Source: Octopus vulgaris (taxonomy: Eukaryota). Taken from it: a stretch of DNA of 64,000 bases. Within the stretch, counting starts at the first letter, position 1, and every line of letters starts with the position of its first letter. The position numbers and the translations under genes are program-made. The DNA lies in the NCBI GenBank assembly GCA_951406725.2, contig OX597825.1, forward strand, positions 18,600,001 to 18,664,000, in the 5' to 3' direction. This document shows positions 1 through 64,000 of the stretch, in pieces. The notes below the pieces were generated by a model that did no database searches, was not told the DNA's origin, and saw nothing but the letters and a program-made list of their open reading frames with translations.

Positions 1-170
1 TAACCGCTCATCACTTGACGACCGGCGCTAGTTTGATTACCTCTTCATTATTTAGCGATTTAGCAACACACGCCAATACCATGTTCTTTTGGTGGCTCAA
101 TCTCTTCGACATAAGCAATTCAAAGTGACCCAGCGTAGCTGCATTTCAGTAACTGAAACATGTAAAAGAC
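1..170 (+). mobile_element. Degenerate 3' half of SINE family A
   Basis: Ends in ACTGAAACATGTAAAAGA and follows the motif order of the 3' half of the full copy at 15740-16149; heavily diverged. Confidence 0.5.
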
Positions 171-504
171 AGAATATAAAATTGAAAACCAAATTTTGGT
201 GGTAAATATATATTTATTATTCATATCCTGTTAATATTATCACAATTATGTGCATCAATTATTATTAGTACCGTATTTAAAGTTATATCTTGCATCTTGT
301 TTATTTCCATTTCAAGACATTTCTACTTTGATAATGTTTCCATATGCCCCAGGTAGTATATTTCTTTTATTGAAATATTATCATATCAAGATACATAAGA
401 AAGCGTATAGCTTTTTTGTTCTTTTCTGATACCTTTTAAATACTTTTTTACACCTATCTCTCTTGTCATTTTAATGTCTTCATGTCATTGTTTCACCTTT
501 AATT

Positions 505-505
505 C

Positions 506-548
<43 letters not shown>

Positions 549-579
549 CCATCATCACCATTATCACCATTATCACCAT

Positions 580-613
<34 letters not shown>

Positions 614-631
614 GTCATCACCACCACCATC

Positions 632-665
<34 letters not shown>

Positions 666-832
666 TTATCATCAGCAGCAGCAGCGGCAACATCGTGATC
701 ATCATCATTATCATCATCATCGTGATCAACATCATCCTCATCATCTTCATCATCGACATCATCACCGACATCATCATCATCATCAGCAGCAGCAGCAGCA
801 TCGAGATCATCATCGTTAACATCATCGTTAAC

Positions 833-883
<51 letters not shown>

Positions 884-1130
884 GACATCATCATCATCAT
901 CATCATCTTTTTCGTCATCATCTTCATCATGGTCGTCACCTTCATTGTCGCAGCTGTGGCCGTCGTCGTCGCCATAGACTTCACTGTCTTGATTAACATT
1001 ACCATCGTCATCATCGTTGTCTTCGTATCGTTGCTGTTGTCGTCATCGTCGTCATCATCAACCTCCTCATCATCATCATTGTCATTTTCGTTGCCTTCGT
1101 CATCAACATCGCTTTCCTCATCCTCCTCAT
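505..1130. repeat. (CAT)n imperfect trinucleotide microsatellite
   Basis: Direct reading; explains the poly-M/I/H/S ORFs. Confidence 0.95.
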
Positions 1131-2243
1131 AATCACTATTATTTTCATTGTTATCAACGTTGGAGGCGAGGTATTGTTGATGTTGTTGTCGTTGTTCTTC
1201 ATATTGTTATTTTCTTACCCGACTTAAACTTCATTAAGCTTCATTAAGTCATCACATGTTTTATAAACTGATTCCTAAAACTATTTTAGTCGAGTTTGCC
1301 GTAAAGGACACGTGAAGCAAGAAACTAAAATAAAATATGTCATACCTCATATATATATACATACATAAATCAAAATTAACAACAGCATTTATTTGTGATG
1401 AAGATGCGGAATGAATTTCATAAACGCTTTAGTAGTAACTTGTCAAAACTTGTTCCTTTCCTGGTAGGAGAACATTTTTAATTACATTTTTCACGAGGAG
1501 ATTATTACTAATAATAGTCATGCAGTTATTACGCCCATATATGCAGTATCTCCCCTAAGTAATACTAACAATAACAACTATCGCATATCCAGAGGAAATT
1601 CACAGAGCGACAGAACACCAGACATAACTAATCATGATTTCAGAAATTTTTTTATTGAGAATTTTCCGATATCGCCAAAAGAGAACGACAAAAATAATTA
1701 TATAAAAACAACAATTACTAGAACGGGAGCAAAATGGTTTTGTCCTTAAGCCTGTATTAAAACGATGTCCTTAAGCCTGTATCGAAACGCTGGTTAGTAC
1801 TGAAAGAAAAATAATAAAAAAAACAGATATTTCCAACAACGATCATAAAAGGATCCTGAGTTACGTTGTATCATCACGTAGGCGACGTGAGTGTTAGACA
1901 AGCAGTAGCACTGAACATATGAAGATCTCTTCTACTAACTTCAGAAATCACTACATACACAGCAGTAACAACAATGAGGTCAAAAGCAGCAATTCCAGAA
2001 ACTACAATACCAATAGCAGCCACGGACTCAAAATTAGTGGTAACTACATGAGTTACAGTGACAGCAGCGGTGGATATCATAACAGACACAGCAACGCAAG
2101 AGGTCCAACGAGGAAACGTGCAAGAAAAGCGCCCTTACTAACAACAATGCTAATGGGTAAAAGACCCCCATTTAGTCATTAATGGCCGTGAGATTGCTTC
2201 TGTAATGTTAACTTCCGGGGTAGAAGTCAAGGCAAGGTCTTGT

Positions 2244-2484
2244 AGAAGACCAGTATTCACCCCTGCATACCAGTCTCCCCTCTCCATGTCACCGATATTA
2301 TCCAAATGAAAGGCAAAGGTTGAGACAGTTTAGCACGACTAGCGTTGCAAATCGTCCCTACAGCTGAGTGAACTGGAGCAGTGTGAATTAAAGTGACTTC
2401 CTCAAGAACACAACACACATCCCGGTCCGAGAATCGAACTCACGCCCTCATGATTGTAGGCCCGATGCTCTAATCTCTGAGACA
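2244..2484 (-). mobile_element. SINE family C, diverged copy
   Basis: Colinear with 61325-61570 (CAGCTGAGTGAACTGGAGCA...CTCAAGAACACAACAC...CCCGGTCCG). Confidence 0.8.
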
Positions 2485-3146
2485 TTACAACAACAATAGT
2501 AATGGCAATAAGACGTAGACTGGATCCTAGAGAAGTCAGATCCATTTCCAACACTACGAACAAGAGTAGCTTCTCTGTAATTAGGAGCCCACCAACTCAT
2601 AACGACATACAATCCCACAATCACATATGCGTTGTGTCGAATACTTGCGAACGTTGAGACTTAGTCATACGACGAATGCAAGACAAGATTGTAGCATATG
2701 ACCTGAGAGAACTGCAGGGAAAAACAAACAGAAAAAAGCAAAGCAGCGATCACCAAGTTGAAAGCTGAACATTTTTGTTAGCGAAATACAGAAAAAAACG
2801 TTGTCTCCAGTCGCACAAAATCTAATAATCACCCCACCAGCACCACTCCTATAACAAAGACAGCCAAAAGGACAAAAGAATCAACAGTATAAGTGATAAT
2901 TCTGGAACATCCGCAAACACAAAAGGAAATTCGAAAACAATAGCAAATGCAGAAACAACAATACCAAAATCAAATGCAAAAACGCAAAAACTTATGAGAT
3001 TTACTGTAGTTCGAAAGAGCAAGAGTTTGATAAAAGAGGTAGTAAATTGCAAAAACATTTTCACCAAAGACGCCATTAACATAAACTGGAAAAAACGCTG
3101 GAAACTAAGTAACCTTCCGACAGAGGAACATAAGTGAATGCATTGA

Positions 3147-3264
<118 letters not shown>

Positions 3265-3438
3265 ACGCGTATGTTTTAGATTATTTATGTATATATACCA
3301 AAATAAATAGACGTAAGCAAAGCATATAGTCGAGTCTATCTATTCATTCAGAATACACATACTTTTTCCATCGTATGTGGCGGGGTAATATTTTTGTATC
3401 TATGTATGTATATAATATATACAATAAGTATGTATAAT

Positions 3439-3649
3439 CTTTTACTCTTTTACTTGTATCAGTCATTTGAATTCGGCCATGCTGGAGTATCGCCTTTAGT
3501 CGAGCGAATAGACCTCAGGACTTATTCTTTGTAAGCCTAGTACTTATTCTATCGGTCTCTTTTTGCCGAACCGCTAAGTTACAGGAACGTAAACACACCG
3601 GCGTCGCTTCTCAAGCGATGTTGCGGGGACAAACACAGACACAGACACA

Positions 3650-3690
<41 letters not shown>

Positions 3691-3698
3691 ACACACAT

Positions 3699-3753
<55 letters not shown>

Positions 3754-3803
3754 CTGCGGGCTTCTTTCAGTTTCCGTCTACCAAATCCACTCAGAAGGCT
3801 TTG
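3439..3803 (-). mobile_element. SINE family A with internal microsatellite, head missing
   Basis: Reverse complement of the body and tail of 15740-16149; internal (CA)n(TA)n; abuts the LINE fragment at 3804. Confidence 0.9.
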
Positions 3804-4575
3804 TTCCTGAGTTGCACATATGAGTGATTCTGTCTCTATCTTCAGGTCACTCCTCTTCATCCATAGCCACCGTTCCTCTGTATTTGTTTTGGCGTTCATA
3901 TTCCTCGCAAACTAACCCTACATTTTCTTTCCTTCCATGAGTTTTCTTTTTTCTTATCATTGCTTCTTTAAATTTTTCTTTAGTTAAACAATTTTCAGCG
4001 TTGGTGACGCCGCCCTTCTTCGTTGTTTCAACATTGGCTCCACCGCATTTTTTATCTACCAGCCTAGGCTGTTTTTTACCGCTTCGATACTATCCTCGCA
4101 ACTGATTATACATCACCCACCATTTCTTATGCACAAGTACAGCCTATCGGTGTCTTTCTAGAGTGGAAGATACCGTTTACTGTCAACATTTTTCTGGTCT
4201 TAGAATCCATTTTCTTCACTTCGCTCTTTTGCCACTTTATAATTCCCGTTCCAACCCGAAGTGATGTTATCGCCCACGTATTAACTGCTTGGATTTTATC
4301 CCATGTAGTCAATTTTGAGCGCACACCAACCTCAGTCTTCGGAAACACTCCATCCTCAGCTGCTCTTTCCTTTCCTTTTCCCTTAACTCGTTCAACTTTA
4401 GTACACCAAGGTATCTATATTCTTCGGTTTCAATTTGTTTAATCAGGTCCCTGTTCCGTAATTCTAACCTTGCTAGGGACAGTGCCTTGCTTCTTTTTAG
4501 GCAGATTATTCCGCACTTATTGAGCCCAAATTCCATTCTAATATCAGTAATAAAAGAAGTGGACCTTATTCACCA
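3804..4575 (-). mobile_element. R4/Dong-like non-LTR retrotransposon fragment (RT C-terminal region, frameshifted)
   Basis: Peptides MEFGLNKC, YRYLGVL, KIQAVNTWA, KTRKMLT, DLKIETESLICATQEQ parallel those of the 21804-23463 element (YKYLGI, RIEAINALA, KIRKLLT, GLKSETEGFIIAAQDQ). Confidence 0.85.
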
Positions 4576-4862
4576 AGGAACTCCATGTGTCCAGAGGTGA
4601 ATTATTAAAACCCCAAAGAATCCCTCTCAACACGTAGTTATGATGATCCCCCACTACTTCTGTTCGTGATCAGAGATGCACATATCGTTAGCCACCAATG
4701 GACATGCTCAATTGGTTAAGGTCAAACAAATGACAAGCAAATCTGTGGTATTGAGCAGAATATTCACAGTAGCATATCTTTTACACCAAGACAAAGCAAT
4801 ATACATCCAATTAGTTAAGATCAGAATTCATAAAAGCCACTGCTAGCTATTGCGTCAAAGCA

Positions 4863-4869
4863 ATTATTA

Positions 4870-4924
<55 letters not shown>

Positions 4925-4957
4925 CATCATTATTATTATTATTAATTTATTATTATT
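4863..4957. repeat. (ATT)n microsatellite
   Basis: Direct reading. Confidence 0.95.
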
Positions 4958-5069
4958 CCTTTTGTTCATCATGTAGAGGCACGTGTGTATTTATCATTAT
5001 TCCAGTTTTTATTCAATTGTTGCATGTCTTTGACAAGTCCTAAGTGGAAGCGCCCTGAACTTTATTGTC

Positions 5070-5083
5070 CACCTTCTATGTTT

Positions 5084-5125
<42 letters not shown>

Positions 5126-5141
5126 CCAAACATAGAAGGTG
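5070..5141. repeat. Palindrome: 19-bp unique inverted arms around a (TA)n centre
   Basis: CACCTTCTATGTTTGGATA (5070-5088) and TATCCAAACATAGAAGGTG (5123-5141) are exact reverse complements. Confidence 0.95.
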
Positions 5142-5235
5142 TATATATATATATATATATATATGTGACCACGTGTGTACCGTTGGCGATTTCTTTCCCT
5201 CTGTCTTCCCTTCTCTGGATCTTTCCTAATCCTAT

Positions 5236-5271
5236 GTTTCCGACGAAGAACTCCACTCGAAACGTTAAAAC
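5236..5271 (+). ncRNA. Degenerate minimal type I hammerhead-like motif in a ~205-bp (TA)n-flanked element (5166-5370)
   Basis: GTTT-CCGACGA-AGAACTCCACTC-GAAACGTTA-AAAC: stem I GTTT/AAAC, core with U4C, palindrome AACGTT; stem II imperfect. Confidence 0.5.
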
Positions 5272-6124
5272 CTCCATCTTTCATTCTTTCCTGAGCGTCC
5301 AATAATACTATATTTGTTCCACGTCTTCGCGTTGTTGTGTTTTGTGTTGTGCTTTCTTGTTTGGATTAACTATATATATATACGTACACACATTCATACA
5401 TACATACACATTTGTGCGTGTGTGTGTGTGTGTGTGTGTGCTTGTCTGCTCGTGCACGTTTGTAAGGTTGTCAGGGTATGTATTTATGATTTATACCTTT
5501 ATAAATATCGCTTGGTTTCTTTCCACGTGGTATTTGCTATTTTGTTGTTAAACAAGATCTAAATACCTAAAACTAATGACGTTGCAAGCGACACTCGTTG
5601 CGCAGCTAACTTTGAGCGTGAACCTACTTCGGGTTGCAGTATACAACGACGAGAACACGAAGACCTGAATCAAAGGTAAAATCAGCACAACAGCAACAAC
5701 AACGTTATTACTTCTCTATAAAAATACCAACGTGATCGTGCTTTGAGTGAAAAGGCTTCACGTATTTTTATTTCAAATAATTTTTCACCATCGATAATCT
5801 AATAAAACATAATTTCAACAAAAAAAAATTATTTATTAAATTATTTCTAATATCGTGATGTCAGTTCCTCTTTGATTAAATTAGAATGAAATTTGTTCCT
5901 CAGAAAAAGCAATCACTTTAGCTTTTTCTAAGGTTATAGAAACATCTTCGCTAAGCAAAAATGACGTGGCTACCAATAACACGAAATATGGAAACGCCTT
6001 GCTTTAACATTTCGTTAGTGCAGTGAAAGCAAATGGATAATGAAATCGCTTAAATATATTTTCCACCACAATGTATTCATTTGAATATATCTGGAATCAT
6101 TTCAATAATTTTTTTTTTTTATGT

Positions 6125-6480
6125 TTTAGTTTGTTTCAATCGTCATTCAAATGCGGCTCTGCGAAGACAACACTGTGAAAGATTTAGTCGAATAAATTAA
6201 CGGTAAAACTTATTTTTAATATTTGCTACTTGTTCTGACGATCTCTTTTGCCGAATCGCTATTTTACGGAGACAGAAACAAACTAGCAGATGTTCTCAAG
6301 CCCTGCTAATGGACAAAGACAAACACACGCCCACACACATACACACACATACACACACATACACACACACACAAACATACGCTGGCATATACATAAAAAA
6401 CGGGATTCCATGACTTTTCTGCCTACCAAATTCATTCATAAAACACTGGTCTGACCGGTACTATTGTACAAGACATTTGC
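6125..6480 (-). mobile_element. SINE family A, old diverged copy
   Basis: TCTCTTTTGCCGAATCGCT, (CA)n centre and CTACCAAATTCATTCATA match family A order. Confidence 0.7.
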
Positions 6481-6487
6481 GCAATAT

Positions 6488-6699
6488 GCGAGCTGGCAGA
6501 ATCGTTAGCACGCCGGGCGAAATGCTTTTCGGTCTTTCGTCCGCGGTTACGTTGTGAGTTCAAATTCCACTGAGGTCGACCTTGCCTTTCATCCTTTCGG
6601 GGTGGCTCAAATAAGTACCAGTTGCGCACTGGGGTTGATGTAATCGACTTAATCCCTTTCTCTGTCCTCTATGTTAAGCCCCTTGTGGGCAATAAAGAA
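6488..6699 (+). mobile_element. SINE family B monomer (AATAAAGAA-type tail)
   Basis: Head GCGAGCTGGCAGAATCGTTAGCACG, B-box-like GAGTTCAAAT, central GGTCGACCTTGCCTTTCATCCTTTCGGGG, tail GCCCCTTGTGGGCAATAAAGAA. Confidence 0.9.
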
Positions 6700-6884
6700 T
6701 TGAATATGCCCTGGGGTTACAATAAACCTGAAATCACATAGTTGCAAAGTAAGCTTTCCATAGCAACGCCTGCCATAGTGTGAGCACATAATTGCCAGTG
6801 TATGCGAGATAGAATAAAGAAACTTGAAGATAATTATTATAGTCTTTCTGATGTATGTATTCATATGAATATGAAGAAGTAGAA

Positions 6885-7040
6885 ATAATCCTTTCTGATA
6901 AAGGCACAAGGCTTGAAATTTGGTGGGAGGGGACAAGTAGATTACATCGGCTCCAGCGTTTCACTGGTGCTTAATTTTTCGACCCCGAAAAGATGAAAGG
7001 CAAAGTCAACCTCAGCGGGATTTGAAGTCAGAACGTAATG
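6885..7040 (-). mobile_element. SINE family B fragment (CCTTGTGCC-type tail)
   Basis: Reverse complement of the central domain and tail of 21561-21776. Confidence 0.8.
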
Positions 7041-7271
7041 AAAAACGAAGAATTGCAAATAATGTATATGTTAGCCTAACAACGGAAGTGAGTATCTAGA
7101 CGTTGAATGTCACTTACAGAGTCAATAAGGTATCATCTATAGTTGATTGATAAAGATGATGGCCGTAGACTCTTGTAAATACCGAGGGATGAGTAAGTAG
7201 TCTCGCGCAATACGTGAGTGGTGTTCTGCAGTTTCTCGCTGAACAACATGCACAAATATTTTCTTTCTTTT

Positions 7272-7682
7272 TTCTTTATTGCCCACAAGAGGCAAACATA
7301 GAGGAGACAAACAAGGACAAACAAAGGGATTAAGTCGATTACATCGACCCCAGTGCGTAACTGGTATTTAATCCATCGACCCCCAAAGGATGAAAGGCAA
7401 AGTCGAACTCGGCGGAATTTGAACTCAGAACGTAACGGCAGACGAGATACCTATTTCTTTACTATCCACAAGGGGCTAAAAACAGAGAGGACAAACAAGG
7501 ACATACATAGGCATTAAGTCGATTACATCGACCCCAGTGCGTAACTGGTTCTTATTAAATCGACCCCGAAAGGATAAAAGGCAAAGTCGACCTCGGTGGA
7601 ATTTGAACTCAGAACGTAGCGGCAGACGAAATACCGCTAAGCATTTCGCCCGCTCACCGCCTTTCTGCCAGCTCACCGCCTT
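7272..7682 (-). mobile_element. SINE family B dimer (one head plus two tandem body units)
   Basis: Two consecutive body copies joined at GACGAGATAC/CTATTTCTTT (~7450); head at 7630-7682. Confidence 0.9.
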
Positions 7683-7958
7683 TTGTTTCACTAGAAAGAA
7701 AACAAATGTTTTATTTCTAGTGATGAAATGTATATGGTGTATATTAGGTCACTCACTCCACCAAAACAACATTGCCTGAAGAGGTATATGGTGAGATGCA
7801 TGTCTGTTGTTGCAGTGACTGCAGAGCACTGTGAGGTGAAGAGTTTTGCTCAAGGACATAATGCTTCACACTGTGCCGGATTTGAAACGATGATCTTGCG
7901 ATTGTAACAACTTCAGCACCAAGGCATGCATTCTCACATAGTTGACTAATGGGTACTA

Positions 7959-8119
7959 CGGGCTTCTTTCAGTTTCCATCTACCAAATCCACACACAAGG
8001 CTTTGCTCGGCCCGAGGCTATAGTAGAAGACACTTGCCCAAGGTGCCAGGCAGTGGGACTGAACCCGGAACCATGTGATTCGTAAGCAAGCTACTTACCA
8101 CACAGCCACTCCTACGTCT
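7959..8119 (-). mobile_element. SINE family A 5' half
   Basis: Reverse complement of 15740-15902. Confidence 0.9.
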
Positions 8120-8166
8120 ATACAGTTGTATATTGTTCCTCTCTCATCCAACTTCAAGAAGTCCTA

Positions 8167-8515
8167 GATAATGGTGTATACCCGTTGACACTAATTTTTA
8201 GATATAAAGATACGTTTGAATTGTGACTCAAATAGCAGAAATGTGCTGAAACATATTTTTTTGCTCTTAGGAGTGGAAATATTGGAACTTATTTACTGTC
8301 ATTAATTGCAGTTAATTTAGGGTAAAGTATCATAGAAGTCTGAGAGGAAGATGCATTGGCTATCTCAAATACTTCATGTAAAAACATCGAACTATTAAAA
8401 AAACAAAATTTTTATGGAACCTTTGTCTTTTTGCTCAAAAGAAGACAACGCTTGATTACGACAGGCTTTAAGGACCCTGTATTCTATATATATATATAGA
8501 TAGATATATATGTAT

Positions 8516-8563
<48 letters not shown>

Positions 8564-8724
8564 CTTTACCCTAAATTAACTGCAATTAATGACAGTAAAT
8601 AAGTTCCAATATTTCCACTCCTAAGAGCAAAAAAATATGTTTGAGCACATTTCTGCTATTTGAGTCACAATTCAAACGTATCTTTATATCTAAAAATTAG
8701 TGTCAACGGGTATACACCATTATC
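8167..8724. repeat. 164-bp near-perfect inverted repeat with 230-bp spacer
   Basis: 8167-8330 is the reverse complement of 8561-8724 with one mismatch seen by eye; the spacer ends in (TC)n(TA)n. Confidence 0.95.
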
Positions 8725-9319
8725 CGGTGGTCACCATTCTCTGTATGTATCAGTGGACGTTGTGTATCGCAAACAACTAAACATTTTCAGTATAGATTAA
8801 GGCATAATCTTGACAGCAATGATTAAACGTAACCTTTTCGTATGTACCAGGTTGATCTCCTGTAGCAATTGTTGGTCAATATATTCATGAACATTTAGGT
8901 TTTCGGAAAATATTAAAAAAGGCTGATGCGTTTGGTTGATTAGATATTTGAATATAATAATACACTGCAATGATTTAATCTTTTATTACTAGAGACTAAC
9001 TTCTCTAACCTTGCTCTATCTCTTGCCAGGATACTAAATGTGACTTTTACCCATCAATAAATTATATTATGCAAATGGAATACTTATTTTTTCCGAATGT
9101 ATGTAAGATATGCTATGTAGATTACGAAATGCACTTATCATAACGAATGGGGAATAGAATTTATATAATGAACATTGACGTATTTCAAATGAGGGATGAA
9201 GCAATACTTTAGTGTTTCATGGGAAAACGACAATTCGGTAATCGAAGTTGATTTAAATGGACCCAAATAATGTTTGACGCATATGTAACAAATACACTAA
9301 AAACATATATCATTCTATT

Positions 9320-9724
9320 GTTGTATTTTGGAATGGTCATTTTGCCAGTTTAGCCAATAAAAACACACGCACTATATATTTGGTGTTATTTTGCTTCAGC
9401 GTTTTTTTATTTTTTTTACATTAATCTTAATCTTATTTCGGCCAGAGTTCTTTCGTCACATTCCTGTGACCTCATCAGTGGTCCTTTGCTTTTTTCTTTC
9501 GTATTTGTGTGTCTCTCCTTACTAACGGTCAGCCATTTTGTATTTTGTATTCCTATTGTATGTGTATTCATTTGCGCATGCGTATACCTCTATGTGTGTA
9601 TCTATGTTTAGTTAGTGTGTGTGTGGGGGGGGGGAAGTGCCTGTAATATTTGTATCTCCTGTTTATATACGTTCGTATAATTTGTTTTTGTTTTTGTTTA
9701 TTTTTAAACAAATATATAAACGTA
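9320..9724 (-). mobile_element. ~405-bp ORF-less insertion carrying a hammerhead motif, flanked by a 15-bp direct repeat
   Basis: ATATATCATTCTATT at 9305-9319 and 9725-9739 (putative target-site duplication). Confidence 0.75.
9440..9484 (-). ncRNA. Minimal type I hammerhead ribozyme motif, intact catalytic core
   Basis: Minus strand GGACCA-CTGATGA-G-GTCAC-AGGAAT-GTGAC-GAAA-GAAC-TC-TGGCC: stem I CCA/TGG (+GG/CC), perfect 5-bp stem II, 2-bp stem III, CUC site. Confidence 0.8.
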
Positions 9725-11522
9725 ATATATCATTCTATTATACCGGATAACAGTGGTAACGTGAGTAAATGCAGATTTGAATAAATACAAACTTGCTTCC
9801 AACTTTTTTTCTACGTTGAGTAACCGATTAGCGCTACCAGCCATCGTGTCATAATGGGAACATCGTAAGAGAGACAGTCTCTCGCGTCAGCTCACAGCGC
9901 AATCTTGGATGGTTTCTATGGCTGAAGAGATGATAACTTCTCCGAAATACACGCACTTTAAAGCCTAGTCAGATCGTACTGCGCGTTGATGGGGTATACT
10001 TACATCCATTTGTCAACAGCATGCAATCTTCTCCATGTCAAATCACAGTGAAACGCTTTCTAACGGTTCGGATATGTGTCAAACACATCTGAACAGGTAT
10101 CAAATTAAATTATCATTCTATTAATACTAAATGGCACAACATCAGAAGGTAGTAAACAGTTCCGTCAGGTTACACTGCTTAAACTTAGTTGTTACAAATA
10201 CAAATCGAGTATTATTATTATCATTACAAATCTACTCGGTTTAAATTGTTTGTAATATAAGCTGCCTTGTAATATATGATCGAAAAATAGTATTTGGCAT
10301 TTAAAGTCACGATCTGTTGACTTTTCGCTTACAAAGGAAGTGACGTCATATAGCTGTAGAGTTCAGCACTAAATGATAGAACTTCCAGGGAATAGAAATA
10401 ATTCGAACGTAGGTTGATCGTGTGTCTCCTGGAAAAAGAAAACTGAATGATCTTGATAGTTTAGTCATGTAGAAATAAGTTTTATTTTAAAATTTGTGTT
10501 TCTACGTTTCAATCTTAGACGTACTGTCATTTTAGAAATCTTTTCAAAAAATTTTAGGAATGTGATTTTTTGTTATTTGTTTGTTATAAATCCTGACTTT
10601 ATTTTCCTCTTCCATTTGGTTCGTAGGGTTCCAGGCCCGGAAACAACTTTCTTACGCTATCATCTAAATCATTAGTTGCGAGAATGATGATAAGTTTAAT
10701 ACGAAATCGATTCCCCTTTTTTTTATGCGTATCTTAATGCATTGTATATACTTGATGTATACTTGATGCATTTTCTCATAAAAGAACCGGGATATTCAAG
10801 GATTCTTTACGTTGATAAATTAAGGAGATGAGATATTGAATATGTAGGAACGCAATGTTTTTATTTTCTTTAATGAAGGAAATTCACGATGAAAAAAAGC
10901 TCTTATCTCGTTTTAAGAGATCATTAAGTATTTGAAGCAAGTAAACTAGAAAGAAGTGAAATAAATGAATGGAAACCTAATGTATGAAAACAAGACAGTT
11001 TTCAATATGAACCCCTCAGGTATCGGAGGGAAAGGAAATATTGACGATAATTTTTCTATGAAACTCATACGATATTTCTTCATATTTGAAATGTAAAAAA
11101 ATCGCTTGAGTTGTTTTTTTTTTATGAGTCACTTTAGGCCGTCTTTATTTGATTAATGGTATTTAATGAAATATTTGGCGTTGAGCTGAGAAAGTGCTCT
11201 TGGCGACCATTTACAATTTTTTAGTCCTTTGCATATTGTATCTTAGACATTTCTTTTATAAACATTAAAATAGAATGATTATAAACTTCATTTCCTTAAA
11301 GGGAATTGTAGTTCGTATGTATAGGTCACAGCAAGAAAACATAGTTAATATTCTATATGTGTCAACTGAAACTGAACGTAATAATACATGCAAGAAATAA
11401 GTGCACGATTTTCAATTGCTGGTCTGTAACGCCAAAATATTCGACCACAGAGCAATTATAGAAGTTCTGATTTCAGTCAACATCATATCAATATACTGGC
11501 ATTTTACTACGTTAAGTCTATT

Positions 11523-11680
11523 GGGAGAGTCATTTTCTTTTTGTGCCTTATAAAATAACACTCACCGGTAAAATTTCCACGAAGCAACGAAACTTTTAGG
11601 AAAATAAAAATAAGAAACAAGTGGAAATTTTACTGGTGAGTGTGTTGCATTATAAGGCGCAAAAAGAAGATGACTCTCCC
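11523..11680. repeat. ~58-bp imperfect inverted repeat (MITE-like hairpin)
   Basis: GGGAGAGTCATTTTCTTTTTGTGCCTTATAA...CACTCACCGGTAAAATTTCCAC versus GTGGAAATTTTACTGGTGAGTG...TTATAAGGCGCAAAAAGAAGATGACTCTCCC. Confidence 0.85.
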
Positions 11681-12858
11681 CAGACACAACAGAATATGCT
11701 TCAACTCACGAACTCAGATAAAGATTCTTGCAAACCAAAACCCAAAACGAAATAAGTATATTGTAGTTATTTAACATTACGTTGTCAAAACTTTTCATGG
11801 AGGTTCACAATTTGTATCCATTATTGAAACTATATGATGTAATATAAAGAGGCAATTTCGTTCAAGTAAATTTAAATTTTTCCAGCACATATACGGTAAA
11901 ATATTCAGAAGTAGAAACCAAAATATTAATTGTAACTATTAATAGAAAGAGATATGTCGAAAATGAAATTAATGAAATTAATGAAATTAATGTAATCATT
12001 AATTTGAACTCTTAAAGACTGAACTGTATTTAAATATATACCGTTCTACTCCGGGTCCAAACCTAAACGAGTATGATTACTTTGTTGCCTATATTTGACG
12101 CTATGCACATTAGTAATGATAATCTTAATGCGATCAACTCGTTCCCTGACTTAGCATTTTTTGTCTCCTCAGAGAAGTTTAATACGTTTGTCCTAAGCGT
12201 CCAGACTTTTAGCAAGCGATTGTTTCGTGCTCTCTCTGTAATATAAACCTTTCCTTTTATAAATACCAAAGTTATTCTGGTGGTTGAAAAATATTTGGGG
12301 ATGCGTATCATGATAAATGGGTGCCAAGTAATATCCTGCTTATCTTAATGTGATACACAATACGTGCAGAGCTGAATATGTGTGGATATAAAACAAAATA
12401 AATGAATAGATAAATACATTAAATAAATGAATAACTATAATTAGCATCCCAGTGGAGATATTGAAATTTTTTCAGTAACAGTGTTTTGTAGTAAAATCAT
12501 AATATATTGTCTGTTCCTAGTTTAAATCACAACCAGCGTCATTTTCTATCCTAGTGTTTCTCTTTAATGAATATCTGCTGTCAATATAGAATCATAAAAC
12601 TATGAAATAAGGAAGGCTATACGCTGGTGGTCAAGAGGTGAATGGTAGCAAACACAAATCCACACATACAGACATATATGTATCTAATATATACATGTGT
12701 ATATTTAGGACTAAAACCAATAGGTGAATAACCATACGCTAGAAGAAGATCACATACGATCAAACTACAAAGAAAGAATGTTCTCCAGAGAAAATTCAGC
12801 GAACACCAGAACATAGGCGGGCAAGCCAGATGAAAATTATATAAAAAATCGAGAATTA

Positions 12859-12932
12859 ATCGTATACCGATTTTGTCTATTACCTAATAAATTACTTACG
12901 TAATCCTTCGTCCGCAGACTCGTCAGTACGAT
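12859..12932 (-). ncRNA. Type I hammerhead-like motif, probably inactivated
   Basis: Minus strand ATCGTA-CTGACGA-GTCT...AGAC-AAAA-TCGG-TA-TACGAT: perfect 6-bp stem I and 4-bp base of stem II; GAAA reads AAAA. Confidence 0.65.
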
Positions 12933-13471
12933 CGTTCCAATTCAATATAATCTGAAAAACTAAACATTAGTTTTTCATACTATATATATATATATCTTGG
13001 TTCGTTTAATCTAAGAAAACATGTGTTGCAGGCAAGGAAACCAATAGAATAAGTAGCATACTAAACCAAAAAAAAAAAAAAAAGAAAATTAATGGGCGAT
13101 TTAATTAACGGAAGCCATTCAATGCTGTGCCCCAGCATGGTCGCCTTCTAATGACTGAAAATAGTAGGATTTAAGATACATTTTCAGCCTAAATATTGAT
13201 TTCCTAACCTGGAACTCTATTGAAAGTGGACGAAGGATTAAGCTTGACTCACTTATATGTTAAATATTTATATTAATCCAAACACTTGATTAAGAAATCT
13301 AGGTGCACACGATAATTGAAGGTTAACAAGGAAGGGAATCGAATAATGTAAAGCACTGCATCTAACATTCTACTAATTTCGCCATTTTCACTGTTGATAT
13401 TTGATGTGAATTCCTTGGTGATTTCTCCTGATTCCCTTATTTAGAAATTTTTCTTTTATCTTTTATTTTAT

Positions 13472-13701
13472 TAAGATACAAATAAGATGGTAATTTAATT
13501 TCGAGCACAGAAACCTCGTTAAAACAGCAGAAATATTGGATAAAGTACCCTTACAAAGCGGGAAAATTTGTCAAAAAAACAGCCGTGGAACAAATTTGTT
13601 GACAATTTTTTCCGATTAGTAAGGCTACTTTATCAAATATTTCTGCTGTTCTAACGACGTTTCTGCGTTCGAAAATAAATTATCATCCTATTTGTATCTT
13701 A
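13472..13701. mobile_element. MITE-like palindromic element (~100-bp imperfect arms)
   Basis: TAAGATACAAATAAGATG...AACAGCAGAAATATTGGATAAAGTA...TTGTCAA versus TTGACAA...TACTTTATCAAATATTTCTGCTGTT...CATCCTATTTGTATCTTA; TA at both ends. Confidence 0.8.
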
Positions 13702-13779
13702 CACATCTTCACGGTTATAAAAAGAAATAAATGTTTGTTCATATTTAATTTTTTTAAAAATGTCTTCCTCTTATTATTT

Positions 13780-14130
13780 TGTGGCTATTCTGGTACACGG
13801 CCTTGGAGGATTTTATTTGAATAAATCAGCACATGTTAATTTCAACTGGGTAATAAATCCATCGGTTAATTTTGCCAAACTGCTACCCTACTGGAAAGTA
13901 AACAAATTAGCATCGGTTGTGAAGCTCTTCTGAGAGAAAACACGCAAACTTGCATACACACACGAACAGAAATACTCATACACATCCATAGAATATACAC
14001 AGATAAGAAGAGCTTCTTTTAGCTTCGGTCTAACAAATCCCTTTACAAGGCTTTGATCGGTTCGAGACTATAGTAGAAGACACTTGTCCAAGGTGCAACG
14101 CAATGAGACAGAAACTGGCATCAAGTGCAG
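13780..14130 (-). mobile_element. SINE family A, old diverged copy
   Basis: CAAGGCTTTGATCGG...CTATAGTAGAAGACACTTGTCCAAGGTGC matches family A. Confidence 0.65.
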
Positions 14131-14649
14131 AGCCATGAAAGGCCTCATTAGATAAATTAGGTCGTCTGGTTTGGAAGTCTCTATTTTATCGATTCTGAGT
14201 ATGTGTAGTAAATATTTGAAATCAGAACTACTCGTATATGAAATCACATAAATTTTGTACTCAAAACATAGTTATTATCTTTAAACATTCCGCAAAGCAT
14301 CAATGCTTAGAGATCTGAATATTTTACTAATATTGAAGTCGTGTTTTTCAATTGAGAACTACGCCATCATAGGCATATGCAGCACATGTCATGTGATATA
14401 TGATAGCAGCGTCACACGTTTTAATGATACCAAAAACTAAGTACTAAGAACATTTTAATAAAGTAAGAATTTCTTTTTTTTTCTTTTCATTTTTGTTTTT
14501 TTTTTTCTTTTTTCTCTTTTCCTCTTCATTTCCTTCTTTCCAAACACATTCACTTGCAAAATATTTTGGCTTACAAACGAAAGCTTCTGATATTTACAAT
14601 TAGGATATGGAAAACAAATAACACCTGCCTATTATAGAAACAAAATGCA

Positions 14650-14652
<3 letters not shown>

Positions 14653-14723
<71 letters not shown>

Positions 14724-14735
14724 ATATATATATAT

Positions 14736-14817
<82 letters not shown>

Positions 14818-14823
14818 TATTAT
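14653..14823. repeat. (TA)n microsatellite
   Basis: Direct reading. Confidence 0.95.
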
Positions 14824-15088
14824 TTTACAGAAACAGTAGTAGCACGTCATACAAAATATTCTGGAGAATTTGGCTCGACATCGTCTTAACCGCTTATTAT
14901 TTTCCTACAATAAAGGAAGGTGATAAATATCTAGTCGTTAATTACAGATTTACAGATCACTATGTCGACTACAGTGTCAGAGTTATGTGTACTTATGCCA
15001 GAGTCAAACAATTCCATACTGCAAGGTATGCATTCATACTAAACCATTAAAACTGCTAAGCAATCTTTTTCCCTATATGTGTCACCGT

Positions 15089-15121
<33 letters not shown>

Positions 15122-15739
15122 CACTATATCTCTCTTACACTTTGATACACGCATAAGGAAACAAATAGGCCGCATGTTCTCATAACGTCTTTCTCTAAAT
15201 CAATCGCACATACACACATATCATATCTCACGCTATATCTTAAATAGAAAACTTCGATTCGCAAATCTTCTCACAGATACTCAAACATAAAAGATACATT
15301 CACATAATAACCCATGCATATAGATAGACGCACGGAATATTAATCTTATTTTTCCATTAAAAATGTGTCACAGTAGAAGAATATACAAGAATGTTCGATA
15401 TTTATCTTTCATCTCGAAACTTTGCAGTTGTCCAGATTCACAAGCATGCTATGCGTGAGATGTCAAAGGTGCGAGTGAATTCGTGAATATCTCTGTGGAG
15501 TAATCACTAAACACGAACCCATTAACTCAAGCAGGCATGAATTTAATAATAGTAGTAGCAAGCATCTCTTCATAAACAACAAAATAACAGTCTGGTTACA
15601 TATTTGATATAATTTCTAATCTAATGCATACAACATCATGCTCGTACCGTTAGACTTGGCATCAATCTACACGATATTTTACTTTGAAAAGTAAATAATG
15701 AAAAAAAAATAAATAAATAAACAGCATCAACATGATATA

Positions 15740-16149
15740 GGCGCAGGAGTGGCTGTGTGGTAAGTAGCTCGCTAACCAACCGCATGGTTCCGGGTTCAGT
15801 CCCACTGCGTGGCATCTTGGGCAAGTGTCTTCTACTATAGCCCCGGGCCGACCAAAACCTTGTGAGTGGATTTGGTAGACGGAAACTGAAAGAAGCCTGT
15901 CGTATATATGTATATATATATATATGTATGTGTGTGTATGTGTTTGTGTGTCTGTGTTTGTCCCCCTAGCATTGCTTGACAACCGATACTGGTGTGTTTA
16001 CGTCCCCGTCACTTAGCGGTTCGGCAAGAGAGAGCGATTGAATAAGTACTGGGCTTGCAAAGAGTGAGTCCCGGGGTCGATTTGCTCGACTAAGGGCGGT
16101 GCTCCAGCATGGCCACAGTCAAATGACTGAAACAAGTAAAAGAGTAAAA
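15740..16149 (+). mobile_element. SINE family A, full length (tRNA-like head, internal (TA)n(TG)n, AAAAGAGT tail)
   Basis: A-box-like TGGCTGTGTGG, B-box-like GGTTCAGTCC, CORE-like CTTGGGCAAGTG, 3' GCTCCAGCATGGCCACAGTCAAATGACTGAAACAAGTAAAAGAGTAAAA; more than 10 copies in the window. Confidence 0.92.
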
Positions 16150-16775
16150 TGTATGAAGGACTGAGTTATTAGTTCGTTTTGTTAATAAAGTAATAACTGA
16201 AAAGTTTTACCCCATTATTCTTGACTTGTGACTGTTTGTATCGTAAAGCTGGATATGCATATAGAGCCTGTGGGTACCTAATAGCTATTCCAGACCTTTT
16301 TAACCCTTGCGTTGCCCACCTTAAGACCCTCGTCGTTTACGCTATAGCACTGCAGCTTAGAGAAAGTGACGACCAATTTCTGAAAGTTCAAAGCTTTCTA
16401 ACCTGCAGCCAACATTAAACTGCCGTTTCTGCTAAAACATATAACCTGGATAATCTTTAAAAGGAGAAAAGAATGGTGCAAGATAATAGAGCCGAGAGAA
16501 CTCCAAGCTTCAATACTTTAACAACTCTCGCCCCATATTCATGATTGGGTTGTCATTGATCTACCTCCTACTTCGGAAAACCCAGTTCTGGAAGTATTAA
16601 TATTTCCTATACAAGTGACTATTATATAGTAGCGCGATTTTAGGTACAACGTAGTTTAGCGGCTCAGCAAAACAGGTCGATAGAATAGATACTTGGCTTA
16701 TCAAAGCGGTACCTTTACATGACCGCAGTCTAATGGCTTAAACAGGTGAAAGAAAAAAGAAAGAAAAATATGTTA

Positions 16776-17160
16776 AGGGCCGTGGATCAGAGAATCGTTT
16801 GAGTGTTGGACAAGATGCCTTGCACTATTTCTTTCAGCGCGTTTTGTCTTGTATCAAAACGTCTTGCGTTATATAATGACAGGTGGCATCTTCAGCTTTC
16901 CTAGGTATACGTTATATTTGCATTCAATGTTATAAGTACCTCCACGCCGGTCAAAATGCCTAACGGCATTTCACCCGTCTTTACTTTCTGACTTCAAACA
17001 TCTCCGAGTTCGACTTTGCGTTTCATCTTTTCGGGGTCGATCAAAATAAGTAACAGTTGTTTACTGGGGTCGATGTCTTTGCCTTAACTCCTCATACTTG
17101 GGTCGATGTCTTTGCCTTAACTCCTCATATAAAATTGCTGGCCTTGTGCCATAATTTCAA
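16776..17160 (+). mobile_element. SINE family B, fragmented and diverged
   Basis: TTCATCTTTTCGGGGTCGAT and GGCCTTGTGCC tail; internal ~32-bp tandem duplication near 17064-17128. Confidence 0.65.
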
Positions 17161-17865
17161 TTTATATTATTAATAACATCCTGTATGGTGGATTAAAATA
17201 CTCATTCATTGTCACCCCATGTTTAGAATCATTTATTAATCATAACTCTGCGGTTCTTCATTAAAAAACAAAGCGTCCACGGAACAGTTTCAAATTCTTC
17301 ATGAGCGATTAAATGAAACACGTAGGTTTTTTGCACATTGCTAAAGGTATTTGCCTCAGCATATCTTATAAGCCTATCGTAATATTGTGTCTGTGTCTAG
17401 ATATAAGAAAGTCGATATGAATAAAACTCAATTTTGGTTACAATCTGAGTCGAAAGACAGTAAATCGTTAACAACAAATGTTCATTTCTTAATATAAAAC
17501 AGTGCCAATTTTTTCCCAATATTCAATTACGATTCGCTTATATTTCATATAATTGCATTCACAAAACGCTGTAAATGAATTAAAGGATTAAAAATAAAAC
17601 TATTCACAAAGTAAAATAAATATATTTGATCTCTGGTAAGTTCTAGTTTTCTAAATGATGAATACAAAACTATATTTAGAGACATGCAGACAAAAATTAA
17701 TGATTAAGGTTATGAAAGTAAGCAAGTCAGTCAACTCAGACAGAATTATCACAGATTTACGTCGGAACACGAATATTTTTATATTAAATGTTGTTTTAGG
17801 TATTATATTCTGTTCTTTATGATGAATGAGAAAATAATGTGAAAACACCTGCAAAAACATTTAAA

Positions 17866-17987
17866 TGTGTGTATGTATATATATATATATGTATGTATAT
17901 GTATGTATATGTATGTATATATATGTATATATATTTATATGTATGTATATGTGTATATATTTATATGTATATATTTATATGTATATA

Positions 17988-18025
<38 letters not shown>

Positions 18026-18078
18026 GTATATATATTTATATGTATATATATATATAATATGTATATATGTATATATGT

Positions 18079-18132
<54 letters not shown>

Positions 18133-18240
18133 CTATATATAAATATATACATATATATATTTTAAACATATACATACAGATATACAGATATGTATACATA
18201 TATGTATGCATGCATTTGTGTGTCTGTGCGTGTGCGTGTA
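17866..18240. repeat. (TA)n/(TATG)n low-complexity tract
   Basis: Direct reading. Confidence 0.95.
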
Positions 18241-19694
18241 GTAGGCATTTGCAGATATAAATGTATGTTTGAGTGTAAACATGGAAAATATAAAACCTTA
18301 AACCATCAGAAAAAATGGATGGGACTCATATGCAATTTTTATACATTTTATAAATTGTTTATTATGGAAGCGGAGATGAGTAACGGGTAGACTCTTGCAG
18401 AGAAATTACGTTGCAGACATATTTAATGTAGTCATTATAAAAAGATTAATAAAAAGAGGTATTGTAGACACCAACAAGCTTGCTGTGTGGCTATACACAC
18501 ATCATTCAGTTGCAGAAATAAAAGTTACAGGTGTATGGAAAAATAATAATCCATGTGGTTTTGAATGTTCACTTAGTAGCAGAGACAAGATCATCAACAG
18601 GACAACATTAACATTTAGATATAAATCTAAATTTTGCCGATTGGGAAATACAAATTGGAAGCTTTTCTACCAATCTTAAGAGGTTTGCTAGAATTATCTC
18701 CAATATTCGATCTCTGAATATGAAAGACATACAATTCGAAATGGAACAGTAGTAAATTACGTTAATCTTCCATTCATTAATAAGCAGCCAATGCAGAACC
18801 TAAATTTTTTTTTGACCAACAAAAGTAGATCTAGGGCTTGACACAGCTCTGGCATATATCTAAACCAATATGCTATATAAAGAAAAGCAAGATTTCCTGT
18901 ACAGTCACGCTCACATTAAGATTTCTGGAGCCATACTCACAGCCAAATTATTCGTTGTACACTCATAGGTTTTCGAGAATGTGGAAAGCACGAGGAAGCA
19001 TCAAATAATGGCAATTGGAATAAAGTATAAATTTAACTAGAACAAGAATAAAAACGAAAGCAAAAACAAAGCGAGAAAGCAACCTGTAAGCAACAAGTGT
19101 GTAGAAATGCCTATCCGTTATTAGGAGTGTACGAAATACTTAGTCCTTTAAATGAATAACAAACCATTGACAACACGAAAGAATTGTGAACATTCTCAGA
19201 GAATATAGAGTGAAGTTTTAATAAGGAAAAGGTCTTCGATAACATGGCGAACTGAAGAGATAAATTGCTGGTGAAAACTTCCCGAGGGAGCTAGTAATTG
19301 TCCTATGGCCATAAGCAAGAATTTTTCTGAAACATTTAACACCTCTTTTGACTCCGAATTTTAATCAAGACCATTTTGTCTCATTTTTTTCCCAATATAT
19401 TCGACCGAGTTTCTTTAGGTTCCTTGCAGTTGTTCCTTGAAACTGTAATAGTGATAAATCCATAAGCAAAATGATTTGATCTTCGTAATCTCTCCTTACA
19501 AAGAAACTAAGGTCTGTATCTTTTCCCCCCTCTATTTTCAAAACAAACGTTTAAGTTAATGAGTATCAATCATTGTACCCTAAATTAAAATCGTTGCATT
19601 AACCAAATCGTTGCAGTTTTCAACTGTAAAGCGCGCATCCGTTGATAAGTGACGTATTTAAATGAACTGCAATCACTGCATCTCTAGCTCTTTT

Positions 19695-20257
19695 ACATTT
19701 CATCTTTTATTTGTTTCAGACATTAGACTCCCATGCTGGATCACCATTATGAAGAATTTTACTTAACGAATCGACCCAGTACATATTTTTGAAACCTGGT
19801 TTTTATACTGTTGGTCTCTTTTGCCGAACTGCCGTATTGCCACGTAAACAAACTAACACCAGTGGTCAAGCGTTAGTGAGGGACAAACACAGACACAAGG
19901 CCACACACACACAGGCACATATACGTATTCTTATATATATATACGAGCAAAACGCCCCCGTCCAATGGACGGTATGAGTTGTCAAATATTGGAACCGAAT
20001 TTTCTCAAAACAACTTGTCCGTCCCATATGCCTCCCCTTTGAGAAACACTGATTTAACCTAAATTTGAGACACCAGCAAAATACGAATTTCGACTTATGT
20101 ACTTGCGCGTACAAATGCACGTTCCCACGGTTTTATCGATTGCATTAACACATGGAATCGATTTTTGTAATTTTTTCAAGACTTATGCACACCCTGATAC
20201 CATCGATATCTACATATCAATTTTGAGCGCAATCGGATGGAGGATGCCAGAGATCCT

Positions 20258-20315
<58 letters not shown>

Positions 20316-20555
20316 CATATCCTTAAATCCTTTAAAATGTTTTAGCCCGAAGGCCGCGGCCATGCTGGGGCACCACATATACATATATATGCATATGTAT
20401 ATTGGACGGGCTTCTTTCAGTTTCCGTTTATCAAATCCACTGAGAAGTCTTTATTAGACGGAAGGTGGATTGGGCAGAACGAGGTGTGACAATGTGAAAC
20501 TGAACCCGGAACCATGCGGTTGAGATGGAAACTTCTTAGCACACAGCCACTTCTG
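19695..20555 (-). mobile_element. SINE family A split by insertions in its internal microsatellite
   Basis: 3' half at ~19695-19940 and 5' half at ~20405-20555, separated by unrelated sequence. Confidence 0.7.
19943..20300 (+). mobile_element. Helitron/Helentron-type non-autonomous (HINE/DINE-like) element
   Basis: 5' stem-loop CCGTCC-AAT-GGACGG near the start; 3' TATCAATTTTGAGCGCAATCGGATG followed by (CA)n, an organisation typical of HINE-like repeats. Family not verified. Confidence 0.45.
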
Positions 20556-20953
20556 TGAAAACGTAATTACATTACATAGAAAATTTTCCAAATATTTCTA
20601 TATTATTATCTTTGTTCTTTTGGAATTATTATATAAAGCTATTACTTGCATATTCTATCAATCACGCTACGGGAATACTATGAGAAAACATTGTTTAAGA
20701 TGCACACGCACTAGATAAGATATTCTATAGTATGTAATTTTATATTATTTAAAATCGAGGCGCAGCTAGATATCTTGTTCTGTGCTTCAGTGTGATACAC
20801 AGCATACGTTTGGAGACAGAGATCTGCTCTTTGAATCTACGAGCTCTAAGCATCGTTACACATTTTTTTATTTTTTTCATTTTTGTTTTTTGGTTGGATA
20901 CAAAACTCAAACATACACACATCATTTTCATTTAGTTCACTTGTTGTTCTTCT

Positions 20954-21227
20954 TGATGATGATGATGATAATGATGATGATAGTGATGGTGGTGGTGCTG
21001 CTGCTGCTGCTGCTAACAATGGTGTTGATGATGAGGATGATGCTGATGATGATGATATGGTAATGATGATGGTGGTTGAGGTGGGGGTGGTAACGATAGT
21101 GATGATGATGGTGATGATGATGATGATGATGATGACGACGATGATGATGAAGATGATGATGATGATGATGATGACGATGTTGATGATGATATTGATGGTG
21201 ATGTTGATGATGGTGATGGTGATGATA

Positions 21228-21263
<36 letters not shown>

Positions 21264-21498
21264 GTAATGGTGATGGTGACAACGACGACAGTTTTCAAAC
21301 ATGATTACAATGAAAATTAGAATGATGGTGACGTCAATAAGAATGATGTTAACATTGATGTTGATGATGCTGGTGATGGTGGCAACAAATGACAACGATA
21401 ATAGTTGCAACAATACAACTAAGCTTACGTTAAAAACGTGAATGAAAACGGTGCTAATGATGTTAATGATACTTATGCTAATTATCATAATCATCTTC

Positions 21499-21553
<55 letters not shown>
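20954..21553. repeat. (GAT)n tract (20954-21290) and opposing (CAT)n tract (21501-21553)
   Basis: Direct reading. Confidence 0.95.
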
Positions 21554-21554
<1 letters not shown>

Positions 21555-21560
21555 TATTGT

Positions 21561-21776
21561 AAAGGCGGCGAGGTGGCAGAATCGTTAGCACGCTGGACGT
21601 AATGCCTGACAGTATTTCGCCCTTCGCTACGTTCTGAGTTCAAATTCCGCCGAGGTCAACTTTGCTTTTCATCCTTTCGGGGCGATGAATTAATTACCAG
21701 TGAAACACTGGGGGACTTCATGTAATCGACTCGTCCCCCTCCCTGCAGATTTCAGGCCTTGTGCTTTAGTAGATTA
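21561..21776 (+). mobile_element. SINE family B monomer with (ATT)n tail
   Basis: AAGGCGGCGAGGTGGCAGAATCGTTAGCACG...GAGTTCAAATTCCGCCGAGG...TTTCAGGCCTTGTGC then (ATT)n. Confidence 0.9.
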
Positions 21777-21803
21777 ATTATTATTATTATTATTATTATT
21801 ATT

Positions 21804-23462
21804 CTATGTTTGACTTTTGCTTTATATTTGTACAAGTTGGCTCCAAGTCTCACCCAGAGACCTCAAGAGACAACAGGGTTGGAAGTTCATGTTGTTGTTA
21901 TGCCTAGTGTGCCATATATTTGGGGGTGGGGATGTTGTACTAATGAATGTCTAAAAATAAAAAAAAAAAAAAAGGTTTTTTTTTTTTTTGTTTTTTTTTT
22001 AAACCGAAAATTATGTTTGTTTTAAACCTTGAGATTACATAGAGAGTATTTTGCGTAGGATATGAGCAGTTCCCATGAGCACTATCTTTTGAACTTCTGC
22101 CATTTTTGGGTTTCCTGGTATCTGAGTTAGGTAGCTATCAGCCCCTTTTGCTATCATTCCCAGGGCACCTATGACAACAGGTATTGTTTTAGTCTTCAGC
22201 TTCCACATTTTGCTGATTTCTATTTCAAGATCTTTATATTTGCTCAGTTTTTGGTAGGTCTTGACAGATACGTTTATATCGATTGGGACAGTCATATCAA
22301 TGAGGAGGCATGTTCTTTGTTTGAAGTTTTTCAATATGATGTCTGGCCTATTTGCATCTATCTTCCTGTCAGTTTGAATGGTGAAGTTTCAGAGGAGTGA
22401 GATGTGGTCATTTTCAAGCACTGGGGGTGGTTTGTGTTCCCACCAGTTTTTTTCATGGGGCAAATCCAGGTTTTTACAGATTACCCAGTGAATATATTGT
22501 GCAGCTCTATCGTGCCTGTTGAGATACTCTGTAGGCGCTAGAAGACTGCACTTGGAGACCACATGGTCAATGGTTTCATTTTGTTGCTTGCATACACGAC
22601 ACGTTGGACTGCTTCTGATCTTTAATATGTTGGCCTGGTAGTTTCTTGTTGGTAGGCATTGATCTTGAGCTGCTATGATAAACCCCTCTGTTTCAGATTT
22701 TAAGCCAGGGGCCATTAGCCATTGATGGGTCAGGGCTTTGTCGATATCTGCATTATTCGCTCTCTTTGGGTATTTGCCATAGAGAGGTTTTTCTTGCCAT
22801 TTATTATTCAGAATATCTAAGGCCGCAGTTTTGGCACGGGTTTTCATGCGCCTAGCTTTTTCTGTGCTTGTTTCTTGTATATCTATCTCCGAAATTGGTT
22901 GTATTCGGAATTCACTTAGATATTCCTTTGCCTGTTTTGTGACTGAGTATGATGCTTTCTTGTTTTCATGTTTTGAGACAAGTTTTAGCATCCAGTCCTC
23001 AGAGTTTTTCAGGTAGGTGTCTAGGCCAATTGTAGCAATCTTCATTGTTATTGCCAGTTGCAAAAGACCACGGCCTCCTCTTTTCTTGGCAGATAGAGTC
23101 GTTCTGTATCTGCCTTAGGGTGGTGCATTCTATGCATTGTCAACAGTTTCCTTATTTTTCTGTCGAGCTGACATATTTCAGTAATTGACCAGTTAACAAT
23201 ATTGAAACTGTAAGTCACGACTGGTATAGCTAATGCATTGATTGCTTCGATCCTGTTTCTTGCATTCAGCTCTGTCTTGAGTATTGCTCTCACTCTTCGA
23301 TAGCATTCTCTCCTGATCCTTTCCTTCATCTCTGAATGCCTTATTCCGTTCCCTTCAATTATCCCTAGGTACTTGTAGCTCTCCGCTGGGTCTAGTTCTT
23401 TTATGACATTCTGTTGGTCAAGGTTAACGTTAGATGTTTCTGTCATTTTTCCTTTGATAAAG

Positions 23463-23463
<1 letters not shown>
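21804..23463 (-). mobile_element. 5'-truncated R4/Dong-like non-LTR retrotransposon (RT C-terminus, CCHC knuckle, restriction-like endonuclease, 3' UTR), pseudogenised
   Basis: ORFs 23048-23446, 22389-23063 and 22035-22334: YKYLGI, CRVCKQQNETIDHVVSKC, RHD, KLSKYKDL, PVVIGALG, QKIVLMGTAHILRK; frameshifts and a stop; (ATT)n on both flanks. Confidence 0.93.
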
Positions 23464-23527
<64 letters not shown>

Positions 23528-23530
<3 letters not shown>

Positions 23531-23895
23531 TAGTTTTATTTTTATTTTTATAGCGTGCTTTCACTTCACTACCGAGCGCAGCTCTGTGTGCCTTGGGTAT
23601 GTGCTGTGATTTGTTGTGATGCTCTGATGGTTATTGTATGGAAAGTGTTCTGCGTAGGATGTGTGCAGTGCCTAGTAGTGCAATTTTCTGTATGTTATAT
23701 GTGTTTGTAAGTCCTGGTGTTTTTGTTATGTATTTGTCTGAATATTTTTTTATCATGCCTAATGCACCTACTATGATAGGAATTGTTTCTGTTTTCAGGT
23801 TCCACATTCTAGTTACCTCTATTTCCAGGTCTTTGTATTTTGAGAGTTTCTCCATTTCTTTTAGAGACACGTTGTCATCTGCCGGTACTGATAGA

Positions 23896-23897
<2 letters not shown>
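23528..23897 (-). mobile_element. Second R4/Dong-like 3' end (different subfamily)
   Basis: KLSKYKDLEIEVTRMWNLKTETIPIIVGALG...QKIALLGTAHILRRTLS with a different 3' UTR; (ATT)n on both sides. Confidence 0.9.
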
Positions 23898-23950
<53 letters not shown>

Positions 23951-24150
23951 GAGATGAAAACTCAACTTATTTTCTTGGGTTTGATGGAAACTGTCAGCCA
24001 TCCACAACCAGCAGATTAAGGCGAATCTTGCTTTACCGATTATGCTTCAAGAACCCTGCGAAGAATTCTTGCAGGTCCAAGTAATGCTGATTTTTGTAGA
24101 TGTTCTATCTTTACATTTGTAACAATCTTTTTCAGCCATATTGGTAGTTG
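23951..24150 (-). mobile_element. Third R4/Dong-like 3' end remnant
   Basis: Minus strand ~24041-24110 translates IEHLQKSALLGPARILRRVLEA-stop; begins at the (ATT)n edge. Confidence 0.75.
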
Positions 24151-24469
24151 AATGCTGATACTTCCAAGTGCGTCAATTACGATTCTTATCACGTCTGCGT
24201 ACCTCACTCAACACAACCTTCGTATTTTCCACTTCAGATTGTCATAGATGACTATTTTCTCTTTTTTCTCTTTGACCCAGTGGTCACCGTGATGTTATGT
24301 CAATTATCATGCATGTTCTTACAATTTTTATTCACTCCCAAAAATGTCCGGTTTCAGAAAGTTTTCTGAGGCGTTGTACTGAATCAATGTGTCTCACAGG
24401 ATTTTGCAATTCTCATTCTCGTTGATTCCTTCTGCAGTTTTCTCATACCATGTCTTTGAACTTTGTAGG

Positions 24470-25283
24470 CAGTGACTCTGGGAGACGACGAGAACGAACT
24501 GGTTTTTCTGATCCGAATAATTCCCAGATATACCTGACCTGCCAATGTTACCAGGGAGCGTTACCGGTTCAAGATAAACCCTACAGGCACGGATGTGCTC
24601 ACAGACGCACTTGTTCGAGGTGCGCGCCGAGTGACGAAACCGTTCTGCATGTCCCCGTTCAGTGTCCGGGTATTGCTGACTTGTGAGATTATTTTGAACA
24701 GCTGCTGTCTTCTATTGGAAGGATCCGGTTGATGGCCGAGTCTGCAGTGATGATTTCACCGCCACCTTCTCTCAATCGGGGAGGGAAGGCAGTTTTCCTT
24801 TGCCTGGTGGCTGTGGCGGAAGCGGTTGTTTGGTGGACGAGGCTGAAAGGCATGAGGACAGATACATTCCGCTTTGGTAGAGCTCGCATTGACGTTTTCA
24901 AGTTTCACTTAAAAAGGAAATTAAGAGTGGAGAGAAGTGCTCTTCTCGAGTGAGTTTATTGAAAGGTGGGTGAAAGTTACGAAAATGGTAAGAGTGGATG
25001 GTACCTCTTTAAGCGCATACCTTTGAATCGGAGAGAAGGAATTGGAGAGGGCATTTGCTACTGGGGTTTCAGGGAAATCTCGGAGAATGTGGTTCCTCGA
25101 TTATCCCTAGAGACGTCCCTGAATCAACAGGGCCACATTTCTATCATTCCTCCCTTTATTTCTACCTTTGTACGCTATGCATGTGTCCCTCCTTTTCCAG
25201 TGTATACGTATTTTTTATTTAATTTTCTTTACCATTTCATTATTACGTTTAAACCCCTACACTTTACGTCTGTCTCTTTCTAA
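24470..25283 (+). mobile_element. L1/Tx1-like ORF2 C-terminal fragment with 3' UTR, pseudogenised
   Basis: GALPVQDKPYRHG...CSRCAPSDETVLHVPVQCP (zf-RVT-like CxxC..H..C), then AVVWWTR; stops present. Confidence 0.7.
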
Positions 25284-25484
25284 ATAGTGTTCATTTGATA
25301 ACAACGGCACTCTTCTTTATTCACTTCTATACTTTCTCGAGGAGTAACTTCAATCCTATAAATATTACCAAAATGAAATAGATTGACAAGTTTATTTTTG
25401 AACGTGTGGAAAACACATGAGATGTCGAGATATTATTCATTTGATAATAATGGCACACTTTTTTATTTGCTATTACTATTCAGG

Positions 25485-25497
25485 TAATAATAATAAT

Positions 25498-25531
<34 letters not shown>

Positions 25532-25534
25532 TTA

Positions 25535-25585
<51 letters not shown>

Positions 25586-25699
25586 TTAGTAATAATAATA
25601 ATAATAATATTAGTAATAATAATAATAATAATAATATTAGTAATAATAATAATAATAATAATAATAATATTAGTAATAATAATAATAATAATAATATTA

Positions 25700-25747
<48 letters not shown>

Positions 25748-25750
25748 TTA

Positions 25751-25798
<48 letters not shown>

Positions 25799-25834
25799 TT
25801 AGTAATAATAATAATAATAATAATAATAATATTA

Positions 25835-25894
<60 letters not shown>

Positions 25895-25930
25895 TTAGTA
25901 ATAATAATAATAATAATAATAATAATATTA

Positions 25931-25972
<42 letters not shown>

Positions 25973-25975
25973 TTA

Positions 25976-26008
<33 letters not shown>

Positions 26009-26011
26009 TTA

Positions 26012-26072
<61 letters not shown>

Positions 26073-26079
26073 CAACAAC
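25485..26079. repeat. (AAT)n array periodically interrupted by ATTAGT
   Basis: Direct reading; poly-N ORF punctuated by IS. Confidence 0.97.
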
Positions 26080-26127
26080 ATCGAAAAATACCTTAGGAAT
26101 GAGAACCCAGGTTCGAAATTTCCCCAA

Positions 26128-26170
26128 GACACCTGAAGAGGGTTGGAAGAGATATCAGCCGGAACGTGTT
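26128..26170 (+). ncRNA. Degenerate minimal type I hammerhead-like motif in a short element (26080-26226) at the end of the (AAT)n array
   Basis: GACAC-CTGAAGA-G-GGTTG-GAAGAGATAT-CAGCC-GGAAC-GTGTT: stem I GACAC/GTGTT, stem II GGTTG/CAGCC; GAAA reads GGAA and the cleavage triplet is eroded. Confidence 0.55.
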
Positions 26171-26269
26171 AACAACAAACAAGATGAGGACAAATATCTG
26201 TCAAACGTAAAAATGTAAATAATGTAGGATTATTATTATTGTGAATGATGATGTTGTTGTTGTTGTTGT

Positions 26270-27050
26270 TTTTGGTAGAAGTTTGGTTTTGAAACACGTA
26301 GTTCCGGGTTCAATATCCCTGCGTGACTCCTTGAGGATATGTTTTCTAATATAGCTCCGAGCCGACTAAATCATTGTGAGTTGATTTAGTAACAGAAAGA
26401 TGGACATTGAAAGAAAAGCATCGAAAATGTGTGTGAGTGTATGTTAGTGCGTGTTTGTGTTTGTATTTGTCTCCGACACCTTGAGAAACGGTGTTGAGCT
26501 TTTACCTCGTCGTGACTTAGCAATCCAGCATAACAGCGCAAGAGAGAGAGAGATATGCAGAGAGAATTTCATGCTTAGAACATTATGTCCTGGAACCGAT
26601 TCGTTTGATTAAAACTTCCTATAGCGTTGCCCCAGCATGATCACTCTCCAGTGACTGATAAAATTGAAATATATAACGATAAAGGATTTTAATTTAAGGT
26701 GTCAGCAGGAATATTAGTGAGTCGGATCAAATGCCGGCGGTTTTTCTTCCGCTATTTACATTCTAACATGAAATACCGCTGAGGTCGACATTGCCTTTTA
26801 TCCTCTTGGGATCGATAAAATAGTACCAGTAGTGGTGTCGTTGTTATTGACCAGCCCTATGACTGCCAAATTTCAGATCGAATCTCTACCTATATTAGAA
26901 AGGCTTTTTAAGGCAACGAGCTGGTAGAATCGTTATCGAGTTAGACAAAATGCTTCACGGCATTTGGTTCGTCCTTAATTTCTGAGTTCAAATTCTGCTG
27001 GGGTCGACTTTCCATTTAATCCTCTCGACTGTGATAAAATAATTAGGTTG
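26270..27050 (+). mobile_element. Cluster of old SINEs: family A (~26270-26690) and two family B (~26697-26905, ~26910-27050)
   Basis: GTTCCGGGTTCA, GCCCCAGCATG, GAGGTCGACATTGCCTTTTATCC and GAGTTCAAATTC motifs in the expected order. Confidence 0.65.
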
Positions 27051-27679
27051 TGATAAAATAACGAGGTGAAAATAGAAGTTCTACCTCACAGTATATCTGC
27101 TAAAAGGTGGGTGATTATAGAGAAAATGGCACGTATCTGTCTGCCTGCTCCAATAATGCAACTGTAGGCTAGTGAATTTGAGAGGTAGAAGGGTGCTCTT
27201 TCCAGATGCCCTCGAAGCGTCGAGTTGTTCAGGATTGGTGAGATACCTGACACATCGACCCCAGTTGAACCCTGGGGTCGATGAAATCAGCAATCTCCCA
27301 CCTGCCAATTTTCAGGACTCATACCTTTTGCCATAAGTATTATTATATAATACAACTTTTTTGTTTTTTGGTGCCACTTTTAAAATTAATATTAGTAGAC
27401 ACGAAAGCATTGCGCTTTTTAATGTTTTTCGTTTAGATGGTTCTTCTTCTTCTCGTTACTGTTGTCCTGGCTCTATTTTAACTGTTCAACTTATCTCTCA
27501 AATGACCGCCGATGATATATTATTTCATCCTGTTGAGGTCAAAATCGATCGATGAATAGAGTAATGCAAATTGATTGATTTCAACTATTGATTGAAGCCT
27601 ACGAAGCTTCTGATGTAAAGTAGATTAAAATTAATTAATGCAATGAACACAGTATATAATTAAAGATTATATTAGCTTT

Positions 27680-28108
<429 letters not shown>

Positions 28109-28122
28109 TGGGTGTGGCTATA

Positions 28123-28224
28123 GGCTTAGGAGTGGCTGTGTGGTAAGTAGCTTGCTTATGAACCACACAGATCCGGGTTCAGTCCCACTACGTGGAACCT
28201 TGGGCAAGTGTCTTCTGCTATAGC
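28123..28224 (+). mobile_element. SINE family A head fragment
   Basis: Matches 15740-15841. Confidence 0.88.
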
Positions 28225-28239
28225 TTCGATCGTCTATGC

Positions 28240-28880
28240 AGTGTATGCAATGGAAGCCCATTGCATACACTCTCTATCCAGAGCTTAACGATTATTTCCA
28301 GGACATCAATGTAGGCAGCAGAGTTAAATCTAAGGCCTTGTGGAAAGAGGTAAGAAGGCAACACATATCCTACATTGCTGACAACCCCTAAATCTATGAC
28401 AGCTGCAGGAAATTTTGTATGCATAACAATTGTATGCATAACACTTCAGAAGGATCTGCACATAACCATCTGTCGTTTTTTCTGTTAACATTTTGTTTTT
28501 CGTTGAAGATTTTCTCGTTTGAAAAAAGAAAATCAATCTACTTCTGTTGGGTTTTTCTAGTTTGTTTAAGAGCCTTTAAGATCTAACGTAGTGATTTTGT
28601 TTTGCTTTTTGTAACAAATTGAGCTTTCTTCATCATATAAGTCTTATATCTGAGGTCTTCGTGGAGATTTCTCATTGTTCCTTTTGACACATAGAGATCT
28701 TTTGCAGTTGACCTTATGGACTTTCTGGGATTGTAATGCATAGTCTGTTGAACATGATGAGTAAATTCAGGTGTTGTGATGATTTCAGAACCTTTAGAAT
28801 ACTTTATATACATTGATCCTGGTGATAACTTTCCATCTTCAGTCTTTAACTCCTTGCAAACTTTTGTTACTTTGGACAAG
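28240..28880 (-). mobile_element. Decayed Tc1/mariner-superfamily (DD37D/maT-like) transposase fragment
   Basis: MHTKFPAAVIDLGVVSNVGYVLPSYLFPQGLRFNSAAYIDVLEIIVKLWI and HTH-like NPRKSIRSTAKDLYVSKGTMR...EDLRYKTY. Confidence 0.75.
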
Positions 28881-31270
28881 GCTTCGTGACATTCAATTAT
28901 AAATAAAAGGCCATTTTATGGGATTACCTTAGGTTTCATGTCCATAAAGGGCTTAGATTTATGGCTTATCATCATATCCCAAATCCTGATGGCTTAATGC
29001 TTCTCTAATTAACCAACGCTACATTGTTCAACATATTCTTTTTTTTTTCTTCTAAGGTTGTTGAAGTGTGGTTTTGCTGGACGTCATTCATATTCAATAG
29101 TTTGTGTAACCGCGTAGATTTTGGTACAATATGAGATTCTCCAGGGAACAGCTATAGGAACGACCAGTAAGTAACAACGTATAGGAAGTGGGGATTGTAA
29201 TGTACTTGAAAGAGAAAGACCTGCTGAGAACGCTATAGAAAGCGAGAGAAGATATGATTTTCAATGAGAGAATATGACACAAAAAAGTGGAGATAGTCGG
29301 ACCTAACTTAATGCCTTTCGTTAGAATATGAAATATATCAAGGAGTTCAGTGGTGGTGTAATACATTTGAAATTATTCTAGAAATGAGCCTGTATGCACT
29401 TGAGCGATCTATCAGGAACAACAGCCCAATACTGACAGGGTATTTAGAGATATTGGTTAGAAAAGATTTTGAGCGCTGTCTCCTATTTCGAAGTGCCGAA
29501 TTTACATGCTTACTTCCATTTAAGTAGGTTCTTACCAGACCTCTCCTGTCAATGCTACAGTCACTAGGTCCCAAAGTGGCAGATACTGTTCCCGAACACG
29601 CACACATGGTGGAAGTGAGAAGCAAACTTGTCTTTCTTGTATATGTGAAAATATAGGGTATTATATTTCTTAGAAATTATATCTAAGATATATAAACCCA
29701 CAAGATCATATATGTATTTACATGGTCCCGTAAAGTCACACACTTGTACCGAAAGAAGCTGCTGATTTTGAATTTTCCATGCAAGTGGAGTAATTATCGA
29801 ACAATAAATTTCTGTTCTGTAGCTCTCAGCGAAATATAGGGTGTTTTAAGTCGAAAGCGTTGAAAATCAAGAATATCAAATTAATTAATTCTAGTGATGT
29901 CTTATTGATACACTTATACCAGTTATCGACATCAATACTATTACATTTCAAATGTAGGCTTACAGACTTCACAACAATATTGTTAATGCTGTTTAGAAAA
30001 TTCTTTGTAACCAGTTTTACTTCCTCAAACTTTTCCTCTATGTTTTAAAATGCTTTTATTCGCACGAACTTCTAAAAAAGGCAACCAAATCTCCCTCAAT
30101 TTCACACTCCATTTTTCATATCTTTTATATTGCATTAAGTTTATAAGCTGTATTTCGTGAGTTGAAAAACAAATTTTTTACGAATTCCTGATTCCTGGAG
30201 ATTACCGCCACCACTCATTCTTCGACACTTTCTACTGTGTTGGGAATATATTAGAATACTTTTAAAAAACAAGGACATATTATAAGAGAACAGAGAGTAA
30301 GGTGGGTTATGATACTGTAATGCTTCCCAACTGCTTTTGAAGTATATCTGTAATCAGTCCAGCCAGGTAACCAAATCACGTTAGAGTCTCATTCTGCCAT
30401 GTCTTATACACACTTAAACTTGGCTCGAAACAGCACAAATAAGTAATCAGTAAATTACGCTGTTTGATTGATTGGGTTAGTGATATATAGGATAAGTTTC
30501 TATGAGGTGTGTTATGTTTATATACGAAAAACTACGGCAGCTGAATACTGATAACTTAGAAGTATGATAAAAATGAATTTTAAAAGAAACTTTGGCTAAC
30601 GGAGTTGTGATTGACTGAAATAAGATAAACAGCTGGACTAAATCTTTTGGTGTAGATTACAAATTACGGCACTTTAATCATTATAAATATCAACAGGAAA
30701 TAGGCATTTGTGCTGTTGATATTGTTGCTATAATTTTAGTGTTGTTCACAGTGGGTGTTGTTAGTAATGTGTCTCAGCTTCGGCAAAAGGTCATTCGTAG
30801 AATTCAGGAAATGTTTATGGTTTGACGTCAAATGAATGAATTGTTTGTACTTGCTCGGACCCTGCGTCGTACGCGAAATGACAAGTGTCTGATAAATGTT
30901 TCAAAATCTTGTTGAAGTTTCTTTTATTTTTAATTTTTTGTTTTTTCAGAGAATACGTCATTAATGGCACGACAAAATAATGTCATATAACACTTTATGC
31001 TTCGATTGGTTTCCTACTTGATTTTCATCCAGTTCTTATGTTTATAGATATTAACGATAACGGACCGATTTCTAAACTGATAGAAGTGTCGCTCTTATCA
31101 CACCAGGACAATTAGCCATGAACAATTAAAACTTAATGGACAGACTAATTCGAATCCTGTTTTAACAAGCTGTTTATTTGCTGCTCATTTGATGGGGTTT
31201 CATGTCCATTTTGTGTTGTATTTCAGTGGGGTCACACGCACTGAGCTTACAACAAAATTTGTTTTAATAA

Positions 31271-31660
31271 GTTTCTTTATTGGCCACACAGGGCTGCACA
31301 CAGATGGGACAAGTTACAAGGTAGAGCTTTTCTTTCGGGGGATGAAAAAAACAAAAAACAAAAGAAACAAAAAAAAAAGATGGCGTAGGTTTTCGATCAA
31401 AAGGGATCGTAAAAGGGAAAAAAAGAACAAAAAATAAAAAGAGGAAAAGGAACAAAAGAAAGGAGAAATGAAAAAAGAAGAAAAAAGGGGGGAAAAAGGG
31501 GAAGAGGAAAAAAACGATCAATAGGGATCGTGTATCGCAGTGTTATGATGTATGGTGTAAAGGGGAAAGCAAGTAAGGTTTATCCGTGGGAAGAAAAGCC
31601 TACGAAAAAGACCACGGTAACCTTGGTCAATATTGTTATATGTTACCACATTTGTTTGCA
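31271..31660 (-). mobile_element. Probable LINE 3' UTR remnant
   Basis: Minus strand is pyrimidine-rich and ends TGTGTGCAGCCCTGTGTGGCCAATAAAGAAAC, similar to one SINE B tail; no clear coding remnant. Confidence 0.45.
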
Positions 31661-33194
31661 AGTGGGTAACCCTCTGTTTTCAATTTCAGGGTTCATTGGA
31701 TTATGCTCAAGGTGGCTACGTCATTCATACGTGCCATCCTTGCTACATGATTACTGACAATCTACAAGTACACAATATATATTCCGGAACCTTTTATTCC
31801 AAAGACTCTTCAGATTAATAATTTTTCCGGACCAGGGCTGGGCACCGACTAATTGATCAAACATTAAATTCATTCCAATAAGTAAATGAAAAACAGGCAA
31901 CAGTACATTAGTATGAATGATACAAGTCCACTGTACTATGCAAGACACTGTGAAAGATGGACGCTCATAAAAAAGTATGGTGGCCACGGGAATTTCGAGT
32001 ATCCTGTCCTTAAATTAGTACGGATTATAAGATGTTCCGGACCATCAGTGTCCGGAAAATCAGTTTTGTACATGGACAAGACACCCATTTTTTATCGATT
32101 ATAAAAATCTCATTCAATATTTGATGGAAAACAACTAGCTTTCAATATTTATACCTACTTATAAACAGTTTCCAATGATCATATACAATATATTTTGTAA
32201 ACTTTACTTTCATTTGACAAAATATTAGTTATTTTTAATAGATAACACCTCAAAATATAACCGAAAGAGTCAGCGTGCAAAATCTGCGAATTTATTCAGT
32301 TTAATCCCATAATTTAAACTGATATATCCATTTACTTGTTTCAGTCGTTTGACTGCGGCCATACTGGAGCACCGACTTTAAACGATACAGTATCATTTGT
32401 GTGTAGAAGTACTAATGTCCACACCCGCCTGCGCCTCAAACACACACACACACACAAATTCACACACAGAAAAACACACATAGAAACACACACACACACA
32501 CACACACATATATACAAAGACACCCAACTACAGTATTTTGGTGCAAGCATTATCTCCAATAAATTTCTGGCGAATGTATTCAAATGAGAGGTCAAATAAA
32601 ACTAGTGAATACACGAAGTTAATCACTTGGAAATTGTACACCTCAGTCTTCCATTTTTTTTTATATGGAGTCATGCTTCGTTCATATCAGTGCGTCGAAA
32701 CTGAAACAGTTACATCTGAGATCTACCTCAGCTAATGGAAAACACACAAGAACAGTTAAATTCAATTTCCATTTCTTTCTCGAGATGTTGTCAAAATTTT
32801 CTTTACGCCACTGTATTAGTGATAAAGCTGTAGTTTTGCGAGAGAGAAAAAAATTATGACATCACAACATATAAATGAAAAGTTAATTGAACAGATAGTT
32901 TGTATGATTTTTAGATGCCTCTTCCACGATGTAATTACAATATTCGTGTAATCTTATGAGAAGATTTAACCCTTTTAGTCTTGTCTAACAAAATTTACGT
33001 AACAAAAAACAACACCAGAAATGAAAATAATAATAATAAAATGAACTAAAGAAGGAAAACAAAAAAAAAAACTTCCATTGATAAGAGAGACAGATGTAAC
33101 ACTGTTTCTTCAAAGCCTACTTTAGGAGATGAAAGTAGCAAAAGTCACAAAAATATTATAGACTAAACATTCATTTCCTTTCTACTATAAAAAG

Positions 33195-33228
<34 letters not shown>

Positions 33229-33584
33229 CTGTAACATCAGAATTTTTGTTTAGATAGTACACATCACTCTATCTGTTAATGTCATGTACAGAGAATTGAA
33301 GGCATCGAGCAAGCAGAATCGGTTACCGCGCTGGGAAAAATGTTTTGCAGCACTACTTCTGATTTTACATTCTGAGTTCAAATGTCAGCGGTGTCGAAAC
33401 TGCTGGCCTTGTGCGAAAATTTGAAGTAAAATTGAGAAGATATAAAGCCTTTTTCTATAAATGGAAAATATATCCATAAGGCATATATATATTAGTTACA
33501 ATTGAGAAACGAATCCGCGTTACGTACATCAAACATCATCGGTTTAGCTTCATGAAGCTATCATGGAGGTAAATGATTAGACAG

Positions 33585-34184
33585 AAGGCAGCGACCTGGC
33601 AAAAACGGTAGCACGCCGGGCGAAATGTGCAGCCATATTTCGTCTGCCATTACATTCTGAGTTCAAATTCCGCCGAGGTCGACTTTGCCTTTCATCCTTT
33701 CGAGATCAATTAAATAAGTACCAGTTGCGCACTGGTGTCGATATAATCGACTTAATCCGTTTGTCTGACCTTGATTGCCCTCTTTCTGTTTAGCCCCTTG
33801 TGGGTAATAAAGAAATAGGTATTTCGTCTGCCGCTACGTTCTGAGTTCTAATTCCGCCGAGGTCGACTTTACCTTTCAACCTTTCGGGGTCGATTAAATA
33901 AGTACCAGTTATGCACTGGGGTCGATATAATCGACTTAATCTGTTTGTCTATCCTTGTTTGTCCTCTTTGTGTTTAGCTCCTAATGGGCAGTAAAGAAAT
34001 AGGTATCTCGTCTGCCGTTACGTTCTGAGTTCAAATTCCGCCGAGGTCGACTTTACCTTTCATCCTTTCGGGGTCGATTAAATAAGTACCAGTTATGCAC
34101 TGGGGTCGATATAATCGACTTAATCCGTCTGTCTGTCCTTGTTTGTCCTCTCTGTGTTTAGCCCCTTGTGGGTAGTAAAAAAAT
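33585..34184 (+). mobile_element. SINE family B trimer (one head plus three 184-bp units) with 18-bp target-site duplication
   Basis: Equivalent unit positions at 33637, 33821 and 34005; AGGTAAATGATTAGA(C/T)AG at 33567-33584 and 34185-34202. Confidence 0.93.
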
Positions 34185-34864
34185 AGGTAAATGATTAGAT
34201 AGGTAGAAGTCATCTGCGATAAGAATTTAGTATTCGAATGACATCATACTATTTATTTTCCCATTATTCGACCCCTTGATGATATAAAACTACCAAGTTA
34301 CTACGTTACAGCTGTTACAGAACACAATCCTAAACGATATTTGTTCGTATCTCACCAGACACGAAACATCTGCAGCATCCTAATATCATACACCAGTTGC
34401 AGAAAACCCCACGCTCTTTCTCCATTCGTATAAGTTCCAATCATATCGCAAATAAAATGAAAAAAATGGCTTCTAAAATATGGGTTGCGTGCAAGCAGTT
34501 TCTGCTATATAACACTTTACTACGTCTGTCTTTCATTTCTTTGATAGTGGTAGCGCGTTTCAATATACGCAGGAGTTCCTATAGGTCTCTTGCACAGTAT
34601 GACATTAAAATTATATTAATTAAGTTGACGACACTGGAGATAGAGTCTGTTTTAGGTCTTCTTCTATTTCCAATTATTCTGTATTGTTTATTTATGGTTT
34701 TTTTTTTTGAAATTTTACTCATTTATTTGCTTCGATAATTAAACTCTGAAGTTATGCTGATTCAGGAGAAACCCAGTAACAAAAAATAAAATATATATAT
34801 ATATATTTATCATAGCTAGCCAAGTCAAATAGAAATCCGTCTGACGAAAGAATCAAAAATACAC

Positions 34865-34934
<70 letters not shown>

Positions 34935-35029
34935 GTATAGGTGAAATAAGAATAATAGAAAACAAATATACACAAGGAAATTGTTTATATTTCAGTAATA
35001 AGAAAACACGATAAAATGAGAATTAGAAT

Positions 35030-36745
<1,716 letters not shown>

Positions 36746-37014
36746 GTGGTAGTGGCGGTGTTGGTTTTGGTATTCATTTGCATATGGTTTCGTCATTTAC
36801 GTTGTACGAAATATATTCGAGCATATGGATTGATAATTCATCTGATGTGCCTTACTTTATCTGATTGTTGGAAAACATAATCGTATTGTATTGGCTTCCG
36901 GTCGATTAGGAATTAATCCAGTTCAAATCATTTGCTTCCTTCTCTAATATTGCAATAGGTCAAAATTGGTTTTTAAAGCTTGTAGATATTTTTGTGTCTT
37001 ACAGTATTTCATAT

Positions 37015-37480
37015 ACCGTAACCACTCGCCATATCACGGTTTACCTATCGCGCCCTCGGTATATCGCGGATTTTTCTATCTAATACAGAGAGGGGCAGAA
37101 AGGATGCCCCGATTTCAAAGGTTAATAAAAACACAAACACATGAGGATGAATGAAAAGCTTCGTAATTCTATAAAGTGCATTAAATGCCGCTTTGTTTCT
37201 GTTTCAGATAGTTGCCATTTCATGACCTGAAATGGGGAGCGGAGTAATTTTTTTCTTGATTCTTCGTGTGTTTGTTCTTTATTAACCTTTGAAATCGGGG
37301 CTATCTTTCTGCCGCACCCTGTATATGTAAAATTATAATGCGGACTCACCGGTATATCGCGGGTTTCTTCCGCCGATACGTGATTACATCTTTTTAGTTT
37401 CGAATAATTTTTTCTGGTAAAATGAGCATCTTCGCGCCTAAGAATTAATAAATTAGAATATCGTACAGTATAATACATTA
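37015..37480. mobile_element. pogo/Tigger-like terminal remnant interrupted by a MITE
   Basis: CCGTAACCACTCGCCATATCACGG...TATCGCG...TATATCGCGGATTTTT resembles Tigger-type termini; the TATATCGCGG motif recurs after the MITE at ~37353. Confidence 0.45.
37086..37321. mobile_element. 236-bp Tc1/mariner-type MITE with TA duplication
   Basis: TA-CAGAGAGGGGCAGAAAGGATGCCCCGATTTCAAAGGTTAATAAA... / ...TTTATTAACCTTTGAAATCGGGGCTATCTTTCTGCCGCACCCTG-TA; ~60-bp TIRs. Confidence 0.88.
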
Positions 37481-37609
37481 ATTAAAATATATTGAAAGAA
37501 AGTACGTAGTGTACCGTAGATGAGTAAATAAAGAATTCCTCACACTATGAAAACGAAACACGGAAAACGAATCCTGGCAATATAGAGTCAATAAAATCTT
37601 GGAAGACCT

Positions 37610-38597
37610 CCCGGAATTAATTTTTTTCCGATCAAAAGGTTATCCATTTCTGGAAGAAGTGGTAGTCAGTGGGGGCAAGATCAGGTGAGTATGGTGGATG
37701 ATGGAGAACTTCCAACTACAACCCCTGTAGTTTCGCCAATGTTATTTTTGCGATGTGTGGTCTGGCGTTGTCTTGCAATAAAATAGAAGTGGATCTGTTG
37801 ACTAATCTTTTGTAAGTTTCTGCATTTGGCTGCATTGTACTTCTGCCGCGATTGATGAGCCAGGTTCAATGAAATCATAACGGATCACATCTGCGCCAGA
37901 CCGCCAAACACACGCCATCATTTCTTTTGATGAATTTTGCTTTTTGGCCTGTGTTTTGGTGGCTCGCCTTTGTCCAACCATTATTCTGAATGTTCGCGAT
38001 TGTTGTATTTGATCCATTTCTCATCACATGTTACACTGCGATTCAAAAATGATTCATTCTTGTGATGAGAAAATAGCATTATGCAGGCTTCCAAACGTTG
38101 CTGTTTCTGATTTTCATTGAGTTCATGTGGAACACACTTATCTAAATTTTTCACTTTACCGATAATTTACGGGCACTTTGGGATGGATCTGACTCGACGT
38201 TGGCTTTCAGTTCATCATTATCCACCATTGTTTCTGATCGACTGCGTTGCTCACTTGTGAGGTCAAAGTGACCAGAATGAATTTTTTCAAACCATTTTGA
38301 TACTGGCTGCTGTGTAATAACATTAGAATGAAATGCTCTGTTAATATTCCGAGGTGTCAGTGATGCTGTACTTCCAAGAAAGAAGTCATATTTCGAAACT
38401 ATACGAATTTCCGAATTATAAAAAAAAAATTATAAATATTTTATAAAGCGCAAAATGAGTTAGAATAAAGAAATAGATGTGTCAGCTTTCTAACAAATAA
38501 TTAAGATTGTAAAATATAATAATAGCGCAAAATATGAATAGCTGCCAAGGTTTACCATATACCTTGCTACAAATTTCATACTTAACGACCTAAAATA
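37610..38597 (-). mobile_element. Decayed mariner (DD34D) transposon
   Basis: Minus-strand motifs CVPHEL (WVPHEL-like), VTCDEKW and HPPYSPDLAPTDYHFF (37653-37700); TIR-like TTAGGTCGTTAAGTATGAAAT near 38572-38593; broken frame. Confidence 0.92.
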
Positions 38598-38599
38598 TG

Positions 38600-38711
<112 letters not shown>

Positions 38712-39625
38712 ATTGTACGGTAATTAGGGGGAAAAACCCAAACAGAATCGATACTGATTTGTTTCATTGACACAATTGATATATTATTTGAGGTTTCTTA
38801 AACCAATTTTTAAAACTTCCAAACAGAAACCAAAGCAAATTGCATACCAAAATAAAAACAAAAAACCTGGAAACTAGAAGATAACATGTCACCAAAATGT
38901 AACGCGTTAAATAACCGCTTGTTTGGTCATTAGAGTACATCTCTTCGAAAAGTAATCTTGCATTGAGCCCATGAAGTCACTCACCAATTCATTAAGTACC
39001 ATACTATACTGATTTACTGGTTGCCAGTAGCACTGAACGTAACCTGGCATAAAATAATATATTCAAAATATTATAACCTGTTCGCTTATGTCTGTGTATA
39101 TTTAGTCGAATAATACTCGTAAAATTATTGTATCTTAGATCTAAACACATATGGTATAAAATTTGGCATTTAAAATATTTAAAGCATCTTACACTCTCTT
39201 TGGAGAAAATTCCATTTCACAGATTTCAGCTTTTATAGAGGTGATGGCTTATTAATTTCCCGTTTTATGAACGGCCATCAACTTGATAATCTTTGGAAAA
39301 AACTTATTAATGTATTTAAATAGTTTCGTTTAAGAATAACAAGTAGTACTAACATCAATATATTGATTGTTTCACTCTTAAATAGGAAGCCAATTAAAAC
39401 ATTGGCGTTTATTAATAAGCCATTGGGTAACTATCCTGCAGCCATGAATAATTTAGTAAATGGAATTACCCCTCACGTTTTTAGCTTTCCAGTATTTGAA
39501 GTTTTCAAAAGTGCATCGCACCGCGAAGCGAAGGTCTTAAAATATAATAGTTTCTACGAAGAAATACGATACATTAAATATAGCAAACCTAGTAAAGCAA
39601 TAAATAATGGAAAGTGTAGCATTAC

Positions 39626-39657
39626 CTGCTTCAGTTCATCTTTTCGCCAGTTTGTGA
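39626..39657 (-). other. Candidate 32-nt microexon
   Basis: ttttttgcgatatttccag|TCACAAACTGGCGAAAAGATGAACTGAAGCAG|gtaatg; one open frame (xTNWRKDELKQ). No protein recognised. Confidence 0.2.
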
Positions 39658-41472
39658 CTGGAAATATCGCAAAAAATAATATTTAGCTATGCAGTATAAT
39701 AAAGATACGTTTCAATATCTTAACACTTCATCGGTGTTCTAAATACGGGATGCATTCAAAATGCATTACATGTTATTTTTTTATCGCCAAAACTTATGCC
39801 GCCTGGGAGAAATCCTTTAGGTGTAAGGTAACACCACCTATCTTGTGCATACACGAAAATGTTCATGTCAGAAGTCCTCGTCAGTTTCCGGTTGGTATTC
39901 CTAGTGTACAGACCTGCAGCACCTGCATGGCAGATTTTTGTTTTCCCCGAACGCATCGTGCAGATATACTACATCGAGTTTTGCTAAAAGCTTAGTTATA
40001 GTCAAGTTCAAACTATCCTGAATCCTAAACACACGTTGTATAAAATTTCAAGTTTCAGCCATACGAAAACAAACTGCAATATAAGACGTTTAAATTTAAT
40101 TCGCCTTGAGTTGTATTACCATTTAATAATATAGACAATGAAAGAAAAACATTTCTTCCAGTGGAAACCATAGGTAGAAAATATTAGTTAAACCTCATTC
40201 TCAACTTGGAATTAAAAATTCGTTTCCAGTTGGTGGTAGAATTCGGGAATACATTGGAATAATTCTACTTCAGAACAGGGGTCTCTTATTTTACAAATAT
40301 CGCAGTTAAAATCTTACCAGAACCAATGAAATCTCCTGGCGCTAAACATTACACTTCTACCTGCACATCCATCCATCCATCCATCCACCCATCCACACAT
40401 CCACCTATCCATCCATCCACACATCCATTCGTCCATCCATTCACCCATGTATGTGTGTGTGTCTGAGTGTTTCAGATAATTTATTAATAGAAATCTTATA
40501 TAAGGAAGTGATTTGATTTTTAGCCTTTGAGAGAAAACATCAAATTTTATACTCTACTAAAACAGATTTAGTATAAAGTTATTCAATAATGTAGTGATAA
40601 AAAAAATCATACCAAAATAATGTGTCTAGTAAATAATTTCTATATTCTTACTCTGACAGCAATTCTTCATATCAGCAAGAATTATATTTTTTATTTGATT
40701 CTTTTTTTTTTTAGGCTGAAGAAAAATCAAACGCAATTATTTTTCATTTTTTTCTAACTTTCTCTATAAGCATAAATATTAATGAATAACAACGGAAAAG
40801 TAAAATTTCATTTTAATTACTTATGCTATCAGACATTTGTGAAATAGAAATTATATTGATTTATTTTTGTGCTGAAAGTGTTGGATGATGAAATAAATTC
40901 GATATTGTTTAATGGAGAGCACAAATCTATATAGAATTGTATTTTGTAATCTTCTGAATAGTATTTGTTTGATCTCTTGGTAATTTTCTTTATTTCATAA
41001 AGCTTGGTTAACCCTATTTGTGGTAGGTTTGGTTAAAGTTTTCCTAGTTATTTAACTGATGTAATATCTGTGTTCACTGTCAGAACGAATATTAGTCGAA
41101 GCGAGTGATAATCCTGTTGCTTTTAGCAGAGTTTCAAATGAGAATCCTTCTTAAAATGAGGAATTTTATATACTAGAATAGTTGGAACCGTAAAGCAAAA
41201 ATCAAGGTTTTATTATTTTTATTACTATAAGAACGACTTAAAGTACGACATTGTGCGGAGTGTCAAAGCAAAATCCTATTCGATTTAAACGTATTTACAA
41301 TTTATCGACTGGAAACATTACATAGTTAAAGGAGTCCACTAATTTATCTTGAATATTAAATTGTCATGTCATCACATTTTCTTTAACCTTATTGAAAGGG
41401 GAAAAAAAATTCTTTTACCTGTAAAATACCTGCGCTACTCTTAACTTAGGAAATTGCTCTCATAACATTATT

Positions 41473-41486
41473 GCGCCCTCTAGTTG
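41473..41486 (-). promoter_or_regulatory. CTCF-like motif
   Basis: CAACTAGAGGGCGC versus consensus CCASYAGRKGGCRS (one mismatch) in AT-rich unique sequence. Confidence 0.3.
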
Positions 41487-42001
41487 CAACTCAAGTTAAT
41501 ATAATTTAAGTTTAGTAAGTTGATGTTTCTTTTTATTGCTGTGTGGAATTATCATACTGATGGTTATGTAGTAATCATTTCCAGGTAAGTCTATTGTAAT
41601 TTCATGTATTCCCTTGAAATTTTTAACTAGCACATCGTTTCTTTTCTATAAAATTAGTTCATCTTATTTTCAGTCAAGTTCTCAAATGTCAGCGTATGTA
41701 GGTTTAATTACAAGCACATTTAGATATACATCTTGACAATTGAAATAACTGTTTGTGTCAGATGCACAAAATTATACGGTGTTAGCAATTCCTTTTAAGT
41801 GATAAACTTATTCTGGTGGAAATTGTATGTGATAATGATAAGGAAAGAGAATAATTTGCACGTCAGTTATAACACACAGCTCTTGAACCGAATAAAGATG
41901 CAACCGTAGTGATTCGAAGTTCAAAACGAAATAACTAAAGTCAATTGTAAAGCGGAGTACTGATGCCAATCATTATTTTCTCAAATAAACAAGTCCTTTA
42001 C

Positions 42002-42083
42002 CGTAAATAGAGGATTGTGCTGGAAGCTATCAAAACAATGGGTTATTGATACAATTGTCACTAAAAGTAACTTCTTGTGAAAC
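42002..42083 (-). other. Candidate 82-nt exon, signal-peptide-like
   Basis: ttattctgtgttcctatttacag|G TTT CAC...TTT ACG|gtaaag; open frame FHKKLLLVTIVSITHCFDSFQHNPLFT. Confidence 0.2.
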
Positions 42084-43086
42084 CTGTAAATAGGAACACA
42101 GAATAAATTATGAAGAAAGCATAGTTAGCAATGGATAAATCACACAGCTTTTGCTTTATAAGCATCACTGGTGTTGTTTTTAATTTTATGTTGGAGAATA
42201 TTGCCCAAAATCCGCATCTGCTTGATATGAAAATTTACGCTTTTTTTAGTGAGTACCATTCGTGTGTCTTCAAAGAAAATGCTGTCATTTGAATGTTGGT
42301 TCTTATGCGCCTAGTATCTAAAGTCCAGCTGCGAAAGAGGGACGTGTATATATATCAATATGACAATATGATATGTTTATTGGAAACAATACATAAATAG
42401 TAGCTTTAATACCAAAATTTAAAATAAATGATCGAATTAGAACGATAAGAGAAATAATATATTAACAAGAAAAAACATGTTATAATCATTGAAAAATACA
42501 TTTCCTGGCGTTTTGCTTGTTCCAGAATTGTAGGTGCATACGTACAGGGAAGTAGTGAATACCGATGTGCCTAGTGCCTTCCAAAAATATAACCAAAGAT
42601 AGATGTCCATTTAAGATCCAGTGGACTAGAGAAATATCTATGAAACAGGTCACCTCTTCACTTTAATATTTCTCTGTCGTTTGTACTCCGTGTAAGTTTC
42701 ATCTATTAATATAACTATATAAGTATTTATACTTAAATATTCAGTGTCCGAAAATCTGGTCTTGCCTTCTCTCTCTATATATATATATAATTCACAAATT
42801 AATTAATCAAAGGACATAATAAGGATGTCTACCTGCTAGAAGTAACAGTAAAAACTCTTATTTAAATCGTTAAAATACACTGATAATAGCTACAGAATTC
42901 AACTGTCCGAAGGCAAACGGGCCACGACAATATTTCAGCATGCATTCAAGTATTTGGACTCACGTGGACGAGCTTCTGGACTGCATGTGGCTGATTAGCA
43001 AGCTAATCACCACAAGCCACTCCTGTGTATGTATGTAAGTATGTATGTATGTATGTATGTGTGTATGTATGTATGTATGTATGTAT

Positions 43087-43480
43087 GTGAATGGAAGGAG
43101 ATTCCGGCAGAAACCAAGGCTGCGATTTAAGGACTGTCAAGTCCTCATTAAAGGCCTGTGATATGCAGGACACTGACTTGGAGAACAATGCCTGTCCTCG
43201 CCACAGATGAAGGAAGCAGGTTAAGGAGGGGATCTACACTTTTGAGAGAGCACGTATCCAGCATGAAGAACTTAAGCGAGCTGCACGAAAGTGCACAGCT
43301 CGTATAGTGAAAGGGGAAAGCTTGGTCTGCAATGTTTGCAGTCGTGTAAGCTTGTCAAGAGCAGGGCTCATTAGCCACCAACGGAGCCGCAAATGCAAGA
43401 TATAAGTTAGTCCTAGAGTGCACAATGTACCTGAAGGTCGGCAATGGTCTTCCTCGGTCACGAGTGGACGGCCATCATCA
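43087..43480 (+). mobile_element. RTE-clade LINE 3' end inserted in (TATG)n
   Basis: GRRFRQKPRLRFKD...KSSLKAC...FERARIQHEELKRAARK...CNVCSRVSLSRAGLISHQRS (C-terminal zinc-finger-like); short 3' UTR ending CATCATC; (TATG)n on both sides. Confidence 0.85.
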
Positions 43481-44295
43481 TGTATGCATGTATGTATGTA
43501 TGTATGTATGTATATAGAGATAGATAGATAGATAGATACAAACAAACATACATACATATAGAGAGAAAGAGACAGAGAGACATATCTTTTATATGCCAAA
43601 CTGAACTTGTTATACTTAATTTGTTTATCCACATAATTGCTTGCATCTCTCCACAGCTACCTACGAATGGACATTTAAAAGGCTATGCCACTCCGGGCTA
43701 TAGCAAAGACACCTGCCAATGGTGCCACGCAGGAAAACTGAAGTTTACACCAAGAGGTTGTGAAACGAAGTGCTTAATTGCTGAGCCATTAACTGCATCA
43801 CTTTATATAGAAGCATTATGAGTAAACAGAAAATGGCGTGAAATCTTAAAATTATGATTGGGTATAAATCCCCTGGAGATCTTGCTTAATGAAAAAGAAA
43901 TAATAAGAAGAGTGGGAGATCATACTTAATGTAATATGCAAATATGTTTTAATGAATTAAACTGGCACAACTATTAATGAGAAACATCATTAAGTTAATG
44001 AAAATTTCTAAGTAAGACAAAGGAGAGAAATCCACAATTTTCAACTAACCAAAGCAGCATGTTAGCAAATGCGGAAATGTATCGTTGTAATTAGGCATAC
44101 GATGCATGTGTTACTTCGCTGTGTGTGGGCGTGAGTTAGTGTCTGTTCATATGATTGTGTGAGCGTGTTCGTTTGTGGAGAAAGGTGGAGATTTTGATTT
44201 TTATCGGGGATAATACAGAAATAACTGGTAATAGCAAGAGCAACGGCAACTAGAACAAGGATAATGGTTTGAAATTTTGGAATAAAGCTAGTGTA

Positions 44296-44434
44296 GTAAT
44301 AATAATAATAATAATGATGATAATGATGATAATACTAATAATAATAATAGTGATAATGATAATATTAATAATAATAATGATGATGATAATGATAATAATA
44401 ATAATAATGATAATGATAATAACAATAATAATAA

Positions 44435-44465
<31 letters not shown>

Positions 44466-44479
44466 AAGAATAAGAATAA

Positions 44480-44554
<75 letters not shown>

Positions 44555-44576
44555 TGATGATGATAATGATAATAAC

Positions 44577-44617
<41 letters not shown>

Positions 44618-44738
44618 GATGATAATGATAATAATTATAATAATAATAATAATAATAATGATAATAATAATAATAATGATGATAATAATAATAGTAATAA
44701 TGATAATGATGATGATAATAATCTTGATAAGTATGATA

Positions 44739-44775
<37 letters not shown>

Positions 44776-44792
44776 CAACAACAACAAAAATA

Positions 44793-44887
<95 letters not shown>
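44296..44887. repeat. (AAT)n/(GAT)/(GAA) microsatellite
   Basis: Direct reading. Confidence 0.95.
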
Positions 44888-46306
44888 TGATATTTATTTC
44901 TATTTTTCAATTGTAATGATGTATTTTAACTGTATATCATCTCCATTGCTCGCACAGCACGTGCAAATACGCTCGCCACAATATAATCCAATTAACATCA
45001 AACCATCTCCGTCCCGAAACATCATGAACAGAAAATTATAAATAAATTAAATAATACCAGTAGTATTCAACCCAAGAATAACAATCGGGAAGTACGTACT
45101 TTAAACTCATTACACAAATAGTACGTAAAACTACATGTGCAAAACATTTAACACCAGAAATGAAAGGATCAGTACCCTACGAAAATGATGACCGTCAAAA
45201 TAAAAAGCCGGATGTTATTCCTCATGTCCCGCAAATAAAACCAAAAATGCATAAATGGACACGAGGGTAATGTATTCCAATCCTACACGCTTATTTTGCA
45301 GCATTGCACTAACCAAAGAACGAAAACACATCAACATATACATATAAAATCTAGAAGAAAAATAACCCAGATAAAGTCTTTGATACAGCAATGAACCCTA
45401 ATAAAGTAGCTAATATATGAAGATATATTATCAAAACAAAATAAATATCAGAAACAGAAATAGAACAGTTAAAAGGAAAAATGAATCAGGAAAATTTAGA
45501 TAGTATCCACAGAGCAATACCAGATAATATCATAAGCACTGGGACTGTAAAACGCGAATAGAGATGTAACATTTCCAACAAAAGCGAAGCAAACAAGGAA
45601 AGACAACAAACCCAGATTGTAGGAATGTATAATGACAAGCAAAATGCACGAAACCAGAACACCACAGACAAATATATGAAGAGAGAGAAGGAATACGAAA
45701 CAAGTCCGAATCCTAGAAACAGTGAAGACGAACGTAATGATTATGAACTTCTAAAAATGAGCATAATCAAAAAAACTAAAACCACAGATCTCAGTATGGG
45801 CTACCGATTTTAAAATTAAAATTGTTACTAAAACAACATCAATAATAAAGAGCATGAGCTTGGACGTCACAGAAGTAGTAGCCACAGAAACAAATGTCAA
45901 TATGACCAGGCATTATGACATAATATATGCAGCAGCTACTATGGCCACAAAAGAAGCTGAATACTCCCTCAAACAGAGCCAAACAGGACTACCACCACCA
46001 AAACAAATCCCGTGGAAAAGTTATATCCAGAAAAAGTAGAAAATCAGAGAAACGATGCGTCAATCCTTAATGAAACTAGTAGACAATCAATACTAGTAAG
46101 CAACAAGGAGAGAACAAAAATACTACATAAATACAAAATTACAGAACAAAGTACACCTGAGGTAAAAGAACAACCAAAGCAAGATGTCCTCGACAAAGCA
46201 CAAAGAATCCGCCAGTATATATATGACGGCCTAGGTATAACACCTTGTTGTTTCTTGAGTGAGACTTGTAACCAACTCGTACAATTACAAAGCAAAATCC
46301 AAACAT
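44888..46306 (+). mobile_element. Internally deleted R4/Dong-like element (5' UTR plus ORF N-terminus fused to 3' UTR)
   Basis: Decayed peptides KMHKWTR, ISETEIEQLK, IYAAATMAT, PWKSYIQKKV, KQDVLDKAQRIRQY; 46218-46306 matches the reverse complement of 21804-21920; (AAT)n on both sides. Confidence 0.8.
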
Positions 46307-46344
46307 ATAATATTAATAATAATATTAATAATAATAATAATAAT

Positions 46345-46385
<41 letters not shown>

Positions 46386-46453
46386 TAGTGACCATGACAA
46401 TCATGATGATGTCGACGATGATGATGATGTTGATGATAATGATGATGATGAGA

Positions 46454-46493
<40 letters not shown>

Positions 46494-46879
46494 GGGTGAC
46501 GATTGTGATGATGATTATGAGGATAATGAGATTGATGACGATGATGAGGTTGATGATGTGGATGATGATGTGAATGATGATGATGTTGATGATGATGATG
46601 AGGAGGAGGAGGATATTGAGTATGATGAGGATGATGAGGATCATGATGACGTTGGTGATAATGATGATGAGGAGGAGAAGGAAAAGTTGGATGATGATGA
46701 TGATGATGATGACGATGATGAGGTTGATGATGTGGATGATGCTGAGGGGGATGATGTTGATGATGATGATGATGAGGAGGAGGAGGATATTGAGGATGAG
46801 GATGATGAGGATGATGATGTTGGTGATGAGGAGGGGGAGTAGGAGGAGGAGGAGGAGGAGGAGAAGGAGAAGGAAAAGG

Positions 46880-46918
<39 letters not shown>
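46307..46918. repeat. (AAT)n then (GAT/GAG)n tract with an internal ~175-bp tandem duplication
   Basis: GACGATGATGAGGTTGATGATGTGGATGAT...GAGGATATTGAG...GAGAAGGAAAAG occurs at ~46537 and ~46711. Confidence 0.9.
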
Positions 46919-46919
<1 letters not shown>

Positions 46920-47474
46920 GTAGTAGTCTGTTTTATTCAAATTGCTCTTTACTTAGTATTAAGCTTCGAAATGAAAGAACATGGTTGGTAGTCTGTAGGC
47001 TTCTCAGCTTGCTTCGCTGCACTTTTAACGGTGGCGCGTTACACAAGCAGTCAGACCAGCATAAAATACAGTACGACTGATCTGATCAACTAGCGATTTC
47101 CAATGAAAAGGAACAAATCACTTGATGACACAAACACTTCGCAACCTAAATTTCCCCAATTGGAAAAATTGCATTGTCGTTGAAATGAAACGACAGGAAT
47201 GAATGTGTTGGTGGTGGTGGTGGTGGGGGAAATGAGATTGAAATTAATGAACCAAGCGATACATACTCCTGGTCGCGGATATGTGTGACTTGTACGCAAA
47301 TAATTTTCAAGTACAACAGAATTAAACGTTATTATACCGATTTTGCTAACGTTCTTTTGATTCGCTAATTGCATTATTGAACTTCGAGTTGTAAGATTTC
47401 AACGGATTGATGAAGAAATCGGTAAAGCAGGCAATTGATTACCACTTATGGTTCTATATAAAGAGAATATCTGC

Positions 47475-47581
47475 ATGTGCGTACGTGCGTGCGTGTGCAT
47501 GTATGTGCGTGTGTGTGCGCGCTCGTGTGTGTATATGTATGTGTCTGTGTATGTGTGTATGCACACACACACACACATATA

Positions 47582-47661
<80 letters not shown>

Positions 47662-47825
47662 AATATAAATATATATATATATGTGTAAATATAAATATAT
47701 ATATATATATACACATATATATATATACATATATATGTGTAAATATAAATATATATATATATATATGTGTATATATAATGCGTACACGTATGCTATATAC
47801 ATCTGTATAAATATATGTGTGTGAG

Positions 47826-47880
<55 letters not shown>
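47475..47880. repeat. (TG)/(CA)/(TA) microsatellite field
   Basis: Direct reading. Confidence 0.95.
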
Positions 47881-47884
<4 letters not shown>

Positions 47885-47887
47885 AAT

Positions 47888-48249
47888 TTACTTTTACTTG
47901 TTTCAGTCATTTCACTGCGGCCATGCTGGAGCACCACCTTTAGTCGCATCAAATCGACTCCAGAACTTAATCTTTGTAAGCCTAGTACTTATTCCATCAG
48001 TCTGTTTTGTCGAACCGCTAAGTTACACCAGCATCGGTTGTCAAGCGATGTTGGGAGGACAAACACAGATACACAACTTATACACGCACATATATCTATA
48101 TATATATACATATATAAGACGGGCTTGTTTCAGTTTCCATTTACCAAATCCACTCACAAGGCTTTGGTCGGCCCGAGGCTATAGTAGAAGACACTTGCCC
48201 AAGGTGCCACGGAACTGTGCTACTTACTACACAGTCACTCTTGCACCTA
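47888..48249 (-). mobile_element. SINE family A, near full length with small deletions
   Basis: Reverse complement of 15740-16149. Confidence 0.9.
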
Positions 48250-48995
48250 TATGTGTGTATATGTTTATATACATACGTATGTACATATATATTTATGAGT
48301 GTGGAGATAGTGAGAGAATGTGAGAATGAGAGAGGCAGACACAAAGACAGAGGGATTGATAAATTAATAAGCTGGTTGAATAAACGTAGATACACGAACT
48401 GGACAAAGAACCAAAATTAAAATGAAGTTAGAATATCAACAGGGACATACAGCGGTCAGAGTATTTTCAGTCGAATTTAAGTATCTGATAGATTGATCCT
48501 AAAATGCTAGTAATTCTGTGGTTACTGACGCGATATAGTCGCCTTTGGAACGATACACGTGAAAGGAGTCAACGATACGTGTGAAAGGCGTCATTCAAAT
48601 TGATTTGATTTCAAAGATGGCTGCGTTGATTTTCTTTCGTCAGCCATAACACACGTCGTCAATTCGTTGAGGAATTTGCATAATGAATTAAATTGAACAT
48701 TTCATTTTACAGTGATTCATTTTAAGCAATCTCATCTGTAGGTCTCACTCAAGGCCAATGGGATTCAAATCTAAGTTTAAAGCTCAAATTGTACATGGTC
48801 ATCTACCTTAAATGTCCTAAATACTCTCTTCAATTCAAAGTCATTAAACTTGACAGTATTATGTCCTTTTGAGCAGGTACGGGGTCAAGATTTCGGAGGG
48901 ATCTACTCTTTAAGTTAACACGAGTAAATGTCATGTAATTTCTTAATCTTATATGGTAGGGCTGAATTTGTGTAAATGTAATTGAAATGAGTAAA

Positions 48996-49330
48996 GGCGC
49001 ATGGCTCAGTGGTTAGAGCAACGAGCTTACGATCGTGAGGATGTGAGCTCGAATCCCGGACCGGACTGCATGTTGTGCTCATGAGCAAGACACTTTATAT
49101 CACGTTGCTCCAGTTCACTCAGCTGTAGAAATGAGTTGCGACGTCACAGGAGCCAAGCTGTATCGGCCTTTGCCTTTCCCTTGAATAACACTGGTGGCGT
49201 GGACAGGTGAGGCCGGTATGCATGGGCGGCTGCTGGTCTTTCATAAACAACCTTGCCCGGACTTGTGCCTGGGAGGGTAACTTTCTAGATGCAATCCCAT
49301 GGTCTGTGTCGTGACCAAAGGGGGTCTCAG
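48996..49330 (+). mobile_element. SINE family C, full length (tRNA-derived head)
   Basis: GGCGCATGGCTCAGTGGTTAGAGC (A box), GAGCTCGAATCCCGG (B box-like), GAGCAAGACACTT...TTGCTCCAGTTCACTCAGCTGTA; eroded flanking repeat AATTGAAAT. Confidence 0.92.
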
Positions 49331-50329
49331 AATTGAAATCAACAATTATACAGCTTTGAATGAATTCAGGATTTAGACACGTTGAATATTGAATTTTATT
49401 TACAATATAACTATAACATTAAATATTACATTTCTCCCCATTGGAGAAATTTCATTGCAATTATATAATTTTAAATGGTTTTCACGTTTCATCGATTCAA
49501 ATAGACAATTTAAAACTTGTAAGTCAAAAGCAACATATTTTAGTTCAAAATCTAAACACATCATTCACGACATAAACACGTGTTTTTATTCTTTTCTAAT
49601 TAGGTATAACAAGCTCCCAAATTTGTGTCTTAGAAAATTTGGTATTTGTTTAACTTACATAGTTCCACGTGTCATACTGCATTCAAATGTTCTGGGAATG
49701 TTACAACGGTCAGCCTCATTCTTTTGCCTCTGTCTTCCAGAGACAGAGACAAGGAATTATAATATGAATTTCATAATGTAACCAAGTAAATTACTCTATA
49801 ATTGATGCTCTGCTTCGAATTATTCGTTCCACAGCGAAATTGTTGGATATCTTCTTCCTGTCCCTTGAACATTCATAGATAATTGATGGTTAGGCTCATT
49901 TCGCAGAGTCTCCAGAAGACAAGGGAGGCAAAAGTCCTTAAAGAGCTTAAATTGGGTGGGTTAATTTCAATCGACCAGAAAATGCCTTTGACAAAATTGT
50001 AGAGTCAGGTACAAACATTTCATGGAATCACAAGTGAGATGTGAGTGAAACTATGATTAGCAAGGTCACTGCCAAAGGAGCTCTCCCTCTTTGAAACCTC
50101 TTCACATTCGAAAATAAAGACATGCATCAAGATTTATAAATCTAAGAGTGATGTTAATAATGAAATATGATTTTTGTTCTACAAACTATCGTTTTACATT
50201 GCGCAGCTTTTTGAGATAAGGCGTTTATATATTGAAAACATCGTATCTTTCCCGTGAATGTAACGATTAGTAAAAATAAAAGTATCTTTTTTATGCATTT
50301 CCATATGAATGAGTACCGATTTAGTTTTA

Positions 50330-51410
<1,081 letters not shown>

Positions 51411-53465
51411 TAAATGAATTTTATTGTTTAAAGCAGCTTTTTTATATATCACCTTTCAATTCAGTGAGTAGATTTCTCTTTTGTTCTCGATTAATATTAA
51501 CACCTACATATTTTGTCTTTTTCATTTTTCTATATTCTCTTTAAGTAAAGAAATTCTTCCTACGTATCTAAATTCATCTATTTGTTATAAACATATAAAT
51601 TCAACATTAGATATTCATAAAAATGTTGCTTCTCTTTAAATAATTCGTTATCAATTTTTAAACTCTCATAAAGGTTACCCACTTCGAAAAAAATTTAGAG
51701 ATCACCATCGACTTCCCCACTGGGCTTTCTTAAAATTTTAACATCCCCAAAAGCACAATACATTACTACAGTTGAAATATTTTTCAGAGTAGACACAATC
51801 AGTCATGTTTTTCTTACTGCTTTTCCACGAAGGATAGTGAAGCACATGACGTGTTATAAGGCTTACGACACTGGTGAGAAGGAGGTGCTAAACAATTCCA
51901 AAGATCCATGTCACTGTGTTAGACCTGTGACGGATAAATTTCACCATTCGTGTATACCTGGGGTTGGATGTGAACTCAAAACACAAAGAGCCAGACCCAA
52001 ATACCCTAGGTATCCGGTCACACATTTTTAGTCTACCAACCCACTGCCATCTCTCGGCACCTTATTTGTTTTATTTACACCGGAAGAATAAAAGGCAAAA
52101 TCTTTTTTGCAGGAATTGAAATCAGTGTACCAGGAGTCGGAAAATTTACAGAAAATTCCCATCGAATTCTCTCAAGTTTTTCCTATATGGATGAGACTGC
52201 GAAGCCCAATTTTATAACAACTTAGAGAACAATTATTGAATACTTCAATCAGTTTTCGTGTCGGTCCGAGAGGTTTCTATGACAACGGTATTCCCCAGTC
52301 GGGGCTGCTATATATCCGCCATTAAGAGGACATATTTGGCGGTTCTACGGACATGTAAGTAAAATATATCAAGAAAGTGTTCCAAGGCTCTTGATGCTGA
52401 GATAACAAGGAGGAGAACAATATGGTTGGATTATAGTCATCGTCTCCTTTCGTCTCACTTGGAAATATAGCCAAAAAACCTAATGACGGTTGCTTCTGAT
52501 AAGAGATCACATGAAGAATGACTCCACCCCATGATTCGCCTTGTAACGCAGATGGGTCAAGATGGATGGATGGATGGATGGATGGATGGATGGATGGATG
52601 GAGGAACAAATTGAGAAATGGATGGATGATACACTGAGTACAAATTAAGCAACTCAGACCCATATTTTTTTCTAAAACGATTTCCTAAATGTTATTAATG
52701 AGATCTTCACTGATGAAATAAAGTATCAGCAAAGAAGTGAAGCTTATGCTATCGTATATACCCTTCAAATGAAAGACTGTAGAAGAGAGACATGTGAGAA
52801 AACAGGAAAAGCTGACAAATATCAAATCCACAGCGAATCGAAAAAGAAACTAGATACTGCGTCGTTAAAATGGTTATGACTGCTCCAATGATTATTCTAA
52901 TGATTATTTGTTATTAAAACCATGTATGTTAATAAGTAGTAATTGTTATTCCTTTATTCCTTTATTCATTTATTCTGGCTGTTATTATATTAGCAGCTCT
53001 GAATCTCTGTAGCTTTTCCCTTCGCTCTAAGATGGCTACTGAAATAATGGCGATATAATTATACGTAATATTATATAAAATATAGCATTCTTTTATTCTG
53101 TCTAATATAAACCCAAAATTCTGCAACATTGCTATCGTTCTTTTGTTCGAATAAATAATTTTCCTTTGTGGTTACGTTACAGCATATGAATACCTAAAGC
53201 ATTATATTTTATTTTTTGTATTTTTTGTTTATCTTCTTTCTAAATATATCTTCTTGCTGTGTCAACCCTGCTTTGTAATTATTGCTGAAATAATATATAG
53301 AGGTTTCTTAACGTTCATTCTTTAAACTGTTTTATTGAAAGATAGTACAATAGCAATGTGAATAAATGTAGCAGTCGCCCAAGGAATTATCGTACTATTT
53401 TCGGATTCGAATTTTCATTGCTTTTATGCTAAATGGTTTGGGGTGCAGAAAATGTAATATAATTC

Positions 53466-53520
53466 TCTCTCTCTCTCTTTCTCTTTAGCACTCTTTCTCT
53501 CCTTCTCTCTTTCCTCTTTC

Positions 53521-53583
<63 letters not shown>

Positions 53584-53584
53584 G

Positions 53585-53655
<71 letters not shown>

Positions 53656-53702
53656 CATATATATAAATATATATATACATATATATATACATATATATAT
53701 AC

Positions 53703-53758
<56 letters not shown>

Positions 53759-53762
53759 AATA

Positions 53763-53800
<38 letters not shown>

Positions 53801-53870
53801 GTGTGTGTGCGCGTGCGTGTTTGTGTATGTGTGTGTTTATGTATATATGTGTGTGTTTATGTATGTATAT
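53466..53870. repeat. (TC)n(TA)n(TG)n field
   Basis: Direct reading. Confidence 0.95.
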
Positions 53871-54620
53871 ATCAACAAATAATCAGAGCTTTTCAATTTC
53901 ATTCCGAAAGCGATCACTGTACAGACTTTATGAACAAATATATTTTTGACACGGTACACTACCACTGTTGATTAATTATCTGTTGATGCATAATTTTGAT
54001 GAGAAAAATGTAGCAGCTAATATCAAATATGATTAATACAAATGTTTTTTAAGGCAATAAATACCATGGATTTCACAATATTTACTAACGATATTATATA
54101 TCCTGATATGAAATCAGCCCTAACGCTAACATTTTTATTTTTAATTATTTTTCAAGTCTACGAAATTAGTATATAATGAAAATTCATTGAACAGGTTTTA
54201 ATTTAAACGACTGCACTTTACACAGCTAAAACATTAACATACACGATGCCTCAGTAAATAAATGGAAAAGAATTGGTGTTGTTAGTTACTTGGAGACAAT
54301 GTTCATTGTGGGATACTAATTCATTTTCAGTAACCAGTCGAGCCTGCAAAGTATCGATTTCTTTGTAGACAATATTAAGTCCTAGAGAAGTTCTGATTAT
54401 CATGGTTAGTCCGTATTAAAAACCCATACTAGCGGTATTTCCATCTAGATATATTATTTTTCCGTCACTGAAATTTTGTAATATTAGTACAGGGATCTGG
54501 AAACTCCAAGGAGAGATTCTTGCAGAACTTGATTATATGTTTTATATGCACATACACACAGATGCACGTCCGCATGCATACACACATACACATATACCAG
54601 TATGGGTAATTTCTACGTGA

Positions 54621-54697
<77 letters not shown>

Positions 54698-54933
54698 CAT
54701 ATCAAAGGGAAAAGGAAATTAATTAAATTTTACATTTCCAGTTTGTCTAACGTGTAAAAATTTAGTCTAAAAACTATGTATTAGTCATAAGATACAGTGT
54801 ACATTTAAAACACATGAACAATCCACTCATAGGATTCAACACGCTAGATAGAACAGCTAGGTTCTATAACCACAAAATTAGGGATAAAATTCGACGAGAA
54901 CGAAATGAAAAATAAAGACATTTTACCATCTAG

Positions 54934-55018
54934 TTTCTTGGACCAATTGGTTTCTGATTTTAGTTAGGCGAGTAAATGAATAACATATTTACCCGCCTGG
55001 TGCAATCGTCTTCAGCAG

Positions 55019-55021
<3 letters not shown>
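54934..55021 (-). ncRNA. Type I hammerhead-like motif with long stem II and palindromic stem III, in a (TA)n-flanked element (54695-55020)
   Basis: Minus strand TTTCTG-CTGAAGA-CGATT..AGGCGGGTAAAT/ATTTACTCGCCT..AATCA-GAAA-CCAATTGG-TC-CAAGAAA; GUC site at 54941-54943. Confidence 0.7.
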
Positions 55022-55059
<38 letters not shown>

Positions 55060-55065
55060 CATACA

Positions 55066-55980
55066 CGAGCGGGTGCCTAAAATTTACCGGAGACGTTCTC
55101 TGTGGGACAAGCCCGTTGTAGTTCAGGCATTTGCCGATAAAACCCACTTCATGTGAACCTCAGGTATCAATCTCCCTACTGGCGATGTCCGCTACGGTCA
55201 TACTGTCACGTGATGCATGTTTGTTTTGAAGTTCTTCTCCCTTGTTCGTCGGCTTTTGCTATGGTTGTAACGAAGGAACAGTGTGCTTCCGTGAAATTCT
55301 GTTTTCTGCTGGAGGAAACCGCGGCGGAATCAGCTGCAATGCTTCAAACAACTTCGAAAGACGTTGTCATGAGGATAACACACACGTTTATGAGTGGTTT
55401 GCACGCTTTAGAAACATGAACTTGTCGCATGAATACAAACCTCGCTCAGGGCGAACGCTGACTGGCTGAACGAATGAAAGCATCTTGAAAATTCATGACC
55501 TGATCTTGTAGGGTCATCAGCAAAAGACTGGCGAGCTTGATTCTATTGGTGAATCCTGCAGCTTCTGCCACCAAATTTTGAGCGAGGAATTGTGAATGAA
55601 AAGATTTGCAGCGAAATTTGCTCCAATCTTGCTCACGAAAGATCCAAAGCATTCACGGCTGAATGCGAGTGATGAAATGAAAGAAGATTTGGAAATTAAA
55701 TACGGACCTATTTTTTTGTTTTTGAAGTTCATCCCTAGTGACGAAAACTGTTGCTAAGGAAATTGCAGAGGTGGAAGGGGTGAAAAATAGACGACGTAAG
55801 CACTAAAAGGCATCACTTCGCAAGAGTTCCAGCCCTGTTTCCCATACTGAAAACGCATCTGCATCGATGCTTTGATTTACATGGAGAATTCCTTGAAGGC
55901 GATAAAAGAGTTAACGTGTAAAACTGAATGGATAAAATAATATCGCAAAATTCTGGTCTTTTGTTTTGAGTACCCACTCG
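55066..55980 (+). mobile_element. Internally deleted mariner element
   Basis: Imperfect TIRs CGAGCGGGTGCCTAAAA / TTTTGAGTACCCACTCG-TA; EQCASVKFCFLL...VYEWFARFR...KPRSGR HTH region; most of the catalytic domain is missing. Confidence 0.88.
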
Positions 55981-56039
55981 TATATATATATATGTATACT
56001 CATTTTTATATATAAATGAATAAGTATATGTGTATGTGC

Positions 56040-56120
<81 letters not shown>

Positions 56121-56480
56121 TCGCACCATTCCCCTCTCCCTCTTCCTCTTGCTCCTCCTCCCCCATTCCCGTCGTCCATCTGCGACGATACTTCCGTCGT
56201 AACTGCTGTCTCTCTCGCCTGGCTCTTTCTAAGGCTAATGGTCGACACTCATTTTCCTCCGCTCGTCGTCCATAAAAACGTTTATAATACTTTTTTGCAA
56301 TACTTTTTTCGTCTGGCGTTAACAGTCCTTCTTATCTTGTTCTTTGTCCTGTCTCTCACTGTTATATATTTATTTTTACTGTTTTATATATATTTTTTAC
56401 TGTTTATATGTTTGTACTGTTGTTACCGTCTTGCTTTTTTTACCCCTCTGCGAAAAGATCTTAGAATTTTAATTGATTTG

Positions 56481-56548
56481 CTTTTCGGAGGAAGGAATTT
56501 TTCTTGTCGAAGTATACGTCTCGCTTTTATCTTTCGAAACGTTTAGAG
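56481..56548 (+). ncRNA. Possible degenerate hammerhead-like motif in a (TA)n-flanked element (56119-56706)
   Basis: CTTTT-CGGAGGA-AGGAA...TTTC-GAAACGTTT-AGAG; palindrome AAACGTTT; core U4G, weak stems. Confidence 0.3.
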
Positions 56549-56705
56549 TAGATGAAACCATTAGTGACTGAAGAAGGGGATTTTTCTTTGTGTTAATTGT
56601 CCTGTACTCTATTTTTTTGCTGTTTTTAAATAAATGTCCAGTTCCTTTGGTTTGTGTCTATGTTTTTCGTTTCTCATTGTGTTCGACGTCCTTTTTGGTG
56701 TCCTG

Positions 56706-56886
56706 TACACATATATGCATGTATATGTACATGTAGAGGTAGGTACGTACATATATGTTTATATATATGCATATGTTTTATTTTATTTGTTAACATATAT
56801 ATATATACATACATATATATGCGTGTGAGTGTGTACATATATATATATATGTATACATATGCATACAAATAATATATACGTACATA

Positions 56887-56945
<59 letters not shown>

Positions 56946-57117
56946 CATGTATATATATATATATATATACATGCATACCTACATATATATACGGATATAT
57001 ACACATATATGTATGAGTGTTTGTGTGTGTGTGTCTTTATCCACGTGTGTGTGTGTATGTGTGTGCGTGTGTGTGTAAACATCATCTGAAAGTGTGAGGG
57101 GGAGTGAGAGAGAGAGA

Positions 57118-57190
<73 letters not shown>
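56706..57190. repeat. (TA)/(TG)/(GA) microsatellite field
   Basis: Direct reading. Confidence 0.93.
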
Positions 57191-57192
<2 letters not shown>

Positions 57193-57585
57193 GGTGTAAA
57201 ATTTTTTTCTTTGGTACTCTTAGAAAGAAAAGGTGATGAAAAAGAAAGAGTATGAGATGAATAGAGAATGGAAATCGAATGTTTCTGAAAGAAATATAAT
57301 TAACAATTAAATAGAAGAATAAGTGAAGGTAATCAAATAAATTCATATTTACCGATTCCATTGCGTATTGTTTACGTAATCAGGTCTCTAATAATGAGGA
57401 ACATACCGCAATCTGACATAATGTCACACACACGTATATACGCATGCACGCGCCCGCACGCACCCTATATATATGTATGTAACACACACACACACAATAT
57501 ATATATATATATATATATACGTGCGTGCCTATATATATACATATATGTGTTTGTATATATATATATATACATAATATATATATGT

Positions 57586-57831
57586 CGTTGTTTGTTCCTT
57601 CTCGAGCGACGCCTGGCTCACAGGGGTGGTTTCCCGGTTTCCTTGACGTATAGGTTCCCCACCTGGACGGGACGCCTGTCCTTCGCAGGATCAGTCATTT
57701 TAGCCATCTGAGTGGACTGGACCAACGTGAAATGAAGTGTTTTGATCAAGAACACAACGCATCGCCCGATCCAGGAATCGAAACCAGAACCTTACGAACA
57801 TGAGTTCAACGCGCTAACCATTAAGCCACGC

Positions 57832-57832
<1 letters not shown>
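57586..57832 (-). mobile_element. SINE family C-related copy with a different 3' region
   Basis: 57708-57832 matches the family C head and core; 57586-57700 does not match 61228-61430. Confidence 0.75.
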
Positions 57833-57892
<60 letters not shown>

Positions 57893-58382
57893 TGTGTATG
57901 CATATATGCATGCATGTACGTATGTAGAAATCCTCACATACATACATGGGAAATTGACACTATCATCTAAAACTACGTTAATATCTGAATGCATACATAC
58001 ACCTAAATCTACGTATAGATTGCAATAGATTGTGTTTACAAATTTAATTTTCAGGAAAAAAGCAGCAAAAGGTCTGAGAATTTGCTGAAGCAGGAAATAT
58101 TCCAGTGTAGTGGGATATCAGATCTATCGAATAATTTATAGTTATTTGGGAAACAAGATATTATCTCCAATGGTGATAAATATAGTTAAATGCCGTGAAA
58201 AAGAAAGTCACTTTTGAATGAAATGCACTCGTAATGAAGTATTAGAATGAGGAAAGGAGTTTGATAGTAGTATCAAAAGATGTATTCGTTAATTTCTTGT
58301 GTTTATTGTTACCGTTCTTTTATCCTACTGCATTCTTGATGAAGTAGATTCATGAATGAGATGTATCATACGCACATAGACA

Positions 58383-58604
<222 letters not shown>

Positions 58605-58871
58605 AGTGTGGGGGTGGTGTATGAAAAGTCTCATTCTTGAATCTATTTCATTCCACAGCTTCATCCCACAGGGGAAGGTAAAAAATGTGCAGAACTCCTC
58701 ATCTCTGAAATATAGAACAATATATATTGCAGGCAAATTTATAATGTGACGTAGTTTTCCTTTTTTCAAAATTGATGCAAGATTTATGACCCCTTCTTTT
58801 ATTTTGTTCTTCCACGCAGATCGCTCATTTGAATCTAAATTTTGCTGAACTTATATATATATATGTATATA

Positions 58872-58921
<50 letters not shown>

Positions 58922-58934
58922 TACATGTCATTTT

Positions 58935-59056
58935 CTATTCTAGGCACAAGACTCGTAAAATTGGGGAAACGGGCCAGTCGGTTAGCTCAACTCCAGTACC
59001 CAACTGGTACTTAATTTATCGACCGCGAAATGATGAAAGGCGAAGTCGACCTCGGT

Positions 59057-59058
<2 letters not shown>
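58935..59058 (-). mobile_element. SINE family B fragment
   Basis: AGGCACAAG...ACTGGTACTTAATTTATCGACC...GATGAAAGGCGAAGTCGACCTCGG. Confidence 0.8.
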
Positions 59059-59145
<87 letters not shown>

Positions 59146-59350
59146 TGTACATTATATACAAATATATGAAATACTGGATATAAAATATTAAGGGACTAGT
59201 ATACTTTCTTGCATTAAAGCGGTTTTCAAGGTCCCAGGGTGTGACAGGAATGTTTCAACAGTATATATATATATATATATATATAAAATAAAATGGATTT
59301 AATCCTAAATCTGATTTTTTCCCTGTAATTTTGGATTTATTCCTAATATT

Positions 59351-59416
<66 letters not shown>

Positions 59417-59659
59417 TGTTAAAATTTTAACGGTAGAAACTTTTGAAAAAATTTCATACCGGTGGCTAGCATGCGTAATAAAATCTATTGACAACATAAC
59501 TTCATATACAATAGTGTACAAACCACTAAGTATTGATACACGAAAAAGGTGACCTGTAGCTTCGCTTGCGCAGCGGATTTGAAAATGTAATGGATAAGTA
59601 TGCAGCACGTACATGTTGTAGGTAAGGTATTGGCTGTATAATTATATATAAATTTTAGC

Positions 59660-59730
59660 AACCTCACTGATGAATACAGATAACACATTAATCTATTTGC
59701 TCACTGATACAGAAACTCGAGTTTGAGGTT
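59660..59730 (+). ncRNA. Type I hammerhead-like motif with 7-bp stem I and palindromic stem III, in a (TA)n-flanked element (59415-59873)
   Basis: AACCTCA-CTGATGA-ATACAG...CTGATACA-GAAA-CTCGAG-TT-TGAGGTT; perfect stem I, GUU site, imperfect base of stem II. Confidence 0.72.
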
Positions 59731-60391
59731 AACTACAGAAAGATTTTAAAAAATTTTTATTCTTTTCGAAATTGCTTTTATTCATGGTTCGGGATTTGAC
59801 TGCCCTTTCTAGCATGTAAGGTGTCCTGTCAAAGGTCACATCTGTAGTGTATAAATATTAATGGTTTGTACGTTATATATATATATATATACATATATAT
59901 GTAAACATATATATACATATATAGGTTTATAGATAGGTATATACATACGAGTATATAAATTCATATATATATATATCTGTGTAATATTTCCAATTGTCTA
60001 TTTTTTAAGATTCATTCCTCCCGTTAATGCGCTAAATCATAACAATAAATGATAATTGCATATATTGCAGAATTATAGCTTCTCTCTAATTATTGACGAA
60101 TCACTAACTTGACTGAAAATATTCCAAAGAAATTAATATAAAAACAATAATTCATATCAAATGATATAAATGATTAACGGAGGGATAACAAAAGTGAAAT
60201 ATTAAATATATGAAACATATATATAATATATCATATATTTCTGCATTCAAACACAATTTTCCAGTTACTTAAATTTGCCAGGGAATCATTAAATTGATTG
60301 AAAGTAAAAGAAAATTAAGCATAAATTTCATTGAGAAATGTATACGGTACATGTGGATGATGATCTGAAATGTCTAAGAAATAATTGATGA

Positions 60392-60463
60392 TACACATAT
60401 GTGTATGTATGTATGTATGTATGTATGTATGTATGTATGTATGTATGTATGTATGTATGTATG

Positions 60464-60509
<46 letters not shown>

Positions 60510-60611
60510 GTGAGAGAGAGAGAAACAAAGAGAGAGAGAGACAAAGAGAGAGAGAGAGGGAGAAAGAAATAGATATATAGATAGACATACTTATATTTGT
60601 ATGCATTTATG

Positions 60612-60667
<56 letters not shown>

Positions 60668-60716
60668 CATAAATAGATACATTGTATGACTTATAGCACG
60701 TATACACAGACACACG

Positions 60717-60770
<54 letters not shown>

Positions 60771-60835
60771 GGCATCAGATTCATATATATGTGTGTTTGT
60801 ATGTATGTATGCATTATATATATATATATATATAT
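60392..60835. repeat. (TATG)/(TA)/(GA)/(TG) field
   Basis: Direct reading. Confidence 0.93.
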
Positions 60836-61227
60836 AAGGTATCAAGTATGATTGAGAGACTGTGAGATCTACATATATGTCGATTGAAAAGTGAATATTA
60901 TCTTATTTAAATAATTTAGATAAATGGTAGCATATAACTTGGCGATTAAGTTATTTCTAATAATATATTGTTAAACAGTATTTAAATTTCAAGATACATA
61001 TGTATATACACAAACGCACATTTATCATTCTGTATCTCTTCACATGAGGTGGATATACTATATATACTGTAAAAATCTACAGAACTATGCTGTCCGTCTG
61101 GAGAAAGTCACTCGTATAAATGTATTGTGTTGAAAACCACAAAAGCGTATTGCTGGATACCAGTTCGTGCGTCTCTGTGCTTCAACAGTGTAAAAGGGTC
61201 CGCTATCAAAAGTATATTCACCCTAAG

Positions 61228-61570
61228 CGGTGGTGACCCCCTTCGGTCAGACACTGACCATGGGTCTGCATCTAGAGTGTTACCTTCTGAGGCACAAGTC
61301 TGGGCAAGATTGTTTTTTTTTATGGAAGACCAGCAGTCGCCCATGCATACCGGCCTCCCCTCTCCACGTCACCGATGTGGTCCAAAGGAAAGGCAAGGGC
61401 CGCTACAGCTTGGCACCTGTGACGTCGCAACTCATTTCTACAGTTGAGTGAACTGGAGCAACGTGAAATAAAGTGTCTTGCTCAAGAACACAACACGCAG
61501 CCCGGTCCGGGATTCGAGCTCACAACTTCACGATCGTAAGCTCGACGCTCTAACCACTGAGCCACGCGCC
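61228..61570 (-). mobile_element. SINE family C, full length with perfect 11-bp TSD
   Basis: Reverse complement of 48996-49330; TTCACCCTAAG at 61217-61227 and 61571-61581. Confidence 0.95.
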
Positions 61571-61979
61571 TTCACCCTAAGTAAGCTATAAATTATACTA
61601 AAGAAAAAAGACCGTCCCCAAATACAATATGTGTTTTAACACACAGTTTCCCATCGTGAATCTTACAACACTAAAAGCACAGATATTCCCCCATACACCA
61701 CCTCTACGCATACACACACGAACACACACACACATAACGACGATGTCATTTTAAAAAGAATGACAAAATCTTGAATTGTCTTATATATTTCACGAGATAT
61801 TCACGGTGAAATAGCAAAGATTTTCTTAAAAGCATATCAGAACAAATTCGTAGCAAATAAATAAAAAGAAAGTATATTACAATTTTTTAAAAGAAAGACC
61901 ATCTCAACCACACGGTCCAAACGAAGACACACACACGCACACAGAAACATCAATTCACAATACATATACTTATATACGG

Positions 61980-62004
61980 ACATACAGAGAGAGAGAGGCC
62001 TACA

Positions 62005-62047
<43 letters not shown>

Positions 62048-62130
62048 TGTGTGTATATGTATATATATATATATATATACATACAGATGTATATATATAT
62101 ATATGTGTGTGCGTATATCTATCTATCGAT

Positions 62131-62171
<41 letters not shown>

Positions 62172-62175
62172 AAAA

Positions 62176-62221
<46 letters not shown>

Positions 62222-62370
62222 TACATAAAACGTATATATAAATGCATATATATATAATGTATATACGTATGTTTCATTTGTGTGCAAGTGTCTGTGTCTG
62301 TGTGTCTGTGTGTGCCTGTCTGTCTGTGTTTTGTGTATGCCTCTATATAGGTGTATATATATATATACAC
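61980..62370. repeat. (TA)/(TG) field
   Basis: Direct reading. Confidence 0.93.
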
Positions 62371-62599
62371 GTACTAAGCGTAGTAACAGTTGATTAGTAG
62401 TTCCATGAAAATAAATTTCATACAAATCAGAATTGAATCGTCATCGCAATAAAGATTAGAGGAACGTGCGTGACCAATTAGCTAAGAATTGCAAGACCAA
62501 AAGAATGGGAAGCAAAAGAGATTCTGCCATTTACATTGTACTTTGCTCTTTACGTGTGTTGAGTGTTTAACGAATCCTAGTGCTTCCAGTTTTATTATT

Positions 62600-62950
62600 T
62601 ATTTATTTTTTACCTGCTTTATTCATCAGACTGCGGCCATGGTGGGACACTGTCTGGAAGAGAAATTAAGTCGAACGAATTGACCCCACCCCAGTACATT
62701 TTTACAAAGCTTTGAACTTATTCTACCAATTTCTTCTGCCGAAGTGGTACGTTACAGGGTCTTAAGCACAACAAAACTGGTTGCCAGTTTGTGGTGAGGT
62801 TTCATCCTCAGACCCAACGGGTCACCCCACCACACACACACACAAATATACACCCACACTCTATATATATACACGATAAGCTTCTTTCAATTTCCGTCTA
62901 CCAAATAAAGCCACAAGGCTTTGGTCGGTCTGAAGCTACAGTAGAATAGA
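62600..62950 (-). mobile_element. SINE family A, diverged
   Basis: GACTGCGGCCATG...CTTCTTTCAATTTCCGTCTACCAAAT...CACAAGGCTTTGGTCGG. Confidence 0.75.
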
Positions 62951-62958
62951 ATTGCTCA

Positions 62959-63191
62959 AAAGGCGGCGAACTGGCAGAAACGTTAGTAGGCCGGGCGAAA
63001 TGCTTGGCGGCATTTCGTCTGCCGCTACGTTCTGAGTTCAAATTCCGCCGATGTCGACTTTGCCTTTCATCCTTTCGGGGTCGATAAATTAAGTACCAGT
63101 TACGCACTGGCGTCGATGTAATCGACTTGATCCCTTTGTCTGTCCTTGTTTGTCCTCTCTGTGGGTATTTCGTCTGCCGTTACGTTCTGAG
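62959..63191 (+). mobile_element. SINE family B: head, one unit and the start of a second unit
   Basis: GTATTTCGTCTGCCGTTACGTTCTGAGT restarts at ~63165. Confidence 0.9.
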
Positions 63192-63935
63192 TGGCCTTTC
63201 ATCCATTGCCTTTAACCACGACCTTCAAATGACTTCGGAAACTCGTGCAACTCTTCTGGACGGTCTCCCTATTAAAGATGGTGAATACTGCCATAATCCT
63301 TGCTTTCATTTCATTTTTGGTGTTACAAGGAATTTTACAAGTCTCTTGCTCAACTACTCACCACACACAATAACCAAGTGTGTTGCAGTCTAGAGAGTTA
63401 TTTGGCCAGATTTTAGGGGTAATGTGGTCGCAGAAATTGTCAGACAGCCATGATTGTGTTCTCCTGATTGTATAGCATGGTGCAGAGTCCTGTTTCCAGA
63501 TATAGGGTCTAATAGCAGCCAACCTCTTCACCCAGGGCAACACAACCTACTCCAGGCACTTCATATAGGGTTCCGTGTTGAGTCTGAGGCCATGTGGGAA
63601 GATGACCGGAGACATAACATCGCCTTCCCTAGTGATCACTCCAAACACCATGACGCTGACTGGATGTTCGATTTTTATCATTCTCGGTACATGTCCTCCG
63701 ATTCACACCCAAACACTCTGAAATGTTCGTATTGGAGCTTCCGGTGGGAATGCCAAGCAATGCAGCATGTCGTTTCCAAATTTCCTGCAGAGTGCATTGT
63801 GTCATGGTGCTGCTTTTCTCACAGACAGTGCCTAAATGACTACTATTATGTTTAGTCAACAAAATCAAAAACAAACAATGCGCATGCGATTTTAGAAATA
63901 GAAAATGGCGACTATTTACCTATCGCACATTCTAT
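63192..63935 (-). mobile_element. Decayed DD37D/maT-like Tc1/mariner transposon
   Basis: LPWVKRLAAIRPYIWKQDSAPCY...TQSWLSDNFCDHITPKIWPNNSLDCNTLGYCVW (QQDSAP / WPPNSPD-like); homologous to 28240-28880. Confidence 0.82.
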
Positions 63936-63936
63936 G

Positions 63937-63984
<48 letters not shown>

Positions 63985-64000
63985 GCTGCCCCCTCGTTAT

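Follow-up and report, generated by a model that had tools for sequence, protein, structure and literature searches.

A dead Penelope-like element end with a minimal hammerhead motif and an inverted tail piece in Octopus vulgaris

The window, by which we mean the whole 64,000-nt stretch of Octopus vulgaris DNA that was analysed (assembly GCA_951406725.2, contig OX597825.1, positions 18,600,001 to 18,664,000, forward strand), carries a 405-bp insertion. We read this insertion with high confidence as the 5'-truncated 3' end of an abundant EN+ Penelope-like element (PLE), joined to an inverted 19-nt piece of the tail. Probably the RT/GIY-YIG protein of the parent produced both parts in a single event of target-primed reverse transcription. 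It is one among thousands of dead PLE ends, and its hammerhead is the ordinary motif that such PLEs carry, moved along as part of the pLTR.

Structure of the insertion

The insertion is bounded by ATATATCATTCTATT, a perfect direct repeat present at 9305-9319 and again at 9725-9739 (plus strand) with 405 bp in between. An earlier note on this DNA, made from the letters alone, had taken this 15-bp repeat for a target-site duplication, and we re-found both copies exact. Perfect 15-mers recurring 300-615 bp apart number 102 in the window, and among the first 40 that we viewed one other pair lay outside microsatellite arrays. The left flank is single-copy in the genome, so it has no paralogous empty site. 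The last 4 nt of the left copy of the duplication are also the next 4 nt of the PLE family, possibly a trace of priming microhomology.

The same note described a discrete, ORF-less element of 405 bp. The boundaries and the length are real, but the insertion is not one unit. Its main arm (9320-9706, minus strand) is the 5'-truncated 3' UTR and pLTR of a PLE and stops at the family's 'short' 3' end, and the 19 nt at 9706-9724 (plus strand) come, inverted, from the 'long' 3' end, or tail, of the family and form a second, oppositely primed arm. There is indeed no long ORF, but the main arm closes with the seven codons (MTIPKYN) that open the parent's RT/GIY-YIG ORF (9320-9340, minus strand, ATG at 9340), placed by the pLTR-ORF junction in two loci with the full layout (L057 and L060). 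The sequence at 9706-9724 agrees with the terminal 19 nt of the long end, exactly in 7/34 tails and with two mismatches or fewer in 24/34, and this tail motif has no second match anywhere in the 64-kb window. Because of the exact matches to family tails, we rejected a 33-bp degenerate duplication (9287-9319 and 9707-9739, 79%) in place of the 15-bp duplication plus tail.

The parent Penelope-like element

To the 2.8-Gb genome the insert gave 2,874 first-look candidates, and the 40 that were scored comprise the window itself and copies 91-94% identical, aligned over about insert positions 1-387. A 29-mer of the pLTR had 4,890 exact genome matches (control, 0). The copies have in common one sharp 3' end in the hammerhead sense, which corresponds to window 9320. 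At the opposite side, 20 of the 29 best other copies run 5' beyond the end of the window copy, six of them with 0.8-1.3 kb of shared sequence, and several longer copies reach RT and GIY-YIG coding sequence upstream. The insert was rightly called pLTR-like; the accompanying suggestion of a retrozyme-like unit that moved on its own is not supported, given these longer copies. At the BLAST ends of the 30 best matches we found no convincing duplication besides the window's own, because most copies extend further or lie in microsatellites.

The parent ORF encodes RT, then a CX4CX2C linker, then a GIY-YIG endonuclease with CCHH-type residues; by eye, two Cys lie between the VY and YVG motifs and His residues downstream in one copy (L036) and the homologues. 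Pfam, run on one 468-aa frame, returned RVT_1 (E 4e-4) and GIY-YIG (E 6e-4), both below gathering cut-offs. A search of longer proteins examined 2,724 candidates and yielded 36 relatives. The best one covers 95% of the query at 45% identity (E 1e-115), and eight of the 36 could be aligned through RT, linker and endonuclease; none of the 36 was a labelled PLE protein. When loci were chosen by their RT region, 19/20 had a pLTR match, and in 8 a piece of pLTR lay inverted no more than 1.5 kb upstream. The full layout, with an inverted 3' copy, a pLTR with hammerhead, the ATG and the ORF, is seen in L057 and L060, where the pLTR stands both before the ORF in direct orientation and at the 3' end, the 3' pLTR being interrupted in both. 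With the hammerhead lying in the pLTR and with motifs and homologues clear where Pfam is sub-threshold, we identify the insert from its sequence as the 3' end (pLTR) of a C-terminal EN+ PLE with thousands of copies.

Several observations were made in passing. In two copies (L043, L052) the RT is longer by ~65-70 residues between motifs 3 and 4; the added stretch includes a conserved CPxR (alignment columns 610-760) and is common to the eight homologues. Canonical PLEs lack an insertion of this kind according to PMC8557442, so the lineage may be an unnamed one. A second, different PLE lies in inverted arrangement at L031 (contig C12, about 45.760-45.763 Mb), with RT and a long CGRPNCRIC-type linker that is Neptune-like by eye; it and a Tc1-like transposase are within 6 kb of a copy of the window's PLE family. 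Two pairs of near-identical insertions (L076/L077 and L109/L110) share flanks about 19-22 kb apart on contig C1 and are either local duplications or uncollapsed haplotypes.

A retrozyme was another identity to be weighed. Several traits of the insert would suit a monomer of a non-LTR retrozyme, which self-cleaves, circularises and reinserts: its hammerhead is of type I, it has a target-site duplication but lacks a long ORF, and its length is close to that of retrozymes (parts of PMC7761336). We nevertheless regard this origin as very improbable. The insert is not independent of a coding element, and in place of the tandem copies that the earlier note proposed to look for, the genome-wide search found a dispersed high-copy repeat. 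Across 120 overlapping loci no head-to-tail arrays of monomers were seen, apart from a single same-strand pair, 275 nt apart, that came up three times. The ends of the copies are fixed at PLE start sites and are not permuted around a circle, and retrozymes do not carry an inverted piece of tail. Further, only 1 of 30 copies, in a sample chosen by a downstream motif, starts within 3 nt of the predicted cut site, so the cut RNA would not be the usual template.

The hammerhead motif

The motif at 9440-9484 (minus strand) is a minimal type I hammerhead in what we call the A9 form. Stem I is formed by GG(A)CCA (9484-9479) and UGGCC (9444-9440), with 5 bp and one bulge, and is followed by the core CUGAUGA (9478-9472), with an extra G at 9471 after A9. 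Stem II (9470-9465 with 9460-9455) leads into GAAA (9454-9451), AGAACU and C17 at 9445. Stem II had been counted as 5 bp; it has 6, with pair probabilities of 0.93-0.99 when the whole insert is folded. The earlier reading that all hammerhead core nucleotides are present on the minus strand was confirmed, as every position of the consensus (C3 U4 G5 A6 N7 G8 A9, G12 A13 A14, A15.1-U16.1, H17; the relevant section of PMC3088659) is occupied correctly, and the predicted cut after CUC, between 9445 and 9444, likewise falls where it had been placed.

Rfam reported no hammerhead on the motif, either with its gathering threshold or with E relaxed to 10, the folding z-scores are weak (-1.2 to -1.9), and a loose hammerhead pattern matches the window 8 times against a shuffle mean of 4.6, not above chance. 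Since Rfam is silent and the loose pattern is within chance, the assignment rests on conservation of the motif across the PLE family, which supports the hammerhead call.

Stem III of the window copy is not stable in either form. As a monomer it has 2 bp closing a 2-nt loop, and in a dimer, by a nearest-neighbour estimate only, AGAACU would give a helix of +1.4 kcal/mol against -4.8 for AGUACU. AGAACT is, literally, one change from the palindrome AGTACT, as had been pointed out, but this does not point to decay: genome-wide there are 7 occurrences of the palindrome version, whereas AGAACT follows an intact stem II in 42/60 sampled copies. AGAACT is the normal stem III of this PLE family and not a decayed palindrome. 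A stem too weak as a monomer and non-palindromic for a dimer also speaks against the retrozyme. The claim that this was the best candidate here for an active ribozyme found no support, and we predict that the window hammerhead, alone as a monomer, would cleave weakly or not at all. Passages of PMC4209133 report a single minimal PLE hammerhead without cleavage and dimers that cleave little. An Anolis PLE hammerhead does cleave once protein is added (a section of PMC11167929), so the motif may yet be active in vivo.

Two 3' ends and the route of insertion

We classified the 3' ends of the family in 60 loci, taking for each of two 17-mers its first 30 matches. The short end was found in 34 and the long end, about 58 nt further on, in 26. 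With 10 second arms or duplicates dropped, 50 insertions and the window copy gave a set of 51. Both ends are visible in 20 of these and are always one short and one long: 13 have a short main arm with a long inverted arm (the window copy included; two of the calls, L066 and L074, may reflect chance or neighbouring matches), 7 have the reverse, and none has two alike. Another 25/51 have no inverted end within 1.5 kb, and 6/51 have no end motif. All 20 two-ended insertions show an inverted 5'-truncated copy and a one-sided tail, as PLEs do. The targets are mostly (TA)n or (AAT)n, 13/20 two-ended insertions lying in microsatellites; at the seven others, exact duplications of 15 bp (the window copy), 10 bp and 9 bp were seen at three sites and an exact duplication was not found at four.

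Two published descriptions bear on this pattern. PLE structure includes tandem and inverted pLTRs and a tail at one end only (parts of 10.1101/2021.04.23.441226), and in the Anolis element two RT start sites define the tail, both strands are nicked and the hammerhead is unnecessary in vitro (sections of PMC11167929). From these passages we infer, by analogy, a twin-priming account of the window insertion. The endonuclease would cut an AT-rich site once on each strand, with 15 nt between the two nicks. The first of these would prime cDNA at the 'short' RNA start site, seven codons into the ORF, from which 386 nt would be copied, and the other would prime at the 'long' start site, about 58 nt further 3', with 19 nt copied. 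The two cDNAs would then be joined head to head, repair would create the 15-bp duplication, and the hammerhead would be carried along within the pLTR.

The 5' ends of the copies are relevant to a further possibility, that the insert represents a non-autonomous mini-element: an internal promoter would yield a short RNA holding just the pLTR, and the PLE protein would move it in trans. The 5' ends do gather at a family position matching window 9538-9555 (seen in loci L064-L123 and L125-L154). In 17/60 arms they cluster 60-77 nt upstream of the core, some of these being paired arms or duplicates, and in 6/30 copies of the downstream-motif sample, which overlaps the first, they fall at window 9539-9545. 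This cluster may mark where a short pLTR transcript begins, or where RT stops, and a short pLTR RNA may also be used as template in this PLE family. It has been proposed, in part of 10.64898/2026.07.22.740005, that animal retrozymes are pLTR-derived. The window arm itself, however, begins 228 nt before the core, which is about 160 nt beyond the cluster, and stops in an A-rich run; the 5' ends of the copies spread to >900 nt, and 20/29 of the best copies extend further 5'. We consider it unlikely for the window copy, for which a truncated product of the full-length PLE remains our reading.

Age of the insertion and its surroundings

Over 143 nt, the window copy differs on average by 8.1% from 26 copies of the A9 form and by 5.8% from 23 copies of a second form, C9, described below. 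In other sequencing runs, the right junction is bridged by contigs of X2, X8 and X1, the last of which is possibly the source of the assembly itself. We count this junction alone, because the contigs that come in from the left flank, in five runs, cover just 26 letters of the insert, below the 31-letter bridging threshold, and give a hint only. Run X8 (organism D) shows 18 differences in about 540 flank letters. Since the same site is occupied in a run with ~3% flank difference, the sequences place the insertion before a split of about 3%. The window copy belongs to an older wave of the family. No empty allele (9319 joined to 9740) was found in contigs of X2, X4, X5, X8, X7 and X1 (DNA or unlabelled), which show presence and not absence; with none seen in these six runs, the duplication is unproved against a pre-insertion site. 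None of the runs listed as containing the sequence is recorded as RNA; two runs guessed to be RNA cover the repeat only, in 11/30 bins, and carry no weight either way. Over window 9000-10000, run X7 is labelled organism A but has the same flank alleles as X4 (organism B) and X8 (organism D), so these labels may represent a species complex.

An old insertion at a site shared with diverged samples, with all core positions intact where stem II or GAAA is disrupted in 12/30 A9 copies of the sample, might be thought to have been retained to cleave, in cis, a host transcript of the minus strand. Such a role is, in our estimate, highly improbable. An intact 45-nt motif is common at this age, 12/30 A9 copies having an intact core to C17, and a lone minimal hammerhead is not expected to cut (the same part of PMC4209133). 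Nor is there a host exon to act on in the frames searched: Pfam found none in 78 of the window's 132 non-repetitive frames, just transposon pieces. The window copy, without coding capacity, is likely an inert old passenger.

Other repeats were noted in the window. LINE-type fragments at 22392-23114 (minus strand) and 24426-24683 (plus strand), in opposite orientations, match zf-RVT below cut-off (E 1e-5 and 2e-4), and a broken mariner (Mos1-like) transposase at 37805-38429 (minus strand) matches HTH_48 and Transposase_1 above cut-off. Two inverted matches (7267-7652 and 33617-34186; about 365 nt, 85-86% identity) are probably copies of a short interspersed repeat.

Two subfamilies that differ at position 9

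The family exists in two forms that differ in the hammerhead core. Exact 19-mers of the core occur 796 times in the A9 form, which is the window's, and 3,516 times in the C9 form (controls, 0), and rough estimates corrected for decay are about 2,200 and 4,800 copies, respectively. Positions 9 and 17 match window 9472 and 9445, and C9 was seen in L064-L093, L057 and L060. The mean pairwise difference is 3.5% for C9 (23 copies) and 10.5% for A9 (26 copies). Arm-to-arm substitutions are 0-2.4% in 7/9 C9 insertions (10-12% in the other two) and 3.1-14.4% in 11/11 A9 insertions. The lower pairwise and mostly lower arm-to-arm differences indicate that the C9 copies are younger. In a midpoint-rooted tree of 235 nt, with no tested support, 22/23 C9 copies are grouped inside A9, together with two A9 copies. 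U17 is also present in 11/30 C9 loci; a 34-mer ending in U17 has 1,400 matches, and among the first 100 listed 98 are C9.

G12 is the general base of the hammerhead. A C at position 9 could pair with G12, which would be expected to hinder catalysis, and we predict that the C9 form has lost cleavage activity. A9 belongs to the consensus core, and in the section of PMC3088659 that concerns it any core change disqualified a hit while U17 was permitted. We found no activity measurement for A9C in the literature searched. The role of the hammerhead in EN-bearing PLEs has been called unclear (passages in 10.1101/2021.04.23.441226, PMC8557442 and PMC7761336). The youngest and largest wave swapped A9 for C, with U17 in addition in ~1,400 copies, yet it out-amplified the lineage with the intact core. 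We raise, as a tentative idea that we do not favour at present, that cleavage is dispensable for the spread of these PLEs in vivo and the fold is kept for another role.

Comparison with known elements

Penelope elements are already reported to be abundant in coleoid genomes (in part of PMC8967140). In the literature searched, with Repbase, Dfam and bioRxiv supplements outside its reach, we found no description of this PLE family or of octopus retrozymes. According to the sections of Craig et al. 2021 (PMC8557442) used here, the family shares with the canonical C-terminal EN+ PLEs (Penelope/Poseidon, Neptune, Nematis) an RT followed by GIY-YIG, a pLTR with hammerhead, strong 5' truncation, an inverted 5' copy, a one-sided tail and a (TA)n preference; its tail is about 58 nt, theirs 30-40. 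Against the Penelope row of their Fig. S1, the octopus RT has, by eye, the ~65-70 extra residues between motifs 3 and 4. A CX2-5CxxC linker between RT and EN defines Neptune and Nematis in the same source, and the octopus family has CX4CX2C there, most like the compact linker of the Nematis rows (Fig. S2) by eye. The linker sequence points to Neptune or Nematis as candidate clades. The Octopus Naiad and Hydra families of PMC8557442 were considered and set aside as different elements; five RT motifs had 0 matches in the portion of the supplement text seen.

Another relative is Poseidon of Anolis carolinensis, PAc, which in the passages of Frangieh et al. 2024 (PMC11167929) starts reverse transcription at two sites a short way into the ORF, cuts both strands of AT-rich DNA and carries a hammerhead in the pLTR, all shared with the octopus family. 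In the octopus family the ORF is entered by about 21 nt at one start site and 80 nt at the other. The octopus hammerhead is about 100 nt upstream of the ATG, whereas the PAc ORF begins in stem II, and Poseidon, in the parts covered, is without the linker zinc finger that the octopus family has.

The motif itself resembles the minimal PLE hammerheads of Cervera and de la Pena 2014 (as given in part of PMC4209133) in being of type I with a long stem II, a short stem I, an extra base after position 9, G10.1-C11.1 and a rudimentary stem III, and in occurring mostly as single dispersed motifs from truncated PLEs. It departs from them in a non-palindromic loop 3 (AA) and, in the majority subfamily and not the window copy, in the C at position 9. 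With metazoan non-LTR retrozymes (sections of PMC7761336 and 10.64898/2026.07.22.740005) the insert shares a type I hammerhead, a non-coding nature and probable ties to PLEs; these retrozymes are 150-300 bp tandem repeats that yield circular RNAs, whereas the insert is the dispersed, truncated end of an autonomous element.

Because it lies in unique DNA, where the duplication is readable, and its second arm is just 19 nt, the window insertion illustrates the mechanism with two start sites cleanly. Within one family, the A9 and the C9/U17 subfamilies offer a direct pairwise test of whether PLEs need cleavage in vivo. If C9 forms fail to cleave even as dimers with protein, the in vitro result on the lizard element would gain in vivo evolutionary support.
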